Positions 1 to 62,079 of a stretch of DNA of 62,079 nt are shown here, in pieces. Below the pieces are notes generated by a model. That model was given only the letters and a program-made list of their open reading frames with translations, searched no databases and was not told where the DNA came from. The stretch covers positions 1,191 to 63,269 of the forward strand of contig JAURFP010000004.1 in NCBI GenBank assembly GCA_030834275.1, read 5' to 3'. Within the stretch, counting starts at the first letter, position 1. Every line of letters starts with the position of its first letter. Both the position numbers and the translations under genes were made by a program. This stretch comes from Burkholderiales bacterium. Lineage in GTDB: Bacteria > Pseudomonadota > Gammaproteobacteria > Burkholderiales > Eutrophovitaceae.

Positions 1-740
1 TCGTCGCAGGTTAAGAACGCTGTCCCCATTTGTACCCCAGACGCACCGAGTTGCAAAGCTGAGGTAACTCCACGGGCATCCATGATGCCTCCCGCCGCAA
101 CCACGGGTACAGATACCGAATCAACTACTTGAGGAACTAGAGCAAACAATCCTACAGTGGGAGGTAAATCGGGAGACAAAAAACTTCCACGGTGCCCCCC
201 AGCTTCAAAGCCTTGGGCGATGACCACATCGACTCCAGCTGCCTCGAGCTCGATAGCCTCCTTGACTGTTGTGGCCGAGCACAAGACCTTCGCACCGTTT
301 GATTTTGCGAACTCCACCAAATTGGCAGAGACGCCAAAGTGGAAACTTATCACCGGGACTTTTTCTTCCACCAATACTGCTAACTGATCCCAAGTTGGTC
401 CATAAATATTTTCTAGCTCTGGTAAACCTCCCAGATTGAGCTCATCGTGATAGCCCAGCACTAGATTGCGTAATTCTGGGCTAGGGACTATCCCTTCATC
501 AGAGGTTTTTTCCGAGATCGTAAATAGATTTACATTAAAGACCGATACACCCGCATCCCGAATCTCTCGGATAGAACGACGTAAGACATCAAGTTTGAAA
601 TTCGCAGCACCCAAACTAGCCAGCACACCACAATAGCCTGTGGCGACCGTGCTATTTACATTTGTCACCCCGGCCATCGGCGCTTGGATAATCGGGTGAT
701 TGATACGCAAAATCTCTAGAAGTCTTCTGTCTTTCCACAT
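1..740 (-). CDS. Nitronate monooxygenase / 2-nitropropane dioxygenase family FMN enzyme (3' end runs off the window)
   Basis: Not in the ORF track. Manual translation from ATG at 740 gives MWKDRRLLEILRINHPIIQAPMAG...FNVNLF...SFHFG...QGFEAGGHRG...AAGGIMDARG...GVQMGTAFL, the typical NMO motifs. Confidence 0.9.
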   Translation of the reverse strand, partial: MWKDRRLLEILRINHPIIQAPMAGVTNVNSTVATGYCGVLASLGAANFKLDVLRRSIREIRDAGVSVFNVNLFTISEKTSDEGIVPSPELRNLVLGYHDELNLGGLPELENIYGPTWDQLAVLVEEKVPVISFHFGVSANLVEFAKSNGAKVLCSATTVKEAIELEAAGVDVVIAQGFEAGGHRGSFLSPDLPPTVGLFALVPQVVDSVSVPVVAAGGIMDARGVTSALQLGASGVQMGTAFLTCD

Positions 741-842
741 CTACTCAACCTTAAATTCCAAAAAATAATTGGAGGATAATATACAATCCACAAACACTTA
801 AATAGAAACTATCTCGAATTTGTAAAGGTAAAATTTTAAACT

Positions 843-1406
843 ATGCGTACCCTAAGCTCGCTCATATTCGCAATTATCGCGATCCTAATTACTCCAAACC
901 TACTTGCGGATGGCTCCGAGCTAATTGGAGCATGTGCGCATTGTCATGGTACCGATGGGAACTCTAGCTCTGGTCAATATCCTAGCCTTGCGAAACAGAA
1001 CAAAGAGTACATCGTAAAGCAACTCAAAGACTTCAAAGCTGGGCACAGAACAAATGGCCAAATGTCTCCAATGGTGGGAATCCTCGAAGAAAATGACATG
1101 GTCTTACTTGCTGCGTATTACAACGATCAGAACCCTACAAAACAAAAAGGGATTGACGGCGAGCTCGTAAAGATGGGACAACAATTTGCCAAAGAACTTG
1201 GCTGTGCGAGCTGTCACAAAGCTAATTATCGGGGTGCCGCAGAAATTCCGCGGCTAGCCAGACAAAAACGTGTTTACCTAGAAAAATCGATGACAGATTT
1301 TCGCGATGGTAACCGCAAAAATGCTGACGGCACTAAAATCGATGCAATGAAGACGTTGACCGATGAGCAAATTGTCGCGATTTCGCATTACCTAGCGGGG
1401 ATGTAA
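843..1406 (+). CDS. Periplasmic diheme cytochrome c4/c553
   Basis: Signal peptide; two CxxCH motifs (CAHCH, CASCH); YPSLAKQ and IPRLARQ c4-type repeats. Confidence 0.92.
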   Translation: MRTLSSLIFAIIAILITPNLLADGSELIGACAHCHGTDGNSSSGQYPSLAKQNKEYIVKQLKDFKAGHRTNGQMSPMVGILEENDMVLLAAYYNDQNPTKQKGIDGELVKMGQQFAKELGCASCHKANYRGAAEIPRLARQKRVYLEKSMTDFRDGNRKNADGTKIDAMKTLTDEQIVAISHYLAGM

Positions 1407-1412
1407 CTTAAG

Positions 1413-2675
1413 TCACCGTCCTACGAATGGGAAGGTAACTAGCGGATCTTTCCCTGAAACAAGGTCGGCAACTGCCGCGCCAGATCCACAGGCTAAGGTC
1501 CATCCTAATGTGCCGTGGCCAGTGTTAAGGTAGACGTTCTTATGAGCTGTCCTACCAATGTAAGGCACGTTTGATGGCGTCGTTGGCCTCAGGCCTGCCC
1601 ATCGGATTGCGCGAGAATAATCGAGGCCTGCGTTTGGAAAAATCGACTTGACTCGAGAGGCTATCGCATCACACCGGTCCAAATTGATGCTCGTATCAAA
1701 CCCATTTAACTCAGCGGTACCTGCCATCCGGAGTTTGTCCCCAAGTCTAGACATCGCTATCTTTCCACCATCGTCGGTAATGCATACCGTAGGCACCCCG
1801 GATGGATCTGTGACTGGCACCGTAAGGGAATAACCTTTAACAGGAAAAACTGGTAAGTCAACGCCAATCAATTTGGTTATAAATGGACTATGACAACCAA
1901 GCGCTACTACAAAAGCGTCTCCCTCAACGGTTACGCCACCACTCGCGGTTTTAGTGCGAACGCCAGCAATACCCGAGTTCGTTTCGATAAAACCGGTGAT
2001 ATCGGCACCATAAAGAAACTCGACTCCAAATTTTTCTTTCGTAAGAGCGGCCAAACGCTGAGTGAATACATGCGCATCTCCCGATTCATCATCAGCCGCA
2101 TACGTCGCACCAACGATTGGCAGCAGCCTCGGGCCCTTGAAGGCTGGTTCTATTTCACAGATTCTCGAGAAATCGCAGATGGAAATTTGCAGTCCGTGCT
2201 CAATTAAGTTATCGATACGTTTGCAAGCTGTAGAAAACTCTTTCTCATCCGTATGAATCTGCAAAATCCCTCGGGTAACCTCGTCATACTGAATACCCGT
2301 CTCCGCACGCAGAGACTGAAGTTTTTCTCTGCTGTAAATCCCCAAACGGAGAATATCAAGAGTATTTTTCTGTGTCTTGCCAGGCAGGCACTCAATTAAA
2401 AACCGTAATGCCCATGACCATTGACGAGAATCCGCTCGTAAACGAAATTTGAGTGGAGCATCCTCACGACCAAGCCACTTGATAATCTTTGCAGGAGCTC
2501 CCGGATTTGCCCACGGCTCTGCTTGGCTGACCGAAATTTGACCACCGTTCGCAAAACTGGTGACAAGACCAGACGCAGGCTCGCGATCAATTACCGTGAC
2601 TCGATGCCCCTGTTTTGCAAGATACCATGCGGTGGTGGTTCCGATAACTCCCGCACCAAGTACGACGACTTTCAT
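1413..2675 (-). CDS. dadA: D-amino acid dehydrogenase
   Basis: GAGVIG FAD motif, TSFANGGQIS, WAGLRP, NTGHGTLGWT. Confidence 0.92.
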   Translation of the reverse strand: MKVVVLGAGVIGTTTAWYLAKQGHRVTVIDREPASGLVTSFANGGQISVSQAEPWANPGAPAKIIKWLGREDAPLKFRLRADSRQWSWALRFLIECLPGKTQKNTLDILRLGIYSREKLQSLRAETGIQYDEVTRGILQIHTDEKEFSTACKRIDNLIEHGLQISICDFSRICEIEPAFKGPRLLPIVGATYAADDESGDAHVFTQRLAALTKEKFGVEFLYGADITGFIETNSGIAGVRTKTASGGVTVEGDAFVVALGCHSPFITKLIGVDLPVFPVKGYSLTVPVTDPSGVPTVCITDDGGKIAMSRLGDKLRMAGTAELNGFDTSINLDRCDAIASRVKSIFPNAGLDYSRAIRWAGLRPTTPSNVPYIGRTAHKNVYLNTGHGTLGWTLACGSGAAVADLVSGKDPLVTFPFVGR

Positions 2676-2705
2676 ACGATAAATTATTTAAAAATTTTCT
2701 GATTG

Positions 2706-3464
2706 CTACTGAGCAACCCAAGCCCCGTCAGACAAAATGTCCGTACCGGTAATAAACGAAGCTCCCTCCGAGCAGATGAACTTCGCGATCTCACCGATCT
2801 CCTTTGGCTCCCCCCATCTTCTCGCCGGAACTGCCGAGAGAATTTGCTCGTTCTTAGTAGGATCTGCCCTCAAAGGAGCAGTGAGATCGGTTGCATAAAA
2901 TCCTGGGCCAATGGCAACGACATTAATACCGTCGTCAACCAACTCAAGTGCCATGGACTTGGTGATCGCGAGAACACCATGCTTGGTAGCACAGTAGGCT
3001 GCGCGGCCAACACTACCAACACGCGCCATGATCGAAGTGATATTAATGATCCTTCCCCACTTACGAGTTTTCATTTGTGGAACAAAAGCTCTCGAGCAGA
3101 GAAAAACTCCAGTCAAATTTGTATCAACGACGGTATTCCACTCATCCAAACTGAATTCGTGAAGATTTTTACGTATGGCGGTTCCCGCATTATTGATAAG
3201 GATATGTGCATCGCCAAGTTGTGATTTAACATCCTCTGCTAACTTTTCCACCTCGTTCTCTTTTCTTACATCGCAAGTCAAAACGATTGAATCCGTTCGC
3301 TGCTCGGACAAAAGATCGCGAGTTTCATTCAGCTTTTCCACATCACGTCCCACGCAAGCGATCGTTGCCCCCGCACTCCCGAGACTCAATGCCATCGCTC
3401 GCCCTAGGCCGCGACTGGCCCCTGTAATCACAGCTACCTTACCTTCGAGAAAACGCTCGGACAT
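2706..3464 (-). CDS. Short-chain dehydrogenase/reductase (gluconate 5-dehydrogenase/FabG-like)
   Basis: TGASRGLG, NNAG, YCATK catalytic motif. Confidence 0.88.
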   Translation of the reverse strand: MSERFLEGKVAVITGASRGLGRAMALSLGSAGATIACVGRDVEKLNETRDLLSEQRTDSIVLTCDVRKENEVEKLAEDVKSQLGDAHILINNAGTAIRKNLHEFSLDEWNTVVDTNLTGVFLCSRAFVPQMKTRKWGRIINITSIMARVGSVGRAAYCATKHGVLAITKSMALELVDDGINVVAIGPGFYATDLTAPLRADPTKNEQILSAVPARRWGEPKEIGEIAKFICSEGASFITGTDILSDGAWVAQ

Positions 3465-3575
3465 ACCACCACCTCTTCATTACAGTAAAACCCCAGTATA
3501 CAACCTCATAGATCACGCGATTTTCGGATATAGTCTTACCCCATTACACCTTTACTAAACCGATCAAATTTTTCA

Positions 3576-5243
3576 ATGGTTCAACGCAGACACGAAAAAC
3601 ACTGGCCCGAGCACTTACCACAGACGCTTGAAGTACCCGGTCATTCCCTATTCCAAAATCTTGTAGAGACCGCATCAAAATTTCCGACCAAAGAAGCCAT
3701 CGTGTTCTACGGAAGGACGATTTCTTATCAAGAACTGCTCGACACCACAAAAGCGCTATCTATTTTTTTGATTGAGACTTGCAAAATAAGCCCGGGTGAC
3801 CGCGTTTTACTCGACCTGCAATCATCCCCACAATTTGTCATAGGGTATTACGCAATACTTGGATGTGGCGCAATTGTCGTTCCAGTAAGCCCGATGAATG
3901 TATCGAATGAGCTCGAGCATTATTTATCCGACTCGGATGCGAGAGCAGCAATCATAGGTCAAGATCTTCTCGCTGAATTTTCAAAGTTACTAGATAAAAA
4001 AGCGGTACACCTGATTGTTGCTCAGTATGCAGACTACGTCGAGGACACAAACGTATCTGACTATCCGAGCTTTATTTCGACTAGTACTGCGATTCCTGAA
4101 ACCAAAAATATCTCAATTTGGAAGACAGCAATCCAGTCAACCAAAACCGCAGCGCTACCCAGAACAAAACCCAGTGATCTCGCGGCAATTCTCTACACTT
4201 CGGGGACGACAGGATTACCTAAGGGGTGTATGCATTCGCATGAAACAATCATGAGAACAGCCGTTGGTGCGGTCGTATGGGAAGAAATGGACTCAAACTC
4301 TCGTCTGTTATGTACAGCGCCTATGTTTCATGTCACCGGTATGCAACACAGTTTGAATGCCGGCATCTTGGCAGGCGCGACTCTAGTGATCCTCCCTCGA
4401 TGGAACCCGACGATGGCGGGCGCTTTAATTGAGAGATATGGATGCACGCATTGGGCGAACGTCCCTACGATGGTAGTTGATTTACTCGCAGATCCCGCAA
4501 CGGCCAAGCGCGATTTAAGCTCAATGAAAAATATTTTTGGCGGAGGATCTTCTATGCCGGAGGCTGTTGCCCAAAAATTATTCGAGCGATGCGGTATTCG
4601 CTACATGGAGGCATACGGGATGACAGAAACCATATCTCAGACCCACATGAATCCTCACCACGAATTGCGCAAACAGTGCCTCGGCATCCCTACGTTCGAT
4701 ACTCTATCAACGGTTATTGACCCAGAGACACTCGAGGAACTCGGCCCTAACGTGACTGGAGAGATTATCTCATCCGGCCCACAAGTCATGATCGGGTATT
4801 GGCAGCGAGACGATGCCAACAAAGAGGCCTTTATCGATATTGAGGGGCAACGATTTTTTAGAACCGGGGACCTTGGTCGATACGATGAAGATGGATTTTT
4901 TTATATTTCCGATCGATTAAAACGCATGATTAACGCAGCGGGTTATAAAGTTTGGCCAGCTGAGGTTGAAATGACACTATATAAACATCCTGGCATTAAG
5001 GAGGTAGCGATTATCTCAAGTCCTGACGCTCGAAAAGGAGAAACGGTCAAGGCCATTGTTGTTCCCCAAGACGAATTCCGAGAAAAAATCTCGGGAGACG
5101 ATATTATTAAATGGGCAAGAGAAAATATGGCGGCGTACAAGATACCGAGGAGCGTCGAATTCATAGACGCTTTACCTAGATCAGGAACGGGAAAAATTCA
5201 ATGGCGACTCCTGCAGGAAAAAGAATGGGAAGGTAAATCCTGA
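3576..5243 (+). CDS. Long-chain fatty acid--CoA ligase (AMP-binding family)
   Basis: YTSGTTGLPKG, YGMTE, RTGDLG, PRSGTGK. Confidence 0.9.
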   Translation: MVQRRHEKHWPEHLPQTLEVPGHSLFQNLVETASKFPTKEAIVFYGRTISYQELLDTTKALSIFLIETCKISPGDRVLLDLQSSPQFVIGYYAILGCGAIVVPVSPMNVSNELEHYLSDSDARAAIIGQDLLAEFSKLLDKKAVHLIVAQYADYVEDTNVSDYPSFISTSTAIPETKNISIWKTAIQSTKTAALPRTKPSDLAAILYTSGTTGLPKGCMHSHETIMRTAVGAVVWEEMDSNSRLLCTAPMFHVTGMQHSLNAGILAGATLVILPRWNPTMAGALIERYGCTHWANVPTMVVDLLADPATAKRDLSSMKNIFGGGSSMPEAVAQKLFERCGIRYMEAYGMTETISQTHMNPHHELRKQCLGIPTFDTLSTVIDPETLEELGPNVTGEIISSGPQVMIGYWQRDDANKEAFIDIEGQRFFRTGDLGRYDEDGFFYISDRLKRMINAAGYKVWPAEVEMTLYKHPGIKEVAIISSPDARKGETVKAIVVPQDEFREKISGDDIIKWARENMAAYKIPRSVEFIDALPRSGTGKIQWRLLQEKEWEGKS

Positions 5244-5301
5244 TATGCGACGACTAACAATACCATCGCAAAATTCCTCTGAACCGCATTGAGGTATTCA
5301 A

Positions 5302-6591
5302 ATGAGTCAGATCAATTCATTAGAGCAGGAAATCATCTCAGCGATTCGCGAATCTGAGAATGAGATCATAGACCTGATAAGGGACCTTGTTTCACATCCA
5401 AGTCTTCTCGGTTATGAGAAAAGCGGGCAAGACTTCATGGAAGACCAATTCCTTAAATTGGGCCTAGAGGTCGACCGGTTTGAGATTGATAACGATGCCC
5501 TTTGCAAGGTTAAGGGCTATTCACCCCCCGTCGGTGAGTGGAAAAATCACGAGAATGTCGTCGGAAAATTTCGATCAAAAAAACAGATAGGCAAGTCACT
5601 CATATTGAACGGGCATATCGATGTAGTACCAGTGGGCTCAGAGGAACTGTGGTCCAGCCATCCATTTTCTCCAGTGGTGCGAAACGGTCGGATATATGGT
5701 CGCGGTAGTGGGGATATGAAAGCGGGTATAGCTGCCTACTTAGTGGCATATCGAGCAATCAAAAATCTGGGCTACGTGCCCGCTGCGGACGTAATACTTC
5801 AGTCAGTTGTCGAAGAAGAGTGTACGGGAAACGGAGCGCTAGCGTGTCTTCACCGAGGTTATACCGCGGACGCCGCAATCATTCCTGAACCCTTCAACGA
5901 AACCATCATGTCTGCGCAGGTCGGGGTTATGTGGCTTCAAATCGAGGTGACGGGAAAACCTGCGCACGTACTGAACGACACCAGTGGAATCAATGCCATT
6001 GAGAGTGCATTTCAAATTTGGCAGCACTTAAAAACACTCGCAACCGATTGGAACGATCCTGTACGAAGACATCCCGCCTTCGCTAAAACTAAAAATCCTA
6101 TTAAATTTAATTTAGGAAAAATTCAAGGTGGGGAGTGGGCCTCATCCCTACCGACCAAATGTCAGATGGATATTCGATGTGGTTTCTTTCCAGATGAGGA
6201 ACCAGATTCTGTTCGCACGGCTATAGAGAATCATCTCGCACGCAGTATCAAAACTGATCCACGTCTTGAGGGTGTCTACTACAAAATATCCTACGCCGGA
6301 TTTCAATCGCCTGGTTGCGTTGTCGATACGACATCGCAACCAATACAAACGTTAGCGAGCGCACATCACGATGTTCTCGGAAAAGACGTGGAGCTATTCG
6401 CAAGCGCTGCAACTACGGATGTTAGAACATTTGAAATCTACGGAAAAATACCGGCCACGTGTTATGGGCCTGAGGCAACCAATATTCATGCGATAGACGA
6501 ATCAGTCTCCATCGAAAGTTCTCTCAAGGTTGCTTCAGTACTGGCGATATTTATAGCGAGATGGTGTCAGCTCGAAAAAGTAATTACTTAG
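5302..6591 (+). CDS. ArgE/DapE family M20 deacylase
   Basis: LNGHIDVVP, GRGSGDMKAG, EEECTGNG, IHAIDE metal-binding motifs. Confidence 0.9.
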   Translation: MSQINSLEQEIISAIRESENEIIDLIRDLVSHPSLLGYEKSGQDFMEDQFLKLGLEVDRFEIDNDALCKVKGYSPPVGEWKNHENVVGKFRSKKQIGKSLILNGHIDVVPVGSEELWSSHPFSPVVRNGRIYGRGSGDMKAGIAAYLVAYRAIKNLGYVPAADVILQSVVEEECTGNGALACLHRGYTADAAIIPEPFNETIMSAQVGVMWLQIEVTGKPAHVLNDTSGINAIESAFQIWQHLKTLATDWNDPVRRHPAFAKTKNPIKFNLGKIQGGEWASSLPTKCQMDIRCGFFPDEEPDSVRTAIENHLARSIKTDPRLEGVYYKISYAGFQSPGCVVDTTSQPIQTLASAHHDVLGKDVELFASAATTDVRTFEIYGKIPATCYGPEATNIHAIDESVSIESSLKVASVLAIFIARWCQLEKVIT

Positions 6592-8287
6592 CTTTTAAAA
6601 AATCAAAGTCACACCCATCTGGCGCTTGAGTAACTGTCTCTCGATATAGCTTCGAGTACCCTCGTTCAGGAATTACGGGTGGCTGCCAACCACTTCGACG
6701 GCGTTGGAGTTCCGATGGCTCTACCAAAAGCTCAAGCACTTTATTCTTTACCGAAATACGAATCCGGTCACCGTTTTCTACGAATGCAAGATTTCCCCCC
6801 GAGGCAGCATCAGGTGATACATGAAGCACCACAGTCCCAAAAGCAGTACCGCTCATCCTAGCGTCCGAGATTCGTACCATGTCTTTCACCCCAGCAGACG
6901 CAAGCTTTTTCGGAATGGGCAAGTAACCAGCCTCGGGCATACAGGATTCACTCTTCGGGCCCGCGTTCTTTAAAACTAAAAAATCATCTGCAGTTACATC
7001 CAAGTCTGGCGAGTCGATCCTTTCCGATAAATCTTCAAGCGAATTAAATACGACTGCTCGCCCCTCTTTTTCAAATAAATTTGGATCTGCCGCTGCGCGC
7101 TTTAATATTGCGCCAGTCGGTGCAAGGGACCCGAAAAGAGCAACCAACCCACCCTCTTTTTGGTAGGGATCACTGAAAGGTCGGACCACATCGCGATCAA
7201 CCCAAGTAGGAGCCACCTTCAACCGTTCGCCTAACGTTTCTCCAGTCACAGTCATGCAGTCTAGGTTTAATTGTTCACGAAGCTCCCAAAGCACAGCCTG
7301 AAGCCCACCTGCAGCAAATAAATCTTGCATGTAGTGCTCACCGGTTGGCTTGAGATTCACTAATACCGGAGTTTCATCAGAGAGACGATTGAGCTCCTCA
7401 AGTGATAGTTCGATGCCGCAACGTCCAGCTACTGCCGCTAAATGAATCACCGCATTCGTTGAACCACTGATCGCCAACAATACGCGTAGGGCATTCTCGA
7501 CTGAGTCTCGAGTTATGACTGACCTGGGCAGCGGCCCTCGATCAACCGCCATTTCCATTGCTCTCTCGCCACATGCTTCAGCAAGCCGCAATCGATCCGC
7601 ATGTACCGCAGGAATCGCAGCACTATTTGGAAGTCCCATTCCAAGCGCCTCAGTAATGCTCGCCATCGTGCTCGCGGTTCCCATGACCGCACAACTACCA
7701 GCCGTCGTCGCCAACTTACCTTCGATTTCGTCGATTTGCGCATCTGAGATTTCGCCCGCTCTGTAACGCCCCCAGAATCTTCGGCAGTCCGTGCACGCTC
7801 CCAAGCGCTCACCTTGAAAAGGCAGCGCGAGCATGGGTCCCGTTACGAGCTGAATACTCGGGACATTAGCAGATGCCGCCCCCATCAGTTGGGCTGGAAC
7901 GGTTTTGTCACAACCCCCAATCAGCACGCACGCATCCATTGGCTGCGCTCGAATCATCTCCTCGACATCCATCGCCATCAGATTTCGGAATTTCATGCTA
8001 GTGGGAGAGAGAAAGACTTCCCCCAAGGAGGTAGTCGGAAAGTCGATCGGTAACCCTCCACGCTTCAATACACCCCGTTTAACTGCCTCGACTAACTCTG
8101 GCATGGAGCGATGACAATTATTGAACCCACTCGGAGATGTTGCGATACCGATGATTGGCCGGTCAAGGGTATCTACAGAATACCCCATAGACCTAGCAAA
8201 CGATCTTCTCAGATAGGCAGCAAACCCGGGGTCACCGTAATTCGTAAGATTCCCTTCGATGCCCAAAGTCTTATTTTTTTTACTCAT
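6584..8287 (-). CDS. IlvD/Edd family [2Fe-2S] dehydratase (dihydroxy-acid / sugar-acid dehydratase-like)
   Basis: NNCH, GGCDKT and GSCAVMGTA cysteines, GSTNA, SDARMSGT; likely ATG at 8287 overlaps the upstream stop (ATGA). Confidence 0.9.
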   Translation of the reverse strand: MSKKNKTLGIEGNLTNYGDPGFAAYLRRSFARSMGYSVDTLDRPIIGIATSPSGFNNCHRSMPELVEAVKRGVLKRGGLPIDFPTTSLGEVFLSPTSMKFRNLMAMDVEEMIRAQPMDACVLIGGCDKTVPAQLMGAASANVPSIQLVTGPMLALPFQGERLGACTDCRRFWGRYRAGEISDAQIDEIEGKLATTAGSCAVMGTASTMASITEALGMGLPNSAAIPAVHADRLRLAEACGERAMEMAVDRGPLPRSVITRDSVENALRVLLAISGSTNAVIHLAAVAGRCGIELSLEELNRLSDETPVLVNLKPTGEHYMQDLFAAGGLQAVLWELREQLNLDCMTVTGETLGERLKVAPTWVDRDVVRPFSDPYQKEGGLVALFGSLAPTGAILKRAAADPNLFEKEGRAVVFNSLEDLSERIDSPDLDVTADDFLVLKNAGPKSESCMPEAGYLPIPKKLASAGVKDMVRISDARMSGTAFGTVVLHVSPDAASGGNLAFVENGDRIRISVKNKVLELLVEPSELQRRRSGWQPPVIPERGYSKLYRETVTQAPDGCDFDFLKAK

Positions 8288-8748
8288 TCGTGAGGCCACT
8301 GCCCTGTTCTACGTGATACATAACCACGCCAGATATGAATGCCTGCCAAAACCGGAAATCCAAGACCGAGGACCCAATGAAGAATAGACGTGAAATCTCG
8401 AATTGACTCGCCGCTTAGGTAATATAAAAAATATCCAGATAGACTCAGCACCGTCATTACTGTGAAAAAAATACTACCGGTAGCAATATTACGATTCAGA
8501 GCCCAAGCACGTGGGATATGTCCAGGAAGAACCGAACCAAAACCAATGAGCATCAGGGCGGCTGAAATTCCATGTACTTTTAGTAACAGAGGTTCTAGCG
8601 GATGATGTAAGAGCCCGAATTCTCCCTCCACTCGCACAAAATGATGAAGGTATACCCATATAATCCCCGACAAGGTGAGCACGCCACCTACGATGTAGAG
8701 ATAAACACGCTGAATATTTCCAAGCCTCATTGCAGTTGTCGTCATCAC
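8284..8748 (-). CDS. Four-TM membrane protein with intramembrane His residues (flavinylation-associated, cytochrome b-like)
   Basis: Four hydrophobic segments with His in LKVHG, PGHI, ILHW and GIHI; directly downstream of apbE. Confidence 0.7.
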   Translation of the reverse strand: MMTTTAMRLGNIQRVYLYIVGGVLTLSGIIWVYLHHFVRVEGEFGLLHHPLEPLLLKVHGISAALMLIGFGSVLPGHIPRAWALNRNIATGSIFFTVMTVLSLSGYFLYYLSGESIRDFTSILHWVLGLGFPVLAGIHIWRGYVSRRTGQWPHE

Positions 8749-8749
8749 A

Positions 8750-9556
8750 CTAATTTATAACTGAAAATCCGTCTCTCGTAATTAAAAATGCTTTAGCGTC
8801 CAGGTTGCTTAATAATGACGATGAAGCGTTACCCAAAAGCAGCGCACACTTAGCAAGCGCATCAGCATCGAGGCACGTCGCCGCAATAACCGAGGCCGAT
8901 TCATTTTTCGATACCATTTCACCAGTGCTACCATGATATACCACCCCCGATTGCTCGAACCCTGAACTATCTCGCATTCGGGCACTGGTCGCAAAAGCTT
9001 TATCACAAACGCTCAGAGAGGCGACCGAATACTCAGGTCTGCTCGGATCACGTACATAGACCTCAACGGGTTCTCCGATTGCTCGTAGATCCCCACCCGC
9101 ATTTACGCACACCGATGAGACACCTTCGCTAAAAATAAATTCAGCGGCTATATCAACAGCATAACCTTTCGCAATTCCTCCAAGGTCGATCGTACTGGAA
9201 GTATGTTTTTTAACAACAGTTTGATCTGAGAAGGCTATGACTTCATTGAGCGGCATCTGATCTTTTACAACATTAAACACGCCACCACTTATTCGGTAAA
9301 AATATTCAGCCTTTCGAAGAACGAAGAGCGTTCGCGGATCAATATCCAGAGGCTGGTTAGTTTTTGCCCCATTAATACGACTGACGTCACTACGAGGATC
9401 GAAATAACTTAAGAGATTCTGGATATCTGAAATACGTTCAAACGCAGTAGTAGCGAGACTCTGTAAGCGTTCCTCGTCATCTCCCGATATTGAAATTTCA
9501 ACAATTGTCCCCAGAAGAGGACGCGCTCGCTTAATGGTCGCGTAGGAGCAGATCAT
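8750..9556 (-). CDS. apbE: FAD:protein FMN transferase (short ApbE, no visible signal peptide)
   Basis: LLGTIVEI, SDVSRIN, DLGGIAKGYAVD, NAGGDL, ADALAK. Confidence 0.88.
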   Translation of the reverse strand: MICSYATIKRARPLLGTIVEISISGDDEERLQSLATTAFERISDIQNLLSYFDPRSDVSRINGAKTNQPLDIDPRTLFVLRKAEYFYRISGGVFNVVKDQMPLNEVIAFSDQTVVKKHTSSTIDLGGIAKGYAVDIAAEFIFSEGVSSVCVNAGGDLRAIGEPVEVYVRDPSRPEYSVASLSVCDKAFATSARMRDSSGFEQSGVVYHGSTGEMVSKNESASVIAATCLDADALAKCALLLGNASSSLLSNLDAKAFLITRDGFSVIN

Positions 9557-10079
9557 AAGTCGCGAGCACGCGGTTGACGCCTTCAGTAATGTGCCGGCAA
9601 GAGAGCGTCGCGCCCGAAATATTTTTTATCTCATCCCCAAGACCAAAAACTTTCCCTGGTTTTCTTCCCTTAAATTGAGCTCGCCACGCTGGATTTCTGA
9701 TCTCGTAACCATAGCTTTCTCGATATACAAGTATCTCAATTTGAAGTACCGTACCATCCTTATCAAGGGCAATCGCATAGGTGATGAACTGATGCTTTCC
9801 AATCACCTCATCAACTACAAAATATCCAGAGGGTTCCCCGTCTCGAAAAACTTTCCAAACTGGCAAGACATCTCTTTCGACCTGCACCTTTGAGGCCACC
9901 TTTATAGCATTACGGACGGCACCATCAAGACTTAGATCCGCGCGCTCAAAGTGAGCGGATTTACCAAACATAATTTTTTGCGCCTGCTCAACTGTCATGT
10001 ACTCCGCCGCAAAAACTGGTGACGCCGCAGCGATGCCGACTAGTGGGAGCGCTGCAATTTTGATCCAATCATGTTCCAT
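9531..10079 (-). CDS. Exported FMN-binding (flavinylation target) protein
   Basis: Signal peptide ending VFA; NISGATLS matches the [D/N]xx[S/T]GA[S/T] flavinylation motif; YRESYGYEI. Confidence 0.88.
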   Translation of the reverse strand: MEHDWIKIAALPLVGIAAASPVFAAEYMTVEQAQKIMFGKSAHFERADLSLDGAVRNAIKVASKVQVERDVLPVWKVFRDGEPSGYFVVDEVIGKHQFITYAIALDKDGTVLQIEILVYRESYGYEIRNPAWRAQFKGRKPGKVFGLGDEIKNISGATLSCRHITEGVNRVLATYDLLLRDH

Positions 10080-10092
10080 AAAAATTTACGTC

Positions 10093-11073
10093 TCAGATAC
10101 TTGTGGACAGGACGACCTTACCACTAACTTTTTTTTGCATTAAATCATTTAATGCACTAGCAGCTTGAGACAAAGGATAAACCTTATGGATGTGAGGCCG
10201 AACAAGGCCCTTCTCATACATCTGTACAAGCTCGCGATTATTTTGGTTATTTAGATCTGACTCCCTTCGAGTAAACTCACCCCAGAACACACCTACAATA
10301 GAGCAGTTTTTTAATAGCGCAAGGTTGAGCGGGATTTTTGGAATTGACCCTGCCGCAAATCCGACAACTAAGAATCTCCCCTTCCACGCCATATCTCGAA
10401 TAGCCAACTCAGATGTGGCTCCGCCAACCGGATCATAAATAACGTCCACACCCCTGCCGCCTGTTATTTCCTTAACACGCTGCCGGAAATCCTGATCAGC
10501 GTAATTGATTAGATCATCTGCACCGTTCGATTGACAAATCTGGAGTTTTTCCTCGCTAGAGGCAGCGGCGATTACCCGAGCTCCCATCGCTTTGCCCAGT
10601 TGGACTGCAGCAAGCCCCACGCCACCAGAGGCGCCAAGTACGAGTAGCGTTTCGCCAGATTGAAGCGCGGCACGATCTTTCAACGCGTGGTAACTCGTAC
10701 CGTAGGTCAGTATAAAAGCTGATGCTTCTTCAAAATTCATTTGATCTGAAATCGGGATAAGCCGATCAGAACCGACCACCATTTCCTCGGCAAATCCTCC
10801 CCAAGTGTTAAAAGCAATGACTCGATCACCGACCTTTACATTAGTGACACCAGTCCCAACGCTTTTGATCACCCCAGCAACTTCCCCCCCGGGGGAAAAT
10901 GGTAGATCTGGTTTGTATTGATACTTTCCCTGAATGATTAACGTATCTGGAAAATTGACACCACAAGCTTTTACCGATAACAAAACCTCACCCTCAGCAG
11001 GAATCGGTGACTCCACCTCCTCAACGACCAATGAATCAGGCATCCCTAAAGTCTTACATAACACCGCACGCAT
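10093..11073 (-). CDS. NADPH:quinone oxidoreductase (MDR/zeta-crystallin family)
   Basis: GVNFPD, PFSPGGE, GASGGVG, DPVGG. Confidence 0.9.
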   Translation of the reverse strand: MRAVLCKTLGMPDSLVVEEVESPIPAEGEVLLSVKACGVNFPDTLIIQGKYQYKPDLPFSPGGEVAGVIKSVGTGVTNVKVGDRVIAFNTWGGFAEEMVVGSDRLIPISDQMNFEEASAFILTYGTSYHALKDRAALQSGETLLVLGASGGVGLAAVQLGKAMGARVIAAASSEEKLQICQSNGADDLINYADQDFRQRVKEITGGRGVDVIYDPVGGATSELAIRDMAWKGRFLVVGFAAGSIPKIPLNLALLKNCSIVGVFWGEFTRRESDLNNQNNRELVQMYEKGLVRPHIHKVYPLSQAASALNDLMQKKVSGKVVLSTSI

Positions 11074-11130
11074 TCACATTCCTCTATCCATTTTCATTTA
11101 ATTCCCACAATCGACGATTCTTTAACTTCA

Positions 11131-12204
11131 CTAACTTCCAGCACCTCTCAGAATTCGCTCAACCTGTCGCCACCCTGCCTCAGCCATCGGCTTGGCACGC
11201 CTGCCTTGTTCCTCCGCATGCGCACTCGCTGCAGTACCGTCTTTCACTCGACCCATAATCCCCTGCAAGATTCCAGCAAGTCTGAACATGTTATAGGCGA
11301 TATAAAAATCCCAATCCTTGATGACATCTCGCCCCGTCTGTTCGCAGTAACTCTCTACGTATGCTTGCTCCTCTGGAATACCCGTAGTTCGATGATCCAC
11401 GCCATTGATTCCCCTAAATTCACCAGGTGTTAACCGCCAATACATACAGTGATATGCAAAATCCGCTACAGGATGACCTAGGGTTGAGAGTTCCCAGTCA
11501 AGTACCGCCAGAATTCGAGGCTCTGCCTTATGGAAAATAACATTATCAAGGCGATAGTCGCCATGAACAATCGATACATCCTCATTCGTCGGAATGTTTT
11601 TTGGCAGCCAATCAATCAAGTTCTCCATCGACTCAATATGCTCTGTTTCTGACGCTCGATACTGCTTCGTCCACCGCGCTATTTGTCGCTCGATGTAATT
11701 TCCAGGACGACCGTAATCCTCCAAACCAACAGCTACATGATCAACAGAGTGGAGCGCCGCAATAACTCGATTTAATTCTTTGTAAATTTGATTTCGCTCT
11801 TCCGAACTACTATCAGGCAGCGTTCCATCCCACATCACTCTCCCATCTACAAAATCCATGACGTAGAACGCAGTGCCCAAGATTGAGTCATCCTCACAGA
11901 GGCAAAATGCTTTGGCTACCGGCACATCGGTTTGGTTAAGCGCCGATATGACTCGATACTCACGATCTACCGCGTGCGCTGAGGGCAGCAACTTCCCTGG
12001 CGGCTTACGGCGCAGGACGTATTTACCGCTAGGTGACGCCAACAAAAACGTGGGGTTTGACTGCCCACCGCTAAACTGCTCAACAGTGAGTGGGCCTTGA
12101 AAACCTGGGATTTGCTGCCGGAGATAATTCTCTAATTTTTCTGTGTCGAATTGATGCTTCTCATCAACAGCTTTTGTTCCTACAAACTGGTCATGCATGT
12201 TCAA
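11131..12204 (-). CDS. APH-family phosphotransferase (ACAD10/11 kinase domain-like)
   Basis: GGQSNPT, LRRKPPG, SAHAVDRE, HGDYRLDN, LDWELS. Confidence 0.88.
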   Translation of the reverse strand: MNMHDQFVGTKAVDEKHQFDTEKLENYLRQQIPGFQGPLTVEQFSGGQSNPTFLLASPSGKYVLRRKPPGKLLPSAHAVDREYRVISALNQTDVPVAKAFCLCEDDSILGTAFYVMDFVDGRVMWDGTLPDSSSEERNQIYKELNRVIAALHSVDHVAVGLEDYGRPGNYIERQIARWTKQYRASETEHIESMENLIDWLPKNIPTNEDVSIVHGDYRLDNVIFHKAEPRILAVLDWELSTLGHPVADFAYHCMYWRLTPGEFRGINGVDHRTTGIPEEQAYVESYCEQTGRDVIKDWDFYIAYNMFRLAGILQGIMGRVKDGTAASAHAEEQGRRAKPMAEAGWRQVERILRGAGS

Positions 12205-12277
12205 TCTTCTCCTATACCCCTAATTATCGCATGCTCTCGACGTGCTAGACTGGTGGACTGAAATTCTAGGTAAAGCG

Positions 12278-13120
12278 ATGAACATTTTCAAAGGAAAGGT
12301 AGCGGTAATCACCGGTGGAGCGAGTGGGCTCGGATATGCTATGGCCTCACGTTTCCTGAAAGAAGGAATGCGTCTTGTGATTGCGGATATTGAAGAGCCA
12401 AGGCTCCAAAGCGCGGTACGCCAACTGAAAGATGCTGGTGGAAAAGTACTAGGAGTAGCGTGTGATGTCTCACAGGGCTCTGACGTTGAAAATCTAGCTA
12501 AAAAGACACTTGAGGAATTTGGCAGTTGCCATATTATTTGCAATAACGCGGGCGTGGCACCCAGTGGTGTTATTTGGGAGCACACAACGGAAGATTGGCA
12601 ATGGGCAATGGGGCCCAACGTGTGGGGAGTGATCCACGGCGTTAGAGTATTCACTCCCATTCTCATTGAGCAAAACGAGCCCGCGCATATAGTGAACACA
12701 GCTTCCGTATCGGGATTGCTATCTTTCGCCGGAATGGGGCTTTATTGTATGACCAAGCATGCAGTTGTTACCATGACGGAATGCCTCAAGCATGATCTCT
12801 CATTAGCAACAGAGCTCGTTAAATGTTCGGTGTTGTGCCCCGCTTACGTCCCAACACAAATTGCAGAATCAGAAAGAAACCGCCCAAAAAATCTTACAAG
12901 TAATAGAACGAAAACAGACGAAGATATTGCAAGAGAAAATAATCTCAGAAAGGCTGTGATCTCTGGAAGAATTTCAGCTGAAACAGTTGCCGATCAAGTT
13001 CTGACGGCAATCATTGATGAAAAGTTCTACATTCTTCCCCATGAAAAAATAAAAGGGGCCATAGAGTCACGAATGCAAGATATTCTACAGGACAGAACGC
13101 CTTTAGATACATCCAGATAA
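12278..13120 (+). CDS. Short-chain dehydrogenase/reductase
   Basis: TGGASGLG, NNAGV, NTAS, YCMTK; ATG at 12278 preferred over the ORF-track start 12242. Confidence 0.88.
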   Translation: MNIFKGKVAVITGGASGLGYAMASRFLKEGMRLVIADIEEPRLQSAVRQLKDAGGKVLGVACDVSQGSDVENLAKKTLEEFGSCHIICNNAGVAPSGVIWEHTTEDWQWAMGPNVWGVIHGVRVFTPILIEQNEPAHIVNTASVSGLLSFAGMGLYCMTKHAVVTMTECLKHDLSLATELVKCSVLCPAYVPTQIAESERNRPKNLTSNRTKTDEDIARENNLRKAVISGRISAETVADQVLTAIIDEKFYILPHEKIKGAIESRMQDILQDRTPLDTSR

Positions 13121-13201
13121 CGGGCATCAATTGAGTAGAGATTTTCTCGTTTCAGAGATAAAATGCGCGCCCTAAAGATAAACGATTAACGAGAAAAATA
13201 A

Positions 13202-14806
13202 GTGGAAGCGCCTGAACTCCAAATAAAAGAAACCCGTAGACGCCGCACGTTTGCAATTATTTCGCACCCTGACGCGGGGAAAACAACTCTTACTGAGAAA
13301 CTACTTCTATTTGGTGGAGCAATCCAAGCTGCGGGTACCGTCAAAGCGAGGAAATCCAGCAAGTATGCAACTTCCGACTGGATGGCAATTGAGAAAGAAA
13401 GAGGAATATCCGTTGCAAGCTCAGTTATGCAGTTTGAGTACAAAGATTGTGTTATCAATCTCCTCGATACCCCAGGTCACCGAGATTTCTCGGAAGATAC
13501 ATACCGCGTTCTTACTGCAGTGGATGCCGCACTCATGGTTATTGATTGCACGAAAGGCGTTGAACCTCAGACTATCAAACTACTTGAGGTTTGTCGCCAG
13601 CGGAACACTCCAATCATCACCTTCATCAACAAGCTCGACCGGGAAGGTAAGCATCCTTTAGAGTTAATTGACGAAATTGAGAGCGTAATGAACATTCATT
13701 GCGCGCCTATTACTTGGCCCGTTGGAATGGGAAAGCGGCTGGGTGGTATCTACGATATCGGCAAAGACGAGATACTCGTATTTGACCCGGAGGCAAGTGA
13801 TCAAAAAAATGTGAAAGTTCTAAAGGGTTTGGGAGACGATGCGCTTCGCGGAAAATTCAGCTCGGAAATTGATGATACAGAGGAGGAGATTTCACTGATT
13901 AAAGAGGATGGCCGAGCATTTGACACTGAACACTTTTTAGAGGGTGAGCTCACCCCAGTTTTTTTTGGTTCCGCAATGAATAATTTTGGGGTGGTCAAAG
14001 TCTTAGACGCGCTCGTCGAGGAAGCGCCAGCGCCGAAACCCAGAAAATCAATAGAAAGAACCGTGGCGCCTGAAGAAGAAAATTTCTCGGCGTTTGTCTT
14101 TAAGATTCAAGCAAACATGGACCCGCAACACCGAGATCGTATAGCGTTTCTGAGGATATGCTCCGGCCGATTCAATCGTGGAATGAAACTCACTCATGTC
14201 CGGAGCGGTAAAGACATACGAGCAAGCCAGGTAGTGAGCTTTCTATCTCAAAGACGAGAGACCGTCGAAGACGCGTGGCCAGGCGATATCATTGGACTCC
14301 TCAATCATGGAAGCATCGATATTGGCGATACCTTCACCGTTGGTGAAAAACTTAATTTCACAGGAATACCTTACTTTGCTCCCGAACTTTTCCAAGGAGT
14401 AACTTTAAGGGATCCACTCAAGAGCAAGCAATTACAAAAGGGCCTTCAGCAGCTAGGGGAGGAAGGGGCGATACAGGTGTTCAAGCCGATTGTCGGAAAC
14501 GAAATCATCCTTGGAGCCGTAGGTCTACTCCAATTCGAGGTTGTGGCACACCGACTGAAAGCGGAGTATGGAGTTGACGCGACGACACGCTCGATGAGCT
14601 TCTATGGTGCACGTTGGGTTACCAGCGAGAATAGTAGGAAACTTATCGATTTCGAAAAACAATTAGCGGGTAACCTGGCTCACGATGCCTCTGGAAGCTT
14701 GACGTATATGGCAACATCAAAACCCAACCTTGACTTAACAATGGAGCGTTGGCCAGATATTAAATTTCACAGTATCCGAGAACACGCACAAAAACTCGCA
14801 AGCTAG
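13202..14806 (+). CDS. prfC: Peptide chain release factor 3
   Basis: [40 protein letters not shown]. Confidence 0.97.
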
Positions 14807-16005
14807 CGTTTGTTTCGAATAATAAAATCCTTCATTCGAGAAATTCCAGCTGTAATATTTTCATTCGAAGCCGCATAGCTAAATCGCACATGCTGCCCAT
14901 CACCTGGAACTCTTGGCCCGAAGTGGATATCCGCCAACACTGCCACGCCCGTTTCATTCAGTAAACGTTTCCTAAATTCCTCCGAATCTTTAACGCCAAT
15001 CATTTCGCAAGCCTCAGTAACGTTCGGCCAGGCGTAAAACCCGCCACCCGGAGACAAACAAGTCACTCCAGGGACATCATTTAAAAGACCCACGATTAAC
15101 GCACGTCTTTCAAGGAACTTCTCACGCATAAAAGTTGCGCCACTCTGATCTCCACTGAAAGCCTCAACCCCCGCCCACTGACTGATTTGTGAAGCGCAAG
15201 ACTCGGTATTGGTCACCCACTTCGTAAATACCGGAGCAAGCGCGCGATTAGCTGCAAACCCTAGCCGCCAACCGGTCATCGCCCAAGTCTTCGACGCACC
15301 ATCACAGACGATCGTTCTATCCAATATCTCTGGAAAACTGGCGAGTGAAGTAAAAGACTCTTCGTAACACAGCTGAGAATATATTTCATCCGAGAATATC
15401 CAAATATTTGGATGCTCTTTCAATATGTCGACGATTACCTGGAGATCTTTCTTAGGAACGATCCCACCAGTCGGGTTCTGCGGCGAATTCAAGATTATTA
15501 ACTTCGTTCGGTCGGTGATTTTCTCGTTGAGTTCGTTCGGATCAAAACTGAACCCACGGGCTTCTCTAAGCTGGATAGGCACTGGCACCGCACCGTTCGC
15601 CTTAATTTGAGACTCATAGATCGGGAAACCAGGGTTCGGGTATATCACTTCATCATTCTTGCCAAAGTCAGTTGTAGCAAGAATCGAATACATAATAAAC
15701 GGCTTTGCTCCAGCCCCAACAACAATATCATTGGCCTCAAAGCTCGTTCCCCTCGTTTGGTTCAAGTACCCACAAATTGCCTCTCTCACCTCGACTATTC
15801 CGGCTGATGGGGTGTATCCGTGCTTGCCCGCCTTGATCGCCTCTATACCCGCTTGCTGGATATTTTCCGGGGTGGGAAAATCTGGTTGCCCGATACAAAA
15901 GGACAAGATGTCCTTACCTTGCCGCTGAAGTTCACTAACTTCTGCTAAAACTACGAACGCATTCTCTGTTCCAAGACCGCTCGAACGTTGTGAGATTGAA
16001 GGCAT
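14803..16005 (-). CDS. PLP-dependent aminotransferase class I/II (aspartate aminotransferase-like)
   Basis: [30 protein letters not shown] with the PLP Lys. Confidence 0.92.
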
Positions 16006-16249
16006 CTTTAATTCCCCGGTTGACCTAACTGCGCATTTTCCAAAAAAGTTTCGCGCCCGCGATTTTAAAGGCGCTGAGTCTACATCAAAAAATGTCTTCG
16101 CAGAAGGTCAGGATATGTACTCGTCTGGTGCCGATAAGATAGTTCCCGCATGAAAACAGGCCCCCAATCACGGAAATTAGAGGCGAATCCTGCTAAAGTA
16201 CCTATTGATTCAGAAGAAATTAGCAACACCACTGATGGAAGGATCGGAA

Positions 16250-17380
16250 ATGTCTGAAAACAAAGATAAAAAAACTGCAGAGAAGGCGGAAAACCCGTCT
16301 CGAAGAAATCTCATTAAGTCGACGATTGGCGCAGCGATTATTGCAGCTCCTTTTATTCGAAATGCGGAGGCTGCAAAAACTACAACGTGGAAAGTGCAAA
16401 CGAGTTGGGACGCCGGAACAACCGGATATAAGCTATTTGAAACTTGGGCTAACAGCTTCAAAGAAAAATCAGGGGGCGAACTCGATATTAAGCCTTTCGC
16501 AGCCAGGTCTGTCGCAGCTGATAATAGCGCGCTATTCGACGCGGTGAGAACTGGAGTACTCCAGGCAATGAATCCATTTACGATTTATTGGTCGGGAAAA
16601 ATTCCAGCATCCGTATTCCTGACTTCCTACCCTGCTGGACCAGATCAAACAAGCCACTGGGACACCATGTTCTATGGCCTGGGAATGCTCGAAATGACGA
16701 GAGATATCTTCAAGAAAAAAGGTCTCTTCTACGTTGGACCAATTCAGCACGATGCCAACATCATCCACTCCAAAAAAGCGGTAAATAGTTTGGCGGACCT
16801 CAAGGGGATGAAAATTCGTTTACCTGGCGGAATGGTTTCGCAAGTATTCGATAAGTTTGGCGCCAGCACAACGAGTCTGCCAAGCTCCGATATCTATCCG
16901 GCCCTCGAAAAAGGTACAGTGGACGCTGCCGACTATGTCGGACCAGCGATCAACTATGACTTGGGATTCGCAGAAGTTACTAAGTTTATTATTTGTGTGG
17001 GGCCTCCAGGACAAACTTCACTCTACCAACCGGTAGACCTGATGGACTTAACGGTTAACATGCAAGCGTGGAAGCGTCTCTCCAACAAAATGAAAGTTTT
17101 TGTTGAAGAGCAGGTACAGACCTACTCCGTGCATCATTACGTTACCATTCAGAATGCCAATACCGTAGCAATGAATAAATTCCTAAGCAAAGGAACGACG
17201 GTCTCTCGCCTATCATCAGAAGACGTTGGAAAATTCCGTAAAGCGGCGATTCCTGTTTGGTACGAGTGGGCAAAAAAGGACAAAGACGCTTCGAAAATTT
17301 TCAAGTTGCAGCAAGACTTTATGCTCAACCCCTACATGGGTTACCTAACCAACGCTGACGTGAAGGGTATGAAGCTTTGA
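16250..17380 (+). CDS. dctP: TRAP transporter substrate-binding protein (TakP/monocarboxylate-type), Tat-exported
   Basis: SRRNLIK twin-arginine motif; WKVQTSW, KIRLPGG, YPALEKGTVDAADY. Confidence 0.9.
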   Translation: MSENKDKKTAEKAENPSRRNLIKSTIGAAIIAAPFIRNAEAAKTTTWKVQTSWDAGTTGYKLFETWANSFKEKSGGELDIKPFAARSVAADNSALFDAVRTGVLQAMNPFTIYWSGKIPASVFLTSYPAGPDQTSHWDTMFYGLGMLEMTRDIFKKKGLFYVGPIQHDANIIHSKKAVNSLADLKGMKIRLPGGMVSQVFDKFGASTTSLPSSDIYPALEKGTVDAADYVGPAINYDLGFAEVTKFIICVGPPGQTSLYQPVDLMDLTVNMQAWKRLSNKMKVFVEEQVQTYSVHHYVTIQNANTVAMNKFLSKGTTVSRLSSEDVGKFRKAAIPVWYEWAKKDKDASKIFKLQQDFMLNPYMGYLTNADVKGMKL

Positions 17381-17403
17381 TAAGAAGATTTTCATAAACT
17401 CGA

Positions 17404-17436
17404 TTTAACGGCGGATAACATTTATCCGCCGTTAAA
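17404..17436 (+). terminator. Perfect 15-bp hairpin between dctP and dctQ (partial terminator or mRNA-stabilising stem)
   Basis: TTTAACGGCGGATAA-cat-TTATCCGCCGTTAAA, without a strong U tail. Confidence 0.7.
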
Positions 17437-17465
17437 GTATCCAGATCAATCCGGAGAAAACTGTT

Positions 17466-18107
17466 ATGGATCAAACCACCAATTTTGTACTCCCCCACTG
17501 GATTTACTGGGGATGGCTAGCGATCATGCCGCTGATATTCATGGGGATATCTAAAGGCGCGCGTATCAATGAGCTTGCCCCGAAAAATAGTGAATATGCG
17601 GCTAGTACGTTGACAAAGTTTCTTGACTGGACATCAAATGCATCGGGATTATTCGTGGCCCTTTGGACTGTGAACGCGGTTTGTGTTTACTTTTATGAAG
17701 TCATTGCTCGCTACGTTTTTGACGCCCCAACGATTTGGGCACACCAATCCTCTTACCTTCTTTTTGGTATGCAATACCTCTTGGCCGGTGGATTTGCGTT
17801 GCTGCACGGCGACCATGTTCGGGTAGATGTTGTCTATATTAAGTTACCGAAGCTTGGACAAATTGGGATGGATATTTTTACCTCAATATTTTTCTTCATT
17901 TTCTCGCTTGCCTTAGCTGGAACCTGTTGGCGATTCTTCCTTGACTCTTGGGATATGGCAGAAGTCACCGAGGAAACCTGGCAAATTCAAATGTATCCAG
18001 TGAAAGGAATGATGGTACTCGGGGCCACTCTCTTGACCCTTGCAGGAATCTCAAAGCTGATCAAAGATATTCAACTCTTCAGAAAAACGGCTGGAGGTGC
18101 AGCATGA
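17466..18107 (+). CDS. dctQ: TRAP transporter small permease
   Basis: YEVIARYVFDAPTIWA, HVRVDV; ATGA overlap with dctM. Confidence 0.9.
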   Translation: MDQTTNFVLPHWIYWGWLAIMPLIFMGISKGARINELAPKNSEYAASTLTKFLDWTSNASGLFVALWTVNAVCVYFYEVIARYVFDAPTIWAHQSSYLLFGMQYLLAGGFALLHGDHVRVDVVYIKLPKLGQIGMDIFTSIFFFIFSLALAGTCWRFFLDSWDMAEVTEETWQIQMYPVKGMMVLGATLLTLAGISKLIKDIQLFRKTAGGAA

Positions 18108-19636
18108 GTACCTCAACTATATCTCCAAATACTCAAAGCACGGGTGGGCTTTGGAAATGGGTAATGATCCTCGGAACGGTTGGACTGCTCTTCATCTGCT
18201 TCGTCGAGTTCATTAATATCCTCTTTTACGATCCTTACGAGGAGGAACGATTTCTTTTCTCGCTCTCTGAAATCTTGATGGACACAGAGATCGAGGCGCT
18301 TACGTTCTTGATGTTTGGATCTCTGGCACTGCTGCTGATGGCGGGTCTACCGATGGCCTTTGTCGTTGGTGGGCTTGGAGTCGTCTTTATTTACCTTGTC
18401 GGCGGACAAACGATGGTCAACATCATCCCGACGAGAATCTTCCCGTTAATGTCAAACCCCGATCTTGCGGCAATTCCACTCTTTATCTTTATGGCTTCGA
18501 TGCTAGAAAAGGCAGGCCTTATCGAAGAAATGTTTGATGTCGTTTATAAATGGATGGGAGGCCTTAGCGGAGGACTTGCTGCAGCAACTATTCTTGCATC
18601 AACCATTCTCGCGGCTATGGTTGGCGTCATCGGCGCTGCCGTTGTAACGATGGGTATTATCGCTTTGCCTGCGATGTTAAAGCGTAAATACGACCATAAA
18701 ATTGCGCTGGGCTCAATCATGGCTGGGGGAACTCTGGGAATTTTGATTCCACCGTCGATTCTCGCGATCTTGTATGCAGTGATCGCGCAACAGTCAGTTG
18801 GGCAGCTCTATCTTGGATCTTTAGTGCCTGGCCTCATGCTCTCGGGACTTTACATCGCCTATGTAGTTATACGTTCTCTTCTCAACCCCAAACTTGGACC
18901 ACCACTGCCGAAAGAGGAGCGTGTAGGTTTCGGAGAAAAACTGAGACTCTTTAAAAATCTGCTGGCACCGATCGTACTTGTCTTTCTAGTGTTAGGACTT
19001 CTCTTTGGAGGAATAGCAACTCCTGTCGAGGCCGCTGGGATCGGGTCATTCGGGGCGATGATTGTGTCGATGATGCATAAACGTTTCTCGCTCGAAGCCT
19101 TACGAGACGCGTCGATCACAACTGCTCGAGCATCAGCGATGGTGTTGTGGATCATTTTTGGGGCATCAGTATTTGTTGGATTTTTTATCCTTCAAGGTGG
19201 TCAGGATTTCATCACCGAGACCATCTTGGGCACCGGACTAAGCCCATACGGAGTACTACTCCTAATGTTGCTGATTCTTTTCTTCTTGGGAATGTTTCTT
19301 GATTGGGTAGGTATTCTGTTACTAACAGTTCCAATTTTCGTACCTATCATTCAGTCACTAACCTTCGATGGACTCTTTGGAATGCCTGGCGTTAGCAGCG
19401 ACGTGGTGGTTTTATGGTTTGGTGTGATTTACTTAGTGAACATGCAGATGTCCTTCCTAAGCCCACCGTTTGGCTATGCACTTTTTTACTTGAGAGGTGT
19501 TTGTCCTCCTGAAATTAGTATGGCTACGATTTTCAAATCTGCATTGGTCTTCTTAGCGATTCAGGTTTTGGCCGTCTTCCTGTGTGTGGTATTCCCTGCA
19601 ATCATTACTTGGTTACCCCAAGTGGTTTATGGGTAA
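18104..19636 (+). CDS. dctM: TRAP transporter large permease
   Basis: AIPLFIFM, GGTLGILIPPS, SFLSPPFG; true start is probably ATG 18104, not 17948. Confidence 0.92.
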   Translation: MSTSTISPNTQSTGGLWKWVMILGTVGLLFICFVEFINILFYDPYEEERFLFSLSEILMDTEIEALTFLMFGSLALLLMAGLPMAFVVGGLGVVFIYLVGGQTMVNIIPTRIFPLMSNPDLAAIPLFIFMASMLEKAGLIEEMFDVVYKWMGGLSGGLAAATILASTILAAMVGVIGAAVVTMGIIALPAMLKRKYDHKIALGSIMAGGTLGILIPPSILAILYAVIAQQSVGQLYLGSLVPGLMLSGLYIAYVVIRSLLNPKLGPPLPKEERVGFGEKLRLFKNLLAPIVLVFLVLGLLFGGIATPVEAAGIGSFGAMIVSMMHKRFSLEALRDASITTARASAMVLWIIFGASVFVGFFILQGGQDFITETILGTGLSPYGVLLLMLLILFFLGMFLDWVGILLLTVPIFVPIIQSLTFDGLFGMPGVSSDVVVLWFGVIYLVNMQMSFLSPPFGYALFYLRGVCPPEISMATIFKSALVFLAIQVLAVFLCVVFPAIITWLPQVVYG

Positions 19637-19648
19637 CGATAAAAGACA

Positions 19649-19685
19649 AAACAAAAAAGCCCGACGATGTCGGGCTTTTTTGTTT
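19649..19685. terminator. Bidirectional intrinsic terminator
   Basis: AAACAAAAAAGCCCGAC-gat-GTCGGGCTTTTTTGTTT between convergent dctM and tonB. Confidence 0.9.
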
Positions 19686-19696
19686 AATCATTAATA

Positions 19697-20401
19697 CTAA
19701 GACTTCGACCACGGATCTATTTTAAAAATAAATCGCTGGATAAATTGGGGTCCTTTTTCGCAAAAACGTCTGAACTGCCAACCCTTAACCTTTTCCAGGA
19801 CCTCGCTATCAAAAACACCTGGATGGTCAGCAAACACCACCTTCGCGTCTATGACGTAACCATCATCATCTACGGTTACGAGAAGTTCAATTTCACCCTC
19901 AATCTTTTGATCCTCGGCAGTACGTGGATATACAGGAAAAGGTTTCTTGCTAACCGGGCAAGGATCTTGAAACACCGACGGTAGCGGTGGAAGCTCTTCC
20001 TCTTTTTTCTTCTTCTCGGGTTTGAGCTCCGGCTTTGGAAAAGCAATCTTCGCTGGAATCTCATTTGGCAATGGCTTCGGCTGCTCAAGACGAACTGTAT
20101 TCTTTATTTGTTTGAGCTCTAACTCTGGTTTCTCTTCCTCTTTTTTTCGTATTTGATTATTTGGTTTTATCTCGGACTTAGGAAGTGGTTGGTCTAGTTT
20201 TACCGTCATCACTGGCTTAGGTTGCGGTTTTTCAAATACATCCATTAACCCTTGCCAATTAAACCAGTAACCCCCCACTGGAAAAATAAACTCAATGATG
20301 AGCGCAATAAGAAACGCTTTCCAAAGCGCCAGACTCCTCTCAGATTGAACTTCACTACTACTCCATAGTGGAGCGATTTTTCGGTGACGACGAAAGAACA
20401 T
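19697..20401 (-). CDS. tonB: Energy transducer TonB-like protein
   Basis: N-terminal TM, Pro/Lys/Glu-rich linker, C-terminal PVYPRTA...IEG...V...G.V domain; follows exbBD. Confidence 0.85.
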   Translation of the reverse strand: MFFRRHRKIAPLWSSSEVQSERSLALWKAFLIALIIEFIFPVGGYWFNWQGLMDVFEKPQPKPVMTVKLDQPLPKSEIKPNNQIRKKEEEKPELELKQIKNTVRLEQPKPLPNEIPAKIAFPKPELKPEKKKKEEELPPLPSVFQDPCPVSKKPFPVYPRTAEDQKIEGEIELLVTVDDDGYVIDAKVVFADHPGVFDSEVLEKVKGWQFRRFCEKGPQFIQRFIFKIDPWSKS

Positions 20402-20415
20402 GAGATGTCTAAGAA

Positions 20416-20826
20416 TTATTGCCCCGATGCTATTGCAGCAATCCCTACCGAGTTGATACCTGCACCACGAACGCTATCCATTGCATCGATTAACGTGGAT
20501 AGAGGTACATCCTTATCGCCAGCGATAATTACGGCAACCTTACGGTTCTTTTTTAAATCCATCAATTTAGTCGTCAACTCAGAGGACGAGATGGTTTGCC
20601 CATTTACAATGAATTGATTATCTTTTTTCACTCCCACCGTGATCGTGGCTTCTTTAATCTCCTCGGTGGTCTTCGAGCCAGGTAAGTTCATGTCCACTCC
20701 CGTCCCGGCGATCATCTTCAGCGATATCACCACAAAGAAAATCAATAAAAACATCATGATGTCAATCATCGGGATGACTTCGACACGCGGTCGATCAGCA
20801 TCCAGATAACTTCTTCTTCTCGTCAT
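20416..20826 (-). CDS. exbD: ExbD/TolR family protein
   Basis: IPMIDIMMFLLIFF with the essential Asp; IAGDKDV. Confidence 0.92.
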   Translation of the reverse strand: MTRRRSYLDADRPRVEVIPMIDIMMFLLIFFVVISLKMIAGTGVDMNLPGSKTTEEIKEATITVGVKKDNQFIVNGQTISSSELTTKLMDLKKNRKVAVIIAGDKDVPLSTLIDAMDSVRGAGINSVGIAAIASGQ

Positions 20827-20862
20827 AATTTTTGCTCCCGCTAAAAGCAGATGAGATCAGGA

Positions 20863-21498
20863 TTAGGATTCTTTTGAACCACCACCAAAAAATCGATTTA
20901 AGAGCATTGTCTTTATCAAGTCCATTTGGTGCATAGCCAAGCGAGTACGTTTATTGAAATGGTTTAAGAATAAAACTGCGACAATCGCAATCAACAGACC
21001 CGCTCCAGTGGCCACTAGAGCCTCAGCGATACCACCCGTAACCATCTTCGTCGTATTTTCTGTTGAGCCAGCAGTGCCCAATACATCAAACGCATGAACC
21101 ATTCCAATAATGGTTCCAAGTAGCCCCATTAGAGGTGCTAGCGTGACAGACGTATCTAATACCCAGATACTTTTATCAATTTTCGGTAGCTGCCACATAA
21201 TAGATTCTTCTAGTTGACGATCCATCGCCTCTGGATTGTCCCGGCGTGATGAAAGCGCAGAGGAGATGAGCGATGACTGAAGCGTGTCAGCATAATGAGA
21301 TTCGAGCTCACGAAGTTGGTTAACGCTCTGATACTCAACTTTTTGAAGATCATGTTCCAGCGCATCTCCGCTTTTTAAAACGCGATGATAGAAATACAGA
21401 CGCTCGACGATTACTGTCAACGTGATCAACAGAAGCAGCCCCATTGCAGGCAGCAACCCCCCAGACATCTTGCTAAAGTGAATGATTGTGTCAACCAT
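20863..21498 (-). CDS. exbB: ExbB/TolQ/MotA family proton channel
   Basis: TLAPLMGLLGTIIGM, GIAEALVATGAGL; start at 21498 or 21516. Confidence 0.92.
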   Translation of the reverse strand: MVDTIIHFSKMSGGLLPAMGLLLLITLTVIVERLYFYHRVLKSGDALEHDLQKVEYQSVNQLRELESHYADTLQSSLISSALSSRRDNPEAMDRQLEESIMWQLPKIDKSIWVLDTSVTLAPLMGLLGTIIGMVHAFDVLGTAGSTENTTKMVTGGIAEALVATGAGLLIAIVAVLFLNHFNKRTRLAMHQMDLIKTMLLNRFFGGGSKES

Positions 21499-21555
21499 CT
21501 TCCCATCCCCCATCATTTTTTATTAGATCATTCAAACCAAAAAAATTAATTAGCG

Positions 21556-22575
21556 TTAGCGCGTCGATACAGGTGGATAAAACGGCATTCCGTAGCGCTC
21601 AACGATACGTTTGATCTCCCCCGATTTGAGCATTTCTGCAAAAGCATCATCTATAAATTTTTTAAAATCTATCTCTCTTCTTTTAACAACCCATGCGCTA
21701 TCCCAACGCATCTCGGGTACCGGTACATATCCGTCAGCCATTTCAAATTCCGCCTCTGGGCGATCCAGTTTTGCCTGGGAGATAGCACCCGACCAAATCA
21801 TGCCCGCATCAACCTGCCGCTTTATGAGCGCATCGACCACTCGGTAATTCTGAAAAAAAGTCTCGTTCGGAATCGCATGCTCTTGAGCATAATCGCTCAT
21901 GGGTGAATAAGCCGGAAGTCCAACCTTAACCCCTAGTTTTTTAATGTCATCCAAGCTCTTTGCTCCTCTTGCAGGGCCTTGTGTCACCAAAACAAACCCG
22001 GTACTCATAAAGGGAGCGGTAAATACCAGGTCACCACGATTCATCTGGTGATCATCATCGCCCGTAATGGTTAAGCCAAGAACAATGTCACAACGTCCGC
22101 GGTTGATAGACTGATCGTAAGCCCCTCCTGGAGCCCCAGGCCCAAACCGAGTCGACATATTTACCCACATCATCGCTACGTTCCAGTTATGTTTTTTAGC
22201 AATGGCGTTCAAGATTTCTATTTCTAAACCATCAGGCTCGTTTTTCCTCGACGTTCTGGAAAATGGCCAAAACCATCCATCGGCACAGGCTAGGATCGTA
22301 TTTAATTCCTTGGTCCGATCCATGGCATTCATCTTCTCCACCTCTCCAGTGACCCCAACAGATCGATAATTTTTATATCCGGCGCGATAAAGAGGGTCAG
22401 AAAGCGGTTCAAACACCTCCGGCTCGATATATCCCATTTTCGGTCCACGGTTTCTACCGTAAACATACTCATCCTCCAACTGAATCGGCTTAGAACCATC
22501 CTGGGCGAGGACAAACACTGGTAGTTGTGCGAGTATCAGAACTAGAGAAAATAAGGAAATAAATGAGCTTCTCAT
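21556..22575 (-). CDS. MxaJ/XoxJ-like quinoprotein-associated periplasmic binding protein with N-terminal extension (paralogue of 57969-58814)
   Basis: Signal peptide; ACAD..WPFS, GLEIEI, GRCDI, C-terminal YGMP; family-3 SBP pattern; start at 22575 or 22590. Confidence 0.78.
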   Translation of the reverse strand: MRSSFISLFSLVLILAQLPVFVLAQDGSKPIQLEDEYVYGRNRGPKMGYIEPEVFEPLSDPLYRAGYKNYRSVGVTGEVEKMNAMDRTKELNTILACADGWFWPFSRTSRKNEPDGLEIEILNAIAKKHNWNVAMMWVNMSTRFGPGAPGGAYDQSINRGRCDIVLGLTITGDDDHQMNRGDLVFTAPFMSTGFVLVTQGPARGAKSLDDIKKLGVKVGLPAYSPMSDYAQEHAIPNETFFQNYRVVDALIKRQVDAGMIWSGAISQAKLDRPEAEFEMADGYVPVPEMRWDSAWVVKRREIDFKKFIDDAFAEMLKSGEIKRIVERYGMPFYPPVSTR

Positions 22576-22748
22576 TGGTATATAAATCAAAGTGGAACAG
22601 CTCTTTTGAGAACCGCCATCAAAAATGGACTTGATCTAAAAATGGTGGATTGATTCATCTATATTTACTTTAAAATCTGACTCTACAGACGTCAAAGTGG
22701 ATCGATACTACACTATTTGATTAAGCAAGTTAATTATCAGAAATCAGA

Positions 22749-23540
22749 ATGTCCAAAGAGATCGAGTCTGCAAAACTCCTAAAGAAGCAGCACAACGAGC
22801 GACGAAATTTTGAGGCGCTTCCCGAGCACCTAAATCCAGTTGACGATAACGAAGCGTATGCAATACAAGATTGTTTATTTGATTTACGCAAAGTTGAGTA
22901 TGGCGACGTAGCAGGTTATAAAGTTGCCCTTACCTCCGAAGTCATGCAAACGATGCTGAGTTACCCCTCACCATTCTCCGGTCCACTACACGAGAAACTT
23001 ATTTACCAAAATCCAAAAACTCTACACTCGTCTGAATATGGCCGACTTTGTATCGAGTGTGAGTTAGCGGCGGTTGTAGGTAGCGACATAAAATTTAGAG
23101 ATACCCCCTACTCTGCTCAGGAAATTGAAAGTTATGTAAGCACAATCGCTCCTGCTTTAGAAATAGTAGATGATCGAAATGCGGACTATCAGTCGATCAC
23201 CGAACTCGTAAGAACTCTTATCGCAGATAATGCTTGGAATGCCGGAGTAGTAGTGGGTAATCTCACAACGAACTGGCGTGATATCGATATTCGGAATATG
23301 TGCGGCACGGTTAGTATTTGCGGTATCGAAACTGGCGTTGGATTTGGAAGAGATGTCCTTGGCGACCCGATGAATGCGTTGGCTTGGTTAGCAAATAGCA
23401 TCACGAGTCGAGGGAAGACGATTGAGGAAGGAATGATTATCATGACCGGGACCATGATTAAAACGCAGTTTGTGGGACCAGGGGATATTCTCGAATTTAA
23501 TATCCCAGAGTTGGGTTCCGTAACTGCAAAAATAGACTAA
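22749..23540 (+). CDS. FAH-superfamily 2-keto-4-pentenoate hydratase-like protein
   Basis: GYKVALTS, IECEL, ALEIVDDR, IADNA, MTGT. Confidence 0.85.
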   Translation: MSKEIESAKLLKKQHNERRNFEALPEHLNPVDDNEAYAIQDCLFDLRKVEYGDVAGYKVALTSEVMQTMLSYPSPFSGPLHEKLIYQNPKTLHSSEYGRLCIECELAAVVGSDIKFRDTPYSAQEIESYVSTIAPALEIVDDRNADYQSITELVRTLIADNAWNAGVVVGNLTTNWRDIDIRNMCGTVSICGIETGVGFGRDVLGDPMNALAWLANSITSRGKTIEEGMIIMTGTMIKTQFVGPGDILEFNIPELGSVTAKID

Positions 23541-23567
23541 ATACATTCATGAGCTGAAGGTGCCAGT

Positions 23568-25214
23568 ATGCCAAGAAAACTAGAAACACTCCTCACCAGT
23601 ATCCGGAGATGGTTTGATATCAATATTCTTGCGATCGCTCGTGAGTTCCAGATAAGTTTTCTGCCGCCACTCATGGTTTATGTCGCTGCCGGGATATCCC
23701 CTCTCACGGCGATCGTAGGTTCGTTCTACGTAAAAGAAAGACTAGGATTGTCCGCGGAGTTTCTAGCGGCGCTAGGATTTTGGGCTATGCTCCCGTGGGC
23801 TCTGAAAATGCCTATCGGACATTTGGTGGACCTTCTTTGGAAAATCAAAAGTGCATTCGTGTATTTAGGTGCGCTAATGATTGCCACCAGTCTGATTATT
23901 ATGATCGCGCTTCTCGGATACACAGAAGAAATGACGGCGATCGCTTCCGCAGAGGTATGGTTTATCACGTCGTCCTTGCTGGCTCCAGTTGGTTACGTCT
24001 TACAAGATGTCGTTGCTGACGCGATGACCGTTGAAGCTGTGCCTCGCTTCGACCGAGAGGGGCTGGAGATCGATGAGGCAACAATTCGATCGATGCATAC
24101 AACGATGCAGTTACTGGGCAGGCTTGCGATTATCGTTGGAGGTATGTTAGTGGCGATGCTCAATGTCATTATGATGGATGGAGTATCGGCGCTCTCAGAA
24201 GCAGGGAAATTAGAGGCTTATTTATCGATATATCAAATTGCCCTAGTGATCCCGATTTCATCGGTTATCGGCGTTTTATTGTCAGCGGTTATTCGTCGTA
24301 AAAAAATAAAAACACTTATGCAATCGGGAAAATCAAAAGATGACTCTCTAAGTCTAGTCGAGTTTAAAACAGAAAAAACGGATGTTAATTGGTGGATACT
24401 TGGCGGAGGTCTGGCTTTTGCCATTTTGTCTGTGAGCGTCGGGCTCGCAGATATACCAGCTGCACAGGAAATCATTTTTGTAATTTCCTCAGCAATTATT
24501 CTCTTTCTGATGTCGATGCTGATGAAGGAATTGTCTAAGGAATCTCGACGTATTTTGATTGGTACTGCAGTTATAATTTTCGCATACCGCATGGTCCCCC
24601 TTCCTGGACCTGGCACCACCTGGTGGGCAATCGATGTCCTTGAATTTGACCAGGCATTTATTGCAAAACTATCCCTGATTGCATCTTTCCTTGCACTCTT
24701 CGGAATGATTATTTTCCGAAAATTCATGGCCGAGAAATCGATAGCCTACGTGATCGGAGCTTTAGCTATCGTTGGAAGCTTACTGATGCTGCCGGATATC
24801 GCGATGTTTTATGGATTCCACCACTGGACCGCCAACGCGACGAATGGGATCGTTGATCAGCGCTTTATCGCCGTAATAGATACCGCGATGGAGTCACCCC
24901 TCGGACAAATCGCGATGGTGCCGATGCTTGCCTGGATAGCAAATTCAGCCCCAACGAAACTCAAAGCAACCTTCTTTGCAGTGATGGCATCGTTTTCAAA
25001 CCTCGCTCTTTCGGCAGCGCAGCTGGGAACCAAGTATTTGAATAAAATTTATACGGTTAGTAGAGAGGTTAAAGACTCTGCATCAGGCCTGGTTTCCACA
25101 CCAGCCGATTATTCGGAAGTTGGAGCACTCCTCATCACTGTTGCGATCATAGCCATATCCCTCCCACTTGCATCTATCGCATTTGTCAGATTTATGCGAA
25201 TGAAGAGTGCATAA
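23568..25214 (+). CDS. MFS transporter, folate-biopterin (BT1)-like
   Basis: About 12 TM helices; PWALKMPIGHLVD, QDVVADAMTVE, ATFFAVMASFSN. Confidence 0.75.
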   Translation: MPRKLETLLTSIRRWFDINILAIAREFQISFLPPLMVYVAAGISPLTAIVGSFYVKERLGLSAEFLAALGFWAMLPWALKMPIGHLVDLLWKIKSAFVYLGALMIATSLIIMIALLGYTEEMTAIASAEVWFITSSLLAPVGYVLQDVVADAMTVEAVPRFDREGLEIDEATIRSMHTTMQLLGRLAIIVGGMLVAMLNVIMMDGVSALSEAGKLEAYLSIYQIALVIPISSVIGVLLSAVIRRKKIKTLMQSGKSKDDSLSLVEFKTEKTDVNWWILGGGLAFAILSVSVGLADIPAAQEIIFVISSAIILFLMSMLMKELSKESRRILIGTAVIIFAYRMVPLPGPGTTWWAIDVLEFDQAFIAKLSLIASFLALFGMIIFRKFMAEKSIAYVIGALAIVGSLLMLPDIAMFYGFHHWTANATNGIVDQRFIAVIDTAMESPLGQIAMVPMLAWIANSAPTKLKATFFAVMASFSNLALSAAQLGTKYLNKIYTVSREVKDSASGLVSTPADYSEVGALLITVAIIAISLPLASIAFVRFMRMKSA

Positions 25215-25233
25215 ACTTTAAAGGATGTGAAAA

Positions 25234-25698
25234 ATGTTTAAGTCGATTTCCATTCGGAATACCAAAGCTTTGGAAGCTGTGATCAGTTCGCTTGATGACG
25301 GTACTAAAAAATATAACGACCTCCGGGTGAGTTTTAACGATAGCAATCTTAAAATCAGCAGGCGTCAGGGACCGGCTATTCTGAGTGGATTCTTTCCGAT
25401 ATTTGTTGGGACCCTTAAAATTAAAGATGGAACGACGCTCTTAAACGGCTATTTTCGATTTCATATGATTGCGGTTGGTTTGCTACTCGGCTTTATCGGC
25501 TCTTCTTTGATTAACCTCTTCAACATACTCGCACAAAATAACGGTGATGCTAGCGTAATTGAGCTTCTTCTTAGCCCGCGAGCACTATTTGAACTACAAT
25601 TTTCTGGACTCTGTATTTTGGTGGCGATTTTTGCATGGCTCGGAGGAAAACCCTTCCGACAAAGAATACAGAATTTAATTATTGAAGCGTTCGAATAA
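25234..25698 (+). CDS. Hypothetical membrane protein (2 TM)
   Basis: RBS AAGGA; 154-aa ORF fills the gap and has two hydrophobic segments. Confidence 0.65.
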   Translation: MFKSISIRNTKALEAVISSLDDGTKKYNDLRVSFNDSNLKISRRQGPAILSGFFPIFVGTLKIKDGTTLLNGYFRFHMIAVGLLLGFIGSSLINLFNILAQNNGDASVIELLLSPRALFELQFSGLCILVAIFAWLGGKPFRQRIQNLIIEAFE

Positions 25699-25710
25699 TT
25701 AAGCGCTTAA

Positions 25711-26466
25711 TTATTTTTCAAAACCTCCGACGTACATTCGATTCCACGTCGGGCTGATGATGATCTGATTAACACAGGCATTTTTCGGTAACTCACTTAC
25801 ATACTTAATCGTGCTTGCCATATCATCGAGTTGAAGCATCCTAGCTCGCTCTTCTTCACTGGGGGGAATGGGTCTCGTATCAAGGATTGGAGTCGCCACC
25901 TCACCAGGACAAATTGCGCAGGCGCGAATTCCATTCACACCCTCTTCCATATTGATCGTTTCGGTAAGTGCTATAACCCCACTCTTGCTGGCGTTGTAAG
26001 CAGCTCCAGTCAACTTCGTGTGGTAGACCCCCGCCCAAGATGAAACATTAATTATTAGACCATCCGATTGAGCTCTCATTGTCGGCATAACAGAGTGCAC
26101 CGTATTGAAAATGCCATCTAAATTTGCACGGATAACCTTTTGCCATCCCTCTTTACTTTGATTAGCCCAATAACGCTCTGGAACATTCATGCCTGCGCTG
26201 TTAACCAAAATATCTATCGTTTTAAAGTCCTCGAGGATCTTGCGACTACACGATTCCACCATTTCAACGTTTGTGACATCGAGCGGGATGACACTCGAAC
26301 TGCCCCCGCGATTGCGTATCTCGGATGCTACATCTTCTAATTTTTCAGTTCTTCTTCCAGAGAGAACAACCATCGCTCCGGACTCGCTAAGCGACAACGC
26401 AGCAGCCTTCCCTATTCCAGTTCCAGCTCCCGTGACCCACGCTATTTTTCCAGATAATTTTTTCAT
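25711..26466 (-). CDS. Short-chain dehydrogenase/reductase
   Basis: TGAGTGIG, NSAG, YNASK, CPGEVAT. Confidence 0.88.
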   Translation of the reverse strand: MKKLSGKIAWVTGAGTGIGKAAALSLSESGAMVVLSGRRTEKLEDVASEIRNRGGSSSVIPLDVTNVEMVESCSRKILEDFKTIDILVNSAGMNVPERYWANQSKEGWQKVIRANLDGIFNTVHSVMPTMRAQSDGLIINVSSWAGVYHTKLTGAAYNASKSGVIALTETINMEEGVNGIRACAICPGEVATPILDTRPIPPSEEERARMLQLDDMASTIKYVSELPKNACVNQIIISPTWNRMYVGGFEK

Positions 26467-26480
26467 GCTGTAAGTATTGT

Positions 26481-27416
26481 CTAGAGGTATTTTTTCATTT
26501 CTCGCGCGGACTCAGAGATCGCATCGTTAGCAGCATCAAGAACTTTTCCCATGAGGTAGAAACCATGAATCATTCCCTCGTAATTCGAAAGCTTGACTCG
26601 ATTACCCCCTTCGATCAAAGCCTGCGCATAGCTGACTCCCTCATCTCTGAGGGGATCAAAACCCGCAACAATTACCAAGGCTGGAGGCAAGTTTGAAAGA
26701 TCACTCTCCACAAGAGGTGCGTAACGAATATCTTTCGTATCTTTCTGAGTCCGAAGATATTGCTTAAAAAACCACGTAATCGTTCGTCGTGTAAGCAAAT
26801 ACCCTTCGGAAAATTCGTGATGGGATCGAGTTTCTGGCTCAGGCGCCACACAAGGATAGACGAGCAATTGGAACCTCAGCTTTGGATATCCCTCGTTTCT
26901 CGCCAATAGCGCTACAACAGCCGCAAGATTACCCCCAGCGCTATCACCACCAACTGCAATACTCGTCACATCGCACCCGATTGAATTTGCATTGTTCGCA
27001 ACCCATTTGGTAGCCGTCCAACAGTCCTCAACTGCCGCCGGGAACTTGTGCTCCGGCGCGAGGCGATAATCTACCGACACCACGACCATATCAGCCTCGT
27101 TCGCGAGGGCACGACACGCTGAATCGTGCGTATCCAGGTCCCCGATTACAAATCCCCCACCGTGAAACCAGACTAAAACTGAAAACAACTCATTTTCTTT
27201 GGCTGGACGCGGCGTGTAAATTCTTATGCTTATAGGGCCACCCGAACCAGGAATTTTTTCATCTCTGGACTGGTAGATATCAATCTCCGGTTTGGCTCTC
27301 TGCGTCCTTTTGACGTATTCGGCACGCGCCTCATCAGGCGTGAGCTGCCACATCTCTGGAGCTCCAGATTTTTGAACCATATCCAGCAATTGTCGAGCTT
27401 GAGGATCTAGCGCCAT
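26481..27416 (-). CDS. Hormone-sensitive-lipase family esterase (alpha/beta hydrolase)
   Basis: HGGG oxyanion hole, GDSAGG nucleophile, DPLRD, HGF. Confidence 0.92.
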   Translation of the reverse strand: MALDPQARQLLDMVQKSGAPEMWQLTPDEARAEYVKRTQRAKPEIDIYQSRDEKIPGSGGPISIRIYTPRPAKENELFSVLVWFHGGGFVIGDLDTHDSACRALANEADMVVVSVDYRLAPEHKFPAAVEDCWTATKWVANNANSIGCDVTSIAVGGDSAGGNLAAVVALLARNEGYPKLRFQLLVYPCVAPEPETRSHHEFSEGYLLTRRTITWFFKQYLRTQKDTKDIRYAPLVESDLSNLPPALVIVAGFDPLRDEGVSYAQALIEGGNRVKLSNYEGMIHGFYLMGKVLDAANDAISESAREMKKYL

Positions 27417-27419
27417 ACA

Positions 27420-27830
27420 TTACACCTTTTCATTATCGCGAAATCGCAACTTAAATGTTCCCGTAGCTCTCGCCAGAGTGACGCCTGCTTCATCAGACAG
27501 CTCACCCTCAACATACAAAAGCGACCGTCCAATTTTTCGGGCCATAGCACTTGATCTCACAAGACCAACAGCAGGTCTTAGAAAGTTAGTCTTCGACTCA
27601 ATGGTCGTAGCACCAATTGCGTCCTTGTCGACTGACTTGGCACTCATCCCCATCGCCATATCTAACAAACTCATCACGATCCCACCGTGGGCACTATTCC
27701 ACGAATTCAGGTGCTCCTCACGAATTTCTAACGTAATCGTCGCTCGACCGTTTGCCTGCTCCTCAGTTCTGACCCCTAAGTGCTCAGCGAATGGGACATA
27801 AATATCAATACCAGTTGTAATTTTCTTCAT
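27420..27830 (-). CDS. PaaI family thioesterase
   Basis: HLN..AHGG..SLLD hotdog-fold motif. Confidence 0.9.
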   Translation of the reverse strand: MKKITTGIDIYVPFAEHLGVRTEEQANGRATITLEIREEHLNSWNSAHGGIVMSLLDMAMGMSAKSVDKDAIGATTIESKTNFLRPAVGLVRSSAMARKIGRSLLYVEGELSDEAGVTLARATGTFKLRFRDNEKV

Positions 27831-27853
27831 CGACAGTTTTTACTTCGAGGAAA

Positions 27854-28630
27854 TTAAACCGAAACAAAGCCTCCATCAACTGCGATGATCTGCCCGGTAA
27901 TAAACGCAGAGGCATCGCTAGCAAGTAACGCGGCAACCCCCTTGAGATCCTCTTCCCCTCCTAATTTCTTCATCGGAGTTGAATTCATAATGTGCTCCTC
28001 AGCCCGATCAATCATGCCGGCCGACATCTTTGAAGGGAACACTCCCGGCGCAATTGCATTGACCGTGATGTTGTAATGCGCCCATTCTGCTCCTAGAGAT
28101 CGCGTGAAGTTCACAACTCCACCTTTACTAGAATTGTAAGCAATTGTCGGCATAAACCCTGGCTCTGTACCAACCAAACCAGCAATCGATGCGATATTAA
28201 TTATCTTTCCATATCTGTTTGGAATCATCGATAATTTTCCAACCTGCTGGCTTAGATAAAAAGGAGCGGTAAGATTGAGATTCACGACCTTATGCCAAGC
28301 ATCCAGTGGGTGATCCTCAGCTGGAGAACCCCATGCAGCACCGGCATTGTTGATAAGGATATCGATTTTTTTATGGCGATCGATAATCCCACTCACGAGT
28401 GGAGCAGTCGCTTCTGTATCCTGCAAATCGTTTACGACCGTCTCGGCCTTCACGTTCATACCTCGGAGATGTTCACGAGCCTGATCCAACTCATCTGACT
28501 TTCTAGCCGTTATAACGACCGTAGCTCCTAACTCACCGAGAGCCTCTGCCATCTGCAATCCGAGACCGCGAGAGCCTCCAGTTATCAATGCTACCCTACC
28601 ATCTAGGTCAAACAGCTTCTTTAAACTCAT
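27854..28630 (-). CDS. Short-chain dehydrogenase/reductase (gluconate 5-dehydrogenase-like)
   Basis: TGGSRGLG, NNAGAAWG, YNSSK; ATG at 28630 with GGAG RBS. Confidence 0.88.
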   Translation of the reverse strand: MSLKKLFDLDGRVALITGGSRGLGLQMAEALGELGATVVITARKSDELDQAREHLRGMNVKAETVVNDLQDTEATAPLVSGIIDRHKKIDILINNAGAAWGSPAEDHPLDAWHKVVNLNLTAPFYLSQQVGKLSMIPNRYGKIINIASIAGLVGTEPGFMPTIAYNSSKGGVVNFTRSLGAEWAHYNITVNAIAPGVFPSKMSAGMIDRAEEHIMNSTPMKKLGGEEDLKGVAALLASDASAFITGQIIAVDGGFVSV

Positions 28631-28729
28631 TCGTCTTTTCTCCAAACTCCAAATTTATTGATTCTCAATACGTAATTTTATCAAGTGAATTTTTAATGCG
28701 TATTGCACTCCGCTAGGGTGAAAAATTGA

Positions 28730-30832
28730 TTAGTCGCCAAAGATCTTATGATCTTCGATCAACTTTAATAAGTGCGGGGACACCACCCAATGCGAACCCA
28801 AGGAGCCTGCGGCGAAGTCTCGAATTCCCTCAGCGACTTTTTCAAGACCAATGGTATTCGCATAAAACATCGGGCCTCCCCTGTATCGAGGAAATCCATA
28901 GCCAAACGCATAAATCACATCGATGTCCGATGCCCTTTGAGCAATACCCTCACTCAAAATATTTGCACCTTCGTTTACCAGGGCAAACATAAGTCTTTCA
29001 ACAATTTCTTGACTTTGAATCTCTCTTCTCTGTATGCCTTTATTTGCTGAATGAGCAATGACAATTGCATTTACTTCCTCATTCACCAGCGGAGTACGGC
29101 TGCCGTTCTCGTACTTGTAATATCCCTGGCCTGTTTTTTGCCCAAACCATCCTCTCTCGCATATTTCATCTGGAATGCTCACGTAACGCTGATCAGGATG
29201 TCTAGTTTTTGACTTTCTTTTTCTAATAGCCCAACCAATATCCAAGCCCGCTAGATCACCCATCCGAAAAGGCCCCATGGCAAAACCAAACGACTCGATC
29301 GCTTTATCCACCTCATGAGGAAGCGCCCCCTCTTCGATGAGATATTCTGCCTCTCGGATGTATCGGTGAATCATTCGGTTGCCAACAAACCCATCACAAA
29401 CACCAACACACACAGGTACTTTCTTAATCCGCTTTCCGATGGCCATCGCGGTAGCTATTACACTGGGTGAAGTTTTCTCTCCACGAACCACCTCAAGTAA
29501 TTGCATAACATTTGCAGGGCTAAAGAAATGCAGGCCAATGACTCTTTCAGGACGACTGGTCACAGCTGCAATTTCATTAATGTCGAGCGTTGAAGTGTTA
29601 GTCGCAAGAATGGCGTCTCGCTTCGCTATCGAGTCCAAAGAGCTAAACACGGATTTTTTTATTTCCATTTCCTCAAAAACAGCCTCGATAATGAGATCTG
29701 CTTCGGCCACATCTTCCAACTTCGTTGAGCCTCTTATTAAACCAATTCTCTTGTCGCGTATTTCGCTCGAAAGCTTTCCCTTGGAGACTGTCGCATCATA
29801 ATTTCTTTTTATGGTTTCAAGCCCACGCGTCAGATTGTGGTCATCAGTATCAATGATGACAACGGGAATACCAGCATTAGCGAAACTCATCGTGATGCCG
29901 GTCCCCATCGTTCCAGAACCCACAACTGCAACCGCATTCACAGCTAACTGGGACTCGTTTTTTGCAACACCAGAGACTTTATTAGCCTGCCGCTCAGAAA
30001 AGAATAAATGACGGAGCGATTTTGATTCATTAGAAACAACTAATTTTTCAAACTCTTCACGCTCAACTTTCAAACCATCCGAAAAAGGAAGGGTAAGCGC
30101 GGCCTTTACGCACTCGACAATTGCCATTGGCGCTGGATAACCGCGCCACCGAGATGCAATATCTTCCCTTGCTTTCCCAATAAATTCGTCAACACTTTCG
30201 CTCATCGAGACTTCTAATTGGCTCGCGCGTTTAATGGGTTTTCCCTCTTTGATTATTCGTCTCGACCACCTAAGTGCCTCATCATATAAATCACCCTCTA
30301 CGAGGTGCTCTACTATTCCCAAATCGAATGCATTTTTCGCCCCGATAAAATCACCATTAACCATTAGAGGTAACGCACGCTGGGGGCCAATAATGCGAGG
30401 CAATCGTTGCGTGCCACCTGCGCCAGGAAGAATTCCCAACTTAACCTCCGGAAGAGCGAGAACCGCATCAGCACTCGCAATTCGGTAATGACACGTCAGC
30501 GCCAGCTCAAGCCCACCACCCATTGTTGGTCCCGAGATCGCTGCAATAATCGGTTTTGTGACCGTATCCATATAGGCCAACAAGTCACGCAGAGTCGCTA
30601 GGTCAGGATCTTTAGGTTTACCAAATTCAGAAATATCTGCGCCACCAGAAAAATTCTTTCCAGCACCGAGGAGCAAAAAACCGCTAACTGAGGGGTCATG
30701 CTCACCCTCTTTAATAGAATCGAGAATCCCTTGAATCACGCCCTTATTAACAGACAGCGCATTTACCGGTGGATTATCAATTTTTATCGCTCCAATATTT
30801 CCCTTGACCTCATAGTGAATCAATTCAGTCAT
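28730..30832 (-). CDS. Bifunctional enoyl-CoA hydratase / 3-hydroxyacyl-CoA dehydrogenase (FadB/PimF-like)
   Basis: NPPVNAL, GGGLELA, LPEVKLG; GSGTMG, NTSTL, HFFSPAN. Confidence 0.93.
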   Translation of the reverse strand: MTELIHYEVKGNIGAIKIDNPPVNALSVNKGVIQGILDSIKEGEHDPSVSGFLLLGAGKNFSGGADISEFGKPKDPDLATLRDLLAYMDTVTKPIIAAISGPTMGGGLELALTCHYRIASADAVLALPEVKLGILPGAGGTQRLPRIIGPQRALPLMVNGDFIGAKNAFDLGIVEHLVEGDLYDEALRWSRRIIKEGKPIKRASQLEVSMSESVDEFIGKAREDIASRWRGYPAPMAIVECVKAALTLPFSDGLKVEREEFEKLVVSNESKSLRHLFFSERQANKVSGVAKNESQLAVNAVAVVGSGTMGTGITMSFANAGIPVVIIDTDDHNLTRGLETIKRNYDATVSKGKLSSEIRDKRIGLIRGSTKLEDVAEADLIIEAVFEEMEIKKSVFSSLDSIAKRDAILATNTSTLDINEIAAVTSRPERVIGLHFFSPANVMQLLEVVRGEKTSPSVIATAMAIGKRIKKVPVCVGVCDGFVGNRMIHRYIREAEYLIEEGALPHEVDKAIESFGFAMGPFRMGDLAGLDIGWAIRKRKSKTRHPDQRYVSIPDEICERGWFGQKTGQGYYKYENGSRTPLVNEEVNAIVIAHSANKGIQRREIQSQEIVERLMFALVNEGANILSEGIAQRASDIDVIYAFGYGFPRYRGGPMFYANTIGLEKVAEGIRDFAAGSLGSHWVVSPHLLKLIEDHKIFGD

Positions 30833-30870
30833 TTCTAGTTTCCTTAATTTACGATTTTTTTGAGGGGGCT

Positions 30871-31578
30871 CTAAACTTCAAGCCACTCTTGGCGAACCGT
30901 AGCATTTGCATCGAGCTCCTCGGGAGTGCCATGAAAAACAATGTTACCGTGGCCCATCACATAGACCCGGTTGGAAATTTTTAAGGCGATCGTCAACTTT
31001 TGCTCGACCAGCAATATAGAAATCCCACGACTCGAAATCTCCTCAAAAAGACCAGCCATTTGCTCTACAATTTTTGGCGCTAACCCCTCGGTTGGCTCAT
31101 CGATCATGATCAAATCTGGATCCCCCATCAAAGTACGACAAAGAGTCAGCATTTGTTGTTCGCCACCCGACAGTACACCGGCTGGCGCGTTGACACGCTC
31201 CTCAAGCCTCGGGAATAAGTTGTACATGTCACGCTCAGACCACCGGCTTGATGCTCTTCCACTTTTGATACCCAGTAATAAATTTTGCCTAACCGTTAAA
31301 TCAGGGAAGATTTCTCGATTCTCTGGAACATAACCCAGCCCCCTACGAGATATTTGGTAAGTTGGTAGCGATTCAATTGCCTCCCCCTTAAACTGAATCG
31401 ACCCACTCCGGATAACCTGTCCCATAATTGCCTTGATCATTGTGGAGCGTCCAACCCCATTTCTGCCAAGTAGACTAACAATTTCTCCAGAACCGACACT
31501 GAGGTCCACACCATTCAAGATGTGGCTCTTGTCGTAATAAGCGTGTAGTCCCGAAACCACTAAAATTGGATCAGTCAC
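30871..31578 (-). CDS. livF: HAAT-family ABC ATP-binding protein
   Basis: GRNGVGRS, LSGGEQQ, DEPTEGLAP. Confidence 0.88.
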   Translation of the reverse strand: MTDPILVVSGLHAYYDKSHILNGVDLSVGSGEIVSLLGRNGVGRSTMIKAIMGQVIRSGSIQFKGEAIESLPTYQISRRGLGYVPENREIFPDLTVRQNLLLGIKSGRASSRWSERDMYNLFPRLEERVNAPAGVLSGGEQQMLTLCRTLMGDPDLIMIDEPTEGLAPKIVEQMAGLFEEISSRGISILLVEQKLTIALKISNRVYVMGHGNIVFHGTPEELDANATVRQEWLEV

Positions 31579-32340
31579 TTAATGCACACCTTCTTGCGTA
31601 CCGAGGTACGCATCCTTAACCAATTGATTAGATCTAATTTCACTTGGGCTACCAGTCGCGATAATTTCCCCATAAACTAAAACCGATATCCGGTCGGCCA
31701 AATCAAATACAACCCCCATATCGTGCTCAACCATAAGCAATGTCTTTTGCGTGGTAACTTTGGATATTAGCTCCACAGCCGCGTTTGTTTCCGCGCGACT
31801 CATCCCGGCCGTTGGCTCATCAAGAAGTATCACGTCTGAGCCTGACGCTATCGTGATTCCGATCTCTAGAGCGCGCTGCTCTGCATAAGTCAATTCACCT
31901 GCTAACTTCTCTCCTCGATCTCCCAAACCAATCAGTTCGATGATCTCATCCGCTCGCTCGCGTACACTTCGAATCGTAGATATACGCCTGAACAAGGAAT
32001 ATCGATATCCTAAAGACCAAAGCGTTGCACAACGAATGTTCTCGTAGACACTCATTTTCGGGAATATATTGGTGATCTGAAAACTTCTCGACAATCCAGA
32101 TCTATTAATATTCTGCGGATCTAAATTAGTAATATCCTGACCTTTCAACTCTATCCGGCCTGCTGATAATCCATATCGACCGCTTATCAAATTAAAAAGA
32201 GTGGATTTTCCTGCGCCATTGGGCCCAATAATTGCGTGCCTCTCACCCTCGAAGATATCGAGAGATACCCCATTAATTATGGAGGTGCTACCAAAGCTTT
32301 TACGAACCTCGCTAAGTCTCAAAGAAACGTTTTGGTTCAC
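31579..32340 (-). CDS. livG: HAAT-family ABC ATP-binding protein
   Basis: GPNGAGKS, RSFQITN, DEPTAG, AYLG. Confidence 0.88.
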   Translation of the reverse strand: MNQNVSLRLSEVRKSFGSTSIINGVSLDIFEGERHAIIGPNGAGKSTLFNLISGRYGLSAGRIELKGQDITNLDPQNINRSGLSRSFQITNIFPKMSVYENIRCATLWSLGYRYSLFRRISTIRSVRERADEIIELIGLGDRGEKLAGELTYAEQRALEIGITIASGSDVILLDEPTAGMSRAETNAAVELISKVTTQKTLLMVEHDMGVVFDLADRISVLVYGEIIATGSPSEIRSNQLVKDAYLGTQEGVH

Positions 32341-33560
32341 ACGAAACCTCTCTTCCTGAGCTCAAGGTCGAGAGATGCCCAAACACTCTTCACACGTCTT
32401 TGAGCGAATCTAAAAACAACAAGACCGACAACAATTAATACCAGCGACGAGGACCACGAAACCAACGCACTCATCCCCAGTATCGCGCCGCCTCGATATA
32501 AAATTTCAATCACCGCTATCGTGCCGACGATCAAAGGTGCAGACGCGAGAAAAATAATTAAATAACTCGACGCCAAAGATTTGAATAAACGAGCTTTAAT
32601 GACCGGCGCATGCACCGCCAAGATGTTCGCGATTCCACCAGGGGAGTACAAAATAATTATCAAAAAGAAAAGCCCAAAATAAAGCAACCACGCCTGGGTG
32701 TAAGTCGAAAGCGCTGATTGAAGCAACGTGACTAACACCGCCCCAATTATTGGACCCCAAAAATGATTAATCCCGCCAATGAACGCCATGAGTACTACAT
32801 TTCCCGACGCCATCAAACCAAGCGCCTCCGCGGTTATGATCTCATAGTTGACTGTTGCAAGCGCCCCCGCAACGCCAGCAAAAAATCCCGATAACGTCAT
32901 CATCAGCCAACGCACCCTCACCGGGTTATAGCCAATAAACTTGACCCGCTCTGGGTTATCTCTAACGGCATTCGCAAGCCTCCCAAGCGGAGTTCGAGTA
33001 ATTGCATACATACCCATCATCGATATTAAACACCACCCTGCAATCAGGTAGAAAACTTGGATCTGTGGGCCGTAAGAAATCCCAGCTACTACACCACCGG
33101 CCGTTCGGTTCGTTACGATTCCGCCTTCCCCACCAAAGAATGTGGTAAACATTAGCGCGCTCGCTGCCACCATTTCAGCAATCCCGAGCGAGATCATCGC
33201 GAATGGCGTTCCCGCCCTCCTTGTCGTGACAAACCCCAAAACCAAAGCGAAAAGAAGTCCCGTGATACCTCCCACAATCGGCACAAATGTAATCGGAAAC
33301 CAAAAGGCGCCCTGATCAATAAAATTTACGATATGAGCTGTGACGAAAGCTCCAAGTCCGAAATACACGGCGTGCCCAAAAGATAGCAAGCCGGTTTGAC
33401 CGAGCAGCATGTTGTAGGAAAGTACAAATATGATGGCGATCCCCATCTGGGAGAGCATCGAGAGAGAGAAACCACCGTCGAAAACCATCGGGAGTAGAAC
33501 GAAAGAAAGCGCCACCAATGCCCAAAAGATAATTCTCTTTTTTGAAAACACACGAGCCAT
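32337..33560 (-). CDS. livM: HAAT-family ABC permease
   Basis: GQTGLLSFGHA, AVRDNPER, PGGI. Confidence 0.88.
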   Translation of the reverse strand: MARVFSKKRIIFWALVALSFVLLPMVFDGGFSLSMLSQMGIAIIFVLSYNMLLGQTGLLSFGHAVYFGLGAFVTAHIVNFIDQGAFWFPITFVPIVGGITGLLFALVLGFVTTRRAGTPFAMISLGIAEMVAASALMFTTFFGGEGGIVTNRTAGGVVAGISYGPQIQVFYLIAGWCLISMMGMYAITRTPLGRLANAVRDNPERVKFIGYNPVRVRWLMMTLSGFFAGVAGALATVNYEIITAEALGLMASGNVVLMAFIGGINHFWGPIIGAVLVTLLQSALSTYTQAWLLYFGLFFLIIILYSPGGIANILAVHAPVIKARLFKSLASSYLIIFLASAPLIVGTIAVIEILYRGGAILGMSALVSWSSSLVLIVVGLVVFRFAQRRVKSVWASLDLELRKRGFV

Positions 33561-33561
33561 T

Positions 33562-34509
33562 TTAAGTCTCCCGGTTTCCCATCAGCCCACGCGGTCTAAC
33601 GATTAACATCAATACCATTAGCAAATAAGGCAGTACCGGGGCCGTTTGTGAAATTGTGATCGAGAGGCCAGAGTGCCAGAAGGAATCTTCCGAAATCGAT
33701 AAACCAAAAAGATTAAGAAAATCAAGTAAAGATAAATTAAGCGCAACCGAAAACGTTTGTATCGCACCAATAATCAGCGACGCTATGAAGGCTCCAACAA
33801 GCGATCCCATACCACCAAAAACCACCACGACAAAAACGATAGATCCCACAGCAAATGCCATACCAGGTTCGGTGATGAACATATTTCCACCCAAGACTCC
33901 AGCGAGCCCCGCCAACGCACAACCCCCAGCAAATACGAACATGAATACGCGCGGCACATTGTGGCCAAGTGCCTCAACCATACTCGGATGAGTCAGAGAC
34001 GCTTGCACGATGAGTCCCACACGGGTTCGAGTCAGCAAGAGATAGAGCGTGATGAGCATCACCACAGACACCAGCATCATAAACGCACGGTACGCGGGGT
34101 ACTGTGTTGTGAAAAGCGTAAATAATGTGAAGTCAAGTCTCTCCGGGATACGATAATTCACCGGCGCTCGTCCCCATACCAAGTGAACGACTTCCTCGAT
34201 AACGTAAGCTAATCCAAAGGTAAAAAGTAGTTCTGCAACATGTCCAAATCGGTGGACTGCACGCAAACCGAAACGCTCGGTGAACGCACCAATTACACCC
34301 ACAACTAGAGGAGCTAAGAACAAAGCAATCCAAAAACCAGTGTAAGCGCCGATCTGATAAGCAAAGTAAGCGCCGAGCATATAGAAGCTCGCATGCGCAA
34401 AATTCAAAACCCCCATCATGCTGAATATCAGAGTCAATCCTGATGACAACATGAAGAGTAACAATCCGTAGGACAGACTGTTTAAAAGCGTGACAAGAAA
34501 GAACTCCAA
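33562..34509 (-). CDS. livH: HAAT-family ABC permease
   Basis: SSGLTLIFSMMGVLNFAH, GGMGS, RPRGL; TTG start with GGAG RBS. Confidence 0.88.
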   Translation of the reverse strand: MEFFLVTLLNSLSYGLLLFMLSSGLTLIFSMMGVLNFAHASFYMLGAYFAYQIGAYTGFWIALFLAPLVVGVIGAFTERFGLRAVHRFGHVAELLFTFGLAYVIEEVVHLVWGRAPVNYRIPERLDFTLFTLFTTQYPAYRAFMMLVSVVMLITLYLLLTRTRVGLIVQASLTHPSMVEALGHNVPRVFMFVFAGGCALAGLAGVLGGNMFITEPGMAFAVGSIVFVVVVFGGMGSLVGAFIASLIIGAIQTFSVALNLSLLDFLNLFGLSISEDSFWHSGLSITISQTAPVLPYLLMVLMLIVRPRGLMGNRET

Positions 34510-34576
34510 GATATCTCCGTTGATTAAAAACTAAACTTATCCCAGAGCATATCAAGAGTCAGGGAATAAAGTTCAC

Positions 34577-34597
34577 AGCATGCATGCGCAGCATGCT
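34577..34597. promoter_or_regulatory. Candidate operator palindrome in the divergent livH / CoA-ligase intergenic region
   Basis: AGCATGC-ATGCGCA-GCATGCT, a perfect 7-bp inverted repeat. Confidence 0.4.
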
Positions 34598-34701
34598 TCA
34601 TTATAAACACACTCTCTCAATTCCGAGGGGCTGGAATATTTCGTGCCATAATGATCTGGAAACAATCAGACCTCTTTAACAAACCTCAAAAGGAATCGTG
34701 A

Positions 34702-36339
34702 ATGATGTTCGGCCAGATGATGGAGTTTCCCCTTCTCATTTCTACGATGCTGACCCACGCGGAGAGATATACCGGTGAAGCGGAAATAGTCAGCCGGATG
34801 GTAGATGGGAGCCTACATCGATACACCTATCGTGATGCGCACAAAAGAACGAAGCAACTCGCAAATGCATTAGTTAAGCTGGGCGTGAATCAGGGCGATC
34901 GAATAGGAACTCTTGCTTGGAATACGCACCGCCATTTTGAGGCCTATTTCGGAATAGCGGGGATAGGCGCTATCAGTCATACGGTTAATCCAAGACTATT
35001 CCCAGAGCAAATTTCCTACATTATCAACCACGCTAGTGACCGATTTTTATTTGTAGATGAAACATTTGTACCCACTCTTGAGGCTATTGGTGATCAATTG
35101 ACATCCGTCGAGAAAATTTTCGTGTTAACAGCGAATGAAAATTTCTCCACAAAATTAAAAAATTGGGAGCCTTACGAATCTCTAATCAAAAATGAAAGTA
35201 CTGAATTTGAATGGCCTCAGTTTGACGAGCGTAGTGCATCTTCGCTGTGCTACACATCCGGAACAACTGGCAACCCGAAAGGGGTGCTCTACAGTCACCG
35301 ATCGACACTTCTACATGCGTACACAGCAGCAATGCCAGATGGTTTGGGCGTTTCTAATCGAGATGTCGTTCTGCCAGTCGTGCCGATGTTCCATGTAAAT
35401 GCTTGGGGGCTACCGTATATTTGCTCCATGATGGGAGCGAAAATAGTATTTCCTGGGCCATTTATGGATGGCGCAAGTATTTGCCAACTCATCAATGATG
35501 AGAAGGCTACGCTCTCAGCTGGCGTGCCAACAATATGGTCTGGGGTACTGAATTATCTGGATGAGAAAAAATTATCGATACCCTCTTTGAAGCGCGTAGT
35601 GATAGGTGGCTCTGCCTGCCCTGAGGCAATGATTCGAACGTTTCTTAAAAAACATCAAGTAGATGTTGTCCAGGGTTGGGGGATGACTGAGCTGAGCCCA
35701 TTGGGGACGATGAATACGCTCAAAGCAAATCAGACCTCCCTCACCGATGATGAGAAAATCAAATTAAAAGCCAAACAAGGGAGAGTGCTTTTTGGGATCG
35801 ATATGAAAATTATCGACGAAACTGGAGACGAGCTTCCGTGGGATGGAAAAGCGTTTGGAGACCTTTTGGTTCGCGGCCCCAATGTACTAAGCAACTACTT
35901 TCAAAATGAAGATCCAATCTTAATCAAGGATAAAAATAATCAGGAATGGTTTGCGACTGGAGATGTTGCAACCATTGATCCTGACGGGTTTATGCATATC
36001 ACCGATAGATCAAAAGATGTCATTAAATCTGGCGGAGAATGGATTAGCTCGATTGAGCTCGAAAACACAGCGGTCGCGCACCCGGACGTATTAGAGGCAG
36101 CCGTAATAGCTGCATACCACCCAAAGTGGGAAGAACGACCTTTGTTGATTGTGGTTAAGAAATCTGGCACGAACCTTCAAAAGGATGAACTTCTCAACTT
36201 TTTTGATGGCAAGGTCGCAAAATGGTGGATGCCAGATGATGTCGTTTTTATCGACGAAATTCCTCACACCGCCACGGGAAAAATTCTCAAAACAAAACTG
36301 AGAGAGGACTTTCGAGATTACAAACTACCCGAAAAGTAG
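34702..36339 (+). CDS. Medium-chain acyl-CoA synthetase (AlkK/DmdB-like)
   Basis: YTSGTTGNPKG, VVPMFHVNAWG, GWGMTE, DRSKDVIKSGGEWISS. Confidence 0.9.
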   Translation: MMFGQMMEFPLLISTMLTHAERYTGEAEIVSRMVDGSLHRYTYRDAHKRTKQLANALVKLGVNQGDRIGTLAWNTHRHFEAYFGIAGIGAISHTVNPRLFPEQISYIINHASDRFLFVDETFVPTLEAIGDQLTSVEKIFVLTANENFSTKLKNWEPYESLIKNESTEFEWPQFDERSASSLCYTSGTTGNPKGVLYSHRSTLLHAYTAAMPDGLGVSNRDVVLPVVPMFHVNAWGLPYICSMMGAKIVFPGPFMDGASICQLINDEKATLSAGVPTIWSGVLNYLDEKKLSIPSLKRVVIGGSACPEAMIRTFLKKHQVDVVQGWGMTELSPLGTMNTLKANQTSLTDDEKIKLKAKQGRVLFGIDMKIIDETGDELPWDGKAFGDLLVRGPNVLSNYFQNEDPILIKDKNNQEWFATGDVATIDPDGFMHITDRSKDVIKSGGEWISSIELENTAVAHPDVLEAAVIAAYHPKWEERPLLIVVKKSGTNLQKDELLNFFDGKVAKWWMPDDVVFIDEIPHTATGKILKTKLREDFRDYKLPEK

Positions 36340-36345
36340 AATCGA

Positions 36346-37308
36346 TTAGTAACCCCGTTCCCTATCTACAACTCCATTAGGAGATTGCCTGGACTCGATC
36401 AGACAGATATTCGAGATAATTTGATCAGAAGCCTCTTCCGCAAGGGTAACCCCTGAGATATGAGGGGTAATCAAAACGCTTTCTCTTTTCCAAAATGAAC
36501 TTTTAGGTGAGAGCGGTTCACTCGCAAAAACATCAAGCATCGCCCCCGCTAACCGTCCGGAGTCAATTGCTTTTTCTAGATCCGACTCAATAACGTGTCC
36601 CCCGCGACCAAGATTTATAAAGTAGCTACCTGGCCGCATCCTGCTGAAGAATCGCTCGTCGCAGAGTCCCCGCGTTTCGGCCGTGAGTGGTAATACATTT
36701 ATAACCAACTGCGAGGATGCAAGAAAATCATCAAGTTCAGTCATACCAACATAGACTTCTGTATCAACATTGGACTTCGAGGAATTCGCCCAGCCAATCA
36801 CAGGAAAACCGAGATTCTCCAGGTCAGTTGCTATGACACGTCCAATCGTACCGAACCCAAGCACACCGACCGTAAAACTATTAGCGAGAGTAACCGGTAG
36901 TGGCGACCATTTTTCTTGTGCCTGCAATCTCCTGTATTCAAAAAACTGTCGTTGAAAATGCAGCACTCCGTAAATCGCGTAATGCGACATTTGCCTTGCA
37001 AGGCCGGCATCCAACAGTCTAACAATTGGAATGTCCGCTGGAATAGAATTATCGGCGAGTAACGAGTCCACTCCAGCTCCAAGCGAAAATATTGCTTTGA
37101 TATTGACGAGGGATTTAAAACAATCTCGAGGGGGATTCCATACGACTGCGTATTCGACGTCTGAGGGATCTTTAATTTCTGGCCAACACTCGACCCGAAA
37201 CTGCGGAAGCCCTCTCTCTAATAGGCCTCTCCACTTTCTAGGATCATCAAACTCACTAAAAAAGAGTATCGACTTCCTCAAATGCTCCCCCGCAATAGGT
37301 TCAGTCAA
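36346..37308 (-). CDS. ghrA: D-2-hydroxyacid dehydrogenase, glyoxylate/hydroxypyruvate reductase A type
   Basis: SLGAGVD, GFGTIG, NLGRG, DVF..EPL, TPHISG; start uncertain (37308 or 37281, both TTG). Confidence 0.82.
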   Translation of the reverse strand: MTEPIAGEHLRKSILFFSEFDDPRKWRGLLERGLPQFRVECWPEIKDPSDVEYAVVWNPPRDCFKSLVNIKAIFSLGAGVDSLLADNSIPADIPIVRLLDAGLARQMSHYAIYGVLHFQRQFFEYRRLQAQEKWSPLPVTLANSFTVGVLGFGTIGRVIATDLENLGFPVIGWANSSKSNVDTEVYVGMTELDDFLASSQLVINVLPLTAETRGLCDERFFSRMRPGSYFINLGRGGHVIESDLEKAIDSGRLAGAMLDVFASEPLSPKSSFWKRESVLITPHISGVTLAEEASDQIISNICLIESRQSPNGVVDRERGY

Positions 37309-38134
37309 TATTAATTTCCAAATTATCGATTAGACGTGTCGCCCCAAGCTTCGCAGCACCCAATACCACTAATTTTTTCTCATCGAGACTAGGCCTTGCC
37401 AACCCTTTCTGCGCCCTAATCACTACATAGTCGACATTCCAACCATGCCGCGCCAGGAGTGAGCCTGCAAGATACTCCATCGCGACATATTTTCTATCGC
37501 CGCCCCGGATAGCCTCCTCAATTTGTAACATAGCCTGTCTGAGTCTTGGAGCCTCAGCTCGTTCCGACTCAGATAAATATCGATTCCTAGAAGACAACGC
37601 AAGTCCGTCATCCGCACGCACTGTCTCAGCCGGTATGATCTCAATCGGAAAACTTAGCTGCGCCGTCAATTCCCGAATAATTGCTAATTGTTGATAATCT
37701 TTTTTTCCAAAGACAGCCATTTGTGGCTGAACAGCATTGAAAAGTTTCGTAACAACAGTACAGACACCCCGGAAATGTCCAGGGCGGAAGCGACCCTCGA
37801 GTCTATTCGCAATCTTGGGTGGATCAATGAAAAACGTCTGAGGCTCAGGGTACATTTGAGTTTCATCTGGACAGAACACGATGTCGTTCCCCAAAGCTTT
37901 CAACTTTTCGCAATCATCTTCGAAGGTTCTGGGGTATTTTTCGAAATCCTCGCCTTGTCCGAATTGCAGTCTATTCACGAAGATCGTCGTGACTACAAGT
38001 GGCGCGCGCTCCTTTCCAATCTTAACCAAACTCAAGTGACCATCATGAATATTACCCATCGTCGGTACACAACAGATTTGAGACTCGCCACCAAGGCGAG
38101 CTCTCAATTCTTTTAAGTTACGCACGACTTGCAT
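37301..38134 (-). CDS. panC: Pantoate--beta-alanine ligase
   Basis: VPTMGNIHDGH, RPGHF, FGKKDYQQ, SSRN, RLIDN. Confidence 0.97.
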   Translation of the reverse strand: MQVVRNLKELRARLGGESQICCVPTMGNIHDGHLSLVKIGKERAPLVVTTIFVNRLQFGQGEDFEKYPRTFEDDCEKLKALGNDIVFCPDETQMYPEPQTFFIDPPKIANRLEGRFRPGHFRGVCTVVTKLFNAVQPQMAVFGKKDYQQLAIIRELTAQLSFPIEIIPAETVRADDGLALSSRNRYLSESERAEAPRLRQAMLQIEEAIRGGDRKYVAMEYLAGSLLARHGWNVDYVVIRAQKGLARPSLDEKKLVVLGAAKLGATRLIDNLEINID

Positions 38135-38149
38135 GTCAGATTTAATCTC

Positions 38150-38944
38150 TTAAAAACAGTGCTCGGGAGCAGGAAAGGCGCCGCTTTTCACTTCCTCGAC
38201 GTACTTCTTAACGGCCTCAATAATGCTAGGAGAACCATTCATGAAGTTTTTAACAAACTTTGGTTTCCTTCCTTGATAGATATCAAGCATATCGTATAGG
38301 TTTAAGATTTGTCCGCTACAGTCTGGACCAGCTCCAATGCCAATCGTAGGAATAGTAAGGGACTCTGTTACCCTTCTGCCCACTTCATTCGGAACCAGCT
38401 CAAGAACGAGAAGCGATGCGCCTGCAGCTTCGAGAGCTTTTGCAGACCGCACCAAAGACTCGGCCGCATCTTCTGTTTTTCCCTGAACTTTAAAACCACC
38501 CAAGGCGTGTACAGACTGTGGAGTAAGCCCAATATGCCCGCAAACTGGGATACCTCTATCGACGATAAACTTGACCGTCTCCGCCATTATTTCTCCACCT
38601 TCAAGCTTCACCATGTGCGCTCCAGCAGCCATGAGCTCAGCGGCATTGTCAAAGGCTTGCTCGGGACTGCGCTGGTAACTTCCGAAAGGTAGATCTCCCA
38701 AGATGAGCGCACGATTCGCTCCTTTTGCAGCACAGCGAGTGTGATAAACCATATCCTCCATCGTTACGCCCAACGTCGAATCATCTCCTTGGATAACCAT
38801 CCCTAATGAATCTCCGATAAGAAAAATGTCTACACCTGCCGCATCCAACATGCCGCCGAAACTTGCATCAGTACAGGTTAGCATTGTGATTCGATCCCCC
38901 TCGGATCTCATTTTTTGAAGGGTTGAGGTCGTTACTCTGGCCAT
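38150..38944 (-). CDS. panB: 3-methyl-2-oxobutanoate hydroxymethyltransferase
   Basis: [26 protein letters not shown]. Confidence 0.97.
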
Positions 38945-39072
38945 ACTTACTCCTTATATAAAAAATCCAACTCTCGACGGTTTATCTCGAGTCGATTACG
39001 GTCACTGTTCGGCCCAATGGTTAAGGACCTTAGTACCCTAGTTTGGTCTGTTTAATTTTTTGTTAACGATTA
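38945..39072 (-). promoter_or_regulatory. Structured leader upstream of panB (possible cis-regulatory RNA or attenuator)
   Basis: Alternative hairpins at 39026-39048 and 39011-39029, plus an imperfect stem at 38964-38997 followed by a U-run just before the AAGGAG RBS. Confidence 0.35.
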
Positions 39073-39681
39073 TTAAGATTTTCTAATACGCTCGATCACC
39101 AGCTCAAGATCTGATTCGCAATTCGCTAAATTCAACCGATCCGTATTGATTCGAACTACGGGGGACGAATTATACTCTTCAAAGAAACTTTGGTAGCGCG
39201 CCGCCAACCGAAAAACATAGCCATCGGTCATCGAAACCTCAAAATCAGCCCCGCGATTATTTATTCGTTTCGAAAGACTTGTATCAGATCCCTCGAGATA
39301 GATAACCAAATCAGGCGAAGGCGCTTGACCGATCAGCATCGAGCGCAGTTCCAGATAAAGATCTCTCTCACGAGCATCAAGATTAAGGTCAGAAAAAATA
39401 ATATCTTTAAAAAAACCAAAATCCGAAATTACCCCAGTAGCCTCTTGTCCTCTTTTTAAGAGAAACGCCAAATGCTTACTTCTTTCCAGGAGAAACGCTA
39501 ACTGCACCTTCAAACGATAACCCTTCGGATCTGAATAAAAATCTTTTAAAAAGATGTTCTTTTCTGGCTCCTCAAGTAAAACTTGAAATTGAAGCCTTTC
39601 AGCCAGTTTTTTGACGAACGTAGTCTTGCCAACCCCTATGGGCCCCTCAACGCAAATGTATTTTAGGCTCTCGAGATTCAT
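39073..39681 (-). CDS. Deoxynucleoside kinase
   Basis: VEGPIGVGKT P-loop, PDLVIYL, RINNRG; usual position between folK and panB. Confidence 0.9.
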   Translation of the reverse strand: MNLESLKYICVEGPIGVGKTTFVKKLAERLQFQVLLEEPEKNIFLKDFYSDPKGYRLKVQLAFLLERSKHLAFLLKRGQEATGVISDFGFFKDIIFSDLNLDARERDLYLELRSMLIGQAPSPDLVIYLEGSDTSLSKRINNRGADFEVSMTDGYVFRLAARYQSFFEEYNSSPVVRINTDRLNLANCESDLELVIERIRKS

Positions 39682-39699
39682 TCTTGCAAACCCTTATCC

Positions 39700-40197
39700 T
39701 CAATAACGGATGAAATCCGATCTCTCGATTCGTTGACCCAAAACTCTCGGAAGCAAATCTGCGATTCGAACCCCACTCGGGAGCACGAAGTTTGGCGCGA
39801 TTTCTTGCAATGGTACCAACACGAACGCTCGATCCAACATCCTAGGATGCGGGATAGTTACATCGGCGGTTTTGCAAAAAAGTCCCCCATACAATAATAA
39901 ATCTAGGTCAATAATTCTCGGCCCATTTAAGAACGAGCGTATCCGGCCAAACTCCTGCTCGATGTCATGCAGTTCATCGAGTAAACGAAAAGCGCCGATC
40001 GAACACTTTGCGCTGCAAACGATATTTACGAAATCATCTTGATCCTCAAAACCCACTGGTGCCGTTTTGTAAAAGGAGGAGACCTCTCCGAGCAACACTC
40101 CCGGTATCTTTTCAATTTTTTTTAGGGCCTCACAAATTTTGCCAGTAGGATCACCTAGGTTCGCACCAAGACCAACGTAAGCAGTGACTGCTTTCAT
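39700..40197 (-). CDS. folK: 2-amino-4-hydroxy-6-hydroxymethyldihydropteridine diphosphokinase
   Basis: GLGANLGD, GPRIIDLDLL, PHPRM..RAFVL. Confidence 0.95.
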   Translation of the reverse strand: MKAVTAYVGLGANLGDPTGKICEALKKIEKIPGVLLGEVSSFYKTAPVGFEDQDDFVNIVCSAKCSIGAFRLLDELHDIEQEFGRIRSFLNGPRIIDLDLLLYGGLFCKTADVTIPHPRMLDRAFVLVPLQEIAPNFVLPSGVRIADLLPRVLGQRIERSDFIRY

Positions 40198-41537
40198 TAA
40201 CGATTCTCAGTCAATATCCGATCATCGGTGTTACGAGGTTTTCTGCGTCTTCTGCGGCGGCTAGTTTTTTTATCATCAACGTCATCCACCATGCTTCTTT
40301 GAAGTTCACTATCCGCAAACTGGAATTCATCCCACCAACGAACAAGCTCACTGTCGACTTGCCCAACTTGCGACCGAAGCTCTAGAAAATCAAAACCCGC
40401 TCTAAAACGAGGATGTCTGATTGCGCTAAGCGCTCTTTTCCCAGATCTGTTGAGTAAACGTCCCTGCAGATACCAAATATCCCTAATATCCGCGATCAGG
40501 CGTTTCGGAATTAATAACTGATTTTCCCTCTGATCCGTGACCATATCTATCGATTGAGCAAGTCTCATCATCGGTCGATCCGTTACATCATTTTTCAACC
40601 ATTGCCGATGAACTTCAGGCCAAAGAATTGCCGCAAAAATGAAGGAGGGAGACACCGACTTCCCCTGAGCGATTCGCTCGTCAGTTCGAAGAAGAACCAA
40701 GTTTATAAACGACTTATCATCCGTCTCAATGTAGTTTTTCTTTAGGGATGGCAAAAGAATTGTATGAAACTTAAACTTTACTAACTGGTCGACCGTATCC
40801 TTCGCAGCCCCCCCTTTTAGGATTTTCATCAACTCATCAAAAAGTCTCGCATCTGGAATATCAAGCAGTAGTTTTGATAGCTTCTTAAAGGGTGCTTGCG
40901 TTTTGTCCTCAATTTTCAAATTTAACTTAACTGAAAGTCGAATTGCTCGCAACATTCGAACCGGGTCCTCCCGGTAGCGCTCAGATGGGACACCAATCAT
41001 CTTCAACGACTTACGATGAAGATCGGCATACCCCGAACAAAAATCTAATACCTCTTCAGTTTCTGGGTCGTAGTAGAGCGAGTTAGCTGTAAAATCTCGC
41101 CGCTTGGCATCCTCTTCGATACTTCCAAAGTTGTTATCCCGAAGCACTCGACCAGACCGGCCACTGCTCTTTTCAGATTCTTTCGAGGAAACGGCCCTGA
41201 AGGTTGAAACCTCAATAATTTCGGGACCAAAATACACATGTACCAACTGAAATCTACGTCCAATAATTCTAGATCTTCGGAAAATACTTCGAATTTGCTC
41301 CGGGGTGGCATCGGTAACAACATCAAAATCTTTTGGTTGCTTTTTTAGAAGTAGATCGCGAACCGCACCACCAACGACATAGCCATCGAATCCATGATCA
41401 CGCAAACGACGGATAATTTTCAAAGCATTCACACTGAAGTTCTCAGACGATATGCGGTGCGTACTTTTAGGAATTCGCGTGGGCGCACTAGATGTCCCAG
41501 ACGAGCCTATAAGTTTTTTAAAAAACCGTGCAATCAT
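40197..41537 (-). CDS. pcnB: Poly(A) polymerase I
   Basis: GGAVRDLL, DFDV, IIGRRF, RRDFT, EDPVRMLRA, Arg-rich tail. Confidence 0.95.
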   Translation of the reverse strand: MIARFFKKLIGSSGTSSAPTRIPKSTHRISSENFSVNALKIIRRLRDHGFDGYVVGGAVRDLLLKKQPKDFDVVTDATPEQIRSIFRRSRIIGRRFQLVHVYFGPEIIEVSTFRAVSSKESEKSSGRSGRVLRDNNFGSIEEDAKRRDFTANSLYYDPETEEVLDFCSGYADLHRKSLKMIGVPSERYREDPVRMLRAIRLSVKLNLKIEDKTQAPFKKLSKLLLDIPDARLFDELMKILKGGAAKDTVDQLVKFKFHTILLPSLKKNYIETDDKSFINLVLLRTDERIAQGKSVSPSFIFAAILWPEVHRQWLKNDVTDRPMMRLAQSIDMVTDQRENQLLIPKRLIADIRDIWYLQGRLLNRSGKRALSAIRHPRFRAGFDFLELRSQVGQVDSELVRWWDEFQFADSELQRSMVDDVDDKKTSRRRRRRKPRNTDDRILTENR

Positions 41538-41583
41538 CTCAACATTTAATTAGTAAATACATCTCACGTCTTTTGGGGATACA

Positions 41584-42357
41584 TCAAATAGTTCCCAATG
41601 AAGGCACGAAAACATCTCGCTCACCGAATCTCCTAAGTTCAATCGAGCAACCAAATAACCTCGCCAGATTATCCTCAGTAAGAATCTCAGATTTTTGACC
41701 CGCGAGGTACCTGCCATCTTCAAATAACATGATCACGTGTGAGCACAGAGCACTAGCAAACATCACATCATGAAGTACCGCAATAACACCCGCACCTTTT
41801 GACCGAACAGCATCCTGAACATATCTCCCCAGTCGTATTTGCTGAGCTAAATCTAAGTTCTCAAACGGCTCATCTAAAAGTAAAAAATCAGTTTGTTGAG
41901 CAAATACACTGGCAAGCCGTGCTCGTTGCCTTTCGCCACCGGATAAAGCCCTGAAGGGACGATTTTCGAGACTTTCCAATTGTACCGTTTTCAGCGCCTC
42001 AACGACTGCAGTCTCACTCTCTGATGAGATCGAAAATAAGCGATTATCGTGGGGTAATCTACCAAGCAGAACGTACTCTCTGACCGTACCCCAATAATCG
42101 TGATGCTCCTCCTGCGCCAAGAATCCAATTTTCCGCGCTAGGTTTTTTGGTGGAATGGTCTTCATCGATGTTCCATCTATGAAGACCTCCCCAGATCTGG
42201 GATGATCAACCCGGGACATTAATCTTAATAACGAGGACTTTCCGACGCCATTAGGACCTAGCACCACCCAAAATTCTCCTCGCCGAATCGCCACATCAAT
42301 TCGATTTATCAGCAACCGACCCGAGCGCTGAACACTCAGACTTTTAAGCTCGAACAT
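41584..42357 (-). CDS. Cobalamin/iron-chelate ABC ATP-binding protein (BtuD/FecE-like)
   Basis: GPNGVGKS, LSGGERQR, LDEP, LHD. Confidence 0.88.
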   Translation of the reverse strand: MFELKSLSVQRSGRLLINRIDVAIRRGEFWVVLGPNGVGKSSLLRLMSRVDHPRSGEVFIDGTSMKTIPPKNLARKIGFLAQEEHHDYWGTVREYVLLGRLPHDNRLFSISSESETAVVEALKTVQLESLENRPFRALSGGERQRARLASVFAQQTDFLLLDEPFENLDLAQQIRLGRYVQDAVRSKGAGVIAVLHDVMFASALCSHVIMLFEDGRYLAGQKSEILTEDNLARLFGCSIELRRFGERDVFVPSLGTI

Positions 42358-43312
42358 TAGACTGCCTACCAAGCAAAGCGATTAAAACTGGCACTCCAAG
42401 AAGAGCCGTAAAAACCCCGACCGGCAATTGCACCGGTGCCCACACGGTTCTTGCGAGCGTATCTGCAAAAACTACTAGGAGCCCACCAAAACTTGCCGAA
42501 AGAATAATGAGGTGACGGTACCTCCAACCACCCAGTAAACGCACAATGTGAGGCACCACTAGACCAACAAATCCGATCGCGCCGGCATCTACCACGACAA
42601 CGGCCGTTGCAATCGCCGCGCCAAAATACAGAAAATACTCAAGCGTGATAACTGGAACTCCCAATGTGATCGCCCTTTCCCTGCCGAGCGTCAACGCATC
42701 GAGACTTGTCCCAAGGAACCAAGAGACGCATACGAGAATAACCAATAAAGACACAGCAAAAAGACTTGGCTCGGCATAAGTCAGATCCCCCATCAACCAA
42801 AACAACATCCCCTTCATCGCTAACGCTGGGGACAAAATCAACCCGAGGCTGATCGCGGCATTGAGTCCCGCAGAGACCATAACGCCAGTAAGAATTAAAC
42901 GATAAGGGTTCCAGTCCGAACCACGACGCGATAAGAAAACGACGACAAACATGACCAAACCCGCGCCGATAAAACCAAGTGCCGTCTGGCTAACTGTAAG
43001 GCTAAAAAATACTGCCGAGAGTACTCCAATTGCCGCACCACTAGACACGCCAAAAATATACGGATCTGCGAGCGGATTTCGTACGAGGGTTTGTATAAAA
43101 CATCCAGCTACGGAGAGAAGCGCACCCGCAACAAAAGCGGTGACGACTCGTGGCAGCCGAAGTCGAAATAGCACATCCCAGATAACACCTTCCCCAGTTC
43201 GGATTGCCGTGAAAAGTTCTGACCAGGAAATACTAACGCTACCAAACGAGATACATACGAGACTCGCGAATACACTCAGAAAAATAAGGATCAGAAGAGA
43301 GGGTAAACGCAT
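42344..43312 (-). CDS. FecCD/BtuC family ABC permease
   Basis: LRLPR, RNPLADPYIFGVSSGA, GFVGLVVPH, LPVG. Confidence 0.9.
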   Translation of the reverse strand: MRLPSLLILIFLSVFASLVCISFGSVSISWSELFTAIRTGEGVIWDVLFRLRLPRVVTAFVAGALLSVAGCFIQTLVRNPLADPYIFGVSSGAAIGVLSAVFFSLTVSQTALGFIGAGLVMFVVVFLSRRGSDWNPYRLILTGVMVSAGLNAAISLGLILSPALAMKGMLFWLMGDLTYAEPSLFAVSLLVILVCVSWFLGTSLDALTLGRERAITLGVPVITLEYFLYFGAAIATAVVVVDAGAIGFVGLVVPHIVRLLGGWRYRHLIILSASFGGLLVVFADTLARTVWAPVQLPVGVFTALLGVPVLIALLGRQSNVRA

Positions 43313-43336
43313 AACAATCAAACGAAACCTCTCACG

Positions 43337-44002
43337 TTAGGGCTCATCCCTCAGAGATAGAACCTCCCACCCGACCGATTTCGCGTGTTGCAGTAAATTT
43401 ATATCTGGATCTACCACGACAGGAACTGAAACCTCATTTAGTAATGGCAGATCGTTGATTGAATCGCTGAAAAAAATAGTTTCATCAAAAGACTCCCAAG
43501 TTCGCCCGATTGAATGGAGCCATTCATGAACTCGTGTAACCTTACCCTCCCGAAAAGAGGGTAAACCCACCACCCCACCCGTAAACTCTCCTTCTATTTG
43601 CTCAGGCTCGGTGGCGATCAAGTTCTCAATGCCAAATTCCTCTGCGATCGGCTTTGTGATGAACGAATTCGTAGCGGTGACGATCGCCACAAGATCAGAG
43701 TGATATTTTTGAACTAAGTCTCGAGCGCCTTGAGTAATCATCGGACGCACTTTTTGACTCATAAACTCGCCGTGCCACAGATCGAGCTGGCTGCGTTTGT
43801 GTTGACCCAGTGGCTTCAGCTGAAAATCCAAAAACTCCTCTATATCAAGAACGCCAGCGACGTAGGCCTTGTAGAACTCTTCATTGCGCCGCTCGTATAT
43901 TTCCCGATCTAGAACACCTTTCGTAATTAAAAATTGTGCCCACTCGTAGTCGCTATCGCCATCTAGGAGTGTATTATCGAGATCAAATAGTACAAGCTTC
44001 AC
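43337..44002 (-). CDS. HAD-IB family phosphatase
   Basis: FDLDNTL, VTATN, GKV, FSDSINDLPLL. Confidence 0.9.
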   Translation of the reverse strand: MKLVLFDLDNTLLDGDSDYEWAQFLITKGVLDREIYERRNEEFYKAYVAGVLDIEEFLDFQLKPLGQHKRSQLDLWHGEFMSQKVRPMITQGARDLVQKYHSDLVAIVTATNSFITKPIAEEFGIENLIATEPEQIEGEFTGGVVGLPSFREGKVTRVHEWLHSIGRTWESFDETIFFSDSINDLPLLNEVSVPVVVDPDINLLQHAKSVGWEVLSLRDEP

Positions 44003-44044
44003 GTCGACTCATTTCTCTAAAAATTATTTACGATTAGCGGCTGC

Positions 44045-44725
44045 TTAGTCAGCCCGCCCGTCCAGAAGGTCCAAGAATTCTCGCACCAACGGAACAGTCA
44101 CTTTTCTTTTGACTTCGAGAGAGTACCTATCGAGACCCTCCAAGAGCGAGAGCAAACTAAAAAGGTCACGGCGGTAATGACTCAAAACGTAGGAAATCAC
44201 CTCTCGCGCAAGCAAAAACCCCTTGTCATGCGCAAAATCTTGCATTGCTTGTATTTTATCAACTTCCTCGAGGGGCTTGACTTGGTAAACTAGTCCCCAC
44301 CCAAGTCTCGTTACAACATCTGCTCGCAAATTTAGCGCATGCGGCGGCACAGATCCAAATGCGATGACTAACCCCGAACCCTCTCTGATGGTGTTGTAGG
44401 CGTTGAAGAACTTGATTTGAGTCTCAGCTAAAAGCCCATCAACATTTTCGGCAAACACAAACTCATCACCACGAAGATCATTGACCGAATCTAACCGATC
44501 AAAATTCAAACAAACTTTTTTGTGTTCTTCACAGAAACTCAGAAAAGATTGTGCGAGATGCGTTTTACCTGCCCCAGACTCTCCCCACACGTACATAAAC
44601 CGCTCTTTACCCTCACCCCGAAGCATTGCCATCAAAGAACCCAAGAGCTCTTGGTTACGTCCAGTAATAAAATTATCGAACGTCGGCTTGGGTGGCGCTT
44701 TTAGTTCGAATGTGAGCTGACGCAT
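44045..44725 (-). CDS. hda: DnaA regulatory inactivator Hda
   Basis: N-terminal QLTF clamp-binding motif, FDNF..G.N, GESGAGKTHL, TRLGWG. Confidence 0.93.
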   Translation of the reverse strand: MRQLTFELKAPPKPTFDNFITGRNQELLGSLMAMLRGEGKERFMYVWGESGAGKTHLAQSFLSFCEEHKKVCLNFDRLDSVNDLRGDEFVFAENVDGLLAETQIKFFNAYNTIREGSGLVIAFGSVPPHALNLRADVVTRLGWGLVYQVKPLEEVDKIQAMQDFAHDKGFLLAREVISYVLSHYRRDLFSLLSLLEGLDRYSLEVKRKVTVPLVREFLDLLDGRAD

Positions 44726-44936
44726 AACAATGATCTCAATTTGAAAGTACTGACGAACCGATAACTTGAGAGAATGGTTTCAGCGATTTCATGGCCAAAG
44801 AAAACCATAAAAAAAGCCGGTAAAATTCTGGTTTATTGAATGGGCACCATTCTAACAGCGTCGAGATCGAATCGGATTAGAAGCGAACCAAGGTTTATTG
44901 ATGCGCTGATCAGCTTTTCTCAATAACCAAATAATT

Positions 44937-46007
44937 ATGAAGACTCCGGAATCAGATCAGAAAAACAACATACCAGCGAACACACTGACTTACCGAGACG
45001 CGGGCGTGGATATCGATGCCGGTGAGCGACTCGTCAAAAATATTAAACCTCTCGCAAAGAAGACTAACCGGCCAGGACTACTCGGCGGCCTTGGGGGCTT
45101 CGGTGCGTTGTTTGAAATCCCAAAAACATTCAAAAATCCGGTGTTGGTCACCGGAACCGATGGGGTGGGCACCAAGCTTAAACTCGCCAATGAGCTAAAC
45201 CGGCACGATACGATTGGGATTGATTTGGTTGCGATGAGCGTAAACGATATTTTGGTACAAGGGGCAGAGCCACTTTTTTTCCTCGATTACTTTTCATGTG
45301 GAAAACTCAATGTTGATTTGGCAACGAGTGTGATCGGAGGAATCGCTCGTGGTTGCGAAATCTCTAATTGCGCTCTGATCGGCGGTGAGACAGCTGAGAT
45401 GCCGGGAATGTATCCAGGTGATGAGTACGACCTGGCAGGTTTCGCGGTTGGGGCGGTGGAAAAAGAGAAAATATTAACGGGAGCTGAAATCGAAGCGGGT
45501 GATACCATCCTCGGATTGGCGAGCAGTGGCGCTCACTCAAATGGTTACTCGTTGATTCGCAAAATCATCGCTTCTAACGGTATCGATCTCAACGAGAAAA
45601 TTGGTGATCGCACGCTAGCAGATTTGGTACTCGAACCCACGCGTATCTATGTGCCCTCAGTTTTAGAAGCCTTGAGGACCGATACGATTAAAGGCTTAGC
45701 CCACATCACTGGGGGTGGTCTTGTTGAAAATATTCCCCGGATTCTTCCCGACCATACGGTTGCTGAAATCCAACTCGGTAGCTGGTCGCGCCCGGCGCTG
45801 TTCGATTGGTTACAAAGGGCTGGCCATGTTGAGGTGTTGGAGATGAATCGCGTATTCAATTGCGGAATTGGCATGGTCGTCATTTGTGACAAATCAAACA
45901 CCACAGCTCTGAAAGAGTTACTCGCAAAACTTGGGGAACAGGTTTTTGAGATTGGCACCATCAGACAACGTAATGGCAATGAACATCAGACACAATTGAT
46001 ATCGTAA
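44937..46007 (+). CDS. purM: Phosphoribosylformylglycinamidine cyclo-ligase
   Basis: [39 protein letters not shown]. Confidence 0.97.
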
Positions 46008-46009
46008 TT

Positions 46010-46639
46010 ATGAAAAAGATTGCAATCTTAATTTCCGGCCGTGGAAGCAATTTAGAAGCAATCGTCTCAGCCAAACCCGCCTGCGAGATAGCAGTCGTAG
46101 TTAGTAACCGCCCCGATGCTTTGGGCCTGAAATTCGCAGAAAAACAAAACATTCCAACAGAGGTTGTAGATCATAAAAACTTCTCGAGCCGAGAGGCATT
46201 TGACAAAGCCTTGCTCGAAACGCTGAAAAAGTATGAACCTGATTTAATCGTACTTGCTGGATTCATGCGTATCCTCACGGAAAAGTTTATTAACGCGTAC
46301 CCGAGGAAAGTAGTGAACATTCACCCCTCTCTACTCCCGGCATTCACGGGCCTCGATACACATCAAAGGGCAATTGACGCGGGCGTCAGATTACACGGGT
46401 GCACGGTGCATTTTGTGACGCCAGAGTTAGACCATGGGCCAATTATTGCGCAAGCTGCAGTACCGGTACTCCAAGGTGATAGCGCGGAATCACTTGCGGC
46501 TCGGGTACTCGAGGAAGAACATCGCATTTACCCGATGGCTATCCAATGGATTTGCAAAGCCGAGTGTTCGATTAACGGTAATACCGTCTCTTTGATGGGT
46601 GCCGCGAAAGATCGTGGGTTGTCATTTTACAAATGCTAA
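46010..46639 (+). CDS. purN: Phosphoribosylglycinamide formyltransferase
   Basis: SGRGSN, LAGFMRIL, NIHPSLLP, GCTVH, LDHGP. Confidence 0.97.
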   Translation: MKKIAILISGRGSNLEAIVSAKPACEIAVVVSNRPDALGLKFAEKQNIPTEVVDHKNFSSREAFDKALLETLKKYEPDLIVLAGFMRILTEKFINAYPRKVVNIHPSLLPAFTGLDTHQRAIDAGVRLHGCTVHFVTPELDHGPIIAQAAVPVLQGDSAESLAARVLEEEHRIYPMAIQWICKAECSINGNTVSLMGAAKDRGLSFYKC

Positions 46640-47370
46640 CCAAAGCTATGCCTTACAAACACCTCAAATACGCACTAATTTCTGTTGCGCTCACTCTATG
46701 CTTTGCGCAAACAGCAAGAAGCAATGAGAAAGTTTTGCCCCCAGAGAACCTGTTAACTCAGTTCGAGATAACCATGGGTAAATTAGTAATTGGTCGTGGT
46801 GAAGATCAACTCAGCCACAATGGAGTAACTTACACCTTAACCAGCAAAACCCAACCCAAAGGAGTAGCCAAGCTCTTCCTCGATGAAATCATCCGAGAGA
46901 GCAAAGGAGCAATCACAAGTTCTGGGGTCGTTCCATCAGAATTTCATGAAACTGGCAACGAAAAACGGGGGAATCTCTCCGCCGACTTCGATTGGAAAAA
47001 TAAACGCCTGACTCTCCGTAGGAATGAGTCAAAGGAGGATGTTGAGCTTCCAAAGTCTACGCTTGACCAAGCCATACTCCCCTACTCTTTTTCCTTCTCA
47101 TCGATTAAGAAAGAAAACAGTGTGATTTATTTGACCGATGGGAAAAAATTGAAAAAATATACCTATGAGTATGTTGGCGATGAGACGATCGAAACCACAC
47201 TTGGGAAATTGGAGTGCTTCCATTTCCGTAAGCGGAGAGAGGAAGCCAACTCTAGAGGATTCGAGTTTTGGCTATCGAAGTCACACCATAATTTACCAGT
47301 CAAAATTCGGTTTATCGGAAAAGGCGAGAGAACATTCGAGTCAACGATTACCGCGATAGACTACAAATAA
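46633..47370 (+). CDS. Exported DUF3108-like protein
   Basis: Signal peptide; beta-rich; ETIETTLG..., FWLS...LPVKIR; typical position after purN. Confidence 0.75.
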   Translation: MLTKAMPYKHLKYALISVALTLCFAQTARSNEKVLPPENLLTQFEITMGKLVIGRGEDQLSHNGVTYTLTSKTQPKGVAKLFLDEIIRESKGAITSSGVVPSEFHETGNEKRGNLSADFDWKNKRLTLRRNESKEDVELPKSTLDQAILPYSFSFSSIKKENSVIYLTDGKKLKKYTYEYVGDETIETTLGKLECFHFRKRREEANSRGFEFWLSKSHHNLPVKIRFIGKGERTFESTITAIDYK

Positions 47371-47380
47371 TTTTTATCTC

Positions 47381-48637
47381 GTGAACAAAACTATATTTGA
47401 AGCGGCCGTTAAGTCTGCTGGCCTCGCGCTTACTTTCAAGAATCCCGCTGACCAAACGCTTTCGCGTTTTTTTAGAGAAAACCGCAACTTTGGGCCGCGA
47501 GAACGCCAACAGATAGCGGAGATCGTTTACTCAGTCATACGTCACAAAAGATTTTTGGAGTGCTCTCTTGGCCAAACGGACGTCCGACTTATTTGCCTAC
47601 TTGCGTTAAATAAGATCATGGGATTTTCGCACTCAGCACTTAGCAACGTTGCGACAAATCGAGAGATGAGGGCACTGGAAGCCAATGCCGCCGCAAAACC
47701 CACTGAACTGACTCCCGCGGAAAAGTTTTCTTTACCCGATTGGCTCTGGGATCGCCTAACCAACACTTTTGGAAACGACAGGAGTGCGCAGCTAGCGCAA
47801 TCACTTTTGCGTAAGGCTAATTTCGATGTTCGGGTAAATACCGTCAAGAGCGACCGCAAAAAAATATTAGACGCGCTCAACGAATCTGACATTTCTGCCT
47901 CACCAACACGGTTATCCCCAATTGGTATTCACATCAAGAACAATATTGGCCTTGAGAAACAACCTCTTTTTCTCGATGGAATGTTCGAAGTGCAGGATGA
48001 GGGAAGCCAAATCTTGTGCCAGTTGGTAGACGCCCGTAGAGGTCAGATGGTCGTAGATTTCTGCGCTGGTGCGGGTGGAAAAACGCTCGCTCTGGGGGCA
48101 TCGATGAGCAATCAAGGTCGAATCTATGCGATGGACGTATCAGCTGCGCGACTCGTTCGCATGAAGCCCAGGCTTAAACGGTCTGGGCTGTCGAACGTCT
48201 TTCCACAAGTAATAGGAAGCGAAAACGATCCCCGCTTAAAGCGACTATCTGGGAAAATGGATCGGGTATTAATTGATGCACCGTGCACTGGGTTTGGGAC
48301 TCTGCGAAGAAATCCAGACTTAAAATGGCGCAAGAGTGCCGATGATATCGCTGAGCTCAGCGCTAAGCAGCTAAATATATTGAACGCGGCGAGCCGCTTA
48401 GCAAAAGTTGGAGGGCGGGTTATTTATGCGACTTGCAGCATTCTAGAAGAGGAGAATGAGGGCGTTATCGATGCGTTCCTCAGCCAAAATATGGAGAAGT
48501 TCAAGGTGTTGGACACGCGCGAAATTCTTGCAAAACGAAGCATCAATCTTCCCCACACGTCTCCTTACCTGAAACTCTTCCCAGATGAACATCAGTGCGA
48601 CGGCTTCTTTGGCGCTGTTCTAGAGCGTACGTCGTAA
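47381..48637 (+). CDS. RsmB/NOP family RNA m5C methyltransferase
   Basis: VQDEGSQ, DFCAGAGGK, DAPCTG, YATCS..EENE, DGFF. Confidence 0.92.
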   Translation: MNKTIFEAAVKSAGLALTFKNPADQTLSRFFRENRNFGPRERQQIAEIVYSVIRHKRFLECSLGQTDVRLICLLALNKIMGFSHSALSNVATNREMRALEANAAAKPTELTPAEKFSLPDWLWDRLTNTFGNDRSAQLAQSLLRKANFDVRVNTVKSDRKKILDALNESDISASPTRLSPIGIHIKNNIGLEKQPLFLDGMFEVQDEGSQILCQLVDARRGQMVVDFCAGAGGKTLALGASMSNQGRIYAMDVSAARLVRMKPRLKRSGLSNVFPQVIGSENDPRLKRLSGKMDRVLIDAPCTGFGTLRRNPDLKWRKSADDIAELSAKQLNILNAASRLAKVGGRVIYATCSILEEENEGVIDAFLSQNMEKFKVLDTREILAKRSINLPHTSPYLKLFPDEHQCDGFFGAVLERTS

Positions 48638-48730
48638 AAGCTACATCTTGAGGATTGTGCAACCTTGTTTACAACATAGAGTGGCTACCTGGTTTAAAAT
48701 ATAGGTTCTATTTACTAACAAGGCTTGCGG

Positions 48731-49936
48731 ATGGAAAAACTATCGTCTCTTAGCTCGACTGGGTGGCTCAATGGTCTAATTGACCTTCCATGGTGGGGCT
48801 ACATTTTGGTGGCACTAGCCTTCACCCACATCACCATCGCCTCTGTCACCATTTACCTACACCGTCATTCTGCCCACAGAGCATTAGATTTACACCCGAG
48901 TGTTGCGCACTTCTTTAGATTTTGGCTATGGCTCACAACAGGAATGGTGACCAAAGCGTGGACTGCGATTCACCGCAAGCACCATGCGAAGTGTGAGACA
49001 GAAGAAGATCCGCATAGCCCACAGATTGCTGGTCTCAAGAAAGTCGTATTAGAGGGCGCAGAGCTTTACCGAGATGAAGCAAAAAATAAAGAGACACTGG
49101 AAAAATACGGACATGGAACTCCAGATGACTGGGTCGAAAAAAATGTTTACTCTGCGCATGAAGCGCTTGGTATTTGGGCGATGTTTGTCGTTGACATCGT
49201 GCTCTTTGGAGCCATCGGCATAACTATTTGGGCTATACAAATGTTGTGGATCCCAATTTTTGCGGCGGGAGTTATCAATGGCGTTGGACACGCACTTGGC
49301 TACCGAAACTTCAACGTGAACGATGCAAGTACTAACATTGTTCCGTGGGGAATACTGATTGGTGGCGAAGAGCTTCATAACAATCACCATGCCTACGCGT
49401 CGTCGGCGAAGCTCTCGTCTCGTTGGTTCGAGTTTGATATCGGTTGGCTTTATATAAGAACGCTTGAAATTTTGGGACTCGCGAAAGTTAAACGTCTGAC
49501 ACCAAAAATTGAGCGTTCATCCCAGAAGGAAAACGTGGACGCCGGAACTCTACAAGCGATTATCACCCATCGTTGGGATGTACTCGCGAAGTTTTCAGAT
49601 TCGATCAAATCAACGTGTATCGAGGAGATCCGAAAGATCGCCGAGCAACATCAATTCACCAAACCAGATATTCACAGATGGTTAAAACTCGATAAAAAAT
49701 TCATAAATCCCTCGGAAATTGACCAGGTGGAGCGATTCGCTGAGAAGAGCTCAGTTCTAAAGACCGTCATTACGATGAGAGAGGAGCTCACTCAGCTTTG
49801 GGCTAAGTCATCCGACTCTAAAGAGCACTTGCTGGAACAGCTTCGCGACTGGTGTAGGCGCGCGGAACAATCTGGCATATCGCCTTTGAAAGAGTTTGCG
49901 AACTCGTTGAAGGGCTACGCAATAGCAACGAGATAG
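48731..49936 (+). CDS. desA: Delta-9 acyl-CoA (fatty acid) desaturase
   Basis: His boxes HRHSAH, HRKHH, HNNHH. Confidence 0.9.
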   Translation: MEKLSSLSSTGWLNGLIDLPWWGYILVALAFTHITIASVTIYLHRHSAHRALDLHPSVAHFFRFWLWLTTGMVTKAWTAIHRKHHAKCETEEDPHSPQIAGLKKVVLEGAELYRDEAKNKETLEKYGHGTPDDWVEKNVYSAHEALGIWAMFVVDIVLFGAIGITIWAIQMLWIPIFAAGVINGVGHALGYRNFNVNDASTNIVPWGILIGGEELHNNHHAYASSAKLSSRWFEFDIGWLYIRTLEILGLAKVKRLTPKIERSSQKENVDAGTLQAIITHRWDVLAKFSDSIKSTCIEEIRKIAEQHQFTKPDIHRWLKLDKKFINPSEIDQVERFAEKSSVLKTVITMREELTQLWAKSSDSKEHLLEQLRDWCRRAEQSGISPLKEFANSLKGYAIATR

Positions 49937-49950
49937 GACTTTCTTGAGAG

Positions 49951-49985
49951 CATTAAAAAACCCGCCAATGGCGGGTTTTTTAATG
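49951..49985. terminator. Bidirectional intrinsic terminator
   Basis: CATTAAAAAACCCGCC-aat-GGCGGGTTTTTTAATG between convergent desA and rpmG. Confidence 0.9.
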
Positions 49986-49995
49986 AATAAAGATC

Positions 49996-50151
49996 TTACT
50001 TGAGTTTCGTCTCTTTATAGATCACGTGCTTCCTCGCTACGGGATCAAATTTCTTCATCTCCATCTTATCCGGAGTGTTCTTTTTATTCTTGGTAGTCGT
50101 GTAGAAGTGCCCAGTGCCAGCACTAGACTCTAGTTTAATTTTCTCTCTCAT
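49996..50151 (-). CDS. rpmG: 50S ribosomal protein L33
   Basis: Not in the ORF track; manual translation [51 protein letters not shown] (51 aa). Confidence 0.97.
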
Positions 50152-50176
50152 GCCGTCTCTCCGCCTGGATGTTTAG

Positions 50177-50413
50177 TTAGATAGCCTCGCCGCGAGCTCT
50201 CATTTCAGCCAGCACGACATCAACGCCTTTTTTATCGATCGTTCTAAGTCCCGCTCTAGAAAGTCTAAGCTTAACCCATCGGTTTTCGCTCTCGACCCAG
50301 ATTCTCTTCACCTGCAAATTGGGTAAGAAGCGACGCTTTGTCTTGTTGTTTGCGTGGGAAACGTTGTTTCCACTCATCGGCTTCTTGCCGGTTATCTGAC
50401 ATACTCTAGACAT
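50177..50413 (-). CDS. rpmB: 50S ribosomal protein L28
   Basis: [10 protein letters not shown]...[19 protein letters not shown]; start at 50413 gives 78 aa. Confidence 0.97.
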
Positions 50414-50640
50414 GGTTGTAAGACCTTTATTCAATAAAATCCGCTATTTCGGAAGCCCGACTTTATATCATATTTTTGGGCCTTTGATCAAGGACAGATG
50501 CCATCTCATGACGTGCGGCGCTAGGTGTGCGTCGCAATATACTTTTTCTACATACTGAAAATGCCAAAAATCCCCGCAACTATATGTTTTACTGAGTAAA
50601 ATTTTTCCAAAAGAAACATGAAAAAAACTTCAAATTTGGC

Positions 50641-50669
50641 TTGAGAAGTCTATTCTCCCATAGTAGGCT
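50641..50669 (+). promoter_or_regulatory. Putative sigma70 promoter of the lactonase-ABC cassette
   Basis: TTGAGA-17 nt-TAGGCT, followed by a hairpin-rich leader of about 140 nt and a GAGGAGGAG RBS. Confidence 0.45.
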
Positions 50670-50816
50670 AGTACAGCTTGTATTAGCTGCATAGCCCTCC
50701 TAAAACTAGAAAGCGAAGAGGGCTAAGTATCAGGGCATCTTGGGAATTACTTTCCGACCCGAAAAAGTCAGTCAGGTTCTCAGGGCGCATGTTTCAAAAT
50801 GAGGAGGAGTAGAGTT

Positions 50817-51677
50817 ATGAAGAAGGTTTTTGCTTCACTACTTGGCGCAGTTGCACTTACCGTAGCGGCTAGTGCTTCAGCTGGCGTCAGCAAAGCTTAC
50901 TGGGCAACCAGTGGTATGTTTGGTCCATTCCCAATTAACGGTTTGATTCCATCCATCCCTGCTGACCAGGTTAGGGACGTAACGATCCCAGTGAGTATGT
51001 GGATCGTTGAGCATGATAAAGGCATCGTGCTTGTTGACACAGGTAACAATATCGCAATTACAGAAGGCTGCGAGGCTTACTGGAATAAAGGTACCTGTGA
51101 CTTCATGAAACCAAACCAGACAAAGGATACAACGATTACTGGCTGGCTCAAGAAACTTGGTTACAAAAATGAGGACGTACGAGTTGTTATAACTTCGCAC
51201 ACCCACTTGGATCACATGGGTAACATGAAGTCTTTCCCAAATGCAATCCATGCAATCCAAAAAGCCGAGCTATACCAGGGATGGTGGCCAGAGACCTTCC
51301 AGGGACGTACTGGCGAGCCACCATTCGTTCGTAAGGATATCGAAGGCACACAGATGTTCAACTTCCTAGAACTCAAAGGCGATTATGACGTGTTTGGTGA
51401 CGGATCAGTTGTGATCCTCAGCACACCAGGTCACACACTTGGCCACCAGTCAGTTCAGGTTACTATGGATTCAGGCAACAGAATCTTGCTTGCTCAAGAT
51501 GCTATCTGGATGCAAGAGAACCTTGATGGTCACCCAGCTGGTTTGAACTTCAGCGTTCAGGAGTACACCAATTCAGTTAACCGTCTGAAATTCATGCGCG
51601 ATCTTCAGGGCATACCGCTCTTCATGGGTCACGATGAGAATCAGTGGAAAGCTGGCGGTGATCGCTGGTACAGATAA
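50817..51677 (+). CDS. Secreted metallo-beta-lactamase-fold hydrolase, N-acyl homoserine lactonase family
   Basis: Sec signal MKKVFASLLGAVALTVAASASA; LVDTG, SHTHLDHMG, TPGHTLGHQS, QDA, MGHD. Confidence 0.85.
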   Translation: MKKVFASLLGAVALTVAASASAGVSKAYWATSGMFGPFPINGLIPSIPADQVRDVTIPVSMWIVEHDKGIVLVDTGNNIAITEGCEAYWNKGTCDFMKPNQTKDTTITGWLKKLGYKNEDVRVVITSHTHLDHMGNMKSFPNAIHAIQKAELYQGWWPETFQGRTGEPPFVRKDIEGTQMFNFLELKGDYDVFGDGSVVILSTPGHTLGHQSVQVTMDSGNRILLAQDAIWMQENLDGHPAGLNFSVQEYTNSVNRLKFMRDLQGIPLFMGHDENQWKAGGDRWYR

Positions 51678-51708
51678 GAATAATCTGTATTGATTTTTGA
51701 AGTACCTG

Positions 51709-51736
51709 AACCCCCCTTCTCAGGGGGGTTTTTTTT
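51709..51736 (+). terminator. Intrinsic terminator between the lactonase and the ABC ATPase
   Basis: AACCCCCCT-tctc-AGGGGGGTT followed by a T run (T8 in total). Confidence 0.85.
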
Positions 51737-51757
51737 GAGACTAAAAAAGCTACAGAA

Positions 51758-52693
51758 ATGATTTCCTTAGAAAATGTATCGAAACGCTACGGCAGCAAAG
51801 AGATAATTCATAACGTCTCCTTCAATGTGAACAAAGGAGAAATCGTTGGGTTCTTGGGCCCCAATGGCGCTGGAAAGACCACAACGATGCGTATGATCGC
51901 AGGATTTACCGCGGCAACTTCCGGCAGAGTAATGATTGCCGGACACGACATGGCTGACCAAAATTACGAAGCAGCCAAAAAGATTGGTTACCTACCCGAA
52001 CATCCCCCGCTATACGACGTGCTAACGGTTCGCTCCTACCTGAAATTTTGCGCCGAAGCAAAACACATCGCAAAAGCAAGAATCCCGTCCGAGCTAGATC
52101 GCGTGATGCAGGCGTGTCAATTGGATGCAGTGGTTAATCGTGAGGTCTTCAAGCTCTCCAAGGGCTATCGGCAAAGGGTTGGGCTCGCGCAAGCGATTCT
52201 GGGTGATCCAGAAGTTTTATTGTTAGATGAGCCGACGGCTGGGCTAGATCCTGGACAGATTCAAGAGACACGAGAAGTTATTCGTTCTTTTGGCGAGAAT
52301 CATGCAGTGCTTTTAAGTACGCATATTCTTCCAGAGGTAACACTTATTTGTAAGCGCATCGCAATCATCAATGACGGCAGAATATTAGCTGTCGACTCTC
52401 CTGAATCTTTGCAGTCAGCGGTTGCACAATCGAATAAAGTAACGATCACCGCGATTGCCGACAAGGATGAACTTAAGAAAACACTCGTAGCGATTGATGG
52501 TGTGACGGATGCTATGGTATCCGAGCCTTCCCAGAACACCGGCGTAGTGAAGGCGGTGTGTCATGTCGCTGCTGAGGGCCGAATCGAATCAAAGATCGCG
52601 AAAGAAATAGCCACTCGATTCGAACTACTTGGCCTCGAGAAAGAACAACCAAACCTAGAGAACGTATTTTTACGCTACGTTGGAAAAAACTGA
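51758..52693 (+). CDS. ABC-2 type ATP-binding protein (GldA-like)
   Basis: GPNGAGKTT, GYLPE.PPLY, LSKGYRQRVG, STHILPEV. Confidence 0.9.
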   Translation: MISLENVSKRYGSKEIIHNVSFNVNKGEIVGFLGPNGAGKTTTMRMIAGFTAATSGRVMIAGHDMADQNYEAAKKIGYLPEHPPLYDVLTVRSYLKFCAEAKHIAKARIPSELDRVMQACQLDAVVNREVFKLSKGYRQRVGLAQAILGDPEVLLLDEPTAGLDPGQIQETREVIRSFGENHAVLLSTHILPEVTLICKRIAIINDGRILAVDSPESLQSAVAQSNKVTITAIADKDELKKTLVAIDGVTDAMVSEPSQNTGVVKAVCHVAAEGRIESKIAKEIATRFELLGLEKEQPNLENVFLRYVGKN

Positions 52694-52709
52694 AATTAGG
52701 AATATTGAA

Positions 52710-53417
52710 ATGAGCGGTGTATCTGCAATCTACAAAAAGGAATTGGCGAATTACTTTAACGCGCCGATTGCTTATTTCATCATCGCGGTTTTCCTTTTAG
52801 GAACCGGATACTTTTTTATCTACAACATGTTTATGACTGGCTCAGCCTCGCTCGAGATCACATTGCAGAACATGGGCATCCTACTGATTACGGTCGTCCC
52901 TGCGATCACGATGCGTCTATTCTCCTCCGAATACAGCTCCAAAACGATTGAGTTACTGATGACGCTTCCCATACGGCCATGGGAAATTGTTGTAGGAAAG
53001 TTTCTTGGTGCCGCATCCATTTTCCTATTGATGACGCTTGCCACGACGATTAATTTGATCCCACTGTTCTTGTACGGAAACCCAGATCTGTTGGCTACCG
53101 TTTCGGGTTATCTAGGGTTCATCCTCCTGGGACTCGCGTGTATCGCGATTGGTGAATTGTTTTCCTCGCTCACGCAAAATCAAATTATCGCTGCGCTATT
53201 AACTTGGCCTGTCTTACTTGGCTTCTGGTTTGTTGGGCACTTTAAGGTATTCCAGCAAACCGGATTTTTGCGTAGCTTCTCAGACTACCTATCGTTTACC
53301 GGTCACTACGCGAATTTTATTCAAGGACTTGTTCGGTCGGAAAGCGTTGTGTTCTTTTTAGCAACGATTTCTATCGCCTTAATCCTCAATACTAGTTATC
53401 TGAAAGGGAGGCGATAG
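52710..53417 (+). CDS. ABC-2 type permease (GldF-like)
   Basis: KKELANYFNAPIAY, PAITMRLFSSE...TIELL, SSLTQNQIIA. Confidence 0.88.
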   Translation: MSGVSAIYKKELANYFNAPIAYFIIAVFLLGTGYFFIYNMFMTGSASLEITLQNMGILLITVVPAITMRLFSSEYSSKTIELLMTLPIRPWEIVVGKFLGAASIFLLMTLATTINLIPLFLYGNPDLLATVSGYLGFILLGLACIAIGELFSSLTQNQIIAALLTWPVLLGFWFVGHFKVFQQTGFLRSFSDYLSFTGHYANFIQGLVRSESVVFFLATISIALILNTSYLKGRR

Positions 53418-53419
53418 TC

Positions 53420-55057
53420 ATGAACCAATCTTTCCGAAACCTTATCTTCTTACTGGTTGGCATCGCGCTCGTTTTCCTCTCGAGGATCTTTGATGCCATC
53501 TTGATTGAACAGCCATTCGTAACAAATGGCCTACTTATTCTCGGAATTATTTTTGCACTCACCGGCGGAATAAAAATGCGATCCGAGATCGCTGAGCTCT
53601 TCAAGAAACGTAGAGGAGAGCGACTGCTCCGTACCATTGGCCTCATCGGAATTGTTGTCGCGCTTTGTAATCTTTCCATTCGTTTTCCGGCCAGAATGGA
53701 TATGACCGACGCGCACCGCCATTCTTTGTCTACGAAAACTACCGATATGTTGGAACGATTAGAGACACCCGTTCACATTACGTTTTTCCATGATCAACTC
53801 ATGACCGAGACGGTCGATTTCTACGAGCAAATGGCCGCGATTACCGACAAGGTGACCGTTGAATTCCATGATCCGATGCTCAATCCGTCTATGGCGCGAG
53901 TCAAGGGAATCGAGTTTGCGGGTACTGCAATAATGGAGAGCGAAGATCGTAAAATTCAAGTCCACTCCCCTCTCGAGGTAGATATTGCAAATGCGGTGTT
54001 AAAAATATCCCAAGGAATCCAACAGACCGTATGCTTCTTAGATGGTCATGGTGAACCTGACCCTTTCAGTCTGGAGAAACACGACCACATGGAGGGGACT
54101 GGAGGTGATCACTCACACGGTTTGGGTAGCAGGATTTTGATTCATGAGCGGCACGGAATGGCAAAACTTCGAACAAGCCTTGAGAGCATGAACTATGTTG
54201 CTCAGAAGGTGAGCCTTGTTCAGGGTACGGCTTCGCTCGATGCCTGTGACTTGTTTATCGTAGCAGGACCTCAAACGCGGCTCATGGATGCAGAAGTAAA
54301 AGCGATCGATGAGTATCTCAATGCTGGTAAGAATGTCTTACTCATGCTAGATCCGTTTATCGAGACTGGACTCGAGCCAATTATCAAAAAACTGGGTGTG
54401 ATTTTAGATAACGACCTCGTGATTGATCCAAAGAGTCATTTCTGGGCAGATGTGTCATCTCCTGCGGTAACACAATACAATCGCCACTCGATAACGGAAG
54501 ACATCCCTCTGACTTTCTTCCCAGGGGCTCGATCACTTTCACCAACAGAAAACCGAGTTCCAGAGACTTATGTTCGACCACTTGTTAATTCATCAACGGA
54601 GAGCTTCGGGGAGACAGACCAGTCGACTGCGTCATTTACGGAAGGTGTAGATACTAAGGGTCCACTGACCATGATGGTAATCATTGAGAGGGATCCGTCG
54701 CGCATTGACAAGATGCGACCGTTACTAGAACAGACCAGAAACGAGGAAGTGAGCGCGACACAATCGACAACCAATTCAGAAGATGCAGTGAAAACATCTC
54801 GAATCGCGATCTTTGGTGACTCAGACTTTGCCACTAACTCATTCTTCCACGTGCTCGGTAACGGAAAACTCATTCTCAATACGATTAACTACTTGACCGT
54901 TCAAGAGAACCTGATCGGGCTAGAACCAAAGACGATGGATATCCCGCAGGTAACGCTTACCAACGAGCAAATGAAAGGGGTGTTCTTTATGTCTATCCTA
55001 CTCATCCCTTCTTTGATGGCGCTGATTGGGATTGCAGTTTGGTGGAGACGTAGATAA
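53420..55057 (+). CDS. GldG-like ABC auxiliary membrane/periplasmic protein with His-rich insertion
   Basis: DMT...SLS, FLDGHGE, VAGPQ, GDSDF..N, C-terminal TM ending WWRRR. Confidence 0.82.
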   Translation: MNQSFRNLIFLLVGIALVFLSRIFDAILIEQPFVTNGLLILGIIFALTGGIKMRSEIAELFKKRRGERLLRTIGLIGIVVALCNLSIRFPARMDMTDAHRHSLSTKTTDMLERLETPVHITFFHDQLMTETVDFYEQMAAITDKVTVEFHDPMLNPSMARVKGIEFAGTAIMESEDRKIQVHSPLEVDIANAVLKISQGIQQTVCFLDGHGEPDPFSLEKHDHMEGTGGDHSHGLGSRILIHERHGMAKLRTSLESMNYVAQKVSLVQGTASLDACDLFIVAGPQTRLMDAEVKAIDEYLNAGKNVLLMLDPFIETGLEPIIKKLGVILDNDLVIDPKSHFWADVSSPAVTQYNRHSITEDIPLTFFPGARSLSPTENRVPETYVRPLVNSSTESFGETDQSTASFTEGVDTKGPLTMMVIIERDPSRIDKMRPLLEQTRNEEVSATQSTTNSEDAVKTSRIAIFGDSDFATNSFFHVLGNGKLILNTINYLTVQENLIGLEPKTMDIPQVTLTNEQMKGVFFMSILLIPSLMALIGIAVWWRRR

Positions 55058-55060
55058 GAG

Positions 55061-55678
55061 ATGTCCATTAAAAACAAGAACAATATATTCATCTGGATAA
55101 TACTTGGAGCCTTAGTTCTCGTAATTGGATATCTTAAGTGGCAGGACTCCCAGAAAGTTTCGCAGATCCGAGACCCGCTTTGGGTGGATGAGCGGTCGCT
55201 TTTGCCTCTACCGATTGAGAATATCGCCGCACTTGAGATTGGTTATCAAGGAAATCTTCACCGGTTCGATCGCGATAGTCAAGGGACATGGTTCTATCAC
55301 GCGCACGGGGGGTCTACAGGTGTGATGACTGAGCATGGGCACGTAGCCGATGCGGCGGCTGGAGACGCTATTGCAAAATTTTTAGTGGGGCTCAATAACG
55401 CGAGGATTGAGCGTTTTCTTGAGACGGATGAAAAGTCCGCATATGGGGTCATCAATCCTTCTTTGATATTACTTGCTTACAAAGATGCTGAAGGATCTCC
55501 GTTAGCCCAGTATGCGTTTGGAGATCAGGCCCCCGATGGACTGAGTCGGTACGTATTGATTATGGGGCGAGACGACGTGGTGTTGATCGCAGATTATCAA
55601 CATAAAAATCTGATTGATCTAGTCGATGCGGCACAATCAATGGTCGCCCCCCCGCCCTCACAGATATCGAATGACTAG
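55061..55678 (+). CDS. DUF4340-like membrane-anchored periplasmic protein with His-rich loop
   Basis: N-terminal anchor; W..., AD, YG...P and G..AP....Y pattern; follows the gldG-like gene. Confidence 0.65.
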   Translation: MSIKNKNNIFIWIILGALVLVIGYLKWQDSQKVSQIRDPLWVDERSLLPLPIENIAALEIGYQGNLHRFDRDSQGTWFYHAHGGSTGVMTEHGHVADAAAGDAIAKFLVGLNNARIERFLETDEKSAYGVINPSLILLAYKDAEGSPLAQYAFGDQAPDGLSRYVLIMGRDDVVLIADYQHKNLIDLVDAAQSMVAPPPSQISND

Positions 55679-55750
55679 GCATCAAATCTGAGGATGTAAA
55701 ATACGGTAGACTCGGATTGGTATTGTTTTCGCAAGGCTAAAGCCTCAGTG

Positions 55751-56935
55751 ATGCACAAAAAGAAAACACGGATACTCCTTGGCATAACGGGCGGTGTCGC
55801 TGCTTACAAGAGCGCAGATCTTGCTCGTCTTTTCATCAAGAATGATATTGAGGTCCAGGTCGTGATGACCGAGTCTGCAACGCAATTCGTCTCACCAACC
55901 ACGCTTCAAGCCCTCACAGGCCGACGAGTGCACACAGACATGTGGGATGAATCCATTGATAACGGAATGCCACATATTGAACTATCGAGAGCGTGTGACC
56001 TGATCGTCATCGCCCCTGCTACCGCCAATTTCATGACGAAGGTGACGAGTGGTCAAGCGGACGACCTATTGAGCACCCTCTGCCTTGCACGAGACTGTCC
56101 ACTTGCGATAGCACCAGCCATGAATCGCCAGATGTGGGAGAACGCTGCGACTCAGCGAAACCTGAAACAGTTACGATCTGACGATGTCACAATCATTGGA
56201 CCTGACAGCGGAGATCAAGCGTGTGGTGAGGTTGGCGAAGGCCGTATGAGTGAACCAAACTTTATCTTCGATGAGGTCGTAGCATTGCTTCAACCCAAGC
56301 TTTTAGCAGGAAAAAAAGTGGTGATCACAGCGGGCCCCACCTATGAGCCTATTGATGCCGTCAGAGGTATAACCAACTCGAGCTCTGGGAAGATGGGCTA
56401 CGCCGTTGCACAAGCTGCTCGTGAAGCTGGAGCAGACGTGACGATCGTCTCGGGTAAAACTTCACTCGCAACTCCAACCGGCACGAAGAAAGTACCTGTT
56501 ATAACGGCGCAAGAGATGTACGATGCAGTCATGTATCACGTATCGGATGCAGATGTTTTTATTTCCGTTGCGGCAGTTGCAGACTTCAGAGTAAAAAATC
56601 CCGATGCGAACAAGATTAAGAAAACTAAAAGCGGACTCGCCCTGGAGTTTGAAGAAAATCCGGATATTCTCGGTACGGTTGCCAAGATGAATCCGACTCC
56701 GTTCTGCGTTGGCTTTGCAGCTGAGAGCCAAGACCTCGAAAATTACGCTAAAGAAAAACGTGTCGAACGCGGTATACCGCTCATTGCCGCGAACCTCGTA
56801 CAAAACGCGCTTGGGAGTGACGAAAACGAATTACTTCTGATTGATGACAGTGGCTCGCACAAAATCCCAAAAAGCTCAAAGATCAATCAGGCTCGAGAGT
56901 TAATCAAACACATTGCAAAACTAACGGAAAAGTAA
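55751..56935 (+). CDS. coaBC: Phosphopantothenoylcysteine decarboxylase / phosphopantothenate--cysteine ligase
   Basis: [38 protein letters not shown]. Confidence 0.97.
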
Positions 56936-56940
56936 ACTGC

Positions 56941-57390
56941 ATGAAAAAGTTAGATGTAAAAATTTTGGATGAGCGTATCAGGGAATATTTACCTCAGTAC
57001 TCGACGAGTGGATCCGCAGGCCTTGATCTTCGTGCGTGTACGGATGAAAAAATGACAATTAATCCGGGAGACACGGTCTTGATTCCAACGGGACTTGCAA
57101 TCAATATTGCTGATCCAGGTTACGCAGCCGTCATTCTTCCAAGGTCTGGACTGGGACACAAAAATGGAATTGTATTGGGTAATTTAGTAGGCCTTATCGA
57201 TTCGGATTATCAAGGACAACTTTTCGTATCAATCTGGAATCGTGGAAAAGAAACCTTCGAACTCAATCCTTTTGACCGAATCGCGCAGCTGGTCGTGATC
57301 CCAGTCGTGCAAGTTGATTTGAATATTGTTGATGACTTTGAGGAAACTGGGCGCGGCGCTGGAGGATTTGGGAGTACCGGAAAAAAATAA
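56941..57390 (+). CDS. dut: dUTP diphosphatase
   Basis: [31 protein letters not shown]. Confidence 0.97.
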
Positions 57391-57409
57391 AATCACAAAC
57401 GTTGGAAAT

Positions 57410-57442
57410 AAAAAAAGACCAGCGATGCTGGTCTTTTTTTTT
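57410..57442. terminator. Bidirectional intrinsic terminator
   Basis: AAAAAAAGACCAGC-gat-GCTGGTCTTTTTTTTT between convergent dut and the cytochrome c gene. Confidence 0.9.
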
Positions 57443-57456
57443 AAATGGATCCTCTA

Positions 57457-57939
57457 CTACTCAGGAAAAACCATCTGCTCTTCTACTTTGTAAGGATCAG
57501 CGATCTCTCCCGCAGCAACTCTTCGCGCCTCTTCCCATCTTAAGAAGGTCAGCACACTGAGGATCTCCTCGTAGGACATCGTCGTGCCAAATGCGCCCAT
57601 CGTTCCACCAAGCGAGCGGTTTTGGATACCACCGGCAATCGTTGCGTAGATCGATGCGTTGGTGTTTGCTGTATAAACAAACTTTCCGCAACTTAAACAA
57701 GGACCTTTTCCACCGTGCCCGTCACCGCCGTGACAAAATGAGCAACGCTGTGCATATTTTCCTTTTCCGAATTCAACGATCTCCATATTTTCGGTTGGCA
57801 CCTCGAGATCTGTCTCATTCATCTTGTGGCCCGCGTAAGCCGAGTCAATAACACTTGAGTTGGTCATGACGCTCACAGCCACCACTGCTAAAGCAGCGAG
57901 TCCCAATCGGCTAAAAAGCGACGAAAACTTAATTACCAT
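57457..57939 (-). CDS. Periplasmic monoheme cytochrome c, probable electron acceptor of the PQQ dehydrogenase
   Basis: Signal peptide; CSFCH, a second CLSC, MGAF axial Met; GGGGAGG RBS supports ATG at 57939. Confidence 0.88.
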   Translation of the reverse strand: MVIKFSSLFSRLGLAALAVVAVSVMTNSSVIDSAYAGHKMNETDLEVPTENMEIVEFGKGKYAQRCSFCHGGDGHGGKGPCLSCGKFVYTANTNASIYATIAGGIQNRSLGGTMGAFGTTMSYEEILSVLTFLRWEEARRVAAGEIADPYKVEEQMVFPE

Positions 57940-57968
57940 TACGTGAAGCCTCCCCATTAATTATTTTC

Positions 57969-58814
57969 TTATTCCGCGTCGAGTGGTGCGAAATAAGGCA
58001 CACCATACTTCTCAACGATACTCTTAATTGTACCGTCATCAAGCAGCTTCTGGATAGCTTCATCGATGAATTCTTTGAATGCTTTATCTCTTTTTCTAAC
58101 AAGAAAATTTAAATTCCACTGCTGACCCTCTTGCGGCTTAAAACCTTCGGAAATTTTAAACACCGCCTCAGGATGATTTTTCTTTGCTACTACAGGAACC
58201 GTAGCCCAAACGAGAGCTGCATCAACTTGACCGTCGACCATCCCCTTCATGGCTCTCGCGTTGTCTGGGTACACTTCACGCTTAACTCCGTGCGTAAAGA
58301 GCCAATCATCCATTGGAGTAGACATCTGCACTCCGATACGGATATCTGCTGCCGCCAACTCTTCTATACTGTTCATTCCAGCTGCAGTATTTTGCACGAC
58401 CAGCACGTAACCGATAGCCATGTATGGATTAGAGAAGGCCAACTGACCCATCAGGATATCGTCATCACCATTATCGCCAACCCCTGCAAAAATATCACAT
58501 CGCCCCTTGAGAATAGAGTTTCTCAATGCACGCGACATACCACCTCGCGTACCGGTATCGGCCCAATACATCTCCAAGGCCATACCGCCAGCCTTTGCAA
58601 TTTCCTGCATAATTTCCACATCGAACCCTGGAGGATTGGTGTTCTTGATCGAATACGGGAAAGTATACGGATCCGCACACGCTACAATTTTTTTCCTCGC
58701 TTGCGAACGCTCTAGGGTATCGAGCGACTCTTCTCCCTCTTGCGCAAAAGATGACGTCGTATAACCTGTCGCAAGGACACTAGCTGCTAATACACTTATG
58801 AAACGCTTAAACAA
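57969..58814 (-). CDS. MxaJ/XoxJ-like quinoprotein dehydrogenase-associated periplasmic binding protein
   Basis: Signal peptide; ACADPYTFPYS, GFDVEI, GRCDI, YGVP; lies between the dehydrogenase and the cytochrome; TTG start with GAGGAG. Confidence 0.85.
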   Translation of the reverse strand: MFKRFISVLAASVLATGYTTSSFAQEGEESLDTLERSQARKKIVACADPYTFPYSIKNTNPPGFDVEIMQEIAKAGGMALEMYWADTGTRGGMSRALRNSILKGRCDIFAGVGDNGDDDILMGQLAFSNPYMAIGYVLVVQNTAAGMNSIEELAAADIRIGVQMSTPMDDWLFTHGVKREVYPDNARAMKGMVDGQVDAALVWATVPVVAKKNHPEAVFKISEGFKPQEGQQWNLNFLVRKRDKAFKEFIDEAIQKLLDDGTIKSIVEKYGVPYFAPLDAE

Positions 58815-58913
58815 TTTACTCTCCTCAAAACGCGTTTAACTTAGAAACCTCTATTATATTCGGATTAACGAACGCGTCCGAAGTTCACCCAGATAAATAG
58901 CTTCTATAAAAAA

Positions 58914-58939
58914 TAAGGGAGGGCAATTGCCCTCCCTTA
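58914..58939 (-). terminator. Intrinsic terminator after the PQQ dehydrogenase
   Basis: Perfect palindrome TAAGGGAGGGCAATTGCCCTCCCTTA followed by a U tract on the minus strand; a second small hairpin at 58951-58969. Confidence 0.8.
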
Positions 58940-58983
58940 ATCGAACTACTTCTACGACTACTTCGTAGAGCGTTACCCGGAGA

Positions 58984-60726
58984 TTAGTCTACGGTGAACG
59001 CCATCAAAGCACCACCTTTGGTGTGTGTCTTGAGGAAGTTTGCGTAGTAAAGTGGCCAGATACCACCACCACCAGCACCGTATACGATAGCAACGTACTG
59101 CTTACCGTTAATTGTGTAGGTTGTTGGGTTACCGTGGACACCTGAGCCCATCTGGAATGACCAGAGGTGCTCACCAGTCTCATCATTAACTGCATTGAAT
59201 CGGCCGTCTGGATCGCCATAGAATGCCAATCCACCACCGGTGGTCAAGAGACCACTAGTTGCAGGCCAGCTCTGTGACTTGGTCCATACGAGATCACCAG
59301 TAGCAGCATCAAACGCCTTGATCAAACCAGCACCAGCATTGAAGGTAATAACCTTAGCGCCGAGGTACCACTCACCACGCTTCCACTCCATTTTCTTGGC
59401 CTGGAGGTCCATGGTGAAGTTGTAGATCGGAACATATGCCATCTTGGTTCGGAGGCTGACTGAGAGTGGGTGCCACTCTTTACCACCGTCAAGTGATGGA
59501 GCAATGTTCTGGGTTACGCGGTCATATACAACATCCATCTCTGGGTAGTTGAATACTGGACGGCAGTTGTCCTTAGCTGGAGAAATTGGCTCACTGATCC
59601 AGTTAACGTCTTGCATTGGAGTTACCCAAACGCACTTAAGAGCGTTACCAGATTTGGTCTTAATCGTGTTGCGACGATCAATACCGTAGATGTGGCCGTT
59701 TCTGTCACCGTGAACAAAGATCTTCTTACCACCTAAGTCGATTTGTACGTTCTCGTTAACACCGTCGTAATCGTATGGATCATTTGGTGTGTAGTTGAAG
59801 TACGCATCGATCTTACCGCTATCAGCGTTTACGACGATAGCAGAGTTCGAGAAGAGGTTGTCCCCTGGACGAACGTGACGGTCAAAGTCAGGTCCTGGGT
59901 TACCCACTGGCCAGAATAGCTGGTTGGTTTCTTTGTCGTAAGAACCGGTAATCCATGTTGAACCACCGCCGTACTTCCAAGAATCACCACCCCACGTATC
60001 GTTACCAGGCTCACCTGGTCCAGGAATTGTGTAGGTTTTCCATGCTGGAGCGCCGGTATCTGCATCGATAGCAGCTAACCAACCACGAACACCGTACTCA
60101 GCACCTGCGGTACCGAACACAACCTTGTTGTTAACAACCAAAGGCATGATCGTGAAGGTTTCAGCATATGTGTAGTCACCAACTTTCTTGTCCCAAACAA
60201 CATCACCGGTTTGGTTATCAAGAGCAACTACGTGTGCATCAAGAGTAGCTAAGTAAACTTTGTTCTTGTAAACAGCTACACCTCGGTTCACCACGTCACA
60301 GCACAGTTTAGGGAACACGTCACCTGGAAGCTCACGCTCGTACTTCCAGAGAATGTCTCCAGTCTCACCGTTTACAGCCATGACTCGGTTAAATGAAGTC
60401 GTCACGTACAGTGTGCCGTTAACTGCAACTGCCTGGCTGTCCTGACCTTCAAGAATACCGAATGACAAGTTCCAAGCTGGCTTGAGTGACTTGACGTTAT
60501 CACGGTTAACTTGTGACAACGCGCTGTAACGGGTCATTTGGTAATCTTTACCGTAGTGCAACCAGTTTTGTGAATCTTTGTCAGCGTTCATGAGCATGTC
60601 ATTCGTGACATAGTTTGGATAGAGCTGTGACTCGAGTCTATCCACACCAATGGCAGAAGCCATGCTGGAAGCGCCTAACAAAGCAAGAGCAGCGGTAGAA
60701 ACCGCAACGCGCTTAAAGTTATGCAT
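58984..60726 (-). CDS. PQQ-dependent dehydrogenase, methanol/ethanol family, lanthanide-type active-site motif
   Basis: Signal peptide; CCDVVNRG vicinal Cys, GAEYGVRG, GNP, RPGDN, DYDGVNE, W-docking repeats; GGAGG RBS supports ATG at 60726. Confidence 0.93.
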   Translation of the reverse strand: MHNFKRVAVSTAALALLGASSMASAIGVDRLESQLYPNYVTNDMLMNADKDSQNWLHYGKDYQMTRYSALSQVNRDNVKSLKPAWNLSFGILEGQDSQAVAVNGTLYVTTSFNRVMAVNGETGDILWKYERELPGDVFPKLCCDVVNRGVAVYKNKVYLATLDAHVVALDNQTGDVVWDKKVGDYTYAETFTIMPLVVNNKVVFGTAGAEYGVRGWLAAIDADTGAPAWKTYTIPGPGEPGNDTWGGDSWKYGGGSTWITGSYDKETNQLFWPVGNPGPDFDRHVRPGDNLFSNSAIVVNADSGKIDAYFNYTPNDPYDYDGVNENVQIDLGGKKIFVHGDRNGHIYGIDRRNTIKTKSGNALKCVWVTPMQDVNWISEPISPAKDNCRPVFNYPEMDVVYDRVTQNIAPSLDGGKEWHPLSVSLRTKMAYVPIYNFTMDLQAKKMEWKRGEWYLGAKVITFNAGAGLIKAFDAATGDLVWTKSQSWPATSGLLTTGGGLAFYGDPDGRFNAVNDETGEHLWSFQMGSGVHGNPTTYTINGKQYVAIVYGAGGGGIWPLYYANFLKTHTKGGALMAFTVD

Positions 60727-60878
60727 TAATACACCTCCCATTAAAAACGAAATCTCTAAAAACTAGACATCTTCGTTTGTAGGTTTTTGTTTAAATATCT
60801 AAACTGCGTAAAGCATAAATCTGTGAATCGCAGAACCAGAGTACTGTGCTTCTAAAATTAATCCTTTACGACGTGTAA

Positions 60879-60906
60879 ATTCTATAGGTGACACCCTTAA
60901 AGTCAA
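60879..60906 (-). promoter_or_regulatory. Putative sigma70 promoter of the PQQ dehydrogenase operon
   Basis: Minus strand TTGACT-16 nt-TAGAAT. Confidence 0.5.
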
Positions 60907-61031
60907 TATTGCATACAGTGGAATTCGGGTGTTTTTGGCCTTTATTTCCGAAGGGTTTCAAAGCACTTTTGCGTCGCATTATGCAGAATGTTTCAAGCAA
61001 AACAGTCGATAGCACATAGGATTATCACTTC

Positions 61032-61574
61032 ATGAAAAAAATACCCCTAAATAGGCGAGATTCTTCTGCCGGCATCACTATATTTCGGAATTTTTCGTGG
61101 GGTTACAGGGCGAAAGTATGGAAGAAGTTATCAATCATAGTCGCACTGACTACGAGTATTGTTGCTATGCAACATGGATGCCAAGCCGCCGAAATAACGA
61201 AAAAGTTCCCTTTAAAAATAAATAATGCGGATATCGCGATAGACGTAGCGAATACGGCCGAAAGCCGAGCAACGGGCTTGATGGGCGTAAAACAACTCTC
61301 GCCCAATTCCGGAATGTTGTTTGTATTTCCGAAAGAAAAAATCGTTTCTATGTGGATGAAAAATACTTTGATTGAGCTCGCTGCGGTCTTCATTGACAAA
61401 AAGGGAGTGATCGTAAACATCGAAACAATGAAACCACTCAGCACAAGATCCCACAAATCCAAATCACCCGCGAAGTATGTTTTAGAGGTTAATCCTCAGT
61501 GGACGATTTCAAATCAAATCATGCCAGGGCAGAGAGTCTTGGGGCTCGAAGAAATTCCGGACGCAAAAAATTAA
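61032..61574 (+). CDS. DUF192 domain protein (start uncertain)
   Basis: VA.T...R..GLM, GMLFVF, MWMKNT, YVLEVN. Confidence 0.88.
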   Translation: MKKIPLNRRDSSAGITIFRNFSWGYRAKVWKKLSIIVALTTSIVAMQHGCQAAEITKKFPLKINNADIAIDVANTAESRATGLMGVKQLSPNSGMLFVFPKEKIVSMWMKNTLIELAAVFIDKKGVIVNIETMKPLSTRSHKSKSPAKYVLEVNPQWTISNQIMPGQRVLGLEEIPDAKN

Positions 61575-61607
61575 AAATGGTTTTTTGCCAATACCGATCG
61601 CTTGCTA

Positions 61608-62079
61608 CTATTTTTCCGAGATTAAATCTCGAAAGATCTGCTCAGCGATCAGCTGGTTCCCAACGTGATTGAGATGACAGAAGTCTAGATACACCTCACC
61701 AAACTTATGACGATTCTCAAGCGCACCTGAGATGTCAAAAAATGGCACTCCGCGCCGCCTAAGATCGATACTCAATGCTCTGAGTTCTGGATATCCATCC
61801 CTGAACGCAATATCCAAACCAGGTGGCGTTTGAAGATAATTACCCAAGATCTCTTTCTCGTACTTGGACCAACTAGACGCCTCAAATGCGGTCGGTTGGA
61901 GAAAGTGAATAAAGCGCGCTTGATTATTTTTCGCAATCACATTTGCTTCTTCAACCGCACGACCAAACTGCAGTTTTGCTTGATCAATTCCTCGTTTTAA
62001 AACCGCCGGATCCGTTATTGTGTCCGGTATAGAACGATCGTAAATGTCTAGAGCAAGGTCGGCCGTGTAGCTAAAACCT
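61608..62079 (-). CDS. SGNH/GDSL hydrolase-like protein (5' end outside the window)
   Basis: Frame stays open from 61940 to the window edge; FLQP and YLDFCHLNHVGN (DxxH block). Confidence 0.65.
   Translation of the reverse strand, partial: GFSYTADLALDIYDRSIPDTITDPAVLKRGIDQAKLQFGRAVEEANVIAKNNQARFIHFLQPTAFEASSWSKYEKEILGNYLQTPPGLDIAFRDGYPELRALSIDLRRRGVPFFDISGALENRHKFGEVYLDFCHLNHVGNQLIAEQIFRDLISEK

What the first reader, a model, noticed from the sequence alone, without database searches (positions are those of the whole stretch)
19697..22575. XoxJ-like protein heading a receptor-less exbB-exbD-tonB operon: a possible motor-driven maturation or loading system for a quinoprotein
Seen: four co-oriented genes with short gaps (XoxJ-like SBP, exbB, exbD, tonB), closed by a strong terminator. 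There is no TonB-dependent receptor and no ABC permease beside them, and no receptor anywhere in the window. The SBP is a clear paralogue of the one in the PQQ dehydrogenase operon (shared ACAD, GRCDI, GDDD and YGxP blocks). Known: MxaJ/XoxJ proteins are accessory/activation factors of PQQ methanol dehydrogenases rather than parts of ABC importers, and TonB-ExbBD applies pmf-driven force to periplasm-exposed peptides. Inference: this may be a dedicated module for acquiring or inserting PQQ or lanthanide into the dehydrogenase, with TonB acting on a soluble periplasmic client or on a receptor encoded elsewhere. I do not know of a description of this gene combination.
Basis: partly seen in the sequence, partly recalled or inferred. 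Interest (0 to 1): 0.82.

Follow-up and report, generated by a model that had tools for sequence, protein, structure and literature searches.

The report
Binding protein with TonB box and motor
A group of uncultured water bacteria encodes a soluble binding-type protein whose free front end looks like the handle that the TonB motor normally grabs on outer-membrane transporters, next to its own spare copy of that motor, which suggests a motor that pulls on a soluble protein.

Summary
The four minus-strand genes are real: a secreted SBP_bac_3 protein (21556-22575), exbB, exbD and tonB, closed by a 17-bp-stem terminator.

- **Linkage is conserved.** exbB follows the SBP gene in 58 of 61 loci from Burkholderiales MAGs; the other 3 stop at contig ends. 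It also follows in 5 of 5 loci of a family where the SBP is only 42-48% identical. The flanking genes change.
- **It is not the only Ton motor.** A housekeeping xseA/exbB-exbD-lpxK set and an orphan TonB also exist.
- **New here: the mature SBP starts with a conserved tail.** Residues 34-48 (KPIQLEDEYVYGRNR) are disordered in the monomer model and resemble the TonB boxes of this lineage's receptors. In the complex model they pair in parallel with the last strand of the co-encoded TonB (ipSAE 0.78; best control 0.00).
- **Related motors in other families carry a receptor gene beside them.** In three of these loci the receptor occupies the SBP's position, directly upstream of exbB.

Best reading: the SBP is a direct, soluble TonB client, TolB-like.

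The proposed link to PQQ dehydrogenase or lanthanide rests only on paralogy, family-level co-distribution, one adjacent locus and one homologue inside a PQQ-dehydrogenase cluster. All evidence is computational.

The parts
21556..22575 (-). Secreted SBP_bac_3-fold protein (339 aa from the ATG at 22575; the ORF runs on to a TTG at 22590). It is a paralogue of the SBP in the PQQ dehydrogenase operon.
   Evidence: The fold model has mean pLDDT 79.3 and pTM 0.81. The nearest solved folds are amino-acid-type SBPs.
22501..22575 (-). Predicted Sec signal peptide (residues 6-30 of the 344-aa ORF). There is no lipobox cysteine.
   Evidence: Read from the sequence; the hydrophobic N-termini of the orthologues align. 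This is an inference, as no signal-peptide predictor was run.
22447..22491 (-). TonB-box-like N-terminal tail of the mature protein, residues 34-48 (KPIQLEDEYVYGRNR).
   Evidence: Translation checked. Conserved in 50 aligned sequences: L38 in 50 of 50, E41 in 46, V43 in 47, Y44 in 44, G45 in 46, R48 in 49. pLDDT is below 50 in the monomer model. This is the main interface with TonB in the complex model.
20863..21516 (-). ExbB-type proton-channel subunit (217 aa).
   Evidence: PF01618, 102 bits. All NCBIfam equivalog scores are below their cut-offs.
20416..20826 (-). ExbD-type subunit (136 aa) with an Asp in the membrane helix (IPMIDIMMF).
   Evidence: PF02472, 99 bits; sequence.
19697..20401 (-). 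TonB-family protein (234 aa) with a membrane anchor, a Lys/Glu/Pro-rich linker and a C-terminal domain carrying the YP motif.
   Evidence: PF03544, 41.6 bits; TIGR01352, 35.4 bits against a cut-off of 27.1. The anchor lacks the usual His.
19721..19744 (-). Last beta-strand of the TonB C-terminal domain (residues 220-227, FIQRFIFK), predicted to pair with the SBP tail.
   Evidence: One search gives the tightest contacts as SBP mature residues 8-14 with TonB fragment residues 86-93. Translation checked.
19649..19685 (-). Terminator-like hairpin closing the operon. It lies between the convergent tonB and dctM genes.
22667..22695 (-). Sigma-70-like promoter match upstream of the SBP gene, in the 158-nt divergent intergenic region.
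   Evidence: 9 of 12 positions match. The region held 3 such sites against a mean of 6.1 in shuffles, so this is weak.
57457..60741 (-). Context only: PedH-like PQQ alcohol dehydrogenase, a tail-less paralogous SBP and a cytochrome c, 35 kb away.

Best explanation
The operon encodes a second, specialised Ton motor (ExbB-ExbD-TonB) together with its own soluble client.

The client is a periplasmic protein with a substrate-binding-protein fold. After signal-peptide removal, its first roughly 20 residues form a flexible, strongly conserved tail that acts as a TonB box. The tail adds a parallel beta-strand to the last strand of the TonB C-terminal domain. Receptor TonB boxes do this with TonB, and the N-terminus of TolB does it with TolA.

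The proton-driven motor then pulls on the SBP. Because a free protein cannot be put under tension, the pull most likely removes the SBP from a partner it is bound to, or peels open its first lobe.

The most likely partner class is a periplasmic enzyme such as a PQQ dehydrogenase. The nearest relatives of this SBP sit in the XoxJ/MxaJ position of such operons.

- **Shown:** the gene content, the conserved linkage, the conserved tail, the existence of a separate housekeeping motor, and presence in RNA libraries.
- **Supported only by models:** binding of the tail to TonB.
- **Inferred:** the pulling, the partner and the physiological role.
For: 1. **Linkage.**
   - exbB follows the SBP gene in 19 of 19 non-self loci from relatives.
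   - It follows in 58 of 61 loci from the species-genome scan. The other 3 loci end within 381 nt of the SBP gene. tonB is found in 55 of 61, and the 6 misses all stop at contig ends.
   - It follows in 5 of 5 loci of another family where the SBP is only 42-48% identical.
   - The flanks are conserved only among close relatives: the hydratase gene in 19 of 61 loci and TRAP dctM in 16 of 61. The BT1-type transporter gene is kept in 26 of 61, seven of them more distant loci.
2. **Separate housekeeping system.**
   - A same-genus genome carries xseA/exbB-exbD-lpxK-kdsB-adk.
   - In this genome, contig C57 ends 38 residues into that exbB.
   - An orphan TonB with the usual S-x3-H anchor lies on C28.
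   - tolQR is on C43 and a motAB-like pair is on C116.
3. **The tail.**
   - Every full-length homologue begins, right after the signal peptide, with an acidic residue followed by alternating hydrophobic residues.
   - It resembles the pre-plug TonB-box regions of the lineage's own receptors.
   - A post-hoc pattern drawn from both hit only this SBP and the C80 receptor among 2181 ORFs of the genome.
   - Mature residues 1-4 and 7-22 have pLDDT below 50 in the monomer model.
4. **Complex model.**
   - ipSAE was 0.78, 0.81 and 0.77 in three runs. The best of 3 controls scored 0.00.
   - The mark was reached by 58 of 80 solved complexes and by 2 of 110 mismatched pairs. These counts hold only roughly, because my own alignments were used.
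   - The runs agree in at least 87% of contacts, and the partner's pLDDT is at least 86.
   - Residue indices rise together on both chains, which indicates parallel pairing.
5. **Operon architecture.** Among 8 loci of related ExbB (44-56% identical) from families without this SBP:
   - 5 have Pfam-confirmed TonB-dependent receptors next to the motor. The receptor is directly upstream of exbB in L119, L121 and L124, downstream in L117 and divergent in L123.
   - 1 more (L122) has a receptor match by tblastn only.
   - 2 have none.
6. **Precedent.** TolB is a soluble protein whose disordered N-terminus binds TolA by beta-strand augmentation and is pulled off Pal (passages of PMC8928145, and PMC12905483).
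7. **Presence in RNA libraries.** Contigs of 4 metatranscriptome runs from 4 studies hold pieces of all four genes. One bridges the SBP/exbB junction and one bridges the exbD/tonB junction.
Against: - No experiment exists. Binding rests on one structure-prediction job.
- Complexes of TonB with TonB boxes are solved, so the pass may reflect memory. It shows that the tail looks like a TonB box to the model, not that it binds.
- The tail differs from the receptor boxes in detail, for example Tyr or Gly where receptors have Val or Thr.
- The motor is not strictly tied to the SBP.
  - In family f20 the orthologous exbB-exbD-tonB (59-62% identical ExbB) stands without an SBP gene upstream.
  - In two of the three f20 genomes examined (G347, G100), the tail-bearing SBPs lie elsewhere, as tandem pairs after DUF1800-DUF1501 genes.
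  - The third (G043) has no tail-bearing SBP at E <= 1e-20.
- Motor relatives are ordinary receptor energisers, and this genome has two receptors that the motor could serve.
- A soluble client needs an anchored partner for force to matter, and none was identified.
- The link to PQQ dehydrogenase is circumstantial, and the genes are 35 kb apart in this window.
Confidence: 0.55

Rival explanations
1. This is an ordinary second Ton system that energises the genome's outer-membrane receptors. The SBP is the periplasmic shuttle of the same uptake route. It may dock on TonB as a scaffold near the receptor, and it hands its ligand to an inner-membrane transporter encoded elsewhere, or to the neighbouring BT1-type MFS.
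For: - Related motors sit in classical uptake loci with receptors and, in two loci (L119, L123), SBP_bac_5 proteins.
- The genome has two receptors, on C11 and C80.
- The fold is closest to amino-acid-type SBPs.
- A distant folate/biopterin-family MFS gene is the most persistent neighbour, present in 26 of 61 loci by tblastn.
- The motor exists without an adjacent SBP in family f20.
Against: - No receptor was found within 6 kb in any of the 61 loci, using the genome's two receptors as tblastn queries.
- No ABC permease or ATPase is linked.
- A housekeeping ExbBD and TonB are already present.
- A scaffold role does not explain why a disordered tail in TonB-box position and form is among the best conserved parts of the protein.
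- The position that holds an arginine in the aligned glutamine-binding domain (T-I-T-D-E-R) is not an arginine here (T-I-T-G-D-D-D-H) (alignment).
Confidence: 0.25
2. The SBP gene and the motor are linked by descent in one lineage, without direct contact between their products. The conserved tail serves another partner, for example the enzyme that the SBP chaperones, or it packs on the SBP itself.
For: - All loci come from a few related Burkholderiales families, so the number of independent events is small.
- Tail-bearing homologues occur away from any motor gene, in L089, L093 and L094.
- The model may score TonB-box look-alikes from memory (caveat).
Against: - Linkage survives complete turnover of the flanks and SBP divergence down to 42% identity.
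- The genes have 14-39 nt gaps and one terminator.
- All three controls of the complex model scored 0.00.
- Genomes whose tail-bearing SBPs are unlinked still carry the orthologous motor.
Confidence: 0.12
3. The SBP is released from the cell as a capture protein and is pulled back through a receptor by its own TonB box. Colicins enter this way, and ferredoxin is taken up this way by the TonB-like FusB.
For: - An N-terminal TonB box on a soluble protein is the hallmark of imported proteins.
- A dedicated TonB-like protein that binds its protein substrate directly is described for FusB (abstract of PMC7593965, seen in the listing).
Against: - No secretion system, receptor or processing gene is linked to the module.
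- The protein has only a Sec signal peptide.
- The small genomes hold just two receptors.
Confidence: 0.05

Closest known systems
Tol-Pal system: TolQ-TolR-TolA acting on soluble TolB
   Same: A 5:2-type proton-driven stator with an elongated TonB/TolA-type arm. The arm's C-terminal domain is predicted to bind the disordered N-terminus of a soluble periplasmic protein by parallel beta-strand addition. The client gene is encoded with the motor. (Passages of PMC8928145 and PMC12905483; model.)
   Different: - The client has an SBP fold, not a beta-propeller.
- The arm is a TonB_C protein, not TolA.
- No Pal-like anchored partner is known.
- The true tolQR genes lie elsewhere in the genome.
Classical Ton systems with a co-encoded TonB-dependent receptor
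   Same: ExbB, ExbD and TonB_C domains are all present. The client-exbB-exbD-tonB gene order seen here is that of related Burkholderiales loci. The client carries an N-terminal box just after its signal peptide.
   Different: - The client has no plug and no barrel and is soluble.
- No receptor lies within 6 kb in 61 loci.
- The TonB anchor has Trp where the usual motif has His.
MxaJ/XoxJ, SBP-fold chaperones of PQQ methanol dehydrogenases
   Same: SBP_bac_3 fold. The best NCBIfam hit is the MoxJ-related family TIGR03871. A 34%-identical paralogue occupies the J position of a PQQ dehydrogenase operon in the same window. A 39%-identical tail-bearing homologue follows a PQQ dehydrogenase in L093. 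MxaJ is a chaperone for PQQ insertion that must be displaced from MxaF (passages of PMC12276312).
   Different: - Scores are far below the family cut-offs: 49.4 against 212, and 15.6 against 258.
- A family profile found no match to XoxJ at E <= 0.001.
- The gene is not next to a dehydrogenase here.
- It has a roughly 70-residue N-terminal extension, including the tail, that the operon paralogue lacks.
- No known J protein is reported with a TonB box; the searches found none.
TonB contacts with periplasmic binding proteins such as FhuD and BtuF (recalled, not read here)
   Same: TonB touching an SBP in the periplasm.
   Different: Those SBPs belong to ABC importers and, as far as I recall, have no TonB box. 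They are also not encoded with a private motor.

Membership tests
Ton motor (ExbB-ExbD-TonB) | MotA/TolQ/ExbB channel domain | tested here: met
   PF01618, 102.2 bits against a cut-off of 22.9. No NCBIfam equivalog cut-off was reached; the best is tolQ at 75.7 against 221.
Ton motor (ExbB-ExbD-TonB) | ExbD/TolR domain with an acidic residue in the membrane helix | tested here: met
   PF02472, 99.3 bits. An Asp lies in IPMIDIMMF and is kept in the orthologues printed.
Ton motor (ExbB-ExbD-TonB) | TonB C-terminal domain | tested here: met
   PF03544, 41.6 bits against 24.6; TIGR01352, 35.4 against 27.1. The Y-P pair is invariant in 50 sequences.
Ton motor (ExbB-ExbD-TonB) | Ser-x3-His-x6-Leu-x3-Ser motif in the TonB anchor (as worded in PMC12905483) | tested here: not met
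   The anchor reads S-L-A-L-W, with Trp in the His position, and has a conserved Glu further along the helix. The orphan TonB on C28 has S-x3-H. I therefore call this protein a TonB-family protein with an atypical anchor.
MxaJ / XoxJ (TIGR03870, TIGR03871) | Score at or above the curated family cut-off | tested here: not met
   TIGR03871, 49.4 against 212.15; TIGR03870, 15.6 against 258.1. The operon paralogue also stays below its cut-off, at 88.1 against 212.15.
MxaJ / XoxJ (TIGR03870, TIGR03871) | Gene placed beside a PQQ methanol/ethanol dehydrogenase gene | tested here: not met
   The dehydrogenase is 35 kb away in this window. The feature is met only by the paralogue at 57969-58814 and by the homologue in L093.
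ABC-importer substrate-binding protein, family 3 | SBP_bac_3 domain | tested here: met
   PF00497, 43.5 bits against 26.4. Foldseek top hits are amino-acid SBPs with target-normalised TM-scores of 0.75-0.81 for the best ones.
ABC-importer substrate-binding protein, family 3 | Linked permease and ATPase genes | tested here: not met
   None lies beside the gene in the window. No such gene recurred among the flanking-gene clusters of the 61 loci.
TonB-dependent receptor | Plug domain and 22-strand barrel | tested here: not met
   Only SBP_bac_3 was found in the protein. The genome's Plug matches are on C11 and C80.
TonB-box-bearing client (functional class) | Disordered N-terminal strand that pairs with the last strand of the TonB C-terminal domain | tested here: inconclusive
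   Supported only by models. ipSAE was 0.78 against 0.00 for the best control, and the tail's pLDDT is below 50 in the monomer. This is not a measurement.

The most novel reading that the evidence does not exclude
This would be a proton-driven chaperone cycle in the periplasm. The tail-bearing SBP is a J-type (MxaJ/XoxJ-like) chaperone that clamps an apo quinoprotein dehydrogenase or another periplasmic enzyme. Homodimeric PedH/XoxF-type enzymes have no MxaI subunit to displace it. A private TonB motor therefore strips the chaperone off by pulling its N-terminal TonB box. This would give the energy-free periplasm a force-powered step in enzyme maturation.
Probability: 0.15. Interest if true: 0.9.

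Novelty: new variant of a known kind. Interest (0 to 1): 0.74.

Why it matters
Ton motors are known to pull on outer-membrane receptors, and on imported toxins that pass through them. The sister Tol motor pulls on soluble TolB.

A Ton motor whose co-encoded client is a soluble protein with a binding-protein fold would widen what these machines are used for. It would also give a concrete, testable pair, a 15-residue tail and a 100-residue domain.

If the client proves to be a J-type chaperone, it would bear on an open question noted in the discussion of PMC12276312: how XoxF-type enzymes, which lack the small subunit that displaces MxaJ, mature.

The family is annotated in public records only as a generic amino-acid-transport binding protein.

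Tried and rejected
- **'The only Ton motor in the genome'.** This looked true at first, because only one ExbBD set was found in the 77.6%-complete MAG. It was rejected after the housekeeping set was found in a same-genus genome and its first 38 residues were found at the end of contig C57.
- **PQQ scavenging.** Rejected, because pqqC is present in this genome and in 4 of 4 relatives searched.
- **Specific likeness to XoxJ or MxaJ.**
  - The family profile did not reach 6onp at E <= 0.001.
  - The listed Foldseek top hits are generic amino-acid SBPs.
  - Only the tail-less paralogue hits 6onp, at E = 1.6e-8 over its first lobe.
- **A metal-permease link.** A HupE/UreJ gene precedes the SBP in L060, but no homologue was found in the other 65 loci searched. 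The one homologue in this genome lies on another contig, C56.
- **A greedy 'longest ORF' gene caller on high-GC loci.** It produced shadow ORFs. I replaced it with a third-position-GC filter.
- **Fused forms.** Two long representatives that match only the N-terminal part (P0131, P0137) look like frameshifted or chimeric gene calls, not real fusions.
- **RNA cover.**
  - No RNA-library contig covered 22696-23003 in the four runs. Contigs cannot show absence, so I draw nothing from this.
  - Depth cannot rank the genes.
  - Runs with small word shares (X18-X20) say nothing about habitat.
- **Earlier notes of this scan.** Nothing relevant was found.
- **Not possible under the caps.** Complex models of the SBP with the dehydrogenases, of the SBP with the housekeeping TonB, or of the tail-less paralogue with TonB.


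Full report
**What is there**

The region 19697-22590 holds four minus-strand genes.
- Pfam assigns them to SBP_bac_3, MotA_ExbB, ExbD and TonB_C, all above the curated cut-offs.
- The gaps between them are 39, 36 and 14 nt.
- A hairpin with a 17-pair stem and a T run follows tonB, between it and the convergent TRAP dctM gene.
- The SBP ORF can start at a TTG (22590).
- Upstream, on the other strand, lie a hydratase of the fumarylacetoacetate-hydrolase family, a distant folate/biopterin-type MFS gene and a 154-aa ORF with no family match.
- The window has no TonB-dependent receptor. The genome's two Plug matches are on contigs C11 and C80.

- The gene at 57969-58814(-) is 34% identical and shares the motif blocks.
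- It lies between a PQQ dehydrogenase, whose best solved relative is the quinoprotein ethanol dehydrogenase entry 6zcw, and a cytochrome c.

**The genome and its motors**

The window lies in a 1.68-Mb, 77.6%-complete MAG. The closest named record in the species-genome collection is a betaproteobacterial MAG whose SBP is 95% identical.

The genome has three MotA/ExbB-family genes:
- ybgC-tolQ-tolR on C43;
- a motA/motB-like pair on C116;
- the gene studied here.

A fourth gene is cut by a contig end. In a same-genus genome, a second exbB-exbD pair stands in the order xseA / exbB-exbD-lpxK-kdsB-adk. In this genome, contig C57 carries xseA and stops 38 residues into that exbB, which is 97% identical. 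A second TonB_C protein stands alone on C28 beside aroE.

**Is the linkage conserved?**

Yes.
- In 19 of 19 non-self loci from relatives in seven genera, exbB follows the SBP gene. exbD follows in 18; the remaining locus ends.
- A scan of one genome per species returned 61 loci, nearly all labelled Burkholderiales or Betaproteobacteria.
  - exbB follows in 58. The other 3 end within 381 nt of the SBP gene.
  - exbD follows in 57.
  - tonB follows in 55. All misses are at contig ends.
- The flanks are kept only among the closer loci: the hydratase gene in 19 of 61, TRAP dctM in 16 and the MFS gene in 26.
- In a further family (f34), with SBP identity of 42-48%, 5 of 5 loci fetched again show SBP-exbB-exbD-tonB.
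- No receptor was found within 6 kb in the 61 loci when the genome's two receptors were used as queries.

**How far the family reaches**

- In 401 genomes sampled across the order, 45 have a match at E <= 1e-20. This count includes one unpublished genome, G311, with a fragmentary match on which nothing else rests.
  - Full-length matches fall in families f1, f10, f28 and f45. More distant ones fall in f34 and f20.
- Outside the order, none of the other 399 scored genomes of the class sample matched at E <= 1e-30. One further genome could not be scored.
- Against 1.84 billion representatives, only 38 proteins reach E <= 1e-30 and 187 reach 1e-10.
- Public names are generic: 'transporter substrate-binding domain-containing protein' and 'ABC-type amino acid transport substrate-binding protein'.

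**The new feature: a TonB-box-like tail**

Compared with the operon paralogue, the TonB-linked SBP has about 70 extra residues between the signal peptide and the first strand of the fold.

Its first part is the same in all full-length homologues. It consists of a few residues after the predicted cleavage site, then Leu, acidic residues, and alternating hydrophobic residues ending in Gly/Ala and basic residues.
- Window: IQLEDEYVYGRNRG.
- Common form: FELEPEYVYGRNRKP.
- Family f34: ELDVEYVIANPRPR.
- Family f20: ELETETVIGKKQK and ELEQEVVIGKRERD.
- The copy behind a PQQ dehydrogenase in L093: KLDTEIVVGGQHG.

In 50 aligned sequences with a mean column identity of 60%, L38 is invariant. E41, V43, Y44, G45 and R48 are kept in 44-49 of the 50.

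The pre-plug regions of the lineage's own receptors read PDVEVTAYR, DDVVVTATRF, LEAPTVEVVGSTP and NELETETIEVISTTP. The last of these belongs to the orthologues of this genome's C80 receptor, and its first six residues after the Asn (ELETET) also open the f20 SBP tail.

A pattern written after seeing both sets hit only this SBP and the C80 receptor among 2181 ORFs of the genome. Because the pattern is post hoc, this shows only that the shared motif is rare.

**Models**

- **Monomer.** An AlphaFold2 model built on the 50-row alignment gives a confident two-lobe SBP core (mean pLDDT 79.3, pTM 0.81). Mature residues 1-4 and 7-22 are left below pLDDT 50.
- **Fold search.** Foldseek finds amino-acid-type SBPs, mostly open forms.
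- **Complex.** The job paired the mature SBP with the last 100 residues of the co-encoded TonB, each as a 50-row alignment.
  - ipSAE was 0.78, 0.81 and 0.77. The best of 3 controls scored 0.00.
  - The mark was reached by 58 of 80 solved complexes and by 2 of 110 mismatched pairs in the tool's calibration. These counts hold only roughly with my own alignments.
  - The runs agree in at least 87% of contacts, and the partner's pLDDT is at least 86.
  - The tightest contacts join SBP mature residues 8-14 (LEDEYVY) to TonB fragment residues 86-93 (FIQRFIFK, the last strand). Indices rise on both chains, so the pairing is parallel. This is the mode described for TonB boxes and for TolB with TolA (passages).
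  - Further contacts join the SBP's C-terminal helices to the segment before the TonB domain.
- **Caveat.** Complexes of TonB with TonB boxes are solved. The pass therefore shows that the tail is TonB-box-like for this TonB, not that it binds.

**Relatives of the motor**

- ExbB proteins at E <= 1e-35 occur in 78 of 401 order genomes. That is more than carry the SBP.
- In family f20 the orthologous exbB-exbD-tonB (59-62% identical ExbB) has no SBP gene upstream.
  - In two of the three f20 genomes examined (G347, G100), tail-bearing SBPs lie elsewhere, as tandem pairs after DUF1800 and DUF1501 genes.
  - The third (G043) has the motor but no tail-bearing SBP at E <= 1e-20.
  - One apparent exception in f34 (G158) has the motor at the very start of a contig, so the SBP gene may simply be cut off.
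- I fetched 8 loci of more distant ExbB relatives (44-56% identical) from families without the SBP.
  - 5 have Pfam-confirmed TonB-dependent receptors beside the motor. The receptor is directly upstream of exbB on the same strand in L119, L121 and L124, downstream in L117 and divergent in L123.
  - One more (L122) has a receptor match by tblastn only.
  - Two have none.
  - Two of the 8 also carry SBP_bac_5 genes after tonB.
- So this motor type normally travels with a receptor client. In three of these loci the receptor holds the upstream position that, in the clade studied here, is held by a soluble protein with a receptor-like N-terminus.

This is the strongest comparative argument that the SBP is the client. 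The same data show that the motor type can serve receptors, which keeps the first rival alive.

**The PQQ and lanthanide idea**

*For:*
- The paralogy described above.
- A 39%-identical tail-bearing homologue overlaps the stop codon of a PQQ dehydrogenase, in a cluster of three such genes in L093.
- In L060 the module lies 2.5 kb from the cytochrome c, tail-less SBP and dehydrogenase block. It sits within the same ABC-2 / GldG-like / DUF4340 ... coaBC-dut neighbourhood that adjoins the PQQ operon in this window.
- In small genomes of the family, the two SBP genes lie 32-47 kb apart on one contig.
- The dehydrogenase clade (66% identity or more) occurs in families f1, f20, f28, f34 and f45 and in no other sampled family. 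These are all families that also carry the SBP family, so the co-occurrence counts very few independent events.
- The genome has three PQQ dehydrogenase genes but only two J-like SBPs.
- MxaJ is now described as a chaperone that holds MxaF for PQQ insertion and is displaced by the small subunit MxaI. The maturation of XoxF-type enzymes is stated to be unresolved (passages of PMC12276312).

*Against:*
- The genes are 35 kb apart in this window.
- pqqC is present.
- The scores against the MoxJ families are far below their cut-offs.
- Nothing ties the module to lanthanides.

I put the dehydrogenase link at about one in four.

**Expression**

The stretch occurs nearly word for word in metagenome contigs labelled estuary, marsh, marine, freshwater and crustacean-associated. 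Some of these may be the source sample.

Contigs of four metatranscriptome runs from four studies cover pieces of all four genes, mostly at 99% identity or more.
- Record 22 spans 21390-21649, across the SBP/exbB junction.
- Record 11 spans 20369-20659, across the exbD/tonB junction, with only 33 letters on the tonB side.

RNA libraries can contain DNA, and contigs do not prove a single transcript.

**Literature**

Full-text searches found no description of an SBP with a TonB box, or of this gene combination.
- exbB, exbD, tonB, substrate-binding protein, lanthanide.
- TonB box, periplasmic protein, solute-binding protein, ExbB, beta-strand augmentation.
- XoxJ with TonB.
- XoxJ, XoxG, periplasmic binding protein, crystal structure.
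- TonB box, periplasmic, soluble protein, dedicated TonB, ExbB-ExbD.

I saw listings and abstracts for these searches. I read passages of PMC8928145, PMC12905483 and PMC12276312, and the outline and abstract of PMC12036975. Supplementary files were not consulted. Subscription papers are outside the library.

**Verdict**

- The operon is best read as a Ton-type motor with a soluble, TonB-box-bearing client of SBP fold, working like Tol with TolB. I give this a confidence of 0.55.
- The module is a new variant of a known kind of machine. It rests on sequence, synteny and models only.
- Its physiological role, including the proposed quinoprotein link, remains open.

Noticed in passing
window 19697-20401 (-), residues 23-38: The module's TonB anchor has Trp where the usual Ser-x3-His motif has His, and a Glu further along the membrane helix. 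Both are kept in the orthologues printed. The genome's orphan TonB on contig C28 has the usual S-x3-H.
   Followed up: partly
L089 7336-12268 and L094 7646-12932 (family f20): Two tail-bearing SBP paralogues stand in tandem directly after a DUF1800-DUF1501 gene pair, away from any motor gene. This suggests that such SBPs may serve periplasmic enzymes other than PQQ dehydrogenases.
   Followed up: partly
L093 5609-13800: A cluster of three PQQ-dehydrogenase-family genes (674, 813 and 601 aa). A tail-bearing SBP gene overlaps the end of the first.
   Followed up: partly
L098 7912-10755: A shorter SBP homologue (30% identical to the operon paralogue), with part of the N-terminal extension but no TonB-box-like strand, lies upstream of a sulfatase gene.
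   Followed up: no
L060 31-12739: One long same-strand run of genes leads into SBP-exbB-exbD-tonB: a metallo-beta-lactamase-fold gene, an ABC ATPase, an ABC-2 permease, a GldG-like gene, DUF4340 and HupE/UreJ. After it come radC, coaBC, dut and the PQQ operon. The HupE/UreJ gene is 16 nt from the SBP gene, but none of the other 65 loci searched has one.
   Followed up: yes
window 51758-55678 (+): An ABC-2-type set: an ORF of 311 aa, an ORF of 245 aa, a GldG-like 545-aa protein and a DUF4340-like 205-aa protein. It sits before coaBC-dut and the PQQ operon. The block is syntenic with L060.
   Followed up: partly
genome contigs C58 59588-61438 (-) and C22 19234-20997 (+): Two further PQQ-dehydrogenase-family genes (37% and 32% identical to the one in the window), with no J-like SBP gene nearby.
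   Followed up: no
L119 and L123: In other Burkholderiales families, related motors sit in receptor-exbB-exbD-tonB-SBP_bac_5 uptake loci. L119 has two receptors in a row.
   Followed up: partly
window 25234-25698 (+): A 154-aa ORF after the MFS gene has no Pfam or NCBIfam match. It is conserved at 36-97% identity in 18 of the 61 loci.
   Followed up: no

Follow-up and report, generated by a model that had tools for sequence, protein, structure and literature searches.

A His-rich GldAFG/DUF4340-like ABC cassette linked to a secreted MBL-fold hydrolase, a candidate periplasmic metal-handling module

In the NosDFY complex with its partner NosL, a periplasmic accessory protein joins an ATPase and a permease of the ABC-2 type, and the genes lie beside that of a periplasmic metalloenzyme. 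According to the cryo-EM work on NosDFY, ATP reportedly serves to pass the metal from the donor to the enzyme and not to move a solute. Related core components, GldA, GldF and GldG (TIGR03522, TIGR03518 and TIGR03521), belong to the gliding motility system of Flavobacterium, and the portions of the GldG literature consulted deal with gliding and type IX secretion. An ATPase, a permease and a GldG-like protein of this kind also make up the core of canonical four-gene ABC-2/GldG/DUF4340 cassettes.

The window analysed here (62,079 nucleotides of Burkholderiales contig JAURFP010000004.1) carries a cassette of which the literature searched contained no description. All five ORFs on the forward strand are located where the original prediction had placed them, and the Pfam matches agree with its gene assignments (Table 1). 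The designation as a five-gene cassette holds for the window but not as a general rule, since the unit often comprises six genes elsewhere. The start of the permease ORF overlaps the stop of the ATPase gene by 14 nt. According to NCBIfam the best models are the AttM/AiiA lactonases, GldA, GldF and GldG, with every score below the equivalog cut-off. The ORF of the MBL-fold hydrolase (MBL) opens at 50799 and runs to 51677; its probable start is the previously proposed ATG at 50817, which is preceded by GAGGAGG 8 nt upstream and agrees with homologues beginning with MKK.

Table 1. Features of the cassette, with positions in the window.
Feature	Position	Strand	Evidence or remark
Secreted lactonase-type MBL-fold hydrolase	50817..51677	+	PF00753 (Lactamase_B) 57.4 bits
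Predicted Sec-type signal peptide MKKVFASLLGAVALTVAASASA	50817..50882	+	Read from translation
HxHxDH metal-ligand motif: H134, H136, D138, H139 (ORF numbering)	51198..51215	+	Alignment
Terminator-like hairpin, 10-bp stem with 6 G-C pairs, then T-run	51708..51739	+	In the 80-nt MBL-ATPase gap
GldA-like ABC ATPase	51758..52693	+	PF00005 (ABC_tran) 113.7 bits; TIGR03522 271.3 bits
GldF-like ABC-2 permease	52680..53417	+	PF12679 (ABC2_membrane_2) 46.8 bits; TIGR03518 124.9 bits
GldG-like periplasmic accessory protein	53420..55057	+	PF09822 (ABC_transp_aux) 80.2 bits, plus DUF7088
His insert KHDHMEGTGGDHSHGLGSRILIHERHG, signature HxHxE-x(2-9)-HxH[GSD]-x(~10)-HG	54077..54157	+	GldG-like residues 220-246
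Short DUF4340-like protein	55061..55678	+	PF14238 (DUF4340) 31.8 bits, matched over positions 11-94 of the 183-position profile
His segment YHAHGGSTGVMTEHGH (W-x-[YF]-H ... HxH)	55295..55342	+	DUF4340-like residues 79-94

The cassette resembles NosDFY and NosL (PMC8457098, consulted in part) in its combination of ABC-2 ATPase, permease and periplasmic accessory beside a periplasmic metalloenzyme, a comparison that concerns a possible way of working and not membership. It differs in that its accessories are a GldG-like GIFT/GATase1-like and a DUF4340-like protein instead of the NosD beta-helix, that an MBL-fold hydrolase bearing a predicted Sec-type signal takes the place of nitrous oxide reductase as the putative client, and that the candidate donor is a HupE/UreJ-2 permease instead of the NosL lipoprotein. 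Although each of the three core components finds its best NCBIfam match in GldA, GldF or GldG, the scores of 271.3, 124.9 and 68.3 remain below the respective equivalog cut-offs of 402.6, 288.5 and 389.85. Furthermore, the host is betaproteobacterial, and neither a His insert nor an MBL nor a short His-bearing DUF4340-like protein is known from the Flavobacterium system.

The MBL shares its fold, all seven metal ligands (HxHxDH, H, D, H) and a full-length alignment with the lactonases AiiA and AttM (AiiB, BlcC) and with 4-pyridoxolactonase, and its closest solved relative is an N-acylhomoserine lactonase (9khq, E 7.6e-29, aligned over the full length). Unlike these enzymes it has a predicted signal peptide, is obligately tied to an ABC machine and scores well below the equivalog cut-offs (160.4 bits against 390 for the AttM-family lactonase model; 123 against 375 in the second comparison). 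The ligands H134, H136, D138, H139, H212, D234 and H278 do not vary among the 54 aligned cassette MBLs or in any of the 53 unlinked relatives. The proposed Sec signal is supported by a K/R stretch, a hydrophobic core and an A-x-A motif in the translation, which recur in aligned homologues. A crude hydrophobicity score indicated secretion for 19 of the 21 cassette-linked MBLs, and also for 26 of 54 unlinked relatives that have no machine; secretion alone therefore demands no such helper. The enzyme carries neither a lipobox nor an anchor nor any additional domain, and its N-terminus aligns with the first strand of ordinary lactonases.

The His-rich stretch predicted in the GldG-like protein was found at residues 220-246, beginning 8 residues past the GHGE motif. 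Its pattern (HxHxE..HxHG..HG) occurs in 75 of 77 related loci, and H221, H223, E225, H231, H233 and H245 are fully conserved in 54 His-type sequences diverging to about 30% identity, in which H340 reaches 98%. The conserved residues of the insert are missing from three insert-less relatives in the same alignment. In the wider GldG-like family, of which 16441 cluster representatives match at E <= 0.001, the motif is present in 26 of the best 150; among the 124 without it 115 carry GHxE, with a mean of 0.67 His in the next 40 residues. Because the residues are invariant in the His type, missing from insert-less relatives and confined to a minority of the wider family, the His stretches are not a product of chance. 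Together with H340, the insert past GHGE forms a ligand-type signature of six His and two Glu residues. The AF2 model of the protein (mean pLDDT 82.6) places membrane helices at residues 3-88 (N-terminal) and 515-544 (C-terminal) and is otherwise confident, yet leaves the insert unstructured in the apo form (residues 220-243 with pLDDT below 50). Foldseek related the model to IFT52 GIFT domains, an oligosaccharyltransferase subunit and ThuA-like folds.

The second predicted His-rich stretch was likewise recovered in the DUF4340-like protein. Across 45 sequences of this protein W77 and H82 do not vary, and conservation of H94 reaches at least 90%. The strict W-x-[YF]-H ... HxH motif was detected in 41 of 76 loci, and looser His-rich forms occur in an alphaproteobacterial group. 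The AF2 model (mean pLDDT 87.1) contains one N-terminal membrane helix and a loop at 84-91 with pLDDT below 50; no solved structure matched at E <= 0.001. In the GldF-like permease no ligand residues specific to the His-type subfamily were identified, which fits a motor rather than an ion path.

The original prediction expected the His-rich variants to co-occur with the secreted hydrolase and regarded their common occurrence without it as contrary evidence. The counts bear this expectation out strongly in both directions. All 67 His-type loci for which 1000 nt or more of upstream sequence is available have the MBL gene on that side, 65 of them at a distance of no more than 400 nt, and in the window's own family it is present in 20 of 20 loci with DNA available. 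The His-type loci span Betaproteobacteria/Burkholderiales, Rokubacteria/Methylomirabilota, Ca. Entotheonella, Alpha- and Gammaproteobacteria, and the genes flanking the cassette vary between these lineages. In the reverse direction, ABC genes lie downstream of all 15 newly retrieved MBLs at least 46% identical to that of the window, all six divergent-clade MBLs are accompanied by a divergent cassette, and the machine was found beside none of 54 more distant MBLs. In the tree the linked MBLs form two pure clades, and three assemblies (L033, L063 and L079) carry main- and divergent-clade cassettes in tandem, each with its own MBL. The insert-less relatives L113 and L114 lack the MBL (0/2) and encode long DUF4340-like proteins of 323 and 451 aa. 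The canonical cassettes share the ATPase, permease and GldG-like core, but 21 such paralogous insert-less cassettes, including the host's own second copy (G000:C43), score 0/21 for the His insert, the MBL and the HupE/UreJ-2 gene alike, and no gene matching the short-type DUF4340-like profile was detected beside them (0/21). The His type is a minority of this family, as the above 26 of the best 150 representatives indicate.

Of 61 loci, 30 have a gene for a HupE/UreJ-2 metal permease after the cassette and 31 do not; its recurrence provides one independent piece of support for a metal theme beyond the original prediction. The encoded proteins have a signal peptide, a mature N-terminal His and a HI..G.DH membrane motif. 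According to the parts of PMC12537917 consulted, this architecture was shown to bind Cu and Ni, and a role in fishing metal ions into a permease is proposed for the HupE/UreJ-2 proteins. The cassette copies and the host's unlinked copy resemble the Ang-1/Ang-2-HupE/UreJ-2 'anglerase' described there in their signal peptide, mature N-terminal His, periplasmic domain of about 150 residues and PF13795 membrane domain. The likeness is one of build, as the HupE/UreJ-2 proteins matched no solved chain, including the Ang-1 entry, and the gene does not belong to the cassette of the window. The terms 'lactamase', 'ABC transporter', 'DUF4340' and 'gliding' are absent from the main text of PMC12537917 as far as it was available. 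In the host genome the HupE/UreJ-2 gene is unlinked to the cassette and adjoins a cation-efflux (CDF) gene, with CusF, multicopper-oxidase and outer-membrane efflux genes 3-5 kb further. The 97% complete genome G010 has the cassette without any PF13795 match, and five relatives without the cassette still have HupE/UreJ-2.

Of 67 loci, 51 have a hairpin like that of the window between the MBL and ATPase genes, whereas such hairpins appear in 50 of 2010 shuffled sequences and in 9 of 67 gaps on the opposite strand. Such a conserved hairpin between the MBL and the ABC genes is as expected for a client produced in excess over its machine. A metal-regulator box or riboswitch was not found upstream of the cassette.

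Taking these observations together, the original interpretation, in which the ABC complex would deliver metal to the MBL or release it, is partly supported. By analogy with NosDFY we tentatively read the cassette as an ATP-driven periplasmic metal-loading machine for the MBL, part of a conserved metal-handling module centred on one Sec-exported binuclear enzyme. The GldA-like ATPase and GldF-like permease would form an ABC-2 motor driving conformational changes into a periplasmic assembly of the GldG- and DUF4340-like accessories, which may hold metal on their His sites and load, exchange or proof-read the two-metal site of the MBL as it folds from its unfolded state after export, much as NosDFY and NosL place copper in nitrous oxide reductase. 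In loci that have it, the HupE/UreJ-2 permease, whose periplasmic domain bears an N-terminal His, would act as metal feeder, and the cell would produce more of the MBL than of the machine. That the His sites bind metal, that the MBL contacts the machine and that metal flows in this direction are predicted features of this model. The loading reading is supported because the MBL linkage survives differing neighbourhoods, is specific, two-way and duplicated in tandem, and because the ligand-type insert is invariant yet unstructured in the apo model and HupE/UreJ-2 is recurrent. Several observations count against it: linked MBLs show no extra ligand residues relative to unlinked ones, HupE/UreJ-2 is optional, about half of the unlinked MBL relatives look secreted by the crude score yet have no machine, the fifth gene of the divergent clade lacks the His motif (76 loci checked), neither a metal-regulator box nor a riboswitch was detected upstream, and the hairpin could mark the MBL as a separate transcription unit.

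The His sites of the GldG- and DUF4340-like proteins might instead bind metal in the periplasm, either as a buffer or for hand-over to HupE/UreJ-2 and import, with the MBL as an accessory enzyme that releases the metal by hydrolysing a chelator of the lactone or ester type. Such a role in acquisition or homeostasis would agree with the invariant His sites of the GldG-like protein, the metal-fishing function proposed in the consulted parts of PMC12537917 for proteins whose gene follows half of the cassettes, and the efflux genes near the host's unlinked copy. It seems unlikely, however, as the invariant partner is the MBL (67/67) and not HupE/UreJ-2 (30/61), the latter was not found in G010, no TonB-dependent receptor or recognisable chelator-synthesis enzyme was detected among 89 flanking proteins in 17 loci, and ATP hydrolysis by an exporter-type ABC-2 system is left without explanation. 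ABC-2 transporters are mostly exporters. The machine might accordingly export or extract a lipophilic lactone, ester or envelope lipid that the MBL processes in the periplasm (quorum quenching, detoxification or envelope remodelling), with the His cluster binding or structural; the nearness of the MBL to AHL/butyrolactone lactonases and a terminator design suited to an abundant enzyme and a scarcer transporter speak for it. This is nevertheless rather improbable, since it explains neither the invariant His/Glu signature in a disordered insert and the fifth-gene His loop nor the recurrent HupE/UreJ-2 gene, the permease lacks subfamily-specific residues marking a new cargo, and no biosynthesis genes are conserved nearby.

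ATP-driven release has a precedent in CcmAB-type systems. A localisation machine, which would retain the MBL within the envelope, release it or shift it to the outer membrane or cell surface, its His sites gripping the enzyme's metal site, would match the release option of the original prediction and the strict one-to-one pairing of MBL and machine clades. It appears very unlikely, because a lipobox, an anchor and any additional domain are missing from the MBL, the cassette has no conserved outer-membrane component and the HupE/UreJ-2 link is not accounted for. The hairpin parting the MBL from the ABC genes and the conservation of the whole neighbourhood (desaturase, rpmB, coaBC, dut) in the window's family could also suggest a gene order merely inherited by descent. 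The forward, reverse and paralogue counts already disfavour this: the pairing is two-way, persists through a complete change of flanking genes across phyla, is absent from the 21 paralogous cassettes and was duplicated as a unit in the tandem loci, so that the lack of any functional tie is scarcely credible. The metal-loading reading remains the tentative best explanation.

With regard to the MBL itself, S38, G42, P54, N83, N84, D114, K119, R170, E240 and W290 are specific to the linked enzymes, and clade-specific residues including a DTGNN motif and E240 distinguish them from AiiA and AttM. The position D234+3, which we take to correspond to Tyr194 of AiiA, is occupied by Trp in the main clade and by Tyr in the divergent clade of the aligned cassette MBLs.

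The His-type GldG-like protein of the window, i.e. one with an HxHxE..HxHG..HG insert soon after its GHGE motif, is encoded in a cassette together with a hydrolase of the MBL fold, a GldA-like ATPase, a GldF-like ABC-2 permease and a short DUF4340-like protein. The start of the MBL gene originally predicted at position 50817 is the better one, since the motif GAGGAGG lies 8 nt upstream and the homologues begin at the corresponding MKK. The permease ORF overlaps that of the ATPase by 14 nt, the GldG-like gene begins 2 nt after the permease gene and the DUF4340-like gene 3 nt after the GldG-like gene; the stop of the DUF4340-like gene at 55678 precedes the start of coaBC at 55748. Both His-rich stretches of the original prediction were recovered at exactly the predicted positions.

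Features of the cassette, its surroundings and the related loci (window positions unless a contig or locus is named)
Feature	Position	Strand	Remark
Five cassette ORFs	50799-55678	+	window translation
Sec-type signal peptide, predicted	MBL N-terminus	+	judged by eye and a crude hydrophobicity score
rpmB	upstream of the cassette	minus	flanking gene
coaBC-dut	downstream of the cassette		flanking genes
Terminator-like hairpin, strong	51708-51739		GC-rich stem and T-run, in the 80-nt MBL-ATPase gap
His-rich stretch of the GldG-like protein	54077-54157		
His-rich stretch of the DUF4340-like protein	55295-55342		
RNA-library contig X15 across the gap	51258-52255		
RNA-library contig X16 across the gap	51471-51972		
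RNA-library contig X19 across the gap	51375-51791		
DesA-family fatty-acid desaturase	48725-49936	+	
XoxF/Mxa-type cluster	57457-60741	minus	
Sole HupE/UreJ-2 gene of the window's genome, unlinked	G000:C56 (L116) 5860-6969	minus	PF13795, 157.9 bits
Metal-resistance neighbourhood	G000:C56 4013-13561		
304-aa ORF without annotation	G000:C56 4973-5887		
Three tandem MBL paralogues, Ca. Entotheonella	L056 153-3016		
Three tandem MBL paralogues, Ca. Entotheonella	L068 2329-5188		
Ankyrin-repeat protein gene	L056 3092-4525		between the MBLs and the ATPase

The hydrolase belongs to PF00753 (57.4 bits against a gathering cut-off of 22.7), and its predicted ligands H134, H136, D138, H139, H212, D234 and H278, which form the HxHxDH, H, D, H set, are invariant in 54 sequences. 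Among solved structures it comes closest to an N-acylhomoserine lactonase (9khq, E 7.6e-29). The best curated matches are lactonases of the AttM and AiiA types and 4-pyridoxolactonase, all far below their equivalog cut-offs (160.4 against 390 for NF045700 and 123.4 against 375 for NF045699 in the case of the AttM/AiiA lactonases). The catalytic tyrosine of AHL lactonases, which we take to be the residue three positions after the bridging aspartate (Tyr194 in AiiA), has no counterpart at D+3 in the aligned MBLs of the window and of the main clade, i.e. the MBLs like that of the window (QDAIW), while a second, divergent clade reads GDNVY. Compared with MBLs without ABC genes downstream (unlinked), the linked MBLs show no additional ligand residues beyond the usual set.

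The GldG-like protein falls into PF09822 (80.2 bits, gathering cut-off 34.7) with modelled helices at residues 3-88 and 515-544, and G209, H210 and E212 of its GHxE motif are invariant in 57 sequences. Within the insert, H221, H223, E225, H231, H233 and H245 are fully conserved in 54 His-type sequences diverging to about 30% identity, in which E219 (94%), G234 (91%) and H340 (98%) are nearly so; the three insert-less sequences of the same alignment possess none of the conserved insert-type residues. In the wider GldG-like family, whose 16441 cluster representatives at E <= 0.001 mark ABC-2/GldG/DUF4340 systems as very widespread, the His motif was detected in 26 of the best 150 representatives, and 115 of the other 124 carry GHxE with a mean of 0.67 histidines in the 40 residues past it. 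Two His-type representatives, P0008 (679 aa) and P0011 (713 aa), have approximately 200-240 extra N-terminal residues and may be permease-GldG fusions.

The DUF4340-like protein reaches PF14238 with 31.8 bits (cut-off 25) in a match that extends over just positions 11-94 of the 183 in the profile, and gave no Foldseek match at E <= 0.001. In its motif W77 and H82 are invariant and H94 is conserved to at least 90%, except that an alphaproteobacterial group has longer His-rich runs instead and the divergent clade is devoid of the motif. The AlphaFold2 models of the GldG-like protein (mean pLDDT 82.6) and of the DUF4340-like protein (87.1) are confident except precisely at the His segments, which we infer to be the pattern expected of loops that would become ordered only upon binding of metal or a partner. 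No subfamily-specific ligand residues were found in the permease.

Since MBL matches across the class were too rare for a co-occurrence table, co-occurrence was assessed by pattern-based retrieval of loci. Even distant MBL matches (E <= 1e-30, 34-38% identity) were obtained from just 2 of the 400 further class members surveyed, so that the system is rare overall. Within the family, the order MBL-ATPase-permease-GldG-DUF4340 between rpmB and coaBC was found in all 20 orthologous loci with the DNA present; two further loci end at contig edges and are outside this count. Retrieval with the GldG-like alignment, one genome per species, yielded 79 loci, at least seven of which lie on the same contigs as the family loci, so the two sets overlap. 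Both this retrieval and the reverse one with the MBL alignment comprise the best 80 of several hundred candidates; their counts therefore cover close and medium relatives rather than the whole family, and related genomes are non-independent samples.

The insert region is covered by 77 of the 79 loci from among these best candidates, and the His motif is present in 75 of the 77. In 67 of the 75 the ATPase is available with no less than 1000 nt of upstream DNA, and every one of these 67 has the MBL upstream; the distance is at most 400 nt in 65 of them and amounts to 2.3 and 2.7 kb in L056 and L089, respectively. The two insert-less loci, L113 and L114, lack an MBL and encode long canonical DUF4340 proteins (107 and 236 bits), unlike the short form of the window. 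As a control set we used 21 paralogous insert-less GldG cassettes, 20 from relatives and one from contig C43 of the window's own genome, in which the His motif, an MBL, a HupE/UreJ-2 gene and the short DUF4340-like gene were all absent within the scanned range of about 5-6 kb. The co-occurrence of His-type GldG with the secreted MBL, which the original prediction had put forward for checking, is thus borne out in the forward direction (67/67 against 0/21 insert-less paralogous cassettes). According to the record labels, a few of which look like mislabelled MAGs, the carriers are Betaproteobacteria/Burkholderiales, Rokubacteria/Methylomirabilota, Ca. Entotheonella, Alpha- and Gammaproteobacteria, and the genes beyond the cassette vary by lineage.

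The reverse retrieval gave 80 loci, of which 75 were new. Among these best 80, ABC genes follow downstream in 15/15 new MBLs with at least 46% identity to that of the window (one contig stops within the ATPase) and a divergent cassette lies beside 6/6 new MBLs of the divergent clade, whereas none of the remaining 54, at 29-39% identity and from many phyla, is accompanied by the machine, i.e. the four ABC-side genes. By maximum likelihood the linked MBLs fall into two clades, both pure and well supported. That all linked MBLs share one origin was considered but found no support, the label requiring two changes on the careful tree and getting by with one in no more than 4% of 200 bootstrap trees.

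Tandem cassettes are present in three assemblies (L033, i.e. contig C100 of the relative G008, L063 and L079), one of the main and one of the divergent clade with about 30% identity; either cassette has a separate MBL, ATPase, permease and His-type GldG, to which a HupE/UreJ-2 gene is added in both cassettes of L033. Two records of Ca. Entotheonella have one ABC machine preceded by three MBL paralogues in tandem, and in L056 an ankyrin-repeat protein gene lies in between. Cassette genes of the MAG contigs L044, L078, L101, L118 and L162 are split into several tblastn pieces, which look like frameshift-type assembly errors rather than decay, since all parts are present and in order.

A sixth gene, predicted to encode a HupE/UreJ-2 protein (PF13795) of about 355 aa, follows the DUF4340-like gene in 30 of the 61 His-type loci with enough downstream DNA among the best 80 candidates and was found in both cassette clades. 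The protein comprises a signal peptide, a histidine at the mature N-terminus, a periplasmic domain of about 150 residues and an HI..G.DH membrane motif. Proteins built in the same way are reported in PMC12537917, where the N-terminal domain of one of them was found to bind Cu and Ni (Kd 74 nM and 220 nM, respectively) and a role in supplying the permease was suggested for it; the text of that paper makes no mention of the other genes of the cassette. A phmmer search for homology to Ang-1 with a cassette HupE/UreJ-2 protein against all solved chains gave no match at E <= 1. The cassette of the window is without a PF13795 gene. At the unlinked gene of its genome on contig C56, the metal-resistance neighbourhood includes a CDF efflux gene beside HupE/UreJ-2 and a cytochrome c gene, with genes for CusF, a multicopper oxidase and an outer-membrane efflux protein 3-5 kb past it, and the downstream region holds the unannotated ORF and a SoxY-SoxZ fusion. 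In the 97% complete genome G010 of a relative the cassette is present and HupE/UreJ-2 was not found, and five relatives have HupE/UreJ-2 without the cassette. The permease gene is optional to the cassette.

A hairpin like that of the window occurs in 51 of the 67 MBL-ATPase gaps across phyla, compared with 50 of 2010 shuffles (2.5%) and 9/67 on the opposite strand; it is conserved as a feature rather than in its sequence, and suggests partial termination or separate transcription units. An Rfam search gave nothing but two sub-threshold leader matches on the hairpin, and no conserved palindrome or 10-mer was detected upstream of the MBL in the 20 family loci. Four RNA libraries, in which DNA may also be present, provide contigs over the locus, with depth in 30/30 (X15), 27/30 (X16), 25/30 (X17) and 12/30 (X19) bins. 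Single contigs of X15, X16 and X19 span the gap, which is no proof of transcription or of a single transcript; one X15 contig (word depth 229.6) and one X16 contig (232.5) begin in the MBL and continue into the ATPase gene. Between 50400 and 55800 the word depth in all four runs is about 130-1800 over the MBL and mostly below 25 over the ABC genes, contig depths being unable to rank genes.

The cassette is homologous to GldAFG of gliding bacteria but differs from it in having, besides the shared components, the insert, the MBL and a DUF4340-like protein of the short form, and membership in the gliding system was rejected with all three components below their equivalog cut-offs (271.3 against 402.6 for TIGR03522, 124.9 against 288.5 for TIGR03518 and 68.3 against 389.85 for TIGR03521). 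In its proposed mode of working it would most resemble NosDFY/NosL. However, its accessory proteins are GldG-like and DUF4340-like instead, and profile searches detected neither a NosD beta-helix nor a NosL domain in the five genes, so that it is not a NosDFY member. No description of this cassette was found in the literature searched.

Taking together the invariant two-metal partner enzyme, the invariant ligand-type residues on two periplasmic subunits, the recurrent metal permease and the generic motor, we tentatively propose that the cassette may handle metal for the MBL. The main evidence against this comes from 26 of the 54 unlinked MBL relatives, which by a crude heuristic look secreted and yet have no machine, and furthermore from the optional permease gene and the hairpin. 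Alternatively, the cassette could serve to acquire metal, the MBL hydrolysing a chelator, which we regard as unlikely. Export of a lactone or lipid that is subsequently processed by the MBL appears distinctly unlikely. A role of the machine in localising the MBL is quite improbable, and that the genes are merely neighbours is hardly credible in view of the forward count of 67/67.

Returning to metal handling for the MBL, a more specific version, which we consider doubtful, would have the insert ligands HxHxE, HxH and H mimic the HxHxDH, H, D, H set of the enzyme. The metal pair would be assembled on the GldG-like insert and passed with ATP to the newly exported apo-MBL, and the metal would be supplied by the HupE/UreJ-2 permease with its N-terminal histidine. 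If so, the cell could equip a Sec-exported enzyme with a metal that competes weakly (Ni, Co, Fe or Mn) and spare it the periplasmic Zn or Cu it would otherwise take up. The cassette would then be without precedent as a metallation machine dedicated to an enzyme of the MBL fold, and a GldG/DUF4340 ABC system would have a defined task for the first time.

To our knowledge, the acquisition of the correct metal by periplasmic metalloenzymes exported unfolded is largely unresolved outside copper enzymes, and a machine that uses ATP to load specifically a binuclear hydrolase would add a new case. In the literature searched no function was found for ABC-2/GldG/DUF4340 systems outside gliding bacteria. 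The His-type variant supplies this orphan family with a concrete, always adjacent partner enzyme and a mutable ligand-type signature, and thereby renders its mechanism directly testable. The cassette furthermore places the HupE/UreJ-2 'anglerase' permeases, which were described only recently, in a genomic context. Metagenomes from estuaries, marshes and the sea contain both the organism and the locus, and contigs of RNA libraries contain the sequence, which opens the system to study in nature.

Near the cassette, the XoxF/Mxa-type cluster of the window is predicted to encode a PQQ methanol/ethanol-family dehydrogenase (549 bits, cut-off 480), a MoxJ-like binding protein and a cytochrome cL-like protein. 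These XoxF-like genes prompted a reading of the cassette as a PQQ-linked ABC system (TIGR03864), which was dropped due to the low score (152.5 against a cut-off of 302.25) and because the cassette travels without such genes in other lineages. The DesA-family desaturase encoded on the other side has a C-terminal 'DesA/ISL3 alpha bundle tail', a transposase fragment according to Pfam; since an NCBIfam model exists for the tail, this is a known architecture.
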